A DNA stretch of 64,000 bases, from positions 544,001-608,000 of the forward strand of contig CAVXRD010000004.1 of the NCBI GenBank assembly GCA_963764165.1, in the 5' to 3' direction. This document shows positions 1 to 64,000 of the stretch, piece after piece; positions within the stretch are counted from its first letter, which is position 1; every line of letters starts with the position of its first letter. A program made the position numbers and the translations under genes. The notes below the pieces were generated by a model. The model was not told the origin of the DNA and did not search any database. It was given only the letters and a program-made list of their open reading frames with translations. This stretch comes from an uncultured Verrucomicrobiae bacterium. Its GTDB lineage: Bacteria > Verrucomicrobiota > Verrucomicrobiia > Limisphaerales > Palsa-1400.

Positions 1-1183
1 CTGGCGTGCCTCCAGCGACGCTTGGAAGGAAAAGAACCGTCGTGATTGGAATGAAGGTTGTTGGAGCCGAAACAGTGGAATAGGAAACAGTGTAATACTG
101 CCCGTCGCGCCCGTTGTCCTCCCAGCCGCTGTAGGTCACGATATTTGTCAGATCCGAACCGAATCCGCCATTCTGCGAGCTCGGAAGCTGGAACGTCAGT
201 GACGTGCAGCCGTTGCCGCCGCACGTGACGTAATTCGTGCTGGTGGTGTTCCCGTTTCCAGCCGAGTTTTCAACCAGGAGCATCGAAAGCGCGTTTGTGG
301 CGCCGTCTGTCAAGCTGTCCGGTGACCGGCCGGTTGTCTCCTCACTGTAATTGCCGGTGGCGACGATGCCCCCCGATTCAATCGTTTCTCCGGCGATCAA
401 ATTCGGAGTCTCGATGGTCCACGTAGGATTAAACGGCGTTGATGAGCTTGAGCCGAAACTCGCCAGCTGGGTGGATTCCGACACGTAAAAAGGCGGGGGC
501 ACGGCCGCCGCGGACGGATTGCCTTGGATCGTAATTTCCGTATAGCCCGAGCCGCTGTTTTCATCGGACGAAGTCGGAATGGGAAAATAGAACTCAACGG
601 CCGCCACGTTGGCCGCAATTGTTCCGCCAGCCGAGTCGGTCACCGCCACTTGCAGGGCAATTGGGCTGCCTGGCTGGTTGCCGCTGAAACCGGCTGTATA
701 AGAGACGTTGGTCAGGAAAATGAAACTCGATGGGTTTTCGACCGTGGAATAAAACACGGTGTAATCCTGCGCTGAACGTCCGCCGTTGGCCCAACCGCTG
801 TAAACGCTGATGTTGGTCAGGTCATATCCGTGGCTGGCCGCGGGCAGAGTGTAAATCAGCTCCGTGCCGGCCGCGCTGCCGCCGGCAACTTCCTGCGGGA
901 ATGAATTAGCCCCGGAAGTTTGCTGCGGAAGGACGCCGTCCGTCAAAATGGAAAGATTGCCGCCCGCGTTTTCAGCCGAAAAGTTGCCCGCCGAAGTGGA
1001 TGGCAGCATCCCAGCGATCAAGCTGTTGGGGGCCACTGCCCACGTGGGTGTGAATGTTCCGCCGGGATTTTGATACGCTCCCGTGACTTGCAGAAAGGCC
1101 TGGGAAGAATTGACAAATCCCAGCAAGGCGGTGCAGGCAAGGCCCGCTGCGATTTTCCATTTTTGAGGGTACGAGGTGTTCAT
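1..1183 (-). CDS. Secreted Ser/Thr/Gly-rich protein with a tandem ~200-aa repeat domain (runs off the left edge; not in the ORF track)
   Basis: Manual translation from ATG at 1183 is open to position 1. MNTSYPQKWKIAAGLACTALLGFVNSSQA resembles a signal peptide. The block PTW..LIAG..LTDG..DLTNI..YSGW..GR..Q.YTV.YSTV occurs twice. Confidence 0.8.
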   Translation of the reverse strand, partial: MNTSYPQKWKIAAGLACTALLGFVNSSQAFLQVTGAYQNPGGTFTPTWAVAPNSLIAGMLPSTSAGNFSAENAGGNLSILTDGVLPQQTSGANSFPQEVAGGSAAGTELIYTLPAASHGYDLTNISVYSGWANGGRSAQDYTVFYSTVENPSSFIFLTNVSYTAGFSGNQPGSPIALQVAVTDSAGGTIAANVAAVEFYFPIPTSSDENSGSGYTEITIQGNPSAAAVPPPFYVSESTQLASFGSSSSTPFNPTWTIETPNLIAGETIESGGIVATGNYSEETTGRSPDSLTDGATNALSMLLVENSAGNGNTTSTNYVTCGGNGCTSLTFQLPSSQNGGFGSDLTNIVTYSGWEDNGRDGQYYTVSYSTVSAPTTFIPITTVLFLPSVAGGTP

Positions 1184-1415
1184 AGTCTAATCTGGTCTAA
1201 TTCTGATCTGCGATATTTTGTGTTTTGCTCGATCATGTACTGACCAAGGCATGGCGCGACTGGGAGTGCCGTGTGTTCGCTTTGCGCATGGTGCATGTGA
1301 TTTTCGACGGCAATACTAGAGAACATGCTGTCCATTTCATATCCCCTAAGTGGGTGATGGTACTATCACCTAAACTGGTGGGTTGGCGGGGCGACTCCGC
1401 CCTGGGTGGCTTGGC

Positions 1416-1622
1416 TTAATTCCCGCTCACATCAAGGCCGACAACTTCGCCGCCCTCGCACTGAATCGAAACCTCCATTGGCCGGCAGCAAACCTCGCAA
1501 TCAATCGTGAATCGCTGGTCGGCCTGCGTGGTGTCTACCGCGAGCGAAAACGTCTGTCCGCAAAATGGACATTGAATATCCTCTTCCTCTTGCACAATGC
1601 GAATCCTTTTCTTCCAATGCAC
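1416..1622 (-). CDS. CPXCG-motif cysteine-rich small protein
   Basis: CPFCG...IDCEVCCRPM motifs; the true start may be GTG at 1595. Confidence 0.8.
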   Translation of the reverse strand: MHWKKRIRIVQEEEDIQCPFCGQTFSLAVDTTQADQRFTIDCEVCCRPMEVSIQCEGGEVVGLDVSGN

Positions 1623-1725
1623 TGCAATGAGACACGTTGCACCCGCCTTGTGTCCGTGTCAAATTGATGGCATAATAGGTGCTAACTCCGGTGGTTGGAG
1701 AGACATAATCGTTAGTTGAGCACTA

Positions 1726-2766
1726 ATGACCCGTACAGCATGGAAGCAGATGCAAAGTATTCGTGTTCTTTTGATCGAAGATTCGGAATTTGACGCCGTA
1801 TTGTTGCTGAGGCACTTGCAGACCCATGGATATCAGACGCAATCCATGCGCATTGCCAGCAAACCTGAAATGGAAGAGGCCATTGAACGGGAGTGGGATC
1901 TCGTTCTTTGCGACTATCAAATGCCGCACTTCGACGTGTTGACAGCATTGTCGATGTTGAAGCAAGCCAGGCTGGATTTGCCTTTCATCATCGTGTCCGG
2001 CGCCATTGGCGAGGAGCTGGCGGTCGACCTGATGCGATCCGGCGCGCACGATTTCATCGTCAAAGGCCGCCTGAGCCGTCTGATTCCGGCCATCGAACGC
2101 GAGCGGCGGGAAGCCAAAGCCCGCCGCGAACGCGCGGCCGCGCTCGAAAAGCTTGCCTATCTGGCCGCGATTGTGGATTCCACCGAGGAAGCCATCGTGG
2201 GGCAGAATATGGACGGCCTGATCACCACCTGGAACTCAGGCGCAACCCGGCTTTACGGTTACACTGCGGAAGAGGCGGCTGGAAAACCCGCGCTTATGAT
2301 TGTTCCCCCGGAGCTTCACAAGCCGGTTTCCGAGGTCGTGCAAAAGCTGCGCCGCTCCGAAAGCGCCGGGCCTGTGGAATCCATTCGCAGGCGGAAAAAC
2401 GGGGAAACGGTTTCTGTCTGCGTCACCATGTCACCCATTAAAGATTCAGCGGGGCACGTCATCGGGGCGTCCTCGATTGCTTACGACATCACGGAGCGCA
2501 AGAAAGCGGAAACGGAGAAGATCGAGCTGATTGCGCATTTGAACGACACGCTCTCAAAGGTCAAGACGCTCAGTGGGTTGCTTCCCATTTGCGCGCAATG
2601 CAAAAAAATCCGCGACGACCGAGGGTATTGGCAGCGGTTGGAACATTATGTCCGCGAGCACTCGGGCGCGGAATTCTCGCATTCCATCTGCCCGGATTGC
2701 ATGGTGCTGCTTTATCCTGAATTCGCGCCGCGAGTTGGGGCGCCAGAAAATTCCCAGCGGGCGTAA
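1726..2766 (+). CDS. Response regulator: receiver + PAS + C-terminal Cys/His-rich domain
   Basis: VLLIEDS...DLVLCDYQMP receiver; PAS (ITTWNSGATRLYGY); ends LLPICAQCKKIRDD...FSHSICPDC. Confidence 0.9.
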   Translation: MTRTAWKQMQSIRVLLIEDSEFDAVLLLRHLQTHGYQTQSMRIASKPEMEEAIEREWDLVLCDYQMPHFDVLTALSMLKQARLDLPFIIVSGAIGEELAVDLMRSGAHDFIVKGRLSRLIPAIERERREAKARRERAAALEKLAYLAAIVDSTEEAIVGQNMDGLITTWNSGATRLYGYTAEEAAGKPALMIVPPELHKPVSEVVQKLRRSESAGPVESIRRRKNGETVSVCVTMSPIKDSAGHVIGASSIAYDITERKKAETEKIELIAHLNDTLSKVKTLSGLLPICAQCKKIRDDRGYWQRLEHYVREHSGAEFSHSICPDCMVLLYPEFAPRVGAPENSQRA

Positions 2767-2793
2767 TTGGTAACGCCGCGCAAGCCGGCCTTG

Positions 2794-2899
2794 AAAGGTG
2801 GGGACGCCTCGCCGAGGCGTCCGGGTTGAGGCATTACTAGGCGCAAGCCGCGGCATTTTTCACACGCAACCGGACGCCTCGGCGAGGCGTCCTACCTTT
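2794..2899. repeat. REPIN (inverted pair of family-1 REPs)
   Basis: ggtggggacgcctcgccgaggcgtccgg ... ccggacgcctcggcgaggcgtcctacc, between convergent genes; matches the REPs flanking the RAYT. Confidence 0.9.
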
Positions 2900-3994
2900 T
2901 TACAGAGCTGAATGCGCTGTGGTGACCGGACCCTGATCCGCAACGCGGCTGGAGGGCGCGCTGTTCTTCGCGGCGGCGGCCGCCGCAGCTTGCGGGCCGA
3001 CCGGTTCCATCGTCACCATGTTCGCCACCACCTGCACCAATCCGCCTTGTGAATTGTTTGAGAATTGGCCGCCCGTAATGGTGTTATGATCGCAACCGCG
3101 ATCATTGACGAGAAAGGCTTTGCCTCCGCTGTTGCTGATGTTGAGGGTGTTAAAACTGTTTCCCGTGCACAGGCTATTGGGGAGCACCTGCAAGCCCTTC
3201 GGAGTTTGCACATCTGTTCCGGCCATGAAAATGCCGTGATGGCGGCTCTTCTTGATCGTCACATCTTCAAAAACATTGTCACGCGACTGGCGCATGAAAA
3301 TCCCCAGATCATCGGCGGTGAGCACCGCGTCTTTGATGACATTGTGGGCAAAATCCAAATCCAACGAAATGGCGGCCGCAAGATTATCGTGGAGATTCAA
3401 ATGGCTGAAGTGGCTGTCTTCCGTATCGTAACAGGCCAGTCCGTCGAACTGGCTGTCGTAAGCCGTGAAATTCCTAACGGTCAAACGGCGTGTTCCCGCC
3501 GATGTCACCATTCCTCCAGACCGGCAATGCGCGCATTCCACGTTCTCCACCGTCGCGTCCGTCGGGCCCCAAACATCGACCCCGTTATTATAAACCCCCG
3601 CGCCATCGGGCAATATCCGCCATACTTCCTTCGGCTGCCGTGTGCGGTTGCCGTCAATCATAAGATCAGCCAGACGGATGTTTTTAACCGGTTGGGCGTG
3701 GGGCGCCCGCAAGGAGCCAAGAATAACAACCGGGCAATTCGCATTATCGGCCAGCGAAAGTATCGTCGATGAGCCGCATCCGCGAAGCGTCTGGCCGTCT
3801 TGTTGCATAATGATTGGCTTGCTAACGACATATTTGCCGGGGCTCAAAACGATCTCACCTCCGGCAGGAAGTTTATCAAGGGCCGCCTGGATGCCATCAC
3901 CACCGGCGCTTGGGGGAACCGACACGGGCGCTGCGAAACTGGCGATTGAAAAGGAGAGGAAGGCGAGTATGGCGACCGGTGTTTTTTTCAGCAT
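2900..3994 (-). CDS. Secreted right-handed parallel beta-helix (pectin-lyase fold) protein
   Basis: Signal peptide; IQAALDKLPAGGEIVLSPGKY start motif; IDGN and repeated GI/N-ladder strands. Confidence 0.8.
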   Translation of the reverse strand: MLKKTPVAILAFLSFSIASFAAPVSVPPSAGGDGIQAALDKLPAGGEIVLSPGKYVVSKPIIMQQDGQTLRGCGSSTILSLADNANCPVVILGSLRAPHAQPVKNIRLADLMIDGNRTRQPKEVWRILPDGAGVYNNGVDVWGPTDATVENVECAHCRSGGMVTSAGTRRLTVRNFTAYDSQFDGLACYDTEDSHFSHLNLHDNLAAAISLDLDFAHNVIKDAVLTADDLGIFMRQSRDNVFEDVTIKKSRHHGIFMAGTDVQTPKGLQVLPNSLCTGNSFNTLNISNSGGKAFLVNDRGCDHNTITGGQFSNNSQGGLVQVVANMVTMEPVGPQAAAAAAAKNSAPSSRVADQGPVTTAHSAL

Positions 3995-4213
3995 AATTTC
4001 GTTTATGGCTTCAAAGAATAATGGCAGTTACGAGCGCGGCTCATCGTATTGCCTGATTTGACGTTAGGGCTTTTGCCCATATTCAAGGCAGGGTGAAAAT
4101 TTTTCAAGAATTTTCGCAGTACGATCTTTTGCGCGTATTTCGCCAAGGTGAGAAATGGGAATGGCGCAATGACGGCCTTGCATTTAGAGTCTAGTTCCGG
4201 CACGCTTATTGTC

Positions 4214-4399
4214 ATGAGCGACAAAGAGCTTGCGTTGGAATCGATCCAAGGGCTGCCCGCGAATGCGAGGCTTGAAACCATCGCGGAGCGCTTGGAGTTT
4301 CTGGCCGCGATCGGCAAAGGACTTGACCAAATCGAGCGCGGCGAAACCCTGCCGCATGAAGAAGTCAAAAGGCAATTGGCGACGTGGCTTTCAAAATAA
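4214..4399 (+). CDS. Putative type II antitoxin (addiction module component)
   Basis: MSDKELALESIQGLP...KGLDQIERGETLPHEEVKRQL; overlaps the start of a ParE-like remnant. Confidence 0.75.
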   Translation: MSDKELALESIQGLPANARLETIAERLEFLAAIGKGLDQIERGETLPHEEVKRQLATWLSK

Positions 4400-4518
4400 T
4401 CTGGTCTCTTCGTGCTCGCGACGATTTGCGCGATATCTTGGCGTTCGTCGCGGTAAATAATCCTTCAGTGGCAGAATCACTCGGGATTCGCCTCATTCCA
4501 AGACGTTTAGAATTCTGA
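4384..4518 (+). pseudogene. Truncated RelE/ParE-family toxin
   Basis: GTG start gives MAFKIIWSLRARDDLRDILAFVAVNNPSVAESLGIRLI, a typical ParE N-terminus, but it stops after 44 aa. Confidence 0.7.
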
Positions 4519-4658
4519 CCAAGCATGGGCATCAAAGAAGCTCAATTGGCGAACGATTCTGAAGACGAGGGTCTGAGCATCAGGGCCGCCGTTCTCCATC
4601 CAATGGTCTGTGACAACAGTTCTTGCTTCTGATTTTATCGCGGCGAACAATCGGACTC

Positions 4659-6128
4659 ATGAATCGTGCAATCCGTTTCTTGAGTGGCAGTCTTGGCGTT
4701 TATTTTTGCGTGGCGGGCGCCGCTCTGGCCGAAGTGCTGCCCCCCGCCCCTTATGGGCCGGTTCCCAGCCAGCGCCAATTGGAATGGGAGCAGCGGGAAT
4801 TTGTCGGGTTCGCGCATTTTACCGTGGATACGTTTACGGGCAAGGAATGGGGTTACGGCGACGAGACGGAAAATACGTTCAACCCTAGTGCTTTCGACGC
4901 CGCCCAGATTGTCCGCGTGGCTCGCGAGGCGGGCATGAAGGAATTGATTCTCACCTGCAAACATCACGATGGCTTCTGCCTCTGGCCCTCGAAATACACC
5001 GAGCATTCGGTCAAGAATAGCGCCTGGATGGGCGGTCACGGCGACGTCGTCAAAGCGATTTCGGAAGAGTGCCGGAAACAGGGTTTGAAATTCGGAGTGT
5101 ATCTTTCGCCGTGGGATCGAAATTCTTCCATTTACGCGACACCGGCCTACATCACGTATTACCGCAATCAGCTTACCGAGTTGTTGACACAATACGGCCC
5201 GATTGCCGAAGTGTGGTTCGACGGCGCAAATGGCGGCGACGGCTATTACGGCGGCACGCGCGAAAAGCGGAGCATCGACAATAAGACGTATTACGACTGG
5301 CCCAACACGATTGAATTGGTGCGACGGTTGCAGCCGATGGCGTGCATGTTCAGCGACGCGGGGCCGGATATTCGCTGGGTCGGCAACGAAAGCGGCGTCG
5401 CAGGCGAAACGTGCTGGGAAACCTTGAATCGCGCCGAGTTCTCACCCGGAAATGCGGATTCCGACCGCCTCAACAAAGGCGACCGCCCCGGCACCGACTG
5501 GCTCCCCGCCGAATGCGACGTCTCGATTCGCCCCGGGTGGTTTTATCATCCGGCCGAGGATGCCCAGGTCAAAACACCGCGCCAATTGCTCGATCTTTAT
5601 TTCAAATCCGTGGGCCGTGGCGCGACGCTTTTGTTAAACATTCCGCCTGACCAGACCGGCCAGATTCACGCGCAGGACATCGCCTCGCTGCGCGAGTTCG
5701 CCCGTTTGCGCGACGCCATTTTTGCGCATGATCTTGCCCGCCCCGCCAAAATCACTGCCTCGAACGTGCGTGGTAATTCGCACAAATTCCGCGCGGAAAA
5801 CCTCACTGCGGGCCGCCGCGACGCCTATTGGTCAACCGACGACGCCGTTACGACACCCGAGATCGTCCTGGAATTTAAGAAGCCCGTGACTTTCAACGTC
5901 GTCCGAGTTCGCGAGCATCTGCCTTTGGGCCAGCGCGTCGAAGAATTTGCGCTTGACCAATGGCGCGATGGCCAATGGGTAAAGTTCGCGGAAGCCACCA
6001 GCATCGGAAATTGCCGCCTTCTGCGGTCGGATAACGTGACAACAACAAAGATACGTTTGCGCGTCACCAAAGCCGCCGCATGCCCTGCCCTTTCTGAGAT
6101 CGCATTGTTCGCGGAAACGAAGAATTAG
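4659..6128 (+). CDS. Alpha-L-fucosidase (GH29) with C-terminal F5/8-type domain
   Basis: LTCKHHDGFCLWPS, GVYLSPWDRN, EVWFDGA and ECDVSIRPGWFYH motifs; signal peptide. Confidence 0.95.
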   Translation: MNRAIRFLSGSLGVYFCVAGAALAEVLPPAPYGPVPSQRQLEWEQREFVGFAHFTVDTFTGKEWGYGDETENTFNPSAFDAAQIVRVAREAGMKELILTCKHHDGFCLWPSKYTEHSVKNSAWMGGHGDVVKAISEECRKQGLKFGVYLSPWDRNSSIYATPAYITYYRNQLTELLTQYGPIAEVWFDGANGGDGYYGGTREKRSIDNKTYYDWPNTIELVRRLQPMACMFSDAGPDIRWVGNESGVAGETCWETLNRAEFSPGNADSDRLNKGDRPGTDWLPAECDVSIRPGWFYHPAEDAQVKTPRQLLDLYFKSVGRGATLLLNIPPDQTGQIHAQDIASLREFARLRDAIFAHDLARPAKITASNVRGNSHKFRAENLTAGRRDAYWSTDDAVTTPEIVLEFKKPVTFNVVRVREHLPLGQRVEEFALDQWRDGQWVKFAEATSIGNCRLLRSDNVTTTKIRLRVTKAAACPALSEIALFAETKN

Positions 6129-6337
6129 CACGCCACTGTTAAAAGCTCGTCTCTAACGAAGTGCAGCCGAATCTGCTTCAGCTGTGCTTGATCAAAGTAA
6201 AATGCGCGCACCGCTTCCTTCACATTGAGACGCAGCGCATCCCAAGAATCGGCTTGTGTGAAAATGTTTTCCGTCATGCACTCAGCGCAAAAACCGCCGT
6301 CTTCTTCTTCCGTCACTTCAAATACAAGTTCGTTCAT
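6125..6337 (-). CDS. HicB-like antitoxin-family small protein (orphan)
   Basis: LVFEVTEEEDGGFCAE...IFTQADSWDALRLNVKEAV resembles the HicB N-terminal fold. Confidence 0.7.
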   Translation of the reverse strand: MNELVFEVTEEEDGGFCAECMTENIFTQADSWDALRLNVKEAVRAFYFDQAQLKQIRLHFVRDELLTVAC

Positions 6338-6349
6338 CGATTCAACGTA

Positions 6350-9300
6350 TCACACCGGGTCGTAGTTTAAATACGGCCCCAGCCATCGTTCGGCAACGCT
6401 GAGTTCAATTCCTTTGCGTTTTGCGTAGTCCTGAACTTGGTCGCGATCCAGTTTTCCGACCGCAAAATATTTCGAGTGCGGGCTGGCGAAATAAAGTCCG
6501 CTGACGCTGCTGCCGGGCCACATGGCAAAGCTTTCGGTCAGCTTGATGCCAACTTCCTTTTCAACATTCAAGAGCTTCCACAAGGTCTGCTTTTCCGTGT
6601 GGTCCGGGCAGGCCGGATAACCAGCCGCCGGCCGGATGCCGCGGTATTGCTCTTCGATCAATTGCTCAGTCGTCAGGCCTTCTGATTTTCCGAAACCCCA
6701 TTCATCCCGGGCGCGCTTATGCAAATATTCCGCGAACGCCTCGGCAAGGCGGTCGGCGAGCGCTTCTGTCATGATCGCGTTGTAATCGTCGTTTTGAGCC
6801 TTGAATTCCTTCACCAATTTGTCAGAGCCCAAACCGGCGGTCACCGCGAAGGCGCCAATGTAATCCCCCGCAGGCGCGATGAAATCGGCCAGGCACCAAT
6901 TGGGCTGGGAATCTGCTTTTTCCGATTGTTGACGCAGGAAATGGAATTTCGTGAGAACTTTGGAACTGCCGGGAGCATCAAGAAGTTCCACATCGTCCCC
7001 CACCGAGCGGGCTGGGAAAAAGCCGTAAACACCGCGCGCCTCGATCAATTTTTCGTCGACGATTTTCTTAAGCAGCTTCTGCCCGTCCGCGAAAAGTTCG
7101 ACTGCCTGCGTACCATGTTTTTCGTGCTTCAAAATTGAAGGGTAACGCCCGCGCAATTCCCATGTGTGGAAAAATGGTGACCAGTCAATAAAAGGAACCA
7201 ATTCCTCCAGCGGCACCGAAACGACTTGCGTGCCGGTGAACTCGGGAACAGTGATGTCCGCGGGGTCGGCGGCGTCCTTTGCGGCGCGGCGGCGGGCCTC
7301 CTCGATGGGAAGCAATTGGACGCGCTGGCCGGCATGCTGCAGCCGAACCTTTTCCTGCTCGTCGCGATTTTTCTGGTCGAAGGCCCCTCTAAGTTCCGGG
7401 CTGGCCAAGTGGCCGACGACGCCCACGGCGCGGGAGGCGTCCACCACATGCACGACCGGTTGCGAATAGTGCGGCGCGATTTTGACGGACGTATGCGCCT
7501 TGCTCGTCGTTGCGCCGCCGATCAATAACGGCAGCGTAAAGCCTTCGCGCTGCAATTCGCGCGCCACGTGCGCCATCTCATCAAGCGACGGCGTGATCAA
7601 GCCACTCAGGCCGATCATGTCCACCTTCAGCTCGCGGGCCGTCTGCAAAATTTTCTCGCACGGCACCATCACGCCGAGATCGATGATTTCGTAGTTGTTG
7701 CAGGCCAGCACGACGCCCACAATATTTTTGCCAATGTCATGGACATCACCCTTCACGGTGGCCATGAGGATTTTTCCCTGCACGCGCGATTCGCCGCCGG
7801 CCTTCTTTTCCGCTTCCATGATGGGCAGCAGCCATGCCACCGCCTTTTTCATCACGCGCGCGCTCTTGACCACCTGCGGCAAAAACATTTTGCCCGAGCC
7901 AAACAAATCGCCGACGACGCTCATTCCCGCCATCAACGGGCCCTCGATCACCGACAGCGGGCGTTTGATTTTCTTCAGCGCTTCCTCGGTGTCCTGCTCG
8001 ACGTAATCCGCGATGCCCTTGACCAGCGCGTGCTCCAGGCGCTCCTCGACGGTTCGCTTGCGCCACTCGTCCTCGACGACGCCCGCCTTGTCCTTTTGCT
8101 TGACGGTTTCGGCGAATTTCACCAACCGTTCGGTGGCGTCCGGCCTGCGATTCAGCAGAACGTCTTCCACCAGTTCCAGCAAATCCTTGGGAATCTCCTC
8201 GTAAATCCCGAGCATTCCCGCGTTCACGATTCCCATGTCCAATCCCGCCTTGATCGCGTGATACAGAAAGGCGGAATGCATCGCTTCGCGGACGAGGTTG
8301 TTGCCGCGGAACGAAAACGAAATATTGCTGATGCCGCCGCTGACTTTCGCCCGCGGCAAATTTTGTTTGATCCAGCGTGTCGATTCGATGAAATCGACGG
8401 CGTAATTGTTGTGCTCCTCCATTCCCGTGGCGACGGTGAGAATGTTCGGGTCAAAAATAATATCCTCCGGGGGGAAACCCACCTGTTCTGTCAGAATCTT
8501 GTAACAGCGTGAGCAAATTTCCCTGCGGCGCTCCACCGTGTCCGCCTGCCCCTTTTCGTCGAACGCCATCACCACAACAGCCGCGCCGTAACGCCGAACC
8601 AATTTTGCGTGCTCGACAAACTTCTCTTCTCCTTCCTTGAGGCTGATCGAATTGACGACGGCCTTGCCCTGAACACACTTGAGGCCGGCCTCAATGACCG
8701 GCCAGCGCGAGCTGTCAATCATAATGGGAACCTTGGCAATGTCCGGTTCCGAACCGATCAAGTTGAGGAAGTGCGTCATTGCCTTGACGCCATCGAGCAT
8801 CCCCTCGTCCATATTCACATCGATGATTTGCGCGCCGTTCTCCACTTGCTGGCGCGCGACCGTCAGCGCCGCCTCGTACTGGCCGTCGAGGATCAACTTG
8901 GCGAATTTGGGCGAACCGGTGATGTTCGTCCGCTCGCCGACGTTGATGAAATTGCTCTCGGGCCGAATGTTCAATGCCTGCAGCCCGCTCAAGCGCAGCC
9001 ACGGCTCGACTTTCGCCGGGACACGCGGCTTGAAATGCGACGCTGCCTTCGCGATGAGCCGGATATGCGGCGGCGTCGTTCCACAGCAGCCACCGACGAT
9101 GTTCAACCATCCCTCTGAAGCCCACTCAGCCAATTGGGGTGCGAGCGTCTCCGGCGTCTCGGGGAATCCGGTCGGAAGCATCGGGTTCGGCAAGCCAGCG
9201 TTTGGATAAGCGCTGACGTAAATCGGCGCGATTCGCGAAAGCTCGGAAATGAACGGCCTCATTTCCTTGGGGCCGAGCGCACAATTGATGCCAATGCTCA

Positions 9301-10039
9301 ACAACGGAAAATGCGAAACGGAATTCCAATACGCCTCGACCGTCTGCCCGGAGAGCGTGCGTCCGCTCAAATCGGTGATCGTGAACGAGAGCATGACTGG
9401 CACTCGCGGAACTTCGTCAAACAATTTTGCGATGGCGAACAGCGCGGCCTTCGAGTTCAAGGAATCGAACACAGTTTCCACCAACAGAACATCCACCCCA
9501 CCCTCCAGCAAAGCGCTTGCCTGTTCATAGTAAGCGTCCACTAATTGATCGTAGGTCACGCCACGCGCTGCGGGATTATTGACGTCGCCGGAAATGGAAG
9601 CCGTCTTCGTGGTCGGCCCGAGCGCGCCGGCGACAAAACAGGTTCTGCCCGGCTGGGCGGCCATGACGGCGTCCGCCGCGGCTCGAGCATTGCACGCTCC
9701 CGCCACGCTCAATTCGCGAACCAGTGATTCCATTCCGTAATCGGCCATGGAAATCTTGGTGCAGTTGAATGTGTTGGTCTCAATAATATCAGCGCCAGCC
9801 TCGAGATATTGCCGATGGATTTCCTGGATGACCTGCGGACGGGTAAGATTGAGCAGATCGTTATTGCCCTTAACGTCGCGATGCCAATCCTTGAATCGCT
9901 CGCCCCGGTAGGCGGCTTCATCGAGTTTGTAACGCTGGATCATGGTGCCCATCGCGCCGTCCAGCACCACGATCCGCTCGCGGAGCAATTGAAGTAGATT
10001 ATCCGAACGCCTGGTTACGTTTCCGCTCTTCTCGTCCAT
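6350..10039 (-). CDS. metH: Cobalamin-dependent methionine synthase
   Basis: [36 protein letters not shown] (B12-binding) and [12 protein letters not shown]; 1229 aa. Confidence 0.99.
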
Positions 10040-10046
10040 GGGACGG

Positions 10047-10100
10047 ACTATAAACCGCCTTCATGGATACGCAAATAATAAAATCAATATATCTTGATAT
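10047..10100 (-). promoter_or_regulatory. Candidate metH promoter (TTGCGT-N16-TATAGT) with an upstream 20-bp imperfect palindrome
   Basis: The -10 hexamer lies 7 nt before the ATG; palindrome AAATCAATATATCTTGATAT at 10081-10100. Confidence 0.5.
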
Positions 10101-10300
10101 GAAGATATGACTTCTAATTCTGGAACCGCGAGGCTCCGTCGAGCTAATTATCTGTTTGTTTGTGGGCGGGAGAATGGGGACCGCAGCGCTGCAAAATCCA
10201 ATTTGAGTTCGACGGACCGGCCGGGATCGGAATTAGGGAAAAGTGTTCCGAAACGGGACAGAAGTTGCCCATTTCCGTTGCAACAAGCGAAAAACTTTGC

Positions 10301-10498
10301 TTATTCGTTGCGCGTTTTTAACGCAACGGGCCATACCACCAAAAACAGGGCCACGGCAAATAGCACCAAATACAAAGCCGAAACGTACGTATGCCCGCCC
10401 GGTCCGAAGCGCTTGTAAATCAAGGCGATGAGAATCAATAGTCCCGTGTACTGGACTATTTCCGGCGCCCCAATTGGATGTCGCTTCGGCGATGTCAT
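10301..10498 (-). CDS. Small putative membrane protein
   Basis: Two hydrophobic segments; co-directional with and downstream of ruvC. Confidence 0.4.
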   Translation of the reverse strand: MTSPKRHPIGAPEIVQYTGLLILIALIYKRFGPGGHTYVSALYLVLFAVALFLVVWPVALKTRNE

Positions 10499-10546
10499 TC
10501 AGTGAAAGTTTAAGCAAGATAAATGCCAAACAATACCCAAGCAAGT

Positions 10547-11158
10547 TCAAATTTTCTTTGGGGCAGCCGCGGCAGAGTGCCTGAAAGTCTGAAGATGCGC
10601 CAATGCCACCGCCAGAGCATCAGCCGCATCAGGGGCGGGAGGGTCGTCGAGTTGGAGAAGGCGCTGCACCATCTTGCCGACGGCGGTCTTCTGCGCCGCC
10701 CCGAAGCCAACGATGGCTTGTTTCACCTTTCGCGGGGCAATTTCATAGATTTCAAGGCCCGCTTCTCCCAACACCGCCAGCGCGGCGCCGCGCGCTTCAC
10801 CCATGGTCAGGGCGGTCTGCAAGTTTTGCGCGAAAAACAATCCTTCGATGGCGCAGACGGTCGGATGATGTTGCGCAATAACGTCTCGCAACGTGCGCGA
10901 AATATGCGCGAGACAACGCGAGTGCTCCCAATCGGCCGGGCATTTGATCGTCCCGTGTGCGAGCGCGCGGGGAGAAGGTTTGCACGCGTGAATCACGCCG
11001 TAACCAGTGCCGCGCAAGGAAGGATCAACTCCGATGATGACTTGGTTTTGTGAGCTGGAAATGGCAAGGTGGGCCCTCTCCACAGTTCGGGCAGCTTTCC
11101 GCTTCGCCCCACCCAGCCGGGCCTGCATCTGCTCAAATTGTTTGGGAGTGATCGCCAT
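10547..11158 (-). CDS. ruvC: Holliday junction resolvase RuvC
   Basis: IIGVDPSLRGTGYG, AIEGLFF, VKQAIVGFGAAQK and DAADALAVA motifs. Confidence 0.95.
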   Translation of the reverse strand: MAITPKQFEQMQARLGGAKRKAARTVERAHLAISSSQNQVIIGVDPSLRGTGYGVIHACKPSPRALAHGTIKCPADWEHSRCLAHISRTLRDVIAQHHPTVCAIEGLFFAQNLQTALTMGEARGAALAVLGEAGLEIYEIAPRKVKQAIVGFGAAQKTAVGKMVQRLLQLDDPPAPDAADALAVALAHLQTFRHSAAAAPKKI

Positions 11159-11218
11159 GCCGCATGGTGAACGAAGAGGCCGCCCCGTTCAACCCCGTCG
11201 TTGGCCCTCCGGGCGGTT

Positions 11219-11290
11219 CTCCGCGCTCTCGGTCTTCCTCCTGTTCAAGGCATTCTGAGGTTGAACAAGAGAAAGACCGAGGGCGCGGAG
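11219..11290. repeat. 30-bp inverted repeat hairpin (AACAGGAG-type)
   Basis: ctccgcgctctcggtcttcctcctgttcaa / ttgaacaagagaaagaccgagggcgcggag, with 3 mismatches. Confidence 0.8.
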
Positions 11291-11409
11291 ATGGGAATCC
11301 TCTTTGCCTTTTCTTCTTCGCGTCCTTTTGCGGGCTTGCTGTTCAACCTCATGCTGTTCCCGGTGGCCCAGACAAGATCATTCGTTGGCGGCTCCCGCTT
11401 GGCTTCTTT

Positions 11410-12765
11410 TCATTTCATCCAAAGCGCGATTTGATCCCAGAGCAATTTTCCGTTAAGCGCCGCAATAATCACCGCCGTCACCCAAGCCGTAATAATAAGC
11501 CAACGTGGACTCACAAATTCCCCCATCTTTCGCCGGTCGCTGGTAAACATCACCAATGGCACCACGGCGAACGACAATTGGAGGCTCAGTACGACCTGGC
11601 TTAAGATGAGCAATTTGGCCGTGCCGCTCTCCCCCGCGATGGCCGTCACGATAACCGCTGGAATAATGGCCAATCCGCGCGTGAAAAGGCGGCGCACCCA
11701 GGGGCGGAGCCGAACGTTAAGAAATCCTTCCATGATGATTTGCCCGGCCAATGTTCCCGTCAGCGTCGAATTCTGGCCCGAGGCCAGCAGAGCCACCGCG
11801 AACAGCGTGCTGGCCAGCGATGCGCCGAGCATCGGTGTCAATAATTTGAATGCGTCCTGGATTTCCGCCACATCAGTCTTGCCGCGGGTGTGAAATGTCG
11901 CGGCGGCCACGATCAGAATAGCGGCGTTAATGAACAAGGCGGCTGTCAACGCAACGGTCGAATCGATGGTGGCGTAATGGATTGCCTCCCGCTTGCCCAG
12001 CGAGGTCGGCTCGAATTTGCGCGTCTGCACAATGCTCGAGTGCATGTAGAGATTGTGCGGCATCACTGTCGCGCCAAGGATGCCGATGGCAATGTAGAGC
12101 ATGTCTTTGTTCCGAAGAATTTCCATTCGAGGAAGGAAGCCGGGCAAAATCTCCGCAACGACAGGATGCGAGAACAGCATTTCCAGCGCGAAGCACAGCG
12201 CAATGGTGGAAATGAGGATGATCACCAGCGCCTCCAGCCGCCGAAATCCCTTGTTTTGCAAATAGAGGATGGCCAGCACATCGAGCGACGTGATGCAAAC
12301 ACCCCAAAGCACGGGAATTCTGAAAAGCAAATTCAGCGCGATGGCGGACCCAATGACTTCCGCCAGGTCGCACGCGCAAATCGCCACCTCGGCCATCGCC
12401 CAAAGCGCGATGGCAGTGCCCTTGGAATAATGATCGCGGCACGCCTGGGCCAGATCCCGTCCGGTGGCGACCCCCAATCGCACGCTCAAAGTCTGCAAGA
12501 GGATCGCCATCAAATTGGAAATCATGATCACGCTGAGAAGCGTGTAGCCGAATTGCGATCCGCCCGCCAAATCGGTGGCCCAATTGCCGGGATCCATGTA
12601 GCCCACCGCGACCATGTAGCCCGGCCCGGAAAACACCAGCAGCTTCCGCCAGAAACCTATCTTGCCCGCCACGCTAATAGAACCGTGCGACTCCGGCAGG
12701 CTTTGGCCGGAACTCGCCCGCCGCCAGCCATGACCCTGCCCGGTTTTCTCTTTTGGACGCGCCAC
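11410..12765 (-). CDS. mntH: Nramp-family Mn2+/divalent metal transporter
   Basis: [11 protein letters not shown] and [10 protein letters not shown] signature motifs. Confidence 0.95.
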
Positions 12766-12864
12766 AATGATTTCTTTTATCTCAAAAATAAAGTTTTACA
12801 TCAAAAACATTTCGCGTCAAGCGGCGGCATGGGTGAATCCAGGGCAGACGCATCTTAATTCCAA

Positions 12865-12985
12865 GGTAGGGACGCCGTTTGGAAGCCGAACTTCGGCCCG
12901 AGGCGTCCGGTTGCGCGTGAAAATGCTTTTGGCGTTGCGCGGGAATATGCCCCGCCCCGGACCCCCTCGGCGAGGCGTCCCAGCC
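12865..12985. repeat. REPIN (family 1), left REP with an expanded loop
   Basis: ggtagggacgcc-[insert]-cccgaggcgtccgg ... ccggaccccctcggcgaggcgtcccagcc. Confidence 0.8.
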
Positions 12986-13155
12986 AATCAACGATCAGGA
13001 AAAGAGGCCGGAGCTGTTATTCTGCGATGCGAGGAATGTGAATAATGCCTTGCATAAACAATTCGCCATGGCCCGGCAGATCCAGGCTGCGGGCAATGAT
13101 TATGTCATCGACAAACCACGCCATCTGGCACATATACATTGGCGTTCTTACAGCC

Positions 13156-16100
13156 ATGACTAGATATTCTTTTCTTCGATTTTTCCTCGTCTGCCTTGCC
13201 GTCGCCGCGATGGCGCATGAGGTCCGCGCCGATCAAGCCACGTTTTACGTCACGCTCGACACACGCTCCGGCGTCAATGAACTGCTCTGCGTCACCAACA
13301 ATCCTTTTGGCTATGCAGTCGTTGCGTCGACGAATTCTCAGGGAGACGCGATCACCAACGAGCCAGGAGAATTAATCATGAGCTATGCGCCGGATGGCAT
13401 TTTGTACGGAGCAGCCGCCAACGAACTTTTCGCCATCAATCCCTCCACGGCGGCATCCTCAAGCATTCTTGCTTTGACGGGCGAAGCTGCCGCCACGGCG
13501 GCAATGGCTTTTGCCGGTGATGGCACATTATACACGAGCGATGGTTACACACTTTACACCGCCAATCTTGGCAGCGGCGTTTGCGCGCGGGTCAATCCGT
13601 TTTACACGAACGCTCACACCTCCAAGCTCACCACACCGATTTTCAGCCTGGCGATGTCCCCGGGCGGCGCCTTGTACGGAGCCGATACCGCGCTCTATAC
13701 GATCAACCCAGAGAATGCAAAAGCCACCATGGTCGGCCAGTTTTCCATTTTTCCTGGGTTCCAGGCCGAGGCGCTAGCCTTCGGCAGCGATGGAAATCTT
13801 TACATGATTGGAAACGATAATGCATTTTATCTGGTGAGCACCAATGATGCGTCGACGACACTGGAGGGCTCGTTTCCGGGGATTGCAAGCGGACTGGTCA
13901 CCAGCGTGAATCCCGCCCTGCCCGCGGTCACGGCGCAACCCCGGAGCGTGACCGCGGCGCCCGGCAGCAAAGTCGTTTTTTCCGCCACTGCCACTGGCGC
14001 GCCCACGCCCGCTCCCTTCTGGTATTTCAACGGCGCGCCGATCCCTTCCGCCACCAATCTGACGCTGACGCTCACCAACGTCTCCGCGAGCAACGACGGA
14101 AGTTATTACCTCGTGCTGACAAACAGGGCCGGGTCAGTGACCAGCGACGTTGTCACGCTGTCTGTGACGGCAAATCTTGTCAGTACGAATTTCACCTTTC
14201 TGGCCACCAGCGACGCGGGTGGCGTCCATGCCAATTCCATCCTCTCACTCAGCACAAACCCCGTCTCCGAGACGGTCCTTGGCGGATTCGGCACATCCCT
14301 CATCAGCATGAGCTTCGACACCAACGGCGATCTTTACGGCACCGATGGCCAGGTGCTGTACCTGGTAGACACGAATACGTGGGGGTTGATCACGCTTGGC
14401 TCGATAGAATACCTAAACGCGGCACTGGAGGTGGATAGCATCGCCTTTTCGCCCGACAACGTGCTGTATGCGGCTGCGCAAAATGGAACGCAAAGCGGCA
14501 TGTACACCATCGTTCCGACGAACGGCAGCGCCGTGGCCAGCCTCTTAACCAGTTACGCGCAGAGCATCTACATTAGTTCCATTGCCTTCGGGCCTTTGCA
14601 GACATTTTATGGCGGGGAATATGAATTGTATCAGATAAATCCCACAAATGGCCTGGTGGTGACCAAGGGAGTTCCAGTCATCGGCTCAAACGGTGTGACA
14701 TCCATTCAAGGCGACATGAAGGTCGGCCAGGATGGCTATATTTATTTTAACAGCGGATCGTCGCTTTACCGGATGAATCCCTTGACCGCTCGCAACGAGC
14801 CCGTTGCGTCCTACAGTTCGTTGCTCAAGGGGCTGGCATTTTATCCGGCGCCGTTCGACATGACGCCTCCGTCCATTGTGTCGCCCCCGGTCAATGAATC
14901 CGTGGCCAAAGGGAGCGCCGTAACGTTGGCCGTGAGAACCGCTGGCGCCGGGCCGCAAATTTTCCAGTGGCAACGCAACGGGAGTCGGCTCCAGGACACG
15001 AGCCGATTGTTCGGCGCCGACACTGGCACGCTCACGATCAACAACATCCAAACCGCAGACGCGGGCAGCTATACGCTGATCGTCAGCAATACGTTTGGTT
15101 CCGCCAGCGCACCGGTGGCGACTTTGTCCGTTGGGGTTGGCCCAAGCATCACGGCCCAGCCGGCGGGCACGACGCGCGCTACGGAAGGCAAGACGGTGAG
15201 TCTTAGTGTCGCCGCCAAAGGCGCCGCGCCTCTGACCTATCAATGGTACGTCGGCGCCACACGGATTGATGGAGCGAACAGCCGCACTTTGAGTTTCCAA
15301 TCGGATCCTGTCAACGGCGCGTCCAATCTGTATTACCGCGTGCTCGTTGAAAATTCCTACGGTTCAGTGATGAGTTCGCCCGCCGAAGTGACGGTTCTGC
15401 GCGACACGGCGAAGCCAACGGTGGCCATCCAGATTCCCGCGTTGCATGGGCGCACGACAAGCTCCATCATTTCCGGGACAACGTCATCCGATGCGACCCA
15501 AGTCTGGTATTGGGTCACGAATATCAACGCCGGCGCAAAGAGCGTCACCGGCCCGGTCAACGCCACTCAATCAACGCCGAAGATGTGGACGGCCACCGCA
15601 TCACTGCTTCCCGGAACGAACATCCTGGCGGTGCAAAGTGAAAACGCCGCCGGAAATCTCTCCACGATTGCCTCGCGCCAGTTCTTTTACGAAGTCCCAG
15701 CCGCTCTGACGCTCAACAGCTATGGAGGAACAGGCACTTTCACAGGGAAGGCTTCCATAAAAGGTGACGTCGTCCCAGCGGCGGGGGCCGATTTGAATAT
15801 CGGAGAGGGCTATTCGCTTACGGCGAAGGCCTCGCCCGGATATTTGTTTTCCTACTGGTCGGATGATACGAACACAATCACGAAACCAACGATCGATTTC
15901 ATCATGGAGTCTGGCCTTGAATTGACGGCCAATTTCGTGACAAATGAATTTTTTGGATTGTCGGGAACTTATTCCGGCCTGTTCCCCGAGACCAACGCGG
16001 CCACTGAGCAATCGGCGGGCATCATCACGGGACTGAAGATCGGCACTAATGGCGCTTACAGCGGAACACTTGTTTTGAAAGGCGTGGGACACGCGTTCAG

Positions 16101-17079
16101 CGGGTCATTCAACGCCGTGTCATTGCAAGCATCCAACAAGATTACCGTGAGCGGCGGGCCGCTCATCTTGAAAATGACTTTGCTTGCCGGTGAGACGAAC
16201 GAGATCGCCGGCTCGGTTTCAACCGGCGAATGGGACTCGGATTTCCATTTAATAGGGAAGGCGGCCGGCGCACAAACATCCGCTGCCTACACGATGTTGC
16301 TGCAGCCCACGAACACAGCCTTTGGCTGCGGTTACGCCACTGTCACTAATAAGGCGGGCTCGATCACGTTTAGCGGAAAGCTGCCAGACGGCACAGCTTT
16401 CAGTCCGTCCGCGCCTTTGTCGCAAACAGGCTCCATCCCATTCTACGCGAGCCTTTATGGCAACAAGGGGCTGCTTACCGGCTGGCTGAATTTCGATACA
16501 GGAACCTCGGGCGCGGCCGTTCCGAACGGCCAGCTCATCTGGATTCAAAAAGACGGCACGACAACAATCCTTAATGTTGACGGCTCGACGTGGGTCGCGC
16601 CGGCGGCGGGAACTGCCGCCTTGCCCTTCACGAGCGACGCTCCTGGATTATTGGCCATGTCCGGCGGCGGCATTGCGGGGACATTGGATTTCAGCGTCGT
16701 GGACAGCGCCAAGAACGTTTTATCCGCAGTGTCGTCAAGCGATGCGGACGCGACGTTCAGCGGCGCCGTTGCGGCGAAGACGGGATTGGTAACCTTTAAG
16801 GTCTCCATTGGAAAATCTGTGACGACCGCAACCGGGGTTTACTTGCAAAACACGGAGGTCGGCGGCGGGTACTTTACCGGAAACGGAACCTTTGCGCTCG
16901 AGCTGGCAAGAAACACGCCAGACTCAGGCGGCGACGACGGTGTGAGCGCCAGCATGCTCATCAACGAGGCCGCAAGCGGCCCGCCCTCTCCCACGAGGTC
17001 GCCCATATCGCCGGGTTCGCCCCCTGCTCCGCCCGGCCCTCCCGCGCCGCCCATGCATTCTTACAAATCAGACAGATAA
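13156..17079 (+). CDS. Large secreted protein with beta-propeller-like repeats and Ig-like domains
   Basis: Signal peptide MTRYSFLRFFLVCLAVAAM; repeated AF.PDG.LY blades; Ig I-set motifs (QW..NG, DAGSY.LIVSN..GS); Pro-rich tail. Confidence 0.85.
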   Translation: MTRYSFLRFFLVCLAVAAMAHEVRADQATFYVTLDTRSGVNELLCVTNNPFGYAVVASTNSQGDAITNEPGELIMSYAPDGILYGAAANELFAINPSTAASSSILALTGEAAATAAMAFAGDGTLYTSDGYTLYTANLGSGVCARVNPFYTNAHTSKLTTPIFSLAMSPGGALYGADTALYTINPENAKATMVGQFSIFPGFQAEALAFGSDGNLYMIGNDNAFYLVSTNDASTTLEGSFPGIASGLVTSVNPALPAVTAQPRSVTAAPGSKVVFSATATGAPTPAPFWYFNGAPIPSATNLTLTLTNVSASNDGSYYLVLTNRAGSVTSDVVTLSVTANLVSTNFTFLATSDAGGVHANSILSLSTNPVSETVLGGFGTSLISMSFDTNGDLYGTDGQVLYLVDTNTWGLITLGSIEYLNAALEVDSIAFSPDNVLYAAAQNGTQSGMYTIVPTNGSAVASLLTSYAQSIYISSIAFGPLQTFYGGEYELYQINPTNGLVVTKGVPVIGSNGVTSIQGDMKVGQDGYIYFNSGSSLYRMNPLTARNEPVASYSSLLKGLAFYPAPFDMTPPSIVSPPVNESVAKGSAVTLAVRTAGAGPQIFQWQRNGSRLQDTSRLFGADTGTLTINNIQTADAGSYTLIVSNTFGSASAPVATLSVGVGPSITAQPAGTTRATEGKTVSLSVAAKGAAPLTYQWYVGATRIDGANSRTLSFQSDPVNGASNLYYRVLVENSYGSVMSSPAEVTVLRDTAKPTVAIQIPALHGRTTSSIISGTTSSDATQVWYWVTNINAGAKSVTGPVNATQSTPKMWTATASLLPGTNILAVQSENAAGNLSTIASRQFFYEVPAALTLNSYGGTGTFTGKASIKGDVVPAAGADLNIGEGYSLTAKASPGYLFSYWSDDTNTITKPTIDFIMESGLELTANFVTNEFFGLSGTYSGLFPETNAATEQSAGIITGLKIGTNGAYSGTLVLKGVGHAFSGSFNAVSLQASNKITVSGGPLILKMTLLAGETNEIAGSVSTGEWDSDFHLIGKAAGAQTSAAYTMLLQPTNTAFGCGYATVTNKAGSITFSGKLPDGTAFSPSAPLSQTGSIPFYASLYGNKGLLTGWLNFDTGTSGAAVPNGQLIWIQKDGTTTILNVDGSTWVAPAAGTAALPFTSDAPGLLAMSGGGIAGTLDFSVVDSAKNVLSAVSSSDADATFSGAVAAKTGLVTFKVSIGKSVTTATGVYLQNTEVGGGYFTGNGTFALELARNTPDSGGDDGVSASMLINEAASGPPSPTRSPISPGSPPAPPGPPAPPMHSYKSDR

Positions 17080-17648
17080 AGCTCACGGTTACGCCAAAGA
17101 TAAATCACCCCGGAGGTGAAGGTCAGAATCACCGCCACCCACAATGAGATGGGAGCGAACCATTCAACCCACGGTTTACCGGCAATATCGAATCCAAAAA
17201 TCATCCCGACCGGCCCCCATTCCTTGTAGGCGTGAAGAACCAACAGAGCGATGATGGCGACAATTTGTGAAATGGTTTTATGCTTGCCAAATCGCTCGGC
17301 GGCCAGCACCAGATTTTTCGACGCCGCCAGCAGCCGCAGTCCCGTAATCGCCAGTTCTCGCGCGACGATGATGACCACCATCCACGCGGCGGTCCACCGC
17401 GTGTCAACAAACGCAATGAACGCCGAGCAGACCATGATCTTGTCCGCCAGCGGGTCCATGAGAATGCCAAAATTGGTGATGAGATGGTCGCGCCGGGCGA
17501 TCTTGCCGTCAAAATAATCGGTCAGGCTCGCGATGCTGAAAAACGCCAGCGCAATCGTCTCGTAATGGGGAGGATGGGCAAACATGGCAGCCAGAAAAAC
17601 AGCCGTCATGACAAAACGGGAGATTGTCAGCCTATTCGGAACGTTCAT
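17061..17648 (-). CDS. pgsA: CDP-diacylglycerol--glycerol-3-phosphate 3-phosphatidyltransferase
   Basis: MNVPNRLTISR and TDYFDGKIARR...FGILMDPLADK motifs. Confidence 0.95.
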   Translation of the reverse strand: MNVPNRLTISRFVMTAVFLAAMFAHPPHYETIALAFFSIASLTDYFDGKIARRDHLITNFGILMDPLADKIMVCSAFIAFVDTRWTAAWMVVIIVARELAITGLRLLAASKNLVLAAERFGKHKTISQIVAIIALLVLHAYKEWGPVGMIFGFDIAGKPWVEWFAPISLWVAVILTFTSGVIYLWRNRELYLSDL

Positions 17649-17715
17649 CTGCAAAATTGGACACTCGCCGGAAATAAAGTCATAACCCCGCCGCAAAGCA
17701 ACCCATTTTCGTCTT

Positions 17716-18392
17716 CTATTGATCCGCGGACCCCAGGAAAACACAGTCGTCGGATCGCGCTCCGATGAAGGCCGTCGGGCCGCCGCCTGTCAACTTAACG
17801 ACGACGATGTGGATTCCCGCGGGGAGATCGGCAGCGTAGTGCAGAGGATTGTTGAACGCCGGATCCGGTTCCCGCACTGGAATCTGTGGCGGGCGTCGAA
17901 AACCAGGAGCCGGAACTGGTGGCAATGGCGGGCCGGCGTCTTCTGCGGGATTTGGCGGCGTCACGATTTTCGGCACGGAATTAGTTGCGGTCCGCGGCTC
18001 CGGCTCGCAGACATTTACATGAGTCCAAATGGTCGATTTGTCAGGTGCGGAAATCTCAAATTTGACCGGCCCGGATTTCACGCTTCGAAAGCGTGTTCCG
18101 GCCAAAAACGGCGCGTTGCTTGTTTTCGGGGCCCGTTGACAAATGAAATGGCCCAATGCCATGAATCGCCGCTGGGGCTCCAGCCCACATTCCTGACCGT
18201 GATGGAAGCCTGGGGAAAATCGGAAGCCATCTCCACTTCCAGCCATCCCGATTCCTGTTCCCGCTCAATGAGCGCATCGCCAATCAGCACAACGCGGTCG
18301 CTGTCACGCAAGTCGAAGATCCGGCTCGCTTTTGCCGTAAAAGCAGCGAGGAACAACATCGCGATGGCAAGAGCGCCAAACAGCCGCGCCAT
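17716..18392 (-). pseudogene. Secreted protein with an SGNH-like N-terminal fragment, split by a frameshift near 18133
   Basis: Signal peptide plus DRVVLIGDALIEREQ...VRNVGWS; adding one G at AAC GGG (G)CC joins it to ORF 17716..18246. Confidence 0.5.
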
Positions 18393-18412
18393 TCGCCTCG
18401 GGAAAAAAATCT

Positions 18413-18502
18413 TAACAGGAGGAAACGAAGTAAACGAAGAGGGAACAAATCGTCCGTCCGGTGTCGTGTCCTCTTCATCGTTTCCTTTGTTTCCTTCTGT
18501 TA
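18413..18502. repeat. Imperfect inverted repeat of periodic purine-rich units (AACAGGAG-type)
   Basis: taacaggaggaaacgaagtaaacgaagagg ... cctcttcatcgtttcctttgtttccttctgtta. Confidence 0.65.
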
Positions 18503-18546
18503 TCCCATCATTGTCCATTCTTGAGTTAACGCTTATAAGACGTCTG

Positions 18547-21426
<2,880 letters not shown>

Positions 21427-21530
21427 AAAACGAACGTAAATTGCCCTGAAAGCATTGCAAGCAGCTTTTTCTAGGGATGCCGCCTCTAACGCCCAGATTT
21501 GGCTCTCCCGAAGCTGACGCGAACATTGGA

Positions 21531-21827
21531 AGGTGAAATAGGGTGCAATAGGGTGAAACAGGCTTCCAGGCGAGACCCGTTTGAGGGTGTGTTCGTTGAA
21601 AGTGGCCGAGGCGTCTCGCCTCAGAACGGTCGACACAGCGGCGGGACGACGCCGCCACTTGGGATCCGATGAGAGAGCGCCGAAACGGCGGCGCATGAGC
21701 GCGTCATTGCGCCCTGCCCTTCTATTCTCAATACGCCCTTTCATATAAATGGACGCATTTTGGCCCGAAAGTCGCGGGATGGAAAACCTACCAGAGTGTT
21801 TTCGGCACGGTTTTTTGGAGAAACATT
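21531..21827 (-). repeat. Dispersed element, copy 1 (homologous to 43910-44141)
   Basis: Shares a 25-bp identical core and TTGCACCCTA-type 10-mer repeats with the 43.9 kb copy. Confidence 0.75.
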
Positions 21828-22381
21828 GGGAAAAATTGAATCTGGAACGACCGAACGCAGGAAAAGAGCCTCTTGCTGACAACATCACGCCCTGGACCGT
21901 CCACCCGGACAGGAGAAGAAAGGGGAATCCCCAAAACCTTTACGCCTCTTCGCCCTTGCGTTAGATTGGTTCGCGCTGTTTTCAGCGCCAGCCATTGCTG
22001 GGAAACCTCTTTGGAGAGAGCAAGCCTGGCACCGGCTTAGGTAAAGCGGTAAATGTCCATAATCTCGGAAAGACTGCTACATCGGCTACATCGTTGAGCC
22101 TCAATAAGATAAAGTGCAACATTTAATGCAACAGACTGCAGAATTCCTTCCAATCGGGTCTGGCTGAATTCAATCCTGTGCCTTCCCATCCGCCGATGTT
22201 TTCGCCGCAGTCGCGTGGCCAACGTTCATTCCAGTTATCCAGGACGGGTGTGCCTTGATATCACTAAGGCTGGTATTCGGCGCAACAGATGGAGTTTCCG
22301 CTTTAGTGAAATGAAAGACGATCCCGGTCGAAAAGTTGGATTGACTAAACGTATCAAAATTGATATTCCCATGCAAGCGCT

Positions 22382-22777
22382 ATGGCAGCCACACTGACGA
22401 TCCACGATGAGACCGCAACTGGTCAAAAAACGAATACCTTCACGCTGGATTGCCTCACTGAGCGGATGACAGTGCGCGAATTGATCCGTGCCCGAATTTA
22501 TCAGGAGGTTCAAGAATACAACCAGCGTGAGCCGGAGTATTTTCGCGGCCTTGTAGAGCCGACAAATGCCGAACGCGTCCTCAACGGCTATAAGCTCAAG
22601 GCAAAGCGCAAGATCGACTGGCAAGAGCAACTACTGCGCGCGCTCGATGCTTTTGGCCGAAACGGTTTTTTCGTCTTGGTCGATGACAAGCAAGCCGAAG
22701 ATCTGGAACAGGAATTCGATGTCAAAGTCGACACGGAAGTCAGCTTCGTCAAACTCGTGCCGCTAGTAGGAGGATAA
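22382..22777 (+). CDS. Putative ubiquitin-like (beta-grasp) protein with C-terminal Gly-Gly
   Basis: 131 aa; MTVRELI helix; ends FFVLVDDKQAEDLEQEFDVKVDTEVSFVKLVPLVGG, resembling a ThiS/MoaD C-terminus. Confidence 0.75.
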   Translation: MAATLTIHDETATGQKTNTFTLDCLTERMTVRELIRARIYQEVQEYNQREPEYFRGLVEPTNAERVLNGYKLKAKRKIDWQEQLLRALDAFGRNGFFVLVDDKQAEDLEQEFDVKVDTEVSFVKLVPLVGG

Positions 22778-22793
22778 GAGCAAGGGGGTTCTT

Positions 22794-25483
22794 ATGGCCG
22801 CGTCGGAAGCATCAAAAACCCCGGCCACCACGCCTAACTCCGTGGATCTCCACGCGTTAGTTGACAGTTTGGCAGCACGCTCGGATCGAGGCGACAAACC
22901 CATCGGGATGGGGCGTGATAGATTCCCCATTTTTGCCGATGATCCGCTGGTTGAAGCGCATAAGAAGCTGAACTCGTATTTGAACCAAGTTGCAGGCTCG
23001 CAATCCTGGAGAGCGAAGGCACGCGAATTTCCGGCGGGGGTTTCCTTACTCGGTGGCTCGAAGGAAGAAATGGCGTCTGCTTTCCGGGCGATCTTGGTGC
23101 GTATTCTGTTTTATGCCCGGGTCGAAAAGGGCAGAAACCGGCCCACCGGTTTGCTAGACTTGCGGATCTTCAACATGCTGGCCTCGTTTGCTCGCTCCCA
23201 GGGAGGCAACGCTGAAGCACAGCCGATGAGTCCTGACAATTTTGGCAGCCTGGCTGGAGAACTCCTTCGCAAAGACATTCGGATCTCGGAGAATGATCTC
23301 GTCTTTTGTTTGAAAATTACTTCGGAGCAGAAGGCTGATTCCTACGGCTTCCAGTGTCTCTCAAACGAAGGTGTGCTGCGCGCCGTCGAATTGCATATCG
23401 ATCGGCACGGGCTTAGTCCTGTCCTGCAAGCTGCTCTCACCCAGTGGCGCGAAAATCTTCAGGCATCGGAGCAAGTGTTCACCGCCGGTCGCAAACTCGT
23501 CACGCGACTCAGCTGCCTGCTCGATCTGCAGGTCGCGATTCCAATCGCTTCAGGAGAAGCATGGAGCAATGTCGCGCTCGACGATCTTGACAAAATGGCC
23601 GCCGAAACCAAAGCAAAATGGGGACGCCTGCTTCAGCACTGCGAATTGGCCGAGTCCTCCAAACCAACTCAAAAATGGCTCAAATCCGCCCGCGAGTGCG
23701 TCGAGGACGTCGACGTGATGAATTTAAAAAGTTTGTCCAGCGATGGTTTGATTTGGTTTCGCTCCCGCGCCCGATTCACCGCGAGCCAGCCTACGCCCAC
23801 TCGCCGGATCCTGATCAGCTCATCGGCGATTCCAACTCCGTGGTTCTAAAAGGTCTCGCGTGGGCGTGCTCAGAATTTGAAGACAAGGACGTAGTTCGAG
23901 CGCTCTCGATCCTGGCGCAAGTATGTTTCAAAAAGGTGCGAAATCACGGCGCTCGCTGTCCCCGCATTGGCAACGGAGCACTTTACAGTCTCAGCGCCAT
24001 TTCCCTGCCCGAAGCTGCTGCGGAGCTAACCCGGCTCGACCAGATTGTTAAACTGCCTTCTCTGAAAAAGGCCATCGGCAAATCGCTCGACAAGGCGGCG
24101 GAATCAAGCGGCCAAACCCGCGAAGATTTGCAGGAAGGAGCGATCCCAACTTACGGTTTGGACGCCCAAGGATATCTGAAGCAATCAATAGGCGGCTACA
24201 CTGCGGAGTTCGCTGTCGCTGGACCGGACGCATTTGAACTCCTCTGGCGCAACGCGGATGGGAAAACGCAGAAATCAATTCCCAAAGAATTGAAGGAACA
24301 GCACGCCGCCGAAATCAAAACTCTCCGGCGCACGATCCAGGACATCGAGAAAATGTTGCCAGCGCAATCCCGCCGGGTGGAGCAATTGTTTCTGGCAGAA
24401 CGGGAGTGGCCTTTCGCGCAGTGGCGTGAGCGCTATCTGGATCATCCTCTGATGGGGCTGATCAGTCGGCGGTTGATTTGGCATTTCCGACAAGGCGAAC
24501 GCCAGTCCGCTGGTATCTGGCGGAGTGGCAGTATGGTTGACAACCAAGGTCACATCTTGGATTGGCTTTCAACTGAAACCCGCGTTCGATTGTGGCATCC
24601 TCTCGGTCAGGAAATCGATCAAGTGGCGTGTTGGCGTCAGTGGTTGCAGGAAAGCGAAGTTTCGCAGCCGTTCAAACAGGCCCACCGCGAGATCTACGTT
24701 CTGACTGAGGCTGAGCTGCAAACGAACACATATTCAAACCGTTTTGCGGCGCACATCCTCCGACAGCACCAATTTGCCGCTCTGGCCCAGGAGCGTGGTT
24801 GGAAATATCGCCTGCAAGGCAAATTCGATTCCCACAATGTGCCAACGATCGAACTGCCGAGATGGAATTTAGCCGTTGAACTCTGGCTGGAGACTGATGG
24901 GGGCGATGCTGAAGCATCTGAAATGGGAATCTATCTTCACGCTGGGACGGACCAAGTGCGATTTTGCAGCCCAGATGGCACGCCGCGTCCCTTAAGCGAA
25001 GTTCCCGCCCTTGTTTTCTCTGAATTGATGCGTGACGTCGACTTATTCGTCGGCGTCTGCAGTATCGGCAATGATCCGGCCTGGCAGGACCGGGGCGATG
25101 CGGGCGCTCCTTATGATTATTGGCGGGCTTATGCCTTCGGAGATCTTTCGGCGACAGCCAAGACCAGACGCGAAGTTTTAGAAAAACTGGTGCCTCGTCT
25201 AAAGATCGCCAACAAGTGTGAACTGCAGGAGAAGTTCCTTGTGGTCCAAGGCTCGTTGCGCACCTACAAAATTCATCTTGGCAGCAGCAACATTTTGATG
25301 GCACCCAACGACCAATACTTGTGTATCGTTCCAGATCGAAGCACCAAGGCGCAAACCTTGCACGGCACGTTTCTGCCTTTTGAAGGCGACCAGACGTTGG
25401 CGATCATTCTGAGCAAGGCATTCCTCCTCGCAGACGATGCGAAAATTAAAGATCCGTCAATCATCCGACAATTAGCAAGATGA
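22794..25483 (+). CDS. Large DUF4132-type protein (~896 aa if joined), interrupted by a frameshift near 23712-23729
   Basis: ORFs 22794..23849 and 23618..25483 overlap. Motifs: YLDHPLM..ISRRLIW, VRLWHPL, QPFKQAHREIY, VPALVFSELMRDVDLFV, YKIHLGS, ILSKAFLLADD. Confidence 0.8.
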
Positions 25484-25596
25484 CTATCAGTCCTCACTTT
25501 TTGCACTTTTGCTTTCCTACTTTGATCCGTCATCCGCCATCGTTAAAACTATGACGGACAGGACGGTTCATCTCCAGTTTCTTTGCCTTCCCTTTT

Positions 25597-25702
25597 CTAC
25601 AAACCAATAGTTGCGAGAAAAATTCTGGGCGTCACAATGAGAACGCCTTGGAATTCCTTTATGGCAAGCAGGTCTTTGTCTCCCGCCGGCAACCACTCTC
25701 AC
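25597..25702 (-). pseudogene. PIN-domain toxin remnant with a large internal deletion
   Basis: GTG AGA GTG GTT GCC (MRVVA) directly abuts the C-terminal AGDKDLLAIKEFQGVLIVTPRIFLATIGL*. Confidence 0.7.
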
Positions 25703-25940
25703 CGCGAGCGCGGATCTCGGCGCGCACTTCGTTCACGACGGCTTGGATTTCGTCCATGGTCTTGGGTTCGTCAGGATAGGCCCGCATCTGTTCCACCATT
25801 TGGCGAAAATCTCGCATTGGCTTGTCAAGCTGGACTTCCCGCTCAACCAATTGCGTCAGCTTGCCAGGCTCAAGCAAACCCCTGGCCTTGGCCTCGTCCG
25901 CGACGGAATCCGGCAAATCCAGTTGTATCATAATGCTCAT
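25659..25940 (-). CDS. Putative antitoxin of a PIN-family TA pair
   Basis: IQLDLPDSVADEAKARGLL...TMDEIQAVVNEVRAE; overlaps the start of the PIN remnant. Confidence 0.7.
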   Translation of the reverse strand: MSIMIQLDLPDSVADEAKARGLLEPGKLTQLVEREVQLDKPMRDFRQMVEQMRAYPDEPKTMDEIQAVVNEVRAEIRARGESGCRRETKTCLP

Positions 25941-25995
25941 AACCGTTATTGGCGCTAAACACCGAATACACCGCAAAGTCAATCCGGGCGACTAA

Positions 25996-26991
25996 TCAGA
26001 AAAGACTGCTGACCATCGTTCCTAGTATGCTCAAGGGGCCGGTGTCTTCCAGGCTTTCGGTGGCTTTGTCCAGTTTTTGCAGGGAGAGTTTTGCGCCTTT
26101 GAGGAAACTGTCGTCGTTGATCAATTGGCCGACGGTGCCCTGGCCCTGGTCGATCTTGTGCGTGATTGAATTCAGGTTCGTCATCACGTTGTTCGCGTTC
26201 TTGAAAAGGCTGTCGTCCGTCAGCAATTTGCCTACCGTGCCCTGCCCGTTGCGCGCATCCGTAACCGTTTGATTCACGTTGCTCATCAGCATCTGCGCAT
26301 CACTGGCGACGCCTTTGACCTGGTCCGGCAGGGTCTGCAAATTGCTGATGACGCCTTGGGCGGAGACGTAAAGCGTGTCTTCGTTGATCAGTTTGCCCAC
26401 GGTGCCCTGCCCTTGCGCGATGCGATCCGTAACGGTCTTCATGTTGGCGAGCGAGGCGGTGATGTTGGTGCGGTTGTCCTTGATGAGGTCGGTGATCGGA
26501 CCGAGGAAGGTGTCAATTTTCTCGCCGCTGAAACTCTTGGTCAGATTCTCAACTCCGCTGGCGACAGAATCCAATTTCGTGAATAGCTGGCTCAAATCAG
26601 GCTGTTCGATCGTTTGCAGCATGGCGTTGTCCGCCGCGAGCGGCGAACCGGGCGCGCCGAAATCAATCGCCACGTAATTCTGCGCCATCAATCCGGTGAA
26701 ACTGATGGTGGCTTTGCTGTCGGTGTGGACGTCGGCTTTGCTGCGATTCAAGTTCATCGTCACGCGGACGCTGGCGTTGGTGAGTTCAATTTTATCCACC
26801 CGGCCCACTGTCACGCCCGCCATTTTGACAGGATCGCCGTCCTTCAGGTCCTGCACGTTTTTGAACTGCGCATAGACGTGGTATCCCCGCTCCAGAAATC
26901 CGAAGCTGCCCAGGTATTCGAGAATGATCAGGGCCAGAATAACGGCCAGGGCAAAAAAAAGCCCAAGTTTGCTTTCAACAGAATCTTTCAT
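25996..26991 (-). CDS. mlaD: MCE/MlaD-family lipid-binding subunit with helical repeats
   Basis: N-terminal TM segment; GDPVKMAGVTVGRV; three GQGTVG.L repeats. Confidence 0.9.
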   Translation of the reverse strand: MKDSVESKLGLFFALAVILALIILEYLGSFGFLERGYHVYAQFKNVQDLKDGDPVKMAGVTVGRVDKIELTNASVRVTMNLNRSKADVHTDSKATISFTGLMAQNYVAIDFGAPGSPLAADNAMLQTIEQPDLSQLFTKLDSVASGVENLTKSFSGEKIDTFLGPITDLIKDNRTNITASLANMKTVTDRIAQGQGTVGKLINEDTLYVSAQGVISNLQTLPDQVKGVASDAQMLMSNVNQTVTDARNGQGTVGKLLTDDSLFKNANNVMTNLNSITHKIDQGQGTVGQLINDDSFLKGAKLSLQKLDKATESLEDTGPLSILGTMVSSLF

Positions 26992-26994
26992 ATT

Positions 26995-27762
26995 TCAATG
27001 GGGTCTGGGCGGCGCTAATTCCGCCGTGATAAATTTCTGAATGACCGGGTCCTGATGGCGCTGCACTTCCTCAGGCGTGCCCATGAAAAGGATGCGCCCT
27101 TCATGGATCATCGCGATATGGTGGCCCGTGTTGAAGGCCAGCTCGCGGTCGTGCGTCACCACAATGGAAGTCGCGCCCGTGCGCTCGTTCAATTTCAAAA
27201 TCTCTTCTCCGATGGTCACCGCCATCAGCGGATCCAATTCGGAAGTCGGCTCGTCGAAGAGCACCAACTGCGGCTCGACGACCAGCGCGCGGGCGATGGC
27301 CACGCGCTTCTGCATGCCGCCGGACAACTCTCCAGGCGAACGGTCTTCCAATCCTTTCAACCCAACCGTCTCCAGCGCGCGGGCGACAATGTCGTCGATT
27401 TCGGACGGCTTTTTAACATGGTGTTCCGTGAGATAAAGCCCCACGTTCTCGCCCACCGACAAGGAGGTCAGCAACGCGGCCGATTGGAACACCATTGCCA
27501 TCCGGTACTTGTCGCGAACCGCCCGATCCTGAACGGATTCTCCATCCAGCAGAATTTCGCCCGAGTCAGGATTCATCAAGCCGATGATGTGCTTGAGCAG
27601 CACGCTTTTGCCGCTGCCGCTGGGGCCCATGATGACGAAGCGCTCGCCTTCCTTCACTTTGAACGAAATGCCCTTGAGCACTTCGATCTCGCCAAAATTC
27701 TTGCGCAGATCGCGGACTTCAACCGTGACGCTCTTGGAATTGGATTTCGGGCTGGCGCTCAT
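26995..27762 (-). CDS. mlaF: MlaF-like ABC ATPase
   Basis: GPSGSGKS, LSGGMQKRVAIARAL and FDEPT motifs. Confidence 0.9.
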   Translation of the reverse strand: MSASPKSNSKSVTVEVRDLRKNFGEIEVLKGISFKVKEGERFVIMGPSGSGKSVLLKHIIGLMNPDSGEILLDGESVQDRAVRDKYRMAMVFQSAALLTSLSVGENVGLYLTEHHVKKPSEIDDIVARALETVGLKGLEDRSPGELSGGMQKRVAIARALVVEPQLVLFDEPTSELDPLMAVTIGEEILKLNERTGATSIVVTHDRELAFNTGHHIAMIHEGRILFMGTPEEVQRHQDPVIQKFITAELAPPRPH

Positions 27763-28505
27763 TTTTGGATATATAACAGGAAACGCGTGACGAAATAATC
27801 GAGGATCAGGATGAGCACGATGGAATTGACGACCGCCTTGGTCACGCTGCGCCCAATGCCCCGCGGCCCGCCGCGGGTGATCAACCCCTGGTGGCAGGAA
27901 ACAATGCCGATGGCCAGCGCGAAAATAAAAGATTTGAATAATCCATTGACGACATCACCCATATCAACGCCCTCGCGCAAATTCTCGAAGAAACTGGTGA
28001 AATTGAGCATGACCTTCTGGTTGAACTGGCATACCAGGGCGCCTCCGATCCATCCGACCGGAATCGAGAAAAGCACCAGCACCGGCAGCGAAATCGCGAT
28101 GGCCACCATGCGCGGCAGAACCAGATAACGCACCGGGTCGATATTCATTGTCTTCAACGCGTCGATTTCCTCGTAAACCTGCATGGAGCCAATTTCCGCC
28201 GACATGGCCGAGCCGATGCGCCCAGCCACCAGGATCGCAATCATCACGGGGGCCAGCTCCTTGCACATGGAAAGCCCGATCATTCCGCCGATGACGGAGC
28301 TGATCCCGCGCTTGACCAATTCCGGCCCCGTCTGCAAAGCGAGCACGCCGCCAATAAAAAGCGAGAGGATGCACACCATGAAAAGGCTCGAAAGCCCGAT
28401 TTCAGTGAGCTGCTCAAACACCTTGGCCCGATGCCGCCAGGCGTCAGGAACAGCGCGCAGGGTCTGCCAGAACAGGACTAGAATCTCTCCAATATTGTGA
28501 AACAT
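27759..28505 (-). CDS. mlaE: MlaE-family ABC permease
   Basis: ELAPV..AILVAGRIGSAMSAEIGSM..YEEIDAL; ATG overlaps the upstream stop (TGATG). Confidence 0.9.
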   Translation of the reverse strand: MFHNIGEILVLFWQTLRAVPDAWRHRAKVFEQLTEIGLSSLFMVCILSLFIGGVLALQTGPELVKRGISSVIGGMIGLSMCKELAPVMIAILVAGRIGSAMSAEIGSMQVYEEIDALKTMNIDPVRYLVLPRMVAIAISLPVLVLFSIPVGWIGGALVCQFNQKVMLNFTSFFENLREGVDMGDVVNGLFKSFIFALAIGIVSCHQGLITRGGPRGIGRSVTKAVVNSIVLILILDYFVTRFLLYIQK

Positions 28506-29941
28506 CACGGTTTTGCGGCGGAACGGCCAAAGCGGCCAAAACGCCAATGTGTGCCGTCCGGCGTGGATTCATACTGAAAAAGTCCGAAGAAGAGCGAGGC
28601 TTTTTTTGTACTGTTTCTAGTTTCGCGGCGGTAAAAATTCCACAACAGCGACTGGCAGGTGGCGCCGGTGCGGGCGTTTTTCTCGTTATGCCAGAGGGTG
28701 TAAACCGGGGAATATTCGCGCGGAATGGTTCGGTTATTCGGGAAAAGCGGATCAAGAATGGCCAGAATTTGCAACCGCCGGTTGCCATCGAGCTCGCGGT
28801 CGTAACTATAAAACGGCCAGAAATCGACGCGCCGCTTGAAATCGTGCGACTGCGTGTTCCGCTCCACCGTGTCCGAGTAAAGAAAATACAGGACGCGGCT
28901 GCGGTGGCGGTCCAGCGGCGCCGCCTGCAGGCGGTTGTATTTGTACAATAGAAATCCGTAAAAATCGCTTTGCAGCCCGTTGTGCTCTGCGTGGCTGTAG
29001 AACGGAAACACACGGTTGATGGTCTTGCTGCCCCGCGCGCGCACAAAAAGCGGCCAGAGAAAATCGTGCTCGTCATAGCCCTGCCCCCGATCATGCACAA
29101 CGTTGAACCCCAGCGGAAATCCGTAGGAAAGCTGGTCGCGCAACGGCGAGTGCGATTGGCTGTAAAGCGGGATGAGCGTAAAGCTGGTGACGGGATTGGT
29201 CGTGCCCAAGCCGTCGTAATTCCGAAAGCCAAACGGCCACATGACGAAGCGCTTGTCGTAGCCGCCAATCGTCTCAAGTTCATCGACCGTGTTCGTGAAA
29301 GTCCGCGGCAGCCTCTGTTCGATCCCGTAGAAAGGCCAGATTTGCCACCCTTCCAGGTTGTTCCCATGCCGGACATCGTAAAACGGGTACATATAATTAT
29401 ACGTGACAACGTCCTTCTTCTCGGTTCTCGACCATAGCGGAAACATGACAAACTTGATATCATTGCGGAACATTCGATTCTCGAGATGGCCGTAAAACGG
29501 AAAGACCGCCGTGTAACCGTCATTGGTGGCCGTTGATCTCTGATGAAAATAAAACGGGAAAACGGTCGTGTGGTGGAACGTATTTGATTGCGCGGTGTCT
29601 CCGCCGGAAATGCTGAACACCTGCGCGATCTGCCAGCGATATTCCGGTCCGAACCGCCGATAATTGATTACAGGATACAAGAAATCCCATTCGCTCCAGC
29701 CGACGTCCGGCGTCACTGTGCGGCAATAAAAAGGCGGCAGCGCCCATTGCCGCTGCGCGCCAATGGTCTGCTCATAAAAGAACGGGCCAGCCATGTCTTC
29801 GCGCAGGCCGGATTCCAGCGTCAAACGATATTTGGAAAACGCGGGGCCAATATTGATCTCATCCCCATGCGCGCGGAAAGCTCCGACGCAGGCGGAGGCG
29901 GCGACAAAACAGGCTGCTAGAAATTGTTCGAGTTTAACCAT
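28505..29941 (-). CDS. Exported hypothetical protein with periodic aromatic (F/W)PFY repeats
   Basis: Signal-peptide-like MVKLEQFLAACFVAASAC; more than 10 VFPFY/IWPFY-like motifs; coupled to mlaE. Confidence 0.75.
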   Translation of the reverse strand: MVKLEQFLAACFVAASACVGAFRAHGDEINIGPAFSKYRLTLESGLREDMAGPFFYEQTIGAQRQWALPPFYCRTVTPDVGWSEWDFLYPVINYRRFGPEYRWQIAQVFSISGGDTAQSNTFHHTTVFPFYFHQRSTATNDGYTAVFPFYGHLENRMFRNDIKFVMFPLWSRTEKKDVVTYNYMYPFYDVRHGNNLEGWQIWPFYGIEQRLPRTFTNTVDELETIGGYDKRFVMWPFGFRNYDGLGTTNPVTSFTLIPLYSQSHSPLRDQLSYGFPLGFNVVHDRGQGYDEHDFLWPLFVRARGSKTINRVFPFYSHAEHNGLQSDFYGFLLYKYNRLQAAPLDRHRSRVLYFLYSDTVERNTQSHDFKRRVDFWPFYSYDRELDGNRRLQILAILDPLFPNNRTIPREYSPVYTLWHNEKNARTGATCQSLLWNFYRRETRNSTKKASLFFGLFQYESTPDGTHWRFGRFGRSAAKP

Positions 29942-29952
29942 GAACGCAACGA

Positions 29953-32900
29953 TCAAGGCCTCGAGGCCTCTTCTTCCGAGGAACGCCCCCGATTGAGCCC
30001 CTTGGTTACGTTCCAGCCGAAATCGCTCAAAATGCTGATCATCGCGGGCACCAATGTGAGGCCCGCGATCATGCAAGCGCCGATTCCCAGCGACATCACC
30101 AAGCCAAGACTCCAGAGACCCTGATGTTTGCCGAGCATGAGGCAGCCGAAACCCGTCAAGGCTGTCAATCCCGAAACTAGCACGGCCTTGCCGGTGCTCT
30201 TGCCCAGAATACTGGCTTTTTCCTCTTCCGCCACCCGATTCAAAATATGAATGCCGTTGGTCACACCAATGCCGATGACAAGAGGCAGGGTCATAATGTT
30301 CGCCGGATTGAACGGCACGCCCAGCCATCCCATGAATCCAAGCGTCCAAGCTGATCCGATCACCACCGGCAGCAGCGCCAGCAGCACGCAGACCAACGAA
30401 CGGAAATGGACATAAACCATGATGGCGATCACAATCAGCGAGATAATCGCGGCCTGCTGATAACTGACTTTCAACAGCGTGGTGTATTCATAGAGCTGCA
30501 CGGGCATGCCGGTGACGCGATCCGCTTCTGGCCCAAGCGCGCCACGCAGTTGCGCAATGAACTTCTCCTGCACGTCATGCTTCCACACGTCATCCTTGGG
30601 AAAGACTTGCACCAGGTACTTTCCGGTCTTGCCAACAAATCGCGAATACAAGGCGGGCGGCAAATCCTCCGGGCGCAAATCGCCGCTGGCATCCTGCTTT
30701 TGGATGGCTTCAAACGTCGTGCGAATATCCGCAAACAGCGCCTCCTGATAGACGCGCAGGCGCCGGGGAATCTCAGGGTCCCCGCTCAGCATCTTCACGC
30801 GAAACTCACTGATGGAATTGATGAGATTGGTCACCTCGGCGGCCAGCTCGGGGCGCTCTTTGGCAGTCTGGTTGTAGACATTGTAAAAATAGCCCATCGT
30901 TCCGTAAAGAGTCAGGCTCAACGCGTGCAGGGCGACTGCGTTGGTATCGGCCGGCGCGAATTTCAAATCAGCGATTCCACCTTTGATTTGCCGCACCAGC
31001 TTCAACTCATCAGCTTGATTCTTCGTCATCAAATCAAACATCGCCACCCCGCGGTCACTGCCGTCGACACTTGCAACCGACGAGAGGTTGGTCACGACGT
31101 GCTCGTATTCAGCCGCCTGCTTAAGCGAATCCGCCACGATCGCCGCATACAGGAGCGATTGCCCAGGCTGCACCGCGATCACACAGGGGTAAGCGTCCTG
31201 CAGCAGCATTTGATTCAATCGAATTTCATCCGCTCCCGCCGGTTTTGACGCCAAAAGAGCCTTGGTCTTGGGGCCAAGCTGAACGGATTGAAAACGCTCG
31301 GGGGTGTAAATCAGCGGACCATCGATGATTTGGTTAAAATCCTTGACCAAGGCGGATTCCAGTTCATCCGATTCCGAATTGGTGCCGTGATAGGCTTCCA
31401 GCGCCGCCCGGGCCTGAACATCCAGGTGCGACGCGATGAAGGCGGAAACCGGATCACGCTTTTCCTTCAAATCGTCCGCCAGCACGGGAAGGTTGGTAAT
31501 GTCATCGGTCGAGAATGTTGTGGCGCCGGAGAACAGCAGCTTCTTTTCGTAATCCACCGCCGCCAGGCCTTTGCTCTGCATGTTCAGGAGGTTGTAGTCG
31601 AACGAAACCTTTCCGAATTGAGTGGCCCCGATGAGGCAAGCGACGATGGTCCCACCCACCACCCAGCGCGGGCGCGCCAGCCAGGCGTTCTCAAGGCGAT
31701 TGCGGCCCTCGGACGAGAGCCCGACGGCGTGATCGATGGCATTTTGGCGCCCCCTTAACAGCAGCGCGGGAAGCATCGTGAGCATGGGAATCAAACAGAG
31801 CGCCAGGCCCCCGCCGGAAATAATTCCCATTTCCTTGATGCCGCGAAAATCGGTAAAGCCCATCGCCAAAAACGCCACTGCCGTCGTCAACGCGCCTGTC
31901 ACGATCCCCTGCCCTGTGAAGACGAGCGCCCGTTCGACAGCTTCCCGCGGAGACGCTTTCTTTCGCACTTCCTCCTCGAATCGAGTGATGAAATGGATGC
32001 CGAAATCAATGGCAAGGCCAATCAGAATCGGCGCAAACGTCACCGTCAGAATATTCAAATGGCCGACTGCCAGCGTGCCAAACCCCATGCTGTAACCCAA
32101 TCCCACGACGAGGCACACCATCGCCTTGAGCGGGCGGCCGGTTTCGCGGTAGGCGTAAATGAAAATCAAGGAACAGATCACCAGCGAGACAAGCGTGGCC
32201 TCCGTGGCGTCGCGCTCGGATTGCACCATCTGGTCGTAATCCAGCACGGGCGCTCCCGTGACGCCAACATTCAATCCGGGAACTTCGCTGGCGGTTTCGT
32301 TGACAAGCTGCCGCATGCGGCGGACAGATTCTTCCACCACCTTGCCGTTGCGCGGGCGGGCGGTGACCAGAAAGATGCGCCCATTGGCCAGCGTGATGTA
32401 CATGCGCCGCTGCGCTTCCTCGCCTGCTCCAAAGAGCGCCGTGACTCCCGGTGAAACGGGCGTCCCCGGACGATTCAAACTGTCCGTCGCCTCGTCGATG
32501 ATCCGCTGCAGCGCGGGCAGAGCGCCGATGAGGGCGTTGTTGGCGGCATTTTCCTCCTGCTTGGCGGTGCGAATCTGGCGATTGACCATTCCGAAAAACG
32601 AATCCAGATTGCTGGCGGTCGTGAATTGTTGGATGAACGGCGGGTACTTCTCCAGCTTCTCGCGCATCTGCTCCAAATCGGCTTTGGGAACAAACAGCAG
32701 CGCTTTCCTGCCAAGCGACGGCAAATCTCCCTTGTAAAAAATGTCCGTGAAGAGATTGGTTTCCGGCTGCAGCTTGGCGGCGAGGCGTTCGACAAATTGC
32801 CGGTTGCGGTCCAAGTCCTCGCTTTCCACCACCACCGCCAATTCGTCCTCGCCGGGAAATTCCTCACGGAATTTCAAGTAGATTTCGTGCGACTTCTGCC

Positions 32901-33075
32901 CTCCGCCGACGAGGTTGTCCTGGTTCATGTCGAACTTCAGGAACAGCGCGGTGTAAAGGCAGCAGAAAGCGAAGATAACCAATTGCGGCAGGATGAACCA
33001 CTTCGGGTGCTTGCACACCAGCCGCGCCACGGCGCGGAGGAACCCCGCGAAAAGTGTATGGCCGGCGGGACTCAC
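29953..33075 (-). CDS. MMPL/RND transporter (HpnN-like)
   Basis: Two MMPL repeats with IGLAIDFGIH and IGIGVTNGIH motifs; 1040 aa. Confidence 0.9.
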   Translation of the reverse strand: MSPAGHTLFAGFLRAVARLVCKHPKWFILPQLVIFAFCCLYTALFLKFDMNQDNLVGGGQKSHEIYLKFREEFPGEDELAVVVESEDLDRNRQFVERLAAKLQPETNLFTDIFYKGDLPSLGRKALLFVPKADLEQMREKLEKYPPFIQQFTTASNLDSFFGMVNRQIRTAKQEENAANNALIGALPALQRIIDEATDSLNRPGTPVSPGVTALFGAGEEAQRRMYITLANGRIFLVTARPRNGKVVEESVRRMRQLVNETASEVPGLNVGVTGAPVLDYDQMVQSERDATEATLVSLVICSLIFIYAYRETGRPLKAMVCLVVGLGYSMGFGTLAVGHLNILTVTFAPILIGLAIDFGIHFITRFEEEVRKKASPREAVERALVFTGQGIVTGALTTAVAFLAMGFTDFRGIKEMGIISGGGLALCLIPMLTMLPALLLRGRQNAIDHAVGLSSEGRNRLENAWLARPRWVVGGTIVACLIGATQFGKVSFDYNLLNMQSKGLAAVDYEKKLLFSGATTFSTDDITNLPVLADDLKEKRDPVSAFIASHLDVQARAALEAYHGTNSESDELESALVKDFNQIIDGPLIYTPERFQSVQLGPKTKALLASKPAGADEIRLNQMLLQDAYPCVIAVQPGQSLLYAAIVADSLKQAAEYEHVVTNLSSVASVDGSDRGVAMFDLMTKNQADELKLVRQIKGGIADLKFAPADTNAVALHALSLTLYGTMGYFYNVYNQTAKERPELAAEVTNLINSISEFRVKMLSGDPEIPRRLRVYQEALFADIRTTFEAIQKQDASGDLRPEDLPPALYSRFVGKTGKYLVQVFPKDDVWKHDVQEKFIAQLRGALGPEADRVTGMPVQLYEYTTLLKVSYQQAAIISLIVIAIMVYVHFRSLVCVLLALLPVVIGSAWTLGFMGWLGVPFNPANIMTLPLVIGIGVTNGIHILNRVAEEEKASILGKSTGKAVLVSGLTALTGFGCLMLGKHQGLWSLGLVMSLGIGACMIAGLTLVPAMISILSDFGWNVTKGLNRGRSSEEEASRP

Positions 33076-33166
33076 GCGTGTTCCTGGAATTGGCAGGATT
33101 TAATGTTCAAAATCAGTTATTATCTGACAGCTCCGCCCAGGGATTTTATTCACCTGGAGGCACTGC

Positions 33167-33895
33167 TCACTCAGGAAATTCCGCGTTGGAATAAATTTCT
33201 TTGACGTCATCGTGCTCTTCGAGAAGGTCGATGAGCCGGGTCGTCTCCTCAACCGCCTTGCCCGCCGCCACCGGGACGGTGATGGTCGGAATCCATGTGA
33301 CTTCCGCCGCCGCCGGCTTGATGCCTTTGGCTTCGATTGCTTTATTGACGATCTCAAAATGCGCGGGGTCGGTGAGAACTTCGTAGCCCTCGGGTCTCGC
33401 TTGGAAATCATCCGCGCCAGCTTCCAGGGCGGCTTCCATGACCGCATCTTCGGCTGCCGAATCGCGCGTGACAATAATCTGCCCCTTGCGCTGGAACAAA
33501 CGGCTGACGGATCCGGCGGTGGCAATGGCGCCTCCATTCTTGGTCATGATGCTGCGAATTTCCGCCGCGGTGCGATTGCGATTGTCCGTGCTCAGTTCCA
33601 CCAGCATGGCCACGCCATGCGGCCCGTAAACTTCGTAGGTTAAATCTTCGTAATTGATGGAATTGTCGCCGCCCGCGCCGCGCTTCATGGCGCGCTCGAT
33701 ATTATCGTTGGGCATATTGGCCGCGCGGCACTTGAGCAGCACCATGCGCAAGCGCGGATTCATGGCCGCATCCGGCCCGGCCAGCTTGGTGGCGATGGCG
33801 ATTTCCTTGCTTAGCTTGGCAAAAATTTTGGCCCGTTTGGCATCGATGGCACCCTTGAAGTGCTTGACCTTGGCCCATTTGCTATGTCCTGCCAT
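33167..33895 (-). CDS. yebC: YebC/PmpR (TACO1) family protein
   Basis: MAGHSKWAKVKHFKG, NPRLR and TDNRNRT motifs. Confidence 0.95.
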   Translation of the reverse strand: MAGHSKWAKVKHFKGAIDAKRAKIFAKLSKEIAIATKLAGPDAAMNPRLRMVLLKCRAANMPNDNIERAMKRGAGGDNSINYEDLTYEVYGPHGVAMLVELSTDNRNRTAAEIRSIMTKNGGAIATAGSVSRLFQRKGQIIVTRDSAAEDAVMEAALEAGADDFQARPEGYEVLTDPAHFEIVNKAIEAKGIKPAAAEVTWIPTITVPVAAGKAVEETTRLIDLLEEHDDVKEIYSNAEFPE

Positions 33896-33922
33896 AATTA
33901 TAAATCTGCTTGCGGCGCCCGC

Positions 33923-34261
33923 TTAGCGGAGGGCTTCAACTTGCACCGCGGTGCCGTAGCACAAAACCTCCGTGATGCCCGGCATGATTTCCGTGGCATC
34001 GTAGCGCACGCCGATGACGGCGTTGGCGCCGAGCTTGCTGGCGTGCGTGATCATGTCGCGAAATGCGTCGTCGCGCGCACGCTCGCACAATTCCGTGTAA
34101 ATCGTAATATTGCCGCCAAAAAGGCTTTGGACGCCAGCCGCAAAATTCCCAACCACCGAGCGAGAGCGGACAACGATGCCGCGCACCACGCCGAAGTTCC
34201 TGACCGCTTTATATCCCGGGATTTCAAACGCCGTCGTTGTAAACGGATGCGTTTCGCTCAT
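33923..34261 (-). CDS. YbjQ/UPF0145 family protein
   Basis: [12 protein letters not shown]...[11 protein letters not shown]...YGTAV. Confidence 0.9.
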
Positions 34262-34386
34262 GGCACGATTGAACACCATCGCGCGAACCCGCGCAAGCCC
34301 CGAGCCGCCCATGACGCGAGACAATTATAATTATTTAATCCGCGCATTCCCACGCGATGGCGGAAAATCCGCCCTCCGACTTTTTA

Positions 34387-35979
34387 CTAAGGCAACTGAA
34401 CTTTGAGCACAGCCGTGGAGCTGACGACGGATCCCGCGGCATTGCGAACCAGCACGCGGTAATCTCCCTTCTCCTTTGTCGTAAGGCCGGTGATTGAGCA
34501 AGTGGAATTCGTCTGATTGTGGATCGATGCGCCGTTGTGTTCCCACTGATAGTGAAGTGGGGCCGTGCCGGCCGCCTCGACTGAAAACGTGACTGTGGAC
34601 CCGTAAGGCGCGTTGGTGCTCTCAGGCGGCGTCACAATGCGCGGCGGCACGATAACGGAGAGAACCGCAGCGTCGCTGGCAACGGAAGAAACGGCGTTCG
34701 TCACCGTCACCGCGTAGGCCCCCGCTTCGGACACCTGAATCTTTGTCAATGCGAGCGATGCTTTGGTCGCCCCCGCGATGTTCGTGCCATCAAACTGCCA
34801 CTGGTAACGCAGCGGAGCAGTCCCGGTGGCATGGGTGCTGAGCGTCACGGTTCTGCCCTCGATCCCATTCTGCGTTAACGGCTGCTTCGTGATTTTCACC
34901 GGAGTATCAACAGTCACGCGGGCATTCGTGCTGGCAACCGAACCGCCCGGGCCTGACGCTTCCACATAATACTCGCCGGCCTTGGCGGCGGAAGCGGCGA
35001 TCTCATACGTGTCGTTCGTTGCGCCAGCGATTTTGCGCTTGTTGAAGAACCACTGGTATTTGGTCGCATCGAGGACGGAAGCGGACAAGGAAACGAGCGA
35101 TCCAACGGCAACAGTTTCATTTGCGGGGCCAGCAATGATGCTGGGGGCGAAATTACTGATGGCGCTTTCCGCGAGTTGAGCCACCAAACCATGAGCCTTG
35201 GTCGTCGGATGAATGACATCCCAAAAAAGATAATCCGCGCCGGGCCCGTCAAACCCGGGATTGCTGAACGCATCCAGCGCGTCGGCGTCAACCACGGTGA
35301 AGCCGTACTCGGACGGATGGGCCGAGATGTTGTCCACCAGCGTGAAATCGTCGACCCAGGCGATTCGCGCATTCGGATATTTTTTGGCCACAGCTTTCAT
35401 GGCTGCGGCGAGATCATTATTGAAATCGCCCACCAGCCCGCGAATCACCGAAGCCTCGGGCGCGAGCAAAATATTCGTCTTGACAACTGGCAACTGGCTC
35501 AAATCGGGAAGATTGGGAACCACAATGAAACGAGCGCCCGCCTTCGCCAGCGTGGCAACGGCGTTGCTGACATTGGCCACGCCGGTGTCGATCGTGGCAC
35601 CCCAGGCGATGGGGCTCGTTCCATCGGCCTCGGCGTTATCAATAAAATCATTTCCGCCGGACCATACGGTGAAGACAGTATTCGTGTAATCCCAAGAATA
35701 CGAAAGCGCTGTCGCGACCTGCCCGTCCAGAGCCGAGGTTTCGCTGCCGGAATAGGCGAAATCGCAGAGCGTCGCGCCAAAATTCGTCGCGAGATATTCG
35801 TCCCAGAGGGGGCCATTGCTGTAGCGCCCCTCCCAGTAATCGCCCGTGGCGGGATTGTTGGTGGTGTCGGAAAGGCTGTCGCCAAAGCTCACAACAGCCC
35901 CGTACGGGTGGGCGGACGCCGTTGAGGCCGACAGCAAGATTGCGAACAAAACGACGGTTAATTTGGATGAAGCGAGCAC
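34387..35979 (-). CDS. Secreted SGNH/GDSL hydrolase with three C-terminal Ig-like domains
   Basis: FGDSLSD, GRYSNG, GGND and FWDVIHPT blocks; YQW..NG Ig repeats. Confidence 0.9.
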   Translation of the reverse strand: MLASSKLTVVLFAILLSASTASAHPYGAVVSFGDSLSDTTNNPATGDYWEGRYSNGPLWDEYLATNFGATLCDFAYSGSETSALDGQVATALSYSWDYTNTVFTVWSGGNDFIDNAEADGTSPIAWGATIDTGVANVSNAVATLAKAGARFIVVPNLPDLSQLPVVKTNILLAPEASVIRGLVGDFNNDLAAAMKAVAKKYPNARIAWVDDFTLVDNISAHPSEYGFTVVDADALDAFSNPGFDGPGADYLFWDVIHPTTKAHGLVAQLAESAISNFAPSIIAGPANETVAVGSLVSLSASVLDATKYQWFFNKRKIAGATNDTYEIAASAAKAGEYYVEASGPGGSVASTNARVTVDTPVKITKQPLTQNGIEGRTVTLSTHATGTAPLRYQWQFDGTNIAGATKASLALTKIQVSEAGAYAVTVTNAVSSVASDAAVLSVIVPPRIVTPPESTNAPYGSTVTFSVEAAGTAPLHYQWEHNGASIHNQTNSTCSITGLTTKEKGDYRVLVRNAAGSVVSSTAVLKVQLP

Positions 35980-36095
35980 GCCAGCATCATGTCGGGTTCA
36001 CCGGTCACTGGCTAGAAAAAATGAGCGCCCCTGGATGCTGCGCCTGTGATTAATAGCGGGTATGGCGGATATGAGATTGCGGCCGATTCACATTC

Positions 36096-36210
36096 AGCGG
36101 CTGAGTTCGAAGGAGCGAAGCGACGAAGAATCAGCCGCAGCGCGCCACGATCAACGGGTGCGCCTTCGCTTCACCGTGCTGCGACTGGTCTGCGACACAG
36201 TCGCGCTCCG
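36096..36210. repeat. Degenerate family-2 REP doublet
   Basis: The right arm gctgcgactggtctgcgacacagtcgcgctccg resembles 40941-40972; the left arm has an expanded loop. Confidence 0.65.
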
Positions 36211-36243
36211 CCTAAAGTTCTGCGGTTTCTCGCCCACTCCCAG

Positions 36244-36915
36244 TCACACCTTGTCCCTCCCTTTCTCGATCCGGCGCAGGGCTTTGTCCTGTTTTGCGAT
36301 TTCCATGCGCAGCAAATCCTCGGCGGACCAGCCGTTCGATTGCGCTTCGCGGGCAAGCTCGAACAGCAGTGCGCCAATTTCAGATTTCGTCCGGCGCTTT
36401 GATTTTGCGGCTGCGGTTTCGACGAGCTTCGCTTTGCGCGCTTTTTTCATCAGCTTCTCCGCCCGCATGAGCGCCGGAAGATGGCGCGGAATTCCGTCCA
36501 GCGCGGACGGGCGGGCGTGCCGCGTGCCGTGTTTCTCGGCGGCTTTGATTTTCTCCCAATTGGCCCAAACTTCATCGACGTTCTTCACTTTGACATCGCC
36601 GAACACGTGCGGATGGCGGCGGATAAGTTTATCAGCGATCCGGCGTGTGACTGCCTCGAAATCAAAGACGCCGCGTTCGCTGGCTAGCTGACAATGAAAC
36701 ACAACTTGCAATAGCAAATCGCCCAACTCCTCCGCCATTTCGTGATCGTCGCCTGCTTCGATGGAATCGATCAGTTCGTAAACCTCCTCCACGGCGTGGT
36801 AGCGGAGCGACTGATGGTCCTGCTCGCGGTCCCACGGGCAGCCGTCGGGCGCGCGCAATTTGGCCATGATGGCCAGCAAATCAACAATGGCGGGATTCGT
36901 ATTTTTTTTCTTCAC
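36244..36915 (-). CDS. mazG: MazG-family nucleoside triphosphate pyrophosphohydrolase
   Basis: LRAPDGCPWDREQ, EEVYE, EELGDLLLQVVFH and KLIRRHPHVF; GTG start overlaps the proB stop. Confidence 0.92.
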   Translation of the reverse strand: MKKKNTNPAIVDLLAIMAKLRAPDGCPWDREQDHQSLRYHAVEEVYELIDSIEAGDDHEMAEELGDLLLQVVFHCQLASERGVFDFEAVTRRIADKLIRRHPHVFGDVKVKNVDEVWANWEKIKAAEKHGTRHARPSALDGIPRHLPALMRAEKLMKKARKAKLVETAAAKSKRRTKSEIGALLFELAREAQSNGWSAEDLLRMEIAKQDKALRRIEKGRDKV

Positions 36916-37982
36916 AGGATGACAAGGTTGTCGCGATGCACCAGGACGCCCTCCAGAGTTTTCGATTTGACAGCATCGGAATCGAAATCGCACATGCCGC
37001 GCGCGAATTCCGTTCCGTTTCGGTCGCAAATCCGCACGACGTCGCCGGCGCCAAAATCGCCTTCGCAACGCGAAAGGCCCGGCGTGAGCAGGCTTTTGCC
37101 ATTTTCGCGCAAGGCGGAACGCGCGCCATCGTCAACAATGAGAGTTCCTTTGGCGTGATGAAAAAAGGCTATCCAGCGTTTCCGCCCCGCCAGCTTGGAA
37201 GGCTGCGCGACGAAGATGGTCCCCTCCTCTTCACCGGCCACCACTCGGGCCAGGGCGGCTTCCTTGCGCCCGGACGCAATAACCAGCGGAATGCCCGCCC
37301 GCATGACAATCCTGGCGGCCTGCAGCTTTGAGGTCATGCCGCCGACGGACGTTTCGCTGTCCGTCCCGCCGGCCAGCGCTTCGACCGCCTCCAAATTCTC
37401 AACCGCGCCGATGATTCGTTGGTTGGGGGCGCCGAAATTCTCCAGCAAACCGTCCACCGAAGTCAGGATGACCAGCACATCGGCCGGCAGCAGGCAGGCG
37501 ACAAGCGCGGAAAGTTTGTCGTTGTCGCCGAATTTAATTTCGGTGAACGAAGTGGCGTCGTTTTCGTTGATGATCGGGATGACGCCGTGCTGCAAAAGAG
37601 TCACGAGAGTGCTGCGGGCGTTGAGATGGCGTTCGTGATGTTCCAAGTCATCGTGCGTCAACAATACCTGGGCCACACAAAAACCCGCCTCGGCGAACAG
37701 CTTCTCGTAGATCGTCATCAGGCGCGGCTGCCCGACCGCCGCGCACGCCTGCAACTCGGAAAGTTGAGACGGCCTTTTGGCGTGTCCAAGAACGCCCATC
37801 CCCGCCCCCACTGCCCCGGAACTGACGAGCACAACCTGTTTGCCCTGCGAGCGGACGGCGGCGATTTGGGCTGTCAAACGGCCGATTTGGGACAAATCCG
37901 GCTGCTTACGGCTATCCGTCAGGATGCCGGTTCCCAATTTAATTATGATGCGACTTGCGCTTTTTACTGAAGCTCTGTGCAT
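36912..37982 (-). CDS. proB: Glutamate 5-kinase
   Basis: IIKLGT, VSSGAV, IPIINEND, FGDNDKLSA and GGMTSKL motifs; PUA domain. Confidence 0.96.
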   Translation of the reverse strand: MHRASVKSASRIIIKLGTGILTDSRKQPDLSQIGRLTAQIAAVRSQGKQVVLVSSGAVGAGMGVLGHAKRPSQLSELQACAAVGQPRLMTIYEKLFAEAGFCVAQVLLTHDDLEHHERHLNARSTLVTLLQHGVIPIINENDATSFTEIKFGDNDKLSALVACLLPADVLVILTSVDGLLENFGAPNQRIIGAVENLEAVEALAGGTDSETSVGGMTSKLQAARIVMRAGIPLVIASGRKEAALARVVAGEEEGTIFVAQPSKLAGRKRWIAFFHHAKGTLIVDDGARSALRENGKSLLTPGLSRCEGDFGAGDVVRICDRNGTEFARGMCDFDSDAVKSKTLEGVLVHRDNLVIL

Positions 37983-38046
37983 ATAATAGCCGATAAGGAT
38001 GGAGGAAGCGCGCCAACTTACAAAGAGAAAAGACTTGCCAGACAGC

Positions 38047-38466
38047 ATGGAAACTCCCACAAAAAAGGGAATGGAACAGGCCGAACCGAAGAAGAAGACT
38101 ATTCTTGTCGTGGAAGACGAGCCCACTCTTCGCGCCCTGGTCCGCAAAGTATTGGAGCGCAGCGGCTACGACGTTATCGAGTCTTCCTCCGGCCTGGCCG
38201 CCCTGGAACTTTGGACGCGCACCAAGCCGCAGGTGGATCTTTTATTGACCGACATGGTGATGCCGGACGGCATCTCCGGAATGCAACTGGCCGAGAAGCT
38301 CAAAGCGCAAAATCCCAAGCTTAAAGTCATTTTCACAACCGGCTACAGCGCCGAACTAATGGGAAACAACTTCGAGATCAAGGAAGGGCTCAATTTCCTG
38401 CAAAAGCCCTATCCCCCCCAGCGCCTCGTGCAAACGGTTAAGAACGGGCTGGCGTCGGAGGAGTAG
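38047..38466 (+). CDS. Stand-alone response regulator receiver protein
   Basis: ILVVEDE, DLLLTDMVMP and FLQKPY motifs. Confidence 0.9.
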   Translation: METPTKKGMEQAEPKKKTILVVEDEPTLRALVRKVLERSGYDVIESSSGLAALELWTRTKPQVDLLLTDMVMPDGISGMQLAEKLKAQNPKLKVIFTTGYSAELMGNNFEIKEGLNFLQKPYPPQRLVQTVKNGLASEE

Positions 38467-38485
38467 CGCACTGCCTGCTCTTGAA

Positions 38486-39070
38486 TGGTAGGGACGCCTC
38501 GCCGAGGCGTCCGGGGTGAGGCAGGATTCGGAAAAAGAGGTTGACAGATTCCCCGATGAGTCACTTTTTTGCCCAATTGAGTAAACCCAAACGTGAAACA
38601 CTGCCACACCACGTTCCTCTATGGGTCGATCCCCAGAAAGAGGTTCATTTTATTACCATCGCGTGCCAGCAAAGAGGCTTAAGTGAACTGACCAAACCAG
38701 AAGTTGCCCATGCACTGCTCGACACCGTAAGGCTCCGCAACGAAAAATACATTTGGTTCGCGCACGTTTTTCTTTTGATGCCCGATCACGTTCATGCGTT
38801 GGCCTCATTTCCGCCCTCGGGAAACACAGTCCAACAAACCATCACGTTCTGGAAACGCTGGACGGCTCGGCAAATGGGAATCGAGTGGCAACGTGATTTC
38901 TTCGAGCACAGGCTGAGGTCTGATGAAAGTCGGCGCGAGAAGGCGGATTATATTTTGGCGAATCCTGTGAGAAAAGGGCTCGTTTCTGACGCATCCAAGT
39001 GGCCGTTTGTATTTATGCCTAATCCGTTGTAGCGCCTCACCCCGGACGCCTCGGCGAGGCGTCCCTACCA
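38486..39070 (+). mobile_element. REPtron: RAYT gene framed by perfect 37-bp inverted REPs
   Basis: 38486-38522 (tggtagggacgcctcgccgaggcgtccggggtgaggc) is the exact reverse complement of 39034-39070. Confidence 0.9.
38556..39032 (+). CDS. REP-associated tyrosine transposase (HUH/Y1 family)
   Basis: RETLPH, HFITI, LMPDHVH (HUH), WQRDFFEHRLR and YILANPVRKGL (catalytic Tyr); start codon uncertain. Confidence 0.92.
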   Translation: MSHFFAQLSKPKRETLPHHVPLWVDPQKEVHFITIACQQRGLSELTKPEVAHALLDTVRLRNEKYIWFAHVFLLMPDHVHALASFPPSGNTVQQTITFWKRWTARQMGIEWQRDFFEHRLRSDESRREKADYILANPVRKGLVSDASKWPFVFMPNPL

Positions 39071-39142
39071 GTCTTTCCCACGGCTGCGTTTAATTTCGAT
39101 TTCACGCTTTAGCGGCGCGCGAGCGATGGCTACCTTGTCTTC

Positions 39143-39679
39143 GTGAGCGAGGCCCGCACTATGCACAATCTAGCCTTGGCCGGTTTTATGGGAACCGGCA
39201 AATCCGCCGTTGGCCGGCTGGCGGCGGAGCACCTTCGCTTCGATTTTATTGACACGGATGATTGGATCGAACGCGAAACCGGCAAAGCCATTCCCGAGAT
39301 TTTCGCCGCCCACGGCGAACCTGCCTTCCGTCAATACGAGCGCGCGGCCGTCGAGGCGCTGCGCAAGTGCCGAAACACCGTCATCGCCACCGGCGGCGGA
39401 TTGGTCGTCGATCCCGCCAATATGGCCGATCTCAAAACGCACGCGCTGGTGGTCTGCCTTTGGGCTTCGCCGGAGAAAATTTGGGAGCGCGTGCGCTCGC
39501 AGACACACCGCCCGCTGCTCCAATCGCCCGATCCGCTGGGCCGGATTCGCGCCTTGCTGGAACAGCGCCGCCCGGCTTATCAGCAGGCGGATGTCCTGGT
39601 CCATACCGGCTGCCGCTCGGCCAGGGAAGTGGCCCACCAGATTATCCACCAATTCCAAATGGCGCGAAAGAAGCCGTGA
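39143..39679 (+). CDS. aroK: Shikimate kinase
   Basis: GFMGTGKS, FIDTD, IATGGG and RPLL motifs. Confidence 0.95.
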   Translation: MSEARTMHNLALAGFMGTGKSAVGRLAAEHLRFDFIDTDDWIERETGKAIPEIFAAHGEPAFRQYERAAVEALRKCRNTVIATGGGLVVDPANMADLKTHALVVCLWASPEKIWERVRSQTHRPLLQSPDPLGRIRALLEQRRPAYQQADVLVHTGCRSAREVAHQIIHQFQMARKKP

Positions 39680-40713
39680 AATCCGCCATCCGCCACAAGG
39701 CTCTTGAACTGGGCTTTGACGATTGCCGCTTCACCACGGCGCATTCGCCGGAACATGCGGATCATTTCCAGCGTTGGCTGCAAAACGGTTCGCATGGCCA
39801 GATGGAGTATCTGGCCCGCAACGCCCATAAACGCGTTGATCCAAATCAGGTGCTCCCCAACGCCAAAAGCATCATCACGCTGGCGGCCAGCTATGCGGCG
39901 GAATCCCGCCCCGTCGCTGCAAACGGCGCGGTGAAAGGCGTCATCGCGCGTTACGCCAGATATGCGGATTATCATGATGTTCTGGGCGCGCGGCTCAAAG
40001 ATCTCGCGGAATTTATCAGCGCCTTCGGCTCACGAACAAAATCCTTGTGGTATGTCGATACCGGGCCCCTGCTCGAACGCGATCTGGCGCAGCGTTCTGG
40101 CCTGGGATTCACCGGGAAACATACCAATCTCATCAGCAGGAAACTGGGAAATTGGATATTTTTGGCGGAAATTATAACCACGCTGGAGCTTGAGGCCGAC
40201 ACGCCGGAAAGGAATCGTTGCGGTTCGTGCGAACGCTGCATTCCGGCCTGCCCAACGGCGGCGATTACCGCGCCTTTCCAATTGGACGCCCGCCGCTGCA
40301 TTTCCTACCTCACGATCGAATTGAAGGGCGCAATTCCCGAAGAATTTCGGCCATTGATCGGCAATCGAATTTATGGCTGCGACGATTGCCTCGCCGCGTG
40401 TCCGTGGAACCGCTTCGCTCAGGACGGGGCGTTGATGGGCGCACATTTCCGCCGCGATTTGGAATCGCCGGATTTGCTGGAATTGCTGGCGCTTGATGAT
40501 GCGCAATTCGCCGAGCGCTTCGCCGGCACGCCCATCCGCCGGACGAAGCGCCGGGGATTCCTGAGAAACGTCTGCGTCGCGCTGGGGAACATCGGCGATG
40601 AGGCCGCGCTGCCCGCTTTGCAACGCGCGGCGCAGGATCCTGAACCGCTCATTGTCGAACATGCCCGTTGGGCCATGGCGCAAATTGAGTCCCGGCGAAA
40701 CAGTCCCGCCTGA
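39676..40713 (+). CDS. queG: tRNA epoxyqueuosine reductase
   Basis: IARYA..DYH, YVDTGPLLERDLA, CGSCERCIPACPT and YGCDDCLAACPWN; GTG start overlaps the aroK stop. Confidence 0.95.
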   Translation: MKSAIRHKALELGFDDCRFTTAHSPEHADHFQRWLQNGSHGQMEYLARNAHKRVDPNQVLPNAKSIITLAASYAAESRPVAANGAVKGVIARYARYADYHDVLGARLKDLAEFISAFGSRTKSLWYVDTGPLLERDLAQRSGLGFTGKHTNLISRKLGNWIFLAEIITTLELEADTPERNRCGSCERCIPACPTAAITAPFQLDARRCISYLTIELKGAIPEEFRPLIGNRIYGCDDCLAACPWNRFAQDGALMGAHFRRDLESPDLLELLALDDAQFAERFAGTPIRRTKRRGFLRNVCVALGNIGDEAALPALQRAAQDPEPLIVEHARWAMAQIESRRNSPA

Positions 40714-40787
40714 CGTTCGCTCTATATAGCGACTGCTGCGCGGTGAAATTCTATGCGACGAGTGTGTCACGCACGCAGGCCGACAGC

Positions 40788-40972
40788 CGGAGCGCGGCTG
40801 TGTCGAAGACCAGCCGCAGCAGCTTCGAAACAAGTGGCGTGTCGGGAAGAGACCGTGACTCGCCAGTCGCAGTTCTGAGGTTTTTAAATGTTTGTCGACG
40901 ATCGCTGCCACAAGATTCGTTTTCGGTTGTTTGAGCGTTTCTGCGGCTGGTCTTCGACACAGCCGCGCTCCG
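40788..40972. repeat. Family-2 REP doublet (perfect 32-bp inverted repeat)
   Basis: cggagcgcggctgtgtcgaagaccagccgcag (40788-40819) and its exact reverse complement (40941-40972). Confidence 0.9.
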
Positions 40973-40994
40973 AAGCAGAGCCAACCGGCCTTTT

Positions 40995-41771
40995 TTATTG
41001 AGGCGGGCTAAGGGGCAGCGGGCGCGGCGCTGGCGGCAGGTCCGTAGGCAGTTGGAACATTTCGGTGTGGCCGTCCATGTAAACGGCCTGCTTGCCGGTC
41101 TTGGGCGGGTTCGGATGAAAATCGTCGTAGTCCAGCATCATCACCGTCGCGCTGGCGGAGCGGACTATATTTGACTGGAAAAAATTGGTGAAAGCGGGCG
41201 AGGCGATGACACCGTTAATCTTGACGGATTCTCCCAAGTCGATTTTCTGCCCGTTCAAGCGGGGATTCCATCGATAGCTCGAGCCCTCAACTTCAAAGAA
41301 GTAATCGTTGTCGCGCGGACATTTGAAAATCGCGGAACTTGCGTTGGTATCGTTTTTTCCGGCGAACGGACCGAGCGCCGCGCTGATGCGGGGAAAGTGC
41401 ATGCGCGGAAAGTCAGGCGCGCTGGGAAACGGCTCCACTTGGGGAAGGACGCCATTGTTGTCGCCTGCGTAAAGGCGCGCCGCCACTCCGAGTTGACGGA
41501 GATTACTAAAGCATGTCGTGTCGTTGGCCTTGATCTTCGCCTTGCTTAACAAGGGCAACAATAGCGCCGCCAGTATTCCAATGACTACAATCACCACCAG
41601 CAACTCGACGAGAGTCAAGGCCGCTTCCGCCGCACGCAGCCGTTCAAAGGCAGGGACGCATCGCCGAGGCGTCCGCTTGCGCGTGAATATCTCCTCACCC
41701 CGGACGCCTCGGCGAGGCGTCCCTACCTCAATTTGATTCGCGCGCCGTCTGGATGATAAACAAATTTTCAT
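40995..41771 (-). CDS. Prepilin-type N-terminal cleavage/methylation protein with H-X-DG motif
   Basis: [32 protein letters not shown] and [17 protein letters not shown]. Confidence 0.9.
41646..41728. repeat. REPIN (family 1) inside the prepilin leader coding region
   Basis: ggcagggacgcatcgccgaggcgtccg ... ccggacgcctcggcgaggcgtccctacc. Confidence 0.9.
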
Positions 41772-41781
41772 ATTGACTGGA

Positions 41782-43365
41782 TTAATTTCCCGCCTGTTTT
41801 CGTTTGTACGCTTCGACGGCTGCCGCATGGGCGTCGCGCTCATCGGCATTCATCTCGAATACGCCGGGGCGCTGCGGCGCCATGGTAACCTGGTCTTCTT
41901 GCTCGTGGTGAGTCAAACCAAGGCTGGATCCTTCCACTGGAGATTTGCGCAGAGAATAAATTTTCACCCAGCTCGCTCCGATCTCCTTGGCGATGCGCGC
42001 GGCATTTTCAGGGGTGGCTTCTTCTGGTGACTTGGGGTGGATCTTTGCGACGAGATCCGTCTCCGCCAGCAGGCATTCAGGGACCAATGCGCCATCCGCC
42101 TCGCCCGCCGCCATGGCATTGGCGACGGTCTTCTTTTCGGCCAAATCATCGTCTTCCACACCGGAATTTCTTTCATCCAGCCACTTTCCGGTGGCGTCCG
42201 GGCCGAGTTCCACCATCACGGTGACGATGGTTGGATCCGGTCGCATCACCATGAAAGCCGAGCCATGCGCCATCGGGCCGTGCGGAACAAAAATGCACTG
42301 TGCCTCATGCGGGGCGCGGCTCAGATTCGTCCAGCCGGCGTCCGATAGCGAAAGACCGTCGGCTAGCCCGCTCTTTAGTTTCTCCAACGCGCTCTTTGAA
42401 TCGTAAATCGCATAATCCACCGTCCAGTAACCGCTCGCGCGAAAACAAATTCGGTCCAGCGCCTGGGGCAAGGTGTAATTCTTCAAGTAAATGGCCGACG
42501 GCAGAGCCAGCCGCTTGTCAAAAACAATAACCGCCCCGCTCTGCTTCTCCAATTGGCCGACGATGCCGCCGACTGAGTTGTTCTCCGCCTTGATGGCAAT
42601 CAATCCGCCCGCCGCCAAAAAGAAACCCGCGCCGATCACCGCCACCGCCTTTGAATTCGACCATCCCAGCCATTTGAAGGCGCCCTTGGCAGACGCGCCG
42701 GCGAATCCGTGACCGGACGCGGCTTTCGCAATGGCGGCGGTCGCGATGGCCGCCGACAAACCCGCAGGCGCGGCCTGAGCCATGTTGGATGACAGAGCCG
42801 CCGTCAGCGCGGCAGACGGCGTGGCCAATCCCTGCCGGGCAAAAATCGCGCGCAACCGTTCCACCGCGCGGGAGACGCGCGCCTTGGCGGCGTCCTCGCT
42901 GATGCCGAGGAGGCCCGCAATCTCGCGATGGCTTTTGTTTTGGAAAAAGCGGATGAGCAGCGCATCGCGGTCGGGCTGGGAAAGTTTATCCAGCGCTTCA
43001 TAAAGATGCGGCGCAATAAGTTCCCATAGCGAATCGCCCTGGTCGGGGCGCAAAGATTCGGACACGGCGGCCTCCTGTTCGTAGAATTTGCGGCGCGCTT
43101 CGGCTCGCGCCAGGTTCATGGCGGCGAATCGGGTGGCCTCAAAAATCCAGCCCGAAAGCGTCGCGTCGCGGGAGATGGTTTTGGCCTTGCGCGCCAGCGC
43201 GATGAAGACGGCCTGGGCGATTTCCTCCGAAAGGCTTGGGTTGCCGCAGCGGTTCAGGGCGGCGTGATACGCCAGACCGGCGTAGCGGTCCACCAAGGCG
43301 CGGAACGCTTCTTCGGAATTCCGCTCGGCGTAATCGTTCAGTAATTGCCAGTCATCCATTTCCAT
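41782..43365 (-). CDS. ECF-type sigma-70 factor with long C-terminal extension
   Basis: DDWQLL...[18 protein letters not shown] and [17 protein letters not shown]; followed by an Ala-rich linker, a TM segment and an extracytoplasmic domain. Confidence 0.9.
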
Positions 43366-43909
43366 GTTGCACTCCACCATTTAACAGCCGCCGCCGGAAA
43401 AAGGTGACAGCTTATTTTGCAACCCATATTTTGGTGGTTCCTCAACGATTTCGGTGGAATAGCAGTGGCAAATTTGATTCATGTCAGCCCTGCTATGCCA
43501 TCTCGAAAAAGTCTGGATTTTTGGCGAGTTTTTGACCCGGCTTTTCTTTCTGGCTGCCGCTGTCCGTGCCGCACCCTTGGGCTTGGCGTGAAGGCTCCCG
43601 GGCTCCCGGACTGAATAATGAAATAATCTGGAACTCCCGAACTCTGGAAAAGAGGTCAGAGTTGTTTTTCGAACGATGGAGGTGGCGCGAATGACGTGTA
43701 TAAATACCTGGCCGCCGATCCAAATAATTCATGAGGCGCGTGAAATCAGCTTCAATCTCTTTTCCTGAGTTCGGTCGTTCCTCATTCAATTTTTCCCATC
43801 AAGGCAAGCCGGCTGCACGGAAGTTCCAGAAGGAAAAGAAATCTCGCGCAGAGAAGATGAATGCGCACAGGAACTCACATGCAAATGTCCACTTCCGGTT
43901 GGTTTTTGA

Positions 43910-44141
43910 AATATTTCTCCAAAAATGGCGCCGAAAACACTCTGGTAGGTTTTCGATCCAGCCCCAGCCGTGGCAAAGTGCGCTCATGCAAAAGCAAGGT
44001 CATATTCAGAAAGGCTGCGCAGCGCGCCGCTTCGCATTCACCCGGCGCGGTCTGCGTGCCCAGGCATTGGGACGCCCGAACGGGTTTCGCCGGAAGAGGT
44101 TCGTTGCACCCTATTGCACCCTATTGCACCCTATTGCACTT
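43910..44141 (+). repeat. Dispersed element, copy 2, ending in (TTGCACCCTA)x3+
   Basis: 43930-43954 is the exact reverse complement of 21782-21806; tandem 10-mers at 44104-44140. Confidence 0.75.
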
Positions 44142-44330
44142 TGCGTTTTTGAGCCTCCCCGGCGCCCAGCTTGCACCCTCCAAAACAGTCATGAAAGCAA
44201 GGGTGACAACGCCTTGGGGGAAAAGTTTGTCGTTTTTCTTCATTGCCCCGGGAGGGAAAGGAATTTATACAAATGGGCCGTTTCCGGTGTCTAGTCCGGT
44301 GGAATACGTTGGGCAGAAGTTAATATAAAG

Positions 44331-47300
44331 ATGAATCCGAATCCGAATCCAAAACCGCCACAGGGCGCGCCGGCAAAAGGCGACGCCACCCCTGCTGCCA
44401 AACCCGTGGCTGCGGCCGGGCCCACCAAGTCGACTACGCTGCACTCCATTACCGCGGGAGCCGTGCCGCCGCTTTATCGGCGTCTCGATTGGTTCACAGC
44501 GCTAGTGACCTTCGCTGTGGTGTGGATCATTTATTTTTGCTGCCTTGCCCCTCAAGTAACCTTGGAAGACTCCGGCGAACTTTGCACCGCTTCTTATTAC
44601 GCTGGCATCCCTCACCCTCCAGGATACCCGTTTTGGACAATTTATACCTGGTTCTGGACGGTGTTGGTCCCGTTCAAGAATATCGCATGGCGCGTTGCCC
44701 TGGCTGAGGCGAGCACGGCGGCGGCGGCTTGCGGCATCCTGGCGCTCATTGTGTCGCGCGGCAGCAGCATGTTGATGGAAGGCATTGAAGAACTGAAATC
44801 CATGACCGGAAAATGGGAATCGGCCATCTGCTCCGTCTCGGGTTTTGTCGCTGGTCTCATGCTGGCGCTGGGAAGCTCCATGTGGAAGGAATCGGTGGTC
44901 ATTAACCGTATTTCCCTGTTCGGCGTGCCATGGCTGGTATTGGTCATGGCGATGATGCTGCGGTGGATGTATGCCCCGCATCAGCGGCGCTACCTTTATC
45001 TGGCGTTCTTTTTCATCGGCATTTGCTCGACCATTCACCAAACGCTCACGATGGCGATCATGGGCATCGAGATTGGCGTGGCGGCCCGGGCGCCAAAACT
45101 TGGCCGCGACATGCTGGCGCTGAATTCCATTGGTTACCTGCTGGGAGTCATCGCCAAGCACGCCCACATGGTCGGCATGTTCGATACCACCAACCCGATG
45201 GTCTACACGATCTTCACCGCAGTTGGCCTTTCATCGATTGCCGGCTGCCTTTACTTAACGATTGTCACCGGCGGTTTGATGACGGAATGGCTGACGGCTT
45301 GCGTTTCGTTCGTGCTGATGCTGGGCGGGGCGTGCTTCTACTTCTACGAAGCCATCGCGGGCATGACAAACCCGCCGATGGAATGGGGTTATCCGCGCAC
45401 GGTCGAAGGTTTTTGGCACGCCATCAGCCGCGGCCAATACGACAAGCTGAACCCGACGGATATCTTTCACGATTTCGGCCACTTCATCACCGAATTGGTC
45501 ATGTTGTTCAAGGGTGTGGCGGATGCCTACAGTTTGGTGGCCATGTTTTTCGCGATTCTGCCGCTGGTATTCCTCTTTAAGATGAAGAAACGCGAACGCG
45601 CCTGGATCATCTCCGTGGCGGCGATTTATCCGTTCTTGGGCGTGATGCTCTCGATCTTCCTGAGTCCAACCCGTGACCGGCAGACGTCCGAACTGGTGAA
45701 AGTTTTCTTTACGGCTTCGCACGCGGTCGTGGCGGTGATGGTGGGTTATGGACTGGCGCTCATTGCGGCCTTCATGTCCACCAATTACGAGAAGTTCCGC
45801 CGCTGGGGCTTCGCGGGCGCGGGTGTGGCCATCGCGCTGGCTCTTTATTCGCTTTATTCGGTCACGGAGGAAACCTTTTTCGGCCCGGATTTGGAAGCTC
45901 AGATGAGCCTGGGCCAACTGCCTCATTTTGTGGCGCAAGCATTCGCGCGGAATCAATACGGCTCGTCGATCATCGCGGCGCTGATGCTGGTGGCGATGAC
46001 CATCCTTTTTCTCGTCGCTCTGTTCGTGTATAACAAGCGCGCGCCGCTGGGCGTGACGCTGGGGTTGTTTGCGCTTCTGCCGCTGTATTCGGGAATGTCC
46101 CACTGGTACAAAAGCGAGCAGCATGACCATTGGTTTGGCTACTGGTTCGGCCACGACATGTTCACGCCGCCGTTCGTTGGGCCTGATGGACAATTGACCT
46201 ACGACGCCAAGCTGCGCGATGCCGCCGCCAAAGGGCCCAAGGGCAAAATGGTTTATCCCGAAATGGCGCGCGATGCCGTGCTCTTTGGAGGCACCGACCC
46301 TGGCCGGTTTTGCCCAACTTATACGATTTTCTGCGAGAGCTTCATTCCGCACGATTGCCAGCCAGCAGCGGACACCAACTATGACCGCCGGGATGTTTAC
46401 ATCATCACCCAAAACGCGCTGGCGGATAACACATATCTCGATTACATCCGCGCCCAATACAATCGTTACACGCAAATTGATCCGCCGTTCTTCCAGAATT
46501 TCCTTTCCGGCAGCGCGCCGAATATTTTTCACGGCCAATCGCGGTGGCTGCGCTGGCTGGACGACATTTTTGAAGGCATCGGCGCAAAGGTCGAGCGCAA
46601 CCGGCGAACAGGAACATCGTGGTTCAAGCCAGATCAATTTCTGAGCGCGAAAAGCCTCGCCGGAAAACTCCACGGGGCAACCGATCCACTGGGCAAATAT
46701 CTGTATGGGCGGTTAAGCAAGCCGACTCAGCAGCTTGTCGATTCCGGCGGCGATGAAAATGCGCTCCGCTCGGCGCTGACGCCTGATTTGAACGCGATCC
46801 TGGACGGCGAAAACATCTATTCGGCCGACCGTTTCGGAGGGATCAAACTTCCCCCGCTCATTCAAGAAGCCGCGGCCAGCGCCGCGCTGACGTCCAACAA
46901 CATCGTCCGCCTTAATCGGCGGATGCTGGAAGTAGCCTATCCTGATGCCATCGTTAAAAGCCTGGGCGGCGTTTATCCGGACACGGAAATCCAAACCCCC
47001 TCGCCGGACGATTCGGCGCAATGTTTTAACGACTATATTTACGACGCTCAACGCCGTCTGCAGCACGATTCATCGCATCCGAATGAGCCACGCGAAGTCA
47101 AACCGAACGAGGAAGTCCACATGGATCAAAGCGGACGCGTGCAGGTTTCCGGGCAGGTCGCAGTCATGAGCATCAATGGTCTTCTCACGAAGGTCATTTT
47201 CGACAAGAATCCGCACCACGAGTTTTACGTCGAGGAAAGCTTTCCGCTGGACTGGATGTATCCCTATTTGGAGCCGTTTGGCATCATCATGCACATCAAC

Positions 47301-48245
47301 CGGCAGCCGATCACGGAAATGTCACAGGAAACGATTGACCGCGACCACGCGTTCTGGAGCGAGTATTCCGCCCGCACCATCGGCAACTGGATTACATACG
47401 ACACCTCGGTCAAGGAGATTTGCGAGTGGGCGGAAGCGGTCTACCTGCGCCACGACCTGAGCCATTTCACCGGCAACCCGAAATTCGTCCGCGATGACGA
47501 CGGCCAGAAGGCGTTTTCCAAACTGCGCAGTTCCATTGCCAGCAGCATTTACCAATGGCGCTCGCAACCGCAAAATTCCCGCAGCGCCACGGAGCGCGCA
47601 CGGGTGACGAAGGAAGCGGATTTCGCGCTAAAGCAGGCGTTCGCGTATTGCCCGTACAGCCCGGAAGCGGTGTTCCATTACATGGATCTGATGCTGAAGC
47701 AAAATCCGCCGCGGCTCGACGACGCGATCATGATCCTTGAAACGTGCCACAAGCTTGATCCCTACTACACGCAGATCAGCCAGTGGATTGACGAATTGAA
47801 GCGCAGCAAAGCCGGCGGCGGAGACCAAATCCGCCAGGCCTTCTCCCAAGTGCAGCAATTCATCGCTCAAGGCCAGACGAACAACGCGGATCAGCTCCTT
47901 GATCAACTCATGAACGTTCCCGGCGCGGATATAAATCTGCTCATGGCCGTGGCTGACGCATTCCTGCGCATACACGATTATGCCAAGAGCGAGCAGGCTG
48001 TCACGAAGTTAACCCAGCTCGAGCCAAACTCTGCCCAGGCCTGGTATAACCTTGGGGCGGTTCAATCCGTTCGCAGCGAAATCCCGCAAGCGATCGAATC
48101 TCTCAAGAAAGCGATCGACTTGAATAAAGGCGAACTCGCAAGAGATCCGAAGGCGGCCAATTTGCGCGAACACCTTTTTCAGGACCCAACTTTTGCTCCT
48201 CTCCGCGAGACGCCTCAGTTCAAGGCCGCTTTTGGAGAAAAGTGA
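44331..48245 (+). CDS. DUF2723/TMEM260-like multi-pass glycosyltransferase with C-terminal TPR
   Basis: LAPQVTLEDSGEL...GIPHPPGYPFW motif; many TM helices; AWYNLG TPR. Confidence 0.85.
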   Translation: MNPNPNPKPPQGAPAKGDATPAAKPVAAAGPTKSTTLHSITAGAVPPLYRRLDWFTALVTFAVVWIIYFCCLAPQVTLEDSGELCTASYYAGIPHPPGYPFWTIYTWFWTVLVPFKNIAWRVALAEASTAAAACGILALIVSRGSSMLMEGIEELKSMTGKWESAICSVSGFVAGLMLALGSSMWKESVVINRISLFGVPWLVLVMAMMLRWMYAPHQRRYLYLAFFFIGICSTIHQTLTMAIMGIEIGVAARAPKLGRDMLALNSIGYLLGVIAKHAHMVGMFDTTNPMVYTIFTAVGLSSIAGCLYLTIVTGGLMTEWLTACVSFVLMLGGACFYFYEAIAGMTNPPMEWGYPRTVEGFWHAISRGQYDKLNPTDIFHDFGHFITELVMLFKGVADAYSLVAMFFAILPLVFLFKMKKRERAWIISVAAIYPFLGVMLSIFLSPTRDRQTSELVKVFFTASHAVVAVMVGYGLALIAAFMSTNYEKFRRWGFAGAGVAIALALYSLYSVTEETFFGPDLEAQMSLGQLPHFVAQAFARNQYGSSIIAALMLVAMTILFLVALFVYNKRAPLGVTLGLFALLPLYSGMSHWYKSEQHDHWFGYWFGHDMFTPPFVGPDGQLTYDAKLRDAAAKGPKGKMVYPEMARDAVLFGGTDPGRFCPTYTIFCESFIPHDCQPAADTNYDRRDVYIITQNALADNTYLDYIRAQYNRYTQIDPPFFQNFLSGSAPNIFHGQSRWLRWLDDIFEGIGAKVERNRRTGTSWFKPDQFLSAKSLAGKLHGATDPLGKYLYGRLSKPTQQLVDSGGDENALRSALTPDLNAILDGENIYSADRFGGIKLPPLIQEAAASAALTSNNIVRLNRRMLEVAYPDAIVKSLGGVYPDTEIQTPSPDDSAQCFNDYIYDAQRRLQHDSSHPNEPREVKPNEEVHMDQSGRVQVSGQVAVMSINGLLTKVIFDKNPHHEFYVEESFPLDWMYPYLEPFGIIMHINRQPITEMSQETIDRDHAFWSEYSARTIGNWITYDTSVKEICEWAEAVYLRHDLSHFTGNPKFVRDDDGQKAFSKLRSSIASSIYQWRSQPQNSRSATERARVTKEADFALKQAFAYCPYSPEAVFHYMDLMLKQNPPRLDDAIMILETCHKLDPYYTQISQWIDELKRSKAGGGDQIRQAFSQVQQFIAQGQTNNADQLLDQLMNVPGADINLLMAVADAFLRIHDYAKSEQAVTKLTQLEPNSAQAWYNLGAVQSVRSEIPQAIESLKKAIDLNKGELARDPKAANLREHLFQDPTFAPLRETPQFKAAFGEK

Positions 48246-48253
48246 CCGGGAAC

Positions 48254-48435
48254 TTGGCCACAGATTAACACAGATTAACACAGATTTTTGAAAGAACGGA
48301 TCAATCGGCTCGGGGCCGGTCTGAATCCGTGGGTGGTTCAATGGAAAGAATGGGATGTAATGAGACTTATGCGGCCTGCCTTCTGTTTGTCTGATTTGGT
48401 TTTATCTGTGTTGATCTGTGTAAATCTGTGGCCAA
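48254..48435. repeat. Inverted pair of (CACAGATTAA)x3 arrays
   Basis: ttggccacagattaacacagattaacacagat ... atctgtgttgatctgtgtaaatctgtggccaa. Confidence 0.85.
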
Positions 48436-48492
48436 TTCTCAGTGGCGGAATTCGTCCTTGCGGACGGCGGCAGGGCAATTATCGTTATATTT

Positions 48493-49323
48493 GTGTCCTG
48501 GTGGTCTGACCGTCATTTCTTTTTGCTGGCCGTAATTGTCTACGGCCTCAGCGCGCTCTACTCGTTGTTCCTCTGGCGCCGGGGCTTTCGCACCCATGAC
48601 CATATCAATTATGGCTTATTGCTGACCGGCCTTTCCCTGCACACGAAGGCCATGTTCATGCGCGGATTTTCGCTGCGCGAATGCCCCGTCCACAATCTGT
48701 ACGAAGCCATGACCTTTGTGGATTGGACCATCTTGGCCGCCTATCTGGTGCTCGGTTTGTGGCCGCGACTGCGGTTCCTCGGAGCGTTCGCCGCCCCGGT
48801 GATTTTCGGAATCGGCGTCTTTGCGCTCATGCCGGGATTGGATTCGCCCCACACCGCGCCTCAGCCATTCGCGGCGGCCAATGGAGTGGTCAGCTTGCAC
48901 GCGGCCCTCACCCTGCTCTCGTATGGCGCGTTTGGATTGAGCTGCGTGGCGGGAATCATGTATTTGAGCCAGGAGCACAATCTGAAGTTCAACCGACTGC
49001 GCGCCCTTGGCTCCATCATGCCTCCCATTGAGCGCCTGGAAAAAATCACCAGCCGCCTGCTATGGGCAGGGTTCCTATTATTGACGGCAGGGCTGGCGCT
49101 CATCCCTGTCCTCCTGAAGAGCCGGCCCGAATTGCGGGCGGGTGGCGACCCGAAAGTCATTTGGTCTGGACTCGTTTGGGGACTTTATCTGGCCCTGCTG
49201 GTGTTGCACGGACGGTTTGCCCAAACCGGGCGGAAATTTGCCTGGGGTGCGGTGGCGGGCTTTGCGTTCGTCGTCTTGACGTTCTGGGGAGTCAACCTGC
49301 TTTCTCCGTCGCACAGATTCTAG
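48493..49323 (+). CDS. CcsA/HemX-like cytochrome c assembly membrane protein
   Basis: CPVHNLYEA, SLHAAL and DPKVIWS motifs; first gene of the hemA-hemC operon. Confidence 0.85.
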   Translation: MSWWSDRHFFLLAVIVYGLSALYSLFLWRRGFRTHDHINYGLLLTGLSLHTKAMFMRGFSLRECPVHNLYEAMTFVDWTILAAYLVLGLWPRLRFLGAFAAPVIFGIGVFALMPGLDSPHTAPQPFAAANGVVSLHAALTLLSYGAFGLSCVAGIMYLSQEHNLKFNRLRALGSIMPPIERLEKITSRLLWAGFLLLTAGLALIPVLLKSRPELRAGGDPKVIWSGLVWGLYLALLVLHGRFAQTGRKFAWGAVAGFAFVVLTFWGVNLLSPSHRF

Positions 49324-49324
49324 C

Positions 49325-50389
49325 ATGGCTCTGATTGTCATTGGCGTGAGCCACCATTCCTCCCCCGTCAACGAACGGGAGCGATTCGCCTTCACCGACG
49401 CGGCCATCCCAACCGCCTTGGAGGAAATGCGCAAGAGCGGCCTGGCTCGCGAAGCCGTCATTCTCTCGACCTGCAACCGGGTCGAGATTTACGCGGTCAG
49501 CGATCTCCCGGAGGCCCAGGCTATTGCGCAACTGCGGCAATTCCTGCTGGATTACCATAAGTTTCAAGGTGCGCCGGATGGCGAAATTTATGGGCATGGC
49601 GGAAAACGCGGTCTGGAGCATTTGTTCAAGGTCGCCTGCGGCTTGGATTCGATGGTGCTGGGCGAAACCGAAATTCTTGGGCAACTGAAAAAAGCCTACG
49701 AAACGGCGCTGCGGCTCAAACACACCGGCGCCTCTCTTAACAAGGCCTTTCAACGCGCTTTCAACGTCGCCAAACTCGTGCGCACCGAAACCAACATTCA
49801 ACGCGGCAGTGTTTCGGTGGGATCGGTGGCGGTGGAATTGGCGGAACGCATTTTCAGCACACTAAGCCAGCACCCCGTCATGGTCATCGGCGCGGGGGAA
49901 ACGAGCGAGAAGACGGCCCGGGCGCTCTTGAGCCGGGGCGCGCACAGCATCTTCGTCTCGAACCGCTCGCACGAGCGGGCGATGGCCCTGGCGGCCGAGT
50001 TGGGAGGGCGCGCGGTGAGTTTTGACGATTGGGCGGCGGAGTTTGCGAACATCGACATCCTCATCAGCAGCACCTCCGCCCCGCATTGCATTTTGGATCG
50101 CGCGAAATTGGAGCCGCTGATGAAGCTCCGCAAGAACCGCCCTCTTCTTCTAATTGACATCGCCGTTCCGCGCGACATTGATCCATCGGTCAATTTTCTG
50201 GACAACGTTTACCTCTACAACATCGACGATTTGCAGGCCATTGCGGGTGATTATTTGAAGCAGCGCCAGCAGGAAATTGCGCGCTGCGAGGCCATCATTG
50301 CCGAGAAGGCGGTGGCCTTGCTGCCGGCTACGGATAACGCCCGGCCCGCCAACCATCCCCTGCCCGACATGGGCAAAGTCGGAGCGTGA
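49325..50389 (+). CDS. hemA: Glutamyl-tRNA reductase
   Basis: LSTCNRVEIY, GLDSMVLGETEILGQ, IGAGE and DIAVPRDI motifs. Confidence 0.96.
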   Translation: MALIVIGVSHHSSPVNERERFAFTDAAIPTALEEMRKSGLAREAVILSTCNRVEIYAVSDLPEAQAIAQLRQFLLDYHKFQGAPDGEIYGHGGKRGLEHLFKVACGLDSMVLGETEILGQLKKAYETALRLKHTGASLNKAFQRAFNVAKLVRTETNIQRGSVSVGSVAVELAERIFSTLSQHPVMVIGAGETSEKTARALLSRGAHSIFVSNRSHERAMALAAELGGRAVSFDDWAAEFANIDILISSTSAPHCILDRAKLEPLMKLRKNRPLLLIDIAVPRDIDPSVNFLDNVYLYNIDDLQAIAGDYLKQRQQEIARCEAIIAEKAVALLPATDNARPANHPLPDMGKVGA

Positions 50390-51339
50390 AAAGCAAAACC
50401 ATTTACATCGCAACCCGCGGCAGCACCCTCGCGCTCGCCCAGGCCGGCGCGGTCCTTGCCCAATGCCAAAAGACGTTTCCAAAGCTCGCGTTCGAGTTGA
50501 AAATCATCAAGACCAGCGGCGATAAATTCCTGAACGTTTCGCTGGCCAAACCCGACGCCTCGCTGCCGAAAGGGCTTTTTACGAAGGAACTGGAAGTGGC
50601 GCTCCTCAAAGGCCGGGCCGACCTCGCCGTGCATAGCTTGAAGGATCTGCCGACGGAACTTCCCGAGGGCTTGAAACTCGGCGCGGTGGCCGGCAAGCGC
50701 GCGGACGTGCGGGACGTTATTGTTTACAAGAAATCCCTGGCCGCCGGCCCAAAACTCGCCGATTGGCCGAAGGGGCTGACGGTGGCCACCAGCAGCACGC
50801 GCCGCCAGGCCCAATTGCTGGCGCTGCGTCCCGATTTCAAGGTGGTGGAAATTCGCGGCAACGTCGCCACCCGCCTCCGCAAATTGGCTGAGGAGGCGGT
50901 GCTTGACGCGACGATCCTTGCCGCCGCAGGCCTGAGCCGCTTGAAATTCAAGATTTCCGCCGCGGGAAAATTATCCGGAGCAGATGTTCCCGAAGGTTTG
51001 CTGGCGAAGATTTTGGATACGGACGAAATGCTTCCGTGCGTCGGGCAGGCGGCGATCGGATTGGAAGTCCGCTCCGATGACGAACAGGCAGCCTCCCTTT
51101 GCCGAGAGTTAAACGACGAGTCCACCTTTCAATGCATTACCGCCGAGCGGGCGTTGCTGCGCGCGCTGGGCGGCGGTTGCCAGATGCCCATCGGCGCCCA
51201 CGCAACGCTGAGTGGAACGGAGCTTCACTTGCGCGCGGTTTCATTTTTGGACGGCATGGTGCGCAAAGCCGAAAGCCGTGCTTCCGTTCACGAGGCTTCC
51301 AAACTCGGAGAGTCCGTTGCCGAGCAATTGAAAAAATAG
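50386..51339 (+). CDS. hemC: Hydroxymethylbilane synthase
   Basis: ATRGSTLALAQ, KGLFTKELE, VHSLKDLP and GGCQMP motifs. Confidence 0.96.
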   Translation: MKSKTIYIATRGSTLALAQAGAVLAQCQKTFPKLAFELKIIKTSGDKFLNVSLAKPDASLPKGLFTKELEVALLKGRADLAVHSLKDLPTELPEGLKLGAVAGKRADVRDVIVYKKSLAAGPKLADWPKGLTVATSSTRRQAQLLALRPDFKVVEIRGNVATRLRKLAEEAVLDATILAAAGLSRLKFKISAAGKLSGADVPEGLLAKILDTDEMLPCVGQAAIGLEVRSDDEQAASLCRELNDESTFQCITAERALLRALGGGCQMPIGAHATLSGTELHLRAVSFLDGMVRKAESRASVHEASKLGESVAEQLKK

Positions 51340-51340
51340 C

Positions 51341-51988
51341 CTATTCCGCGCGGACCGCAACAGCGGGCGTATTGGCCGCTTGCGCCGTTGAAGAGGCGAC
51401 TGTCACGCTTCCGACTCCGTCCACCAATACTCGCAGTCCCACCACCGTCATCGTCCCAAAATGCTCGCCGCCCAAGGTCGTTTGACCGTCGATCAAAACG
51501 TAGCCATCGGGCAGCACCACCGATTGGTTTGCCTCGCCCGTGACGGCAATCGCCTGCCCGTCTATAGTCAGGCCTTTGACCGTTGTTTTTCCATGCATCG
51601 GCACCGCCATCACATCGCCGCTGGCCACGGCCTCGGTCTGAACTTCGAGCGCGGTGATATGGTGCGAACCCAGCGTAATGTCCAAATGATTTAGAGACGC
51701 CTTGGAATGATTTTGGCCATTTGCCGCATCCGTCACCGCAAATAAATCCTGGGCGGAAACGCCGGGAGCAGGAGTTGCTTTTACTTCCGAGCTTTCGTGC
51801 TTGCCGCCGTTAAGCACGGCGGAGCCTGTGTCGCCGCAAGCCACGGCATTTTGATTCCAGGGATTTACCTGCAACGCCACAGCGCGGCCCGGGCGCGCCG
51901 TGGGGAGATTGTCGTTGTCTTGGGCGTCGGAAACGAACGGGAAGATCGAAAGAACTGCGATTGCCGAGAGCCACTTTTGTGTTTTCAT
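51341..51988 (-). CDS. Secreted beta-rich protein (choice-of-anchor P-like)
   Basis: Signal peptide MKTQKWLSAIAVLSIF; LTIDGQAIAVTGEANQSVVLP. Confidence 0.65.
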   Translation of the reverse strand: MKTQKWLSAIAVLSIFPFVSDAQDNDNLPTARPGRAVALQVNPWNQNAVACGDTGSAVLNGGKHESSEVKATPAPGVSAQDLFAVTDAANGQNHSKASLNHLDITLGSHHITALEVQTEAVASGDVMAVPMHGKTTVKGLTIDGQAIAVTGEANQSVVLPDGYVLIDGQTTLGGEHFGTMTVVGLRVLVDGVGSVTVASSTAQAANTPAVAVRAE

Positions 51989-52046
51989 AGCTGCCTCCAC
52001 CAAACGATAGGCCCAAAGCAGCGTGCGGCAATGCGGAAAGACTACG

Positions 52047-52754
52047 CTACAGCAACTGGGTGAAAAACCGATGCCAGCGCGGCTGATAGTAGTGGTCGTG
52101 GTCCAGCGACAACACAACGCCGATGGCGCGCCCCACAATTTTGCCCCGCGGCACAGTTCCCCAAAAACGCGAATCGTTGCTGTTATCTCGATTGTCACCC
52201 ATCACGAAATACCCTCCCTCGGGCACTGTCGTTGAATCGAACGTTCGACGCGCTGGGCGTTCCGGCAGAATAGTTAAAGGATGGGCCGGGCTATTCAGCA
52301 GTTTTTCACGAGTGTAAACCCGTGCGCCGTTGTTGTCGGGGGGGACGTCATGCCCCGTTGTATCCGGCAACGGTTCATAGGCCGCAGGCTGGCCGTTTAC
52401 AAAAAGGCGTTCGTCCCGAAGCTCCACCTTGTCGCCAGGCAATCCCACCACCCGCTTCACGAGCCGCGTTCCATCGACAGGCGAGAAAAAGACAATGATA
52501 TCGCCGCGCTTCGGATTTCCCCATGTCGCAATATGCCAGGTAGTAAAGGGGACCTTGAGGTCGTAGGCCAGCTTGTTAACGAAAACCCGGTCGCCTTGCA
52601 CGATGGTCGGATTCATCGAGCCGCTGGGGACGTCATTCCAATCCGCGATGGCCGACCGCACCGCCATCAAAATCAAAATCATCAACAGCAGCGATTTGGC
52701 TTCGCGAGCGAAATTTTTCCAGCGATCCTTTCCAACTGGCTTCGATTCATCCAT
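52047..52754 (-). CDS. lepB: Signal peptidase I
   Basis: VPSGSMNPT, LVKRVVGLPGD and MGDNRDNSNDSRFWG motifs. Confidence 0.95.
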   Translation of the reverse strand: MDESKPVGKDRWKNFAREAKSLLLMILILMAVRSAIADWNDVPSGSMNPTIVQGDRVFVNKLAYDLKVPFTTWHIATWGNPKRGDIIVFFSPVDGTRLVKRVVGLPGDKVELRDERLFVNGQPAAYEPLPDTTGHDVPPDNNGARVYTREKLLNSPAHPLTILPERPARRTFDSTTVPEGGYFVMGDNRDNSNDSRFWGTVPRGKIVGRAIGVVLSLDHDHYYQPRWHRFFTQLL

Positions 52755-52785
52755 GGAAAATTAGACACGCAGCCCAATGCAGCGT

Positions 52786-53706
52786 TTAATAATAAAAAGA
52801 GGGCCCGGGGCCGGAGCGAATGGTGAACTGCTGGAACGGCCGCCACTCAACGTGCCCGTCGAACATGCCGATGTTTCCGCCCGAGGGAACTTTCTGATTC
52901 AGCATGTGCGCGCTCGTGAATGATTTGAGCACCGGGACATCCGGATCGTCCGTATGTGGAATATCCGACCACTGAAAGTTCTTGAAGGTGTTGTAGGACG
53001 ACGACATGGAATCGCTCGCCGCGACGGTGCAGCACGCCAGCAAAACACGCGTCGACGCGCGAATCGGGTAGGAGACTCCGTTAACGACGATTGGCTCAGT
53101 TCGCAAGCGCGCATTGATATTCGTGGCCAGAAGAAATCCAGACGTCGACGCGTAACCGCTTACACCCGGCAGCGTCAGCGAATAGCCGACCACACGGAGC
53201 TCATCGTCATCGTCGTATTCAATGCCTGCGTTATTCCAGGATGTGACCAAGTCAGCGTCTGAATACTTCCCATACAATCCGGGATCATACCAAACTTTGT
53301 AAGTCGCACCGTAGGCTGCCAGGGAACTCCCATCGCCGTACGCAAGATCCCACGGCTGATGGGCGCCGACATCAAGCGGCAAATAATCCTTGTTTTCGTG
53401 GGCGTACATAATGAACGCCAGGGTTTCCTGCCGCTCATTGTTTTTGCACGATGTGCGGATGGCTTGATCCTTGGCTTTCGAGAGGGCTGGGAGCAAAAGT
53501 GCGGCAAGAATCGCAATAATGGCGATGACGACCAAAAGTTCTATGAGGGTGAAACCATCCGAACGCTGGCCGCAGGCAGCGCCACTGGCACGAGGGGAGG
53601 CCTGCTGAGGCCGCCTTGAAGGTGTTTCGGGCATGAGCTGGCACCGCGCACGTGTCGAGCCGATCCGCACTGAACGCAATGACGGAAGGGACTTTATGGG
53701 AGTCAC
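52786..53706 (-). CDS. Prepilin-type N-terminal cleavage/methylation protein with H-X-DG motif
   Basis: [25 protein letters not shown] and H...[13 protein letters not shown]; start codon uncertain. Confidence 0.9.
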
Positions 53707-53799
53707 ATAATTGTTGCAACGATAATTTTATGGTTTTTTTGGGCCTGCCACCCTCCTGCTCTTCCCCTCCTTCAAGAGTCCCGCCTGCTGCCGGCGGCC

Positions 53800-54759
53800 T
53801 CATTGCGGCGCGAACTTCCGCTCGATGATGGTCTCGATTTCAACCTTTTCCAACTTCGCTGATGCGTGATTCGGATCGACCCGCTCCAGCCGGTAGGCGC
53901 CTTTTTCCAATTGCTCCGCCGACATTTCCGCCTTCAATTCCTCCGCCATCTGCGAGGCGTTGGGAATGCCGCGCCGGGCCGCCAAGCTCATCCAGGCGTA
54001 AGCCTCCGGCAAATCCACGTCAGTTCCGCGCCCGTGCCAATGGCAAAGAGCCGCTTCAAATTCCGCCATTGGCAATCCTTTGGCCGCCGCGGTGGAGAAC
54101 CACCTGAAAGCTTCCGCCTCGTCGACAGCCGTCCCGGAACCTTGCTGGAAGCAACGGCCAAGATTGAATTCCGCCTCGGCCACTCCGGCGCTGGCTGCTT
54201 TCCGATACCACTCGATGGCTTCCTTTTCGTTCTTCTCAATCCCCTCGCCCGTTTGCAGGCACGCTCCCAAACTCATCTCGCCCGCGGGATCGCCTGCGTC
54301 GGCGGCTCTGCGGAACCAGAACACGGCTTCCTTCGGGCTCGTGTAGGCACCCAAGCCCTTTTGCAAACAGAGACCCAGGCTCACTTGCGCGCCGATGTTG
54401 TTTTGCTCGGCCGCTTCACGGAAAAGCGCGACCGCCTGCTCATAATCCTGCGCGACGCCCTGCCCGTTGGCATAACAGACGCCAAGGCTGAATTGGCCGC
54501 GCTGGTCGCCGAGCTTGGCGGCTTCGCCGTACCAATGGGCCGCCTCAGTATAATTCTGCTCCACGCCATCGCCCTCCGCATAGCACGTGGCCAATTCCAC
54601 TTGCGCCTCAACATTGCCGCGGCGGGCGGCCATCAGCATTTGGGCATGGCGGCCTTTGAGAACCATTCGCTTGACAGGCGCTTTCTTCGGCGCCATCAAT
54701 TTTTTGGCGCTGAAGATCAGGCTCCAGAAGCCCATGAAAATAACTTTAAGAAATTTCAT
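53800..54759 (-). CDS. Sel1-repeat protein
   Basis: About six repeats of AQ..LG.CY..G.GV......A..WY..AA. Confidence 0.9.
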   Translation of the reverse strand: MKFLKVIFMGFWSLIFSAKKLMAPKKAPVKRMVLKGRHAQMLMAARRGNVEAQVELATCYAEGDGVEQNYTEAAHWYGEAAKLGDQRGQFSLGVCYANGQGVAQDYEQAVALFREAAEQNNIGAQVSLGLCLQKGLGAYTSPKEAVFWFRRAADAGDPAGEMSLGACLQTGEGIEKNEKEAIEWYRKAASAGVAEAEFNLGRCFQQGSGTAVDEAEAFRWFSTAAAKGLPMAEFEAALCHWHGRGTDVDLPEAYAWMSLAARRGIPNASQMAEELKAEMSAEQLEKGAYRLERVDPNHASAKLEKVEIETIIERKFAPQ

Positions 54760-54804
54760 CGTGTTGATTTATTTTGGTCTGGTTCGCTCATTTTTCGCCG
54801 TGCG

Positions 54805-55137
54805 TCAAATTCCCATGTTCGCCAGCAGGTTCGCAATACGGTTGACCACCCCAGACAACGCCGGATGCGTGGTTTCAAATTCCGTGACGGACGAACTCAA
54901 GCCGCCGATGGAATGGTTCAAAGTCTCCGCGTTCCGTTCGCTTCGCGTCGCTTCCCGGGTCGAGGCCTCGGCAAAAGCCGCGATGCTTTCCGCTTCTGCC
55001 TGGTGGGTTTTTGACAGGGCGTGAATTTCGGTGCGAAGCCGCCCGAGCAAGTTTAACAACTCCTCGCGCTGCTCACTGCCAAGCGCGCTTGAGGCCTGGA
55101 CCCGGCTTTCGATTTTCGATACGGTATCCTGCAACAT
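54805..55137 (-). CDS. DUF4404-like small helical protein
   Basis: Ends FETTHPALSGVVNRIANLLANMGI. Confidence 0.8.
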   Translation of the reverse strand: MLQDTVSKIESRVQASSALGSEQREELLNLLGRLRTEIHALSKTHQAEAESIAAFAEASTREATRSERNAETLNHSIGGLSSSVTEFETTHPALSGVVNRIANLLANMGI

Positions 55138-55196
55138 ACAGAGCTGACTTCCTTTGCCCTTATCATATCAGAAATTCGCGGGTAAGCAAATGGGAG

Positions 55197-55609
55197 CTAA
55201 AAATCTCCCACATGGCGCCTCGAGGCTTTCTTGACCGCGCGATGGGATTTGTCGGCGAGAATTCGCGCCTTCGCTCCCCGGCTCTTTTTGCGTTTTTGCC
55301 GGCGAATCTTTTCAATCCGGGACACCTCGGCCGCCACCTGCCCGGTCTGCCGCTCTTCAATTTTGTCGAGCAGTATTCGCCGGGCGATAAATCGATTGAG
55401 CCCCTGTTGGCGGGTCTCCTGGCACTTCACCTGCAGGCCAGTTGGGCGGTGAAGCAGCATGACGCACGTCGCTGATTTATTCACATTTTGCCCGCCATGC
55501 CCACCCGATCTGACAAACGTTTCTTCAATGTCGGCGTCACGCACCCGAGCGCAGCCATTCGCTGCGCAAGTAGCTGCGACTTTTCTGTGCTTACCGGAAA
55601 CGCGGTCAT
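55197..55609 (-). CDS. ArfB-like peptidyl-tRNA hydrolase (release-factor GGQ domain), frameshifted near 55545
   Basis: [14 protein letters not shown] and a basic tail; the N-terminus [22 protein letters not shown] joins VRDADIEE if one G is added. Confidence 0.85.
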
Positions 55610-55783
55610 GTCTTTAGAGTAGGTGAATTGATCAACAACCTCAAGACCCAGCTGAAATCGGTTACTTCAAACTGGCGTGGGACAAGATTCTTCATTAAGC
55701 ATCAATTCCCGACGCCAGCGCATATAGGCACTGAAGATACGCTTGAGGAAACATCTGGCGCGCGGGAAATCTCGAAACCTCCG

Positions 55784-55949
55784 AAGCGCCGTAGGCGCGG
55801 CACCGTTGTAGAAAAACATCCGAAACCATTCCCGAGCTCCGCAGGAGCGGCATTGGAAGCAGCGAGTTGTGCTGAGCAGGTGCCGCTCCTGACGGAGCTT
55901 GAAAACCTCTTGGCATCGTTTCTACAACGGTACCGCGCCTACGGCGCTT
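55784..55949. repeat. Family-3 nested palindromic element, copy 1
   Basis: Outer 31-bp IR aagcgccgtaggcgcgg.accgttgtagaaa; inner IR agctccg.aggagcggca. Confidence 0.85.
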
Positions 55950-56074
55950 GGCGGCAACGCGGAATGAAGAATTTTGCCTTGCATCCAAGTCAGACTTCCG
56001 ATGCGCCAGCCACGCAAATATGCGCCGGTCAAATTTAGTGATTCAGCGACCTCAGGCATCCGCATTCGAATTCT

Positions 56075-56874
56075 TTATTTTCCACGGGGCTGCGGCGTTA
56101 AATAATTTGTGCAGTGGGGCCCCCCAAAACTTGCAGCCATCTCAATTTTCTTCGAGCTTGAGTAGTCAACAAAATCCTGATCCCGGATGTTCAATAACTC
56201 ATTGCTGCCTACAATCGTCATCCTTTCCCTCTCCGAGTACAGATCACTGTTTTGGCGAAGTTCAATGAGCGATCCCGAGGGCATCAGGAAAATTACATCC
56301 ACTTTTCGTTCCCAATAAACGCTCACCAACAAATTTGTGGCGGGCTTCCCGGCATTATTCTCTCCCGCGTTCATTACAGAATATGCACTGACCACGCACG
56401 GATAAGCACGCTCAAGATTTGTAAAATTGATCGACATGACACTCCCAAAATTGGTCGCCACTTTGTAGAATGCATTTGACTCCGCCAGCAACAACGGCTC
56501 AGGAGCGCTCTTGGCGTGCTCCGGACGGTCAATTGCCCCGTTGTTCCTCATTTTCGTGACGGCGCTCAGCCTGCCCGATGAAAAAAAACCAAACGAATAT
56601 CCGTGGGCATCAATCCTCCCTTCAAGCCACCTCAGAGCGGGTGGATACGCATAGGCATACCTAACATCATCCCTGGTTATGGGTTTCTGGATTGGAAGCT
56701 GCAGCCTGTCTGCAAAGTAATTTGCCTCGGTAAGCATAAGGGCAATCGCAACGTATTTATACGCCAGTGGAATTGTGGTAGCGCTCATTTCCTAGTGGTG
56801 GCCTTGCCTAACGCTGTTACGGCGAGCACAATGGCCGCAGACAACAAATACTGCTGCACAATTCTAGATTTCAT
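56075..56874 (-). CDS. Hypothetical exported protein (AT-richer); signal peptide out of frame near 56791
   Basis: A 237-aa ORF is preceded by MKSRIVQQYLLSAAIVLAVTALGKATTR, which is joinable by adding one G. Confidence 0.6.
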
Positions 56875-57108
56875 ACGCCCGCCAAGGAATTACCCACGAA
56901 TGAGCGACACCGTCAAGCTGCAGCGGTCAACACCGTCATTCGGGTGCGTAGGAGGAACTCGCGGCCACCCAGCGCCAGAGGCGCGGAATCTTTAATAGAA
57001 ACGCCCCCGGCAAAAACATCTTCGAAGCTCCCTCGGAGCGGCATTATCCGCGCTGGGTGGATACCTGTGCGCCCGTTGTAGTTACGTTGTTTTACGCCCG
57101 CCAAGCGG

Positions 57109-59655
57109 CTAAGCCAGATTTCCAATCCGGCGCAGACGCAGCGATGGCTCGGCCAGTTTCCGGGATTCTTCAAGGTCCACCACAAACTCCGCCACCCAAT
57201 CATTATGCTCCTCCGGATCCACCAGCATTTGCTGCACTCGCCAGGTCTTCTTGTCGTCGGAGGGCAACACGTAGGTATGGCGGGCATTGCGCGCATTGGG
57301 GTCGAGGTTGATGGCCTTGTGCTCGACGCTATAAGCCTGCAACGCCTGCCGCAAACGCTCGGCAGTCCAAGGTTGGCCGTCGAGATCTTGAGGCGAGCTA
57401 AGGTGGCCGATGGCCTGGTCAAGATCGCCGATAACAAGCCCGCGCAAGAAATAGAAAATGCGAATGCGAATGGCTGCCGTGAAGGCTTTGACGTCCCGCG
57501 TGATGTCCTGCGCTGCCTCCTCGGCCCCGGGCGGGCGGACTTCCGCCCTTTCGGCCCGCAGGTATTTCGGGTCGCGCATTTTCTCCCATTCGTCCAGCAG
57601 GCTGGAATCGACCTGGCGAATCATGGTGCCCAAATAAAGCTCCATCTCGCGCAACTGATCGTTCTTGGCCGCGTCGGGCACGGTTTGCGTCAGCGTTTTG
57701 AAAACGTTGTTGAGATGGCGCAGCAGGACGCCCTCGGCTCGTTGCAATTCATAGTCGCGAATGTAATCGGAAAAGGTGCGGAACGATTCGAACATCTCCC
57801 GAGCGATGGATTTCAGGCGGATGTTTTCCTGCCCGACCCACGGGTGCTTGGCGGTGAAATTGTTGAACGTCGAATAGACGAATTCGCGGTTCGGTTTTGG
57901 ATGCTCGAGCTTCTCGAGTTCGTCCATCCGCTGATTGTAATCGAGCCCTTCCATACGCATCTCCGCCATCCTCTGGTCCTTCACTTTATCCAACTGTTTG
58001 CGCAGGATGATATCGGGATCCTCCAGGATGGATTCAACAAGCGTGAGAAGCACCAGGGCGTAGTCCGGCGACTGCGGATCCACGAGCGGAATCGTGTCAA
58101 GCAAATAGAGCGAAAGCGCCTGGTCCATCGAAAAATCCTCCTGCAGATTCACATTCACGCGCAGATAGGCCCCATCTTCGGTCTGCGGGATAAATTCGAT
58201 GATCTTTCGATCCACCAGCGACCGAAACAATTGCCAGGCGCGCTTGGTGTGCTCCTTTTTCGCCTTGGGAGTTTCGTGGCAGTTGTGGATTAATTTTTGC
58301 ATCGCGCCGCAGCCGTCGCCTCGGCGGCTCAGCACATTGAGCAGCATGCCGTGCGTTACCTGGAATCGGGACGTCAGCTTCTCCGGCGGCGCGTTGATCA
58401 AACGAATGAACGTTTGCTTGTCCCAGTTGACGAAATTCTTCTCGGGAGGCTTGCGTTTGACTGATTTCTTGCCGTCTTTGGCCTTGGCATCCAGCTTGAT
58501 GTTTTCAATGGTGTGTTCCGGGGCTTGGGCCACGACCCATCCGCGATCATCGAATCCTTTTCGCCCCGCGCGCCCGGAAATCTGGTGAAAATCGCGCGCG
58601 GCCAGGATGCCTGTTTTCTGCCCATCGAATTTGCAGAGGCGGGTGAATAGCGCGGTGCGGATTGGCATATTAATCCCGGCCCCGAGTGTGTCCGTTCCAC
58701 AAATGACTTTAAGGAATCCTTTTTGTGTCAGTTGTTCGACCAAAACGCGGTATTTCGGCAATAGCCCGGCGTGATGCAATCCGATCCCGTGCTTGAGCCA
58801 TCTTCGGATATCGGGTCCATATGGGCTGGTGAATTTGAATCCTTCAAGCGCCGTGCTGATGGCATTCTTTTCTTCGCGGGTGCAGACGTTGATGCTCGTG
58901 AAATCCTGCGCGCTCTGGGCCGCCTCCAATTGCGTGAAGTGGACGACATACACCGGCGCCTTGCCTTCGGCGACGAGGCTTTCCAAAGTGCTGGCCAGTG
59001 ACAATTCGGAGTAAGCGTGTTCGAGAGGAACAGGACGGTCCGTCGAGGAAATGGTCACAGTGGGGCGGCCATTCAGGCGGGTCAATTCCGTTTCAAAAAA
59101 AGTGGTGTCGCCCAGCGTGGCGGACATCAAGAGGAACCGCGCCTGAGGCATGGTCAGCAACGGAACCTGCCAGGCCACTCCGCGCTCCCGGTCGGCGTAA
59201 TAATGGAATTCGTCCATGACCACTTCCTGCACATTGGCCGCCGCTCCTTCGCGGAGAGCGATGTTGGCCAGAATCTCGGCAGTGCAGCAAAGAATCGGGG
59301 CCTCGCGATTGACCGAGGCATCACCGGTGCTCAACCCGACGTTTTCCGGACCAAACTCGCGGCACAACGCGATGAACTTCTCGTTGACGAGCGCCTTGAT
59401 CGGGCACGTATAGACCGAGCGCTTCCCTTGCGCCAAAGCCTTGAAATGAAGCGCGGCCGCGACCAGCGATTTGCCGGAGCCGGTCGGAGTATTGAGAATG
59501 ACGTTTTTTCCCTCGAACAACTCCAGAATGGCTGATTCCTGCGCCGCATAAAGCTGAAGCTGCCGACCTTCGACATATTCAAGGAAAAGCCCCAGCAGCA
59601 CATCGCTGCCGGGCCGATCGTTTTTCGGAATCAGGTCATAAAGCGTCGCGGCCAT
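57109..59655 (-). CDS. Ski2-like DEAD/DEAH helicase with DUF3516-type C-terminus
   Basis: [28 protein letters not shown] and QISGRAGR motifs. Confidence 0.92.
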
Positions 59656-59793
59656 AAGGATGCAACCTTACCCCGTGGAAAACCCGGAGAGAAGAAAGAT
59701 GGTGGGATTTGTTCGGCAAAGTTCTCCGCTTTTTTTCAGAACGGCATTGCGCTCCGCCGCGAAATCCTGCACAACAGCGGCCCATTTTGAATC

Positions 59794-60465
59794 ATGAAAA
59801 AAGAGCCGAAAAAGTCGAATGACGCGCAACTGCTGGATTTGCTCAAGCGCGTCCTGCCCAAAGCAACGCCCGATGCGCAATTGGCTGACAAGATTTACCA
59901 CGCCATCGAAGGCGAACTCAAATCCAAGGCCCGCGTCCTGGCGTTCGAGAAATTTTGTGGCGGAATTGAATTGCCCGATCTGGAACAAAAGACGCTTGGC
60001 GACGTGAAACTCCAACTCGCCGCTTCCTTTGGCGATGGCGACATCACGCTCAAACCCAATAAAAAAGAGAAAAGCCTGTTGGTGGAGGTGTCGCTGCCCG
60101 ACGGCAATCAATTCAGCAGCGAGCTGAAAGTCGGCCCCGTTGCCGCCGCTGATAGCGACGAGCAGGAAGTGACACTGAAGTTTGTGCCTTTTCCAGTCTC
60201 CCTTCCGGGCGACAAAGAACTTGTGTGGCTCCTGGCCAAGCGCGAGAACATGACGCCTGAAGAGGGGGGCATCGCTCTGGCCAAAGTGGAGGAGGACTTC
60301 TGGGCATCCAAAGCAGGGCAGAAGCTGCTCCGTGACCGGGTCGAACGTAATTTTCCGGAGTTCATCGCCCGCGTATCAGGTGGCTTGCTGACCGAAGTCG
60401 GACTTAAGCGCCATTACAAAACTCCAGAACCGGTCAAGTTGCTGCGCACAGCGCCGATACGATAA
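59794..60465 (+). CDS. Hypothetical protein
   Basis: 223-aa ORF with typical codon usage, divergent from the helicase. Confidence 0.75.
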   Translation: MKKEPKKSNDAQLLDLLKRVLPKATPDAQLADKIYHAIEGELKSKARVLAFEKFCGGIELPDLEQKTLGDVKLQLAASFGDGDITLKPNKKEKSLLVEVSLPDGNQFSSELKVGPVAAADSDEQEVTLKFVPFPVSLPGDKELVWLLAKRENMTPEEGGIALAKVEEDFWASKAGQKLLRDRVERNFPEFIARVSGGLLTEVGLKRHYKTPEPVKLLRTAPIR

Positions 60466-60546
60466 GCGACCAACAATCCCGAAGGGAGAATGGCGCTTGC
60501 TTAAGCGCAAAGCCCAGATATGCAGAGAGTTGGGAATAGCCATCCA

Positions 60547-60719
60547 AGCGCCGTTAGGCGCGACATATTTGTAGAATACCTTCCTGCTGTGATCATTAGC
60601 TCCGTAGGAGCGGCATATTGGACCGGCACGCCGAATGCGACGAGTCGACCGATGCCGCTCCTACGGAGCTCCGGGCATTTCTTGGCTTTTGCCTACAAAT
60701 ATACCGCGCCGACGGCGCT
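60547..60719. repeat. Family-3 nested palindromic element, copy 2
   Basis: Outer agcgccgttaggcgcgacatatttgtag / ctacaaatataccgcgccgacggcgct; inner perfect IR agctccgtaggagcggcat. Confidence 0.85.
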
Positions 60720-60816
60720 AAGAATCAAATTGTCATCTATCTTTCTGATAGAGTTTTGCGCATTAAGTAAGCGCCATTTTCCCGTTGGGATTGCCAAGCT
60801 TGCTCTCTCCAAGCCA

Positions 60817-63120
60817 CTAGCCGTGGAAAATTTCAGCCAGGCAAGTCAATAATACTTTTGCGTTGTAAGGTTTGGGCAGGAAGCGCTTTACTCCGGCGGC
60901 AGTGGCTTGGTTTTGGTGCTGGTCGCTGGAGAGGCCGCTGGCGAGGATGACATGAACATTGGGGTTGATCTGCTTGACTGCGCGAATCAGCGCGAATCCA
61001 TCCATCACCGGCATCATGGCATCTGTCAGCACAACGTGGATGCCATCATGGTGACGGGAATAAGTGGCCAGGGCATCAGCGCCATTGGCGGCCGTAAGAA
61101 CGATATAGCCGAAAGCTTCGAGCGTGTCCCGGGTGAGCGAACGCAAGGAGCCTTCGTCATCTACGACAAGGACGACTTCGCCGTTTCCGCGCGGGAGCTG
61201 GGTTTCTTCGTCTGGCGCGGGAGAAGGATCGCCGCCGGTTTCCGCGGGCAGCCAAACTTCGAATATGGACCCTTTTCCCAGCTCCGTAACGACGTTGATG
61301 AATCCGCCGTGACTGCGTACGATTCCCAACGCGGTGGAGAGGCCGAGACCGGTTCCTTTCCCCGCCTCTTTGGTGGTGAAAAATGGATCAAAAATCTTTT
61401 CCCTCGCCTCGGCAGGAATGCCAGTCCCGGTGTCAATTACTTTAATGACGACATATGGCCCCGGTTTGACTCCGTGAGACACGCCCGCGCTGCCCGCATC
61501 CACTGCGACATTCTCCGCCGTAATCCTCAGGACGCCTTCGTCCGGCATGGCGTCCCGAGCATTCACGCAAAGGTTGAGCAGCACTTGATGAAGCTGGGTG
61601 GGATCGCCTGAAAGCAGCCAAAGGTTCCTGGGGGTGCTGAATTCGATGCACAGGGACTTCGGAAACGTTTGGCGGGTGATATCCACCATTTCGCGAATGA
61701 GATGCTTGGGCTGCACGGCAATGCGCCGGCCCTCAACCCCGCGGGCAAAAGAGAGAATTTGCTTGACTAGATCGGTCCCGCGCTGCGCGCTGCGCTTGAT
61801 CATTTCGACCATGTCGCGCGTTCCCGCATTGCCAGCCTCCATTTGCAGCAGTTCGCATGACATGATGATTGGGGCCAGAACGTTATTGAGGTCGTGGGCG
61901 ATGCCGCCCGCGAGTGTGCCGATGTTTTCCATGCGCTGCGCGCGCAGAAATTGCGCTTCCAGCATTTTCTTTTCCGTGATGTCCTCAACCATGCCGATGG
62001 CATATTCCGCCTCGCCGGTCGGCCCTCGGACCACGGAGGCTGTCAGCCGCGCATGAACCACAGCCCCGTCTTTGCGCAAATAGCGCTTTTCAATCTGGAA
62101 GTGTTCGCGTTTTCCTTCGAGCATCTCCTGGTGCAAGGCCATGCCCGCCATCACGTCGTCCGGGTGGGTGAACTCGGAGAAGGGCCTTCCGCGCAGCTCG
62201 TCATCGGTGTAGCCGAGCATTTGCTGCAAGGCGCGATTGGTCTTTAAGAAATGGCCGCCGATCCTTATCAGCCCCACCCCCAACGGGGCATTGTCGAATG
62301 TGACCCGCAGCTCGGCCTCGCTTTCTCGAAGGCTCTCCTCCAGTTTCTTGCGCTCCGTGATGTCTTCCGCCGTGCCGACAATGCGGTACACCTTTCCATT
62401 TTCGTCGCGCAAAGGAAAGGCCCGGTCACGAATCCATCGCAAATTGCCGCTGGGGCGGACGATTCGATAAACCTCATCGTACTTGCCGCTCTCCTGTTTG
62501 GTGGAGGCCGCTTCGCGGATGCGCGGCCGGTCCCCGGGATGAATCGAGTCTAGCCAGCTTTGCGGCAAACGATAAAGGCTCTCGCATGTCCGTTCCCAGA
62601 TCCGTTCGTAGGCCGGGCTGATGTAAACCATCTGCTGCTTCTCCGGGTCGGTGATCCAAAAGACTTCGTTGATGTTCTCGGCCAATTGCCGGAATTTTCT
62701 TTCACTTTCAAGCAATTCGTCCTGAACCTGCCGGCGTTGCGCGCGCAAGCGCTGCTGCTCCAACGCTCCGCGCACGGCGCCTCCCAGGCGCACCAAGCTG
62801 TCCTTGAGAAGGTAATCGTTGGCTCCGTGTTTCATGGCTTCCACGGCCATGTCTTCACCCACCGTTCCGGAGATCAGAAGGAATGGGATGTTCAATCCGC
62901 TTTCCTGCAAAAGCTTTGCCGCCTCCAAACCAGTGAACTGGGGCATGGCAAAATCGGAAAGGATGATGTCCGGGCGATTTGCGATTTCGGCCAGAAACGA
63001 CTTTTCCGTTTGCACGCGTTTCCATTTCGGATCGAATCCGGCCCGGCGCAATTCAATCAGAATCAGCTCCGCATCGGCTTCCGAATCTTCGACGATCAAA
63101 ACGTTGAGAGGGGTTGGCAT
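60817..63120 (-). CDS. Hybrid sensor histidine kinase (REC-PAS-PAS-HisKA-HATPase-REC)
   Basis: [21 protein letters not shown] and [13 protein letters not shown]; receiver domains at both ends. Confidence 0.95.
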
Positions 63121-63128
63121 GAATCCAA

Positions 63129-63479
63129 TCAAGGTCTGGCCTCGCGGGCGTTAGATGGTTCATCGGCCGCGGGTTTCTCCCGCGACCCGCCTTCGACGGC
63201 TTGTGTCAGCAAAGCGGGAAGCGAAACCTCCAAACTGCGGGCCAGTTTCTCCAAGGTCTTCAGGGTCACATTGCGGCTGCCTGACTCAACGCCTGCAACA
63301 TAAGTCCGATGCAGGCCCGAACGTTCGGCCAAGGTCTCCTGCGAAATATCCAAACCGTGGCGCAAACGCCGAACGGCCAAACCCAATTGCGAGGTGATCT
63401 GCGATGCGTCCCTTCCTGCTCCGACAGAAGTTGAATCTAATTCTATCCGAAAACTGACTGGAATCTTCTCTACCGTCAT
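63129..63479 (-). CDS. XRE-family HTH regulator
   Basis: ISQETLAERSGLHRTYVAGVESGSRNVTLKTLEKLA. Confidence 0.9.
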   Translation of the reverse strand: MTVEKIPVSFRIELDSTSVGAGRDASQITSQLGLAVRRLRHGLDISQETLAERSGLHRTYVAGVESGSRNVTLKTLEKLARSLEVSLPALLTQAVEGGSREKPAADEPSNAREARP

Positions 63480-63613
63480 GTAATTACAATTGACGGCACC
63501 GGACGGGGTTTCACATGTGAGTGAACTGCTTTGACACTTGTCAGTGCGGAGAGAAACGCCATGTCAGGAGAACGCCTGACCGGTGGCGGGATATCTGTTG
63601 GTTTTTTGATTCC

Positions 63614-64000
63614 CTATTCCACCAAGCGGTGCTTCATGGCGTAACGCGCCAGCTCGACATTGGACGTCAAGCCTAATTTCTTGGCGATGCGCATGCGATA
63701 CGTGCCAATGGTCTTTTCGCTCAACGAGAGTTCGGCGGCGATTTCCTTGATGGTTTGGCCATTGGCGACCTTGCGCAGCACGAGCAGTTCGCGGGCGGAA
63801 AGCGATTCGTGCGGCGTGGGCGAACCCTTGTCACCCAGTGACGCCGCCAGCTTTTCCGCCAGCGAAGCGGTCACGAACTTTCCGCCGGCCAGAACCTTCT
63901 TCGCCGCAAACACGATTTCATCCGATGCCAGGCTTTTGTCGAGATAACCGGACGCACCCAGTTTAAGGGATCGGATGGCGAATTCCTCCTCAGGATAAGC
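63614..64000 (-). CDS. NarL/LuxR-family response regulator (5' end outside the window)
   Basis: GASGYL receiver tail followed by the HTH LSARE...IKEIAAELSLSEKTIGTYR. Confidence 0.9.
   Translation of the reverse strand, partial: AYPEEEFAIRSLKLGASGYLDKSLASDEIVFAAKKVLAGGKFVTASLAEKLAASLGDKGSPTPHESLSARELLVLRKVANGQTIKEIAAELSLSEKTIGTYRMRIAKKLGLTSNVELARYAMKHRLVE

Follow-up and report, generated by a model that had tools for sequence, protein, structure and literature searches.

The window, a stretch of 64,000 nucleotides from the genome of an uncultured Verrucomicrobiae bacterium, contains two adjacent forward-strand genes of which the genome has one copy each (Table 1). The first is an ORF of 131 aa ending FVKLVPLVGG-stop, and its stop is followed after 16 nt by the ATG (22794) of the second, large gene; the ORFs bear out an earlier note on this DNA in both respects. 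The family matches also agree with its reading of the large gene as carrying DUF4132. The flanks, both recognised by eye, are those that the note had named, a gcvP-like gene and a decayed toxin-antitoxin-like locus. The toxin-antitoxin-like pair had no family match in Pfam, NCBIfam or PADLOC, lies outside the module formed by the two genes and is not a conserved neighbour of it.

Table 1. Features of the locus, in positions of the window.
Feature	Position	Strand	Description
gcvP-like ORF, upstream flank	18547-21888	-	Translation judged by eye
Ubl gene	22382..22777	+	ORF, 131 aa; predicted MoaD/Urm1/SAMP-type beta-grasp fold with insertion of ~30 aa (about residues 50-79) and free LVGG tail
5' piece of large gene	22794..23849	+	351-aa ORF; variable N-terminal region; homologous frame stops near 23714
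Frameshift	23714..23730	+	One base short near 23714-23717 compared with homologues; T TTA AAA slippery-type heptamer at 23722-23728
3' piece of large gene	23618..25483	+	621-aa ORF, -1 frame; homology starts at about residue 34
DUF4132 (PF13569)	24260..24802	+	Family match, E 1e-49; 3' end is the QPFKQxxRE motif region
Predicted TBP-like alpha/beta domain	24713..25075	+	Invariant E366, W395, R472, D475; holds non-conserved C481
DUF7737 (PF24879), predicted UBC/E2-like	25148..25480	+	Family match, E 2e-41
DUF7737 residues	H553 at 25274-25276; S556; candidate catalytic C569 at 25322-25324	+	Alignment
Decayed toxin-antitoxin-like pair, downstream flank	25560..25982	-	107-aa antitoxin-like ORF and out-of-frame PIN-like remnant; by eye

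The large gene had been described as a single gene of about 896 aa. The length is right once an absent base is counted, but there is no intact ORF: the gene is split into two ORFs of 351 and 621 aa, which overlap in different frames. The homologues are unbroken single ORFs of about 800-1150 aa, and comparison with them puts the break just 5' of the T TTA AAA heptamer. Programmed -1 frameshifting at the heptamer was considered and rejected, since the homologues match D-x-F in the downstream frame already ahead of it, so that an upstream single-base loss fits better. In a check of the assembly, the frame changed at two of the 34 places matched by proteins of relatives (this gene and one on C2), a number that cannot separate sequencing error from mutation. 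The frameshift in the large gene probably leaves the copy in this assembly without activity, except if it reflects a sequencing error or if slippage carries translation past it.

Predicted folds and conserved residues

Homologues of the 131-aa ubiquitin-like protein (Ubl) numbered 2498, in 1400 clusters at 50% identity. All 120 closest homologues end in LVGG. The GG end was also present in 133 of 150 cluster representatives, the other 17 being unaligned at the last residue of the query, and in all 82 genome loci, and it is lost in a distant subfamily. Judged from these alignments, the C-terminal GG is invariant within the subfamily of the 131-aa protein. Neither the Ubl nor the N-terminal piece of the large gene was assigned to a family in Pfam or NCBIfam, PDB sequence searches gave no useful match, and in Atlas the Ubl fell in unnamed clusters only, with no usable match for DUF7737. 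ThiS was matched weakly by three of 116 Ubl members (best E 0.063). A PADLOC match to Cas5a (E 0.01), nothing better being found in PADLOC, was taken as chance.

The AlphaFold2 model of the Ubl (pLDDT 88, GG tail disordered) had its best fold match in 5mpo_B, human MOCS2A (Z 8.2, rmsd 3.5, 80 residues aligned), followed by SNRNP25-type, ubiquitin, ISG15 and SAMP1 (4hro) chains. Nearly all of the top 50 VIA rows were ubiquitin-like folds by title, and Foldseek was concordant with a beta-grasp fold at weak E-values. An additional helix and a ~30-residue insertion with a hairpin are further features of the model. The 131-aa protein is thus predicted to be a beta-grasp protein with an exposed C-terminal Gly-Gly; both the fold and the conservation of the ending are in line with what the earlier note had proposed.

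Residues 176-621 of the 621-aa ORF were modelled with pLDDT 87 as a PH-like start, a TBP-like domain (best match 2pww_A; Z 7.5, rmsd 3.2, 99 aligned) and DUF7737 (model residues 327-446). The 13 of the top 50 VIA rows that covered DUF7737 were all UBC-type, with Z-scores of 4.0-4.6, which lie in the background range of the tool and were obtained with a model of 446 residues. Ten of these 13 were E2 enzymes or E2 complexes by title, including Ube2J2 (Z 4.6, rmsd 3.3, 84 aligned), the bacterial E1-E2-Ubl structure 8tyz_C (Z 4.4), Atg7-Atg10, UBE2G2, UBE2S, UbcH5b, Ubc9, Ubc13-Mms2 and UBE2E1. The remaining three structures also contain UBC-like domains: FANCL, an FTS complex and a Mediator chain. 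In E2 enzymes the catalytic Cys stands after a beta-meander and hairpin and before two helices, and C569 has this position in the secondary structure of the DUF7737 model. From the uniformity of the matches and the topology, with Z-scores within background, DUF7737 probably has a UBC/E2-like fold, and the earlier statement that no E2 was in view is therefore probably wrong. The resemblance had been spotted by eye ahead of the structure search.

At the sequence level the DUF7737 profile found nothing among PDB sequences at E ≤ 10, and no sequence profile reached an E2. With the large-protein model, Foldseek searches of PDB and BFVD stayed empty at E ≤ 0.001, and neither Foldseek nor VIA matched a ligase or adenylation fold. 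An HPN motif ahead of the Cys is a canonical feature of eukaryotic E2s; DUF7737 lacks it and has HLGSxNI instead, the Asn of which is not kept in the long-type proteins. Two Cys residues had been named as candidate reactive sites. That of YLCIVP, C569, is found in every one of the 72 aligned rows of the short-type subfamily to which this locus belongs, while that of GVCSIGNDP, C481, was rejected as a catalytic site, being Ala in the family consensus. H553, 16 residues ahead of C569, is present in all 179 scored proteins, even where the nucleophile site is occupied by A, N, P, W or F. Irrespective of the nucleophile, 135 of 135 proteins share H553, S556, the FLPF motif and the charged set Q350-E358/R472/D475 without variation. 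The suggestion of the earlier note that the large protein receives the Ubl thereby gains a specific candidate in the predicted E2-like domain with Cys569.

The predicted complex of the Ubl and the core of the large protein scored 0.52, against 0.00 for the best of three controls, the runs sharing at least 75% of contacts with a partner pLDDT of at least 75. Of 157 solved pairs, 116 reached the mark, and of 215 mismatched ones two did. The prediction lends weak support to binding of the Ubl by the large protein, because scores of 0.60 or less cover 18 of the 157 solved pairs and both passing mismatches.

Linkage, distribution and joint occurrence of Cys and Gly-Gly

The linkage to DUF4132 genes on which the earlier note had remarked recurs widely. 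Among 79 genome loci, taken as the best from 515 confirmed ones, the large gene lies within 300 bp of the Ubl gene in 71 and within 2.5 kb in three more; the five loci without it include three at contig edges and two true orphans. The loci are distributed among Verrucomicrobiota, where the nearest homologues are found, Armatimonadota, Gemmatimonadota, Planctomycetota, Bacteroidota, Actinomycetota, cyanobacteria and others. No third conserved gene was detected among 82 loci, and CD-NTase, moa, thi, cys and rhodanese genes were not conserved there either, as the note's remark on missing cofactor-biosynthesis neighbours had it. One apparent third gene turned out to be an out-of-frame shadow of the large gene.

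Within its own phylum the Ubl was detected in four of 401 genomes with a single-sequence query. DUF7737 scored above the cut-off in eight of 251 Actinomycetota and nine of 301 Bacteroidota genomes. All eight Actinomycetota genomes also had the Ubl, adjoining in seven and fragmented in one, and five further genomes of this sample had GG-less Ubl relatives and no DUF7737 match. Acetobacter and Burkholderia relatives have a Cys-less last domain, with no Ubl detected in the fetched flanks. The Ubl and DUF4132-DUF7737 pair is a conserved, widespread and patchily distributed module. Searches of INPHARED phages gave no match, and those of IMG/VR none for the short-type or DUF7737-only alignments and seven loci of the long type. 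Large-protein paralogues with variable N-termini occur in tandem, five of them near one Ubl in locus L061. The patchy spread, these paralogues and the frequent decay would fit a conflict system.

For the joint occurrence of the Cys and the GG, 215 loci gave 209 ORFs matching the core profiles, of which 179 were scored for the nucleophile. Nine ORFs were skipped for motif or length; the six with a visible DUF7737 end show Cys, and the rest were cut at the locus end or short. A Ubl within 1.5 kb was present for 144 of the 179 scored, and collapsing at 90% identity left 114 pairs. These included 82 pairs with both Cys and GG, 29 with neither, two with GG and no Cys, and one, a broken locus, with Cys and no GG. 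About a quarter of the non-redundant pairs are thus without both, an observation that, like the frameshift in the window's copy, weighs on the reading given in the earlier note.

The Cys is absent from 31 of the 114 pairs (S, A, N, P, W, F or V instead) with the operon retained, so the module has some Cys-independent function. In the wider sample the position is held by S, A, N, P, W, F, V or L in Cys-less proteins, and this variety points mainly to loss of the Cys and not to a switch to Ser; a clean Cys-to-Ser switch, suggested by six of six Bacteroidota loci, was rejected on the same grounds. The Ubls beside Cys-less partners end in G-S-Y-W, G-R-L-W, G-L-Y-F, G-A and similar tails that keep the first Gly; apart from the broken locus L122, no tail type among the paired Ubls has lost this residue, G130. 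Capped tails of the form G-S/T/R/L-x-W/F characterize a clade of 25 rows (support 100/99), which has no Cys and keeps the operon, and in four further Cys-less pairs the Ubl ends in GA. Ser at the Cys position is combined with a capped tail in 15 of the 114 pairs. In the short-type subfamily both GG-stop and Cys are strictly kept.

Of 113 rows, 52 went into the tree, which was constructed with the nucleophile masked: eight of the 69 short-type rows and every one of the 44 that are long-type or divergent. In the careful tree the Cys changes four times (bootstrap 3-4), and the capped forms make up one clade. Joint loss of Cys and GG was found as one independent pair on the starred branches and four on all branches, never in the opposite direction, and the sign test was not significant. 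Cys and GG occur together, resting on one to four independent events.

E1 genes and possible modes of action

A MoeB/ThiF-like gene overlaps the stop of the large gene in three (L057, L079 and L117) of 178 Ubl-bearing loci, of which 141 are at least 8 kb and some are repeats of one place (phmmer with queries from the window's genome, E ≤ 1e-4). Two of the hosts are related Chitinophagaceae and the third is another Bacteroidota genome. The three proteins keep Cys at the catalytic position, and no moa or thi gene lies alongside. JAB had no match in the 178 loci, and the window's genome has four ThiF-family matches. The three genes in cis favour an ordinary E1 that is normally supplied in trans.

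The reading we prefer, to which we give an even chance, is a relay from a borrowed E1 to an E2. A MoeB/ThiF-type E1, whose gene usually lies at another place in the genome, would activate the GG-ended, predicted beta-grasp Ubl. Cys569 of DUF7737, the predicted E2-like domain, would then take over the Ubl in thioester linkage, and from there the Ubl would likely be moved to target lysines chosen by the variable N-terminal region of the large protein. We infer the adenylation, the thioester, the isopeptide transfer, the targets and a stress or conflict role of the module. If this relay is correct, it would add to bacterial Ubl conjugation a widespread two-gene architecture that joins an E2-like domain to a large variable receptor, and DUF7737 and part of DUF4132 would gain a function.

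The Cys-less pairs agree also with a module that works without covalent transfer, the Ubl tail binding the large protein as cofactor, inhibitor or adaptor and the Cys and GG being a dispensable refinement. The capped clade and the four GA-ended pairs keep the operon, the residue set around H553 is invariant regardless of the nucleophile, and the complex prediction gave a weak pass. The strict retention of GG-stop and Cys in the large short-type subfamily and the E1 gene in three operons argue against such binding alone, and we consider it unlikely. Alternatively, the large protein might itself activate the Ubl, with no E1 being in view in 175 of the 178 loci. In one version, a Cys/His or Ser/His pair would cleave the Ubl behind G130 and the acyl-enzyme would be retained, in the manner of the E2-CBASS E2; in the other, the large protein would adenylate the Ubl at a new site made up of the invariant charged residues of DUF4132 and the TBP-like domain. 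Cleavage would agree with the near-universal G130, with the spacing of H553 and C569, which resembles that of H87 and C101, 14 apart, used by the Serratia E2 (bioRxiv 2022.05.25.493364), and with the pairs that combine Ser and a capped tail, as the Bub E2s use Ser/His (bioRxiv 2024.11.21.623953). The His is retained with any nucleophile and so does not depend on the Cys, the fold searches matched neither a ligase nor an adenylation fold, and the E1 genes in cis favour the normal relay; the two versions of self-activation taken together appear rather unlikely. A still more far-reaching proposal, and in our view a decidedly unlikely one, is a self-contained ubiquitination machine in one polypeptide, with a variable N-terminal target receptor, a novel Ubl-activating site made of the invariant residues of the DUF4132/TBP-like part and a C-terminal E2, but no E1, E3 or peptidase, which would be turned on by DNA damage and in derived lineages work via Ser or capped tails.

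A role as sulfur carrier is suggested by the top fold match to MOCS2A, the weak ThiS matches, the MoeB/ThiF-like character of the E1s in cis and the presence of modA and thi genes 2-7 kb from the pair in Deinococcus radiodurans. The Ubl would then be thiocarboxylated like MoaD, ThiS and CysO, and the large protein would use the sulfur on a small molecule or RNA. This is very improbable, as moa, thi, cys or rhodanese genes were never a conserved neighbour in the 82 loci, the Cys domain of the partner matches E2s and not sulfurtransferases, and tandem paralogues with variable N-termini are ill-suited to a cofactor enzyme. The pair likewise differs from the MoaD/ThiS carriers in the missing linkage to pathway genes, the three loci having a lone MoeB/ThiF-like gene.

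Relation to known systems and the Deinococcus copy

In the SAMP/UbaA, TtuB/TtuC and Urm1 systems a MoaD-like Ubl with a GG end is served by a general MoeB/ThiF-type E1 encoded elsewhere, and conjugation proceeds without an E2, whereas here a dedicated E2-like partner is co-encoded. Proteins of the E. coli YehI/MolR type share DUF4132 and the following domain (E 6e-10 to the core profile), but YehI stops before DUF7737 and adjoins a MoxR/VWA cluster. Among the closest known systems are Bil (BilABCD) and Bub, where, according to the available text, a Ubl with a terminal Gly is similarly combined with an E2-fold protein without E3 (bioRxiv 2024.11.21.623953). Those operons have their own E1 and peptidase (bioRxiv 2024.11.21.623953), whereas an E1 in cis was found here in three of 178 loci and a JAB in none of them; furthermore, the E2-like domain here ends a DUF4132 protein of 800-1700 aa, and the Ubl is MoaD/SAMP-like with an insertion. 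By this analogy the pair would work like Bil/Bub conjugation without being a member, its operon lacking E1 and peptidase.

E2-CBASS, as far as the accessible parts of the sources go, has in common with the pair an E1-less operon and an E2-fold protein in which a His precedes the Cys by 14-16 residues, and in both cases the partner has a conserved Gly at its C-terminus or close to it (bioRxiv 2022.05.25.493364; PMC12948482). There, however, the tag is a CD-NTase and the E2 a small free protein (bioRxiv 2022.05.25.493364; PMC12948482). Here the His survives loss of the Cys, and no CD-NTase is a conserved neighbour. The Ubl and DUF4132-DUF7737 pair was not found in print in the literature searched, although supplements of surveys and subscription papers may list the operon. 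It probably represents a system of protein tagging not described so far.

D. radiodurans has an intact long-type copy with both GG and Cys, formed by WP_227086044 (DR_A0165) and the 1626-aa WP_010889426 (DR_A0166). The first gene (134 aa, end LTALAGG, 53 bits to profile A1) lies 2 nt before the second, which has GFLCIVP and scores 157 bits to profile A4. The two are distant members of the same module, with a long-type partner in place of one of about 896 aa. The available text of two sources calls DR_A0165 Deinococcus-specific and mentions neither an E2-like domain nor conjugation (PMC9650054; bioRxiv 2021.07.07.451423), and a resemblance of DR_A0165 to 5MPO and SAMP1 had already been predicted (PMC9650054). 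DR_A0166 is absent from the co-IP and proteome tables seen for DR_A0165, the bait being an 83-aa annotation, 51 residues shorter than the 134-aa gene (PMC9650054). In the same source no RDRM motif was reported for DR_A0165 (PMC9650054), and as far as their available text goes the two sources disagree on the control of the pair by DdrO (PMC9650054; bioRxiv 2021.07.07.451423).

Depletion of DdrO strongly raises expression of the operon, and mitomycin C increases the amount of DRA0166 protein, an effect that depends on IrrE (bioRxiv 2021.07.07.451423). The peak area of DR_A0165 (SEP068184) was about fourfold higher after irradiation, and its deletion raised the antioxidant capacity (PMC9650054). 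To the extent that these sources were available, the published experimental data on the pair point to responses to DNA damage and oxidative stress in Deinococcus.

A Cap2/Cap3-type gene pair elsewhere in the genome

About 170 kb from the Ubl/DUF7737 gene pair, the same genome carries a Cap2/Cap3-type pair (G000:C4:736186-737326 region; loci L086 and L088). One member, an ORF of 570 aa, has a ThiF domain at its C-terminus and looks E2-like at its N-terminus; the adjoining ORF is JAB/Cap3-like.

Variation in the Ubl and large genes

The actinobacterial Ubl relatives at L098, L099, L101 and L102, and also at L097, lack the C-terminal GG (ending, for example, in LERSVVASGS) and are stand-alone genes; no DUF7737 match was found in their source genomes. 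At four other loci (L061, L006, L007 and L016), two to five paralogues of the large gene, differing in their N-termini, form a tandem array around a single Ubl gene. Decay of the large gene was seen at L011, L014, L005, L058 and L109: within this set it was missing next to two Verrucomicrobiota Ubls, and the other forms were reduction to a remnant, splitting by an inserted element, and an internal deletion.

Additional features

As judged by eye, segments of beta-propeller-like and Ig-like type recur in the secreted-looking protein encoded in the window, and its tail is rich in Pro.

Additional features in the window, its genome (G000) and a locus with a long-type large protein (L155)
Feature	Location	Strand	Basis
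Long-type protein with additional C-terminal WGR-like domain beyond DUF7737	L155:3579-9215		by eye
Conserved gene with frame change, second such case in the G000 assembly	G000:C2:1586229-1587388		
MlaD/MlaF/MlaE-like ABC genes, then MMPL/HpnN-like ORF	window 25996-33075	-	translations, by eye
Secreted-looking protein, 1344 aa	window 13045-17079	+	by eye
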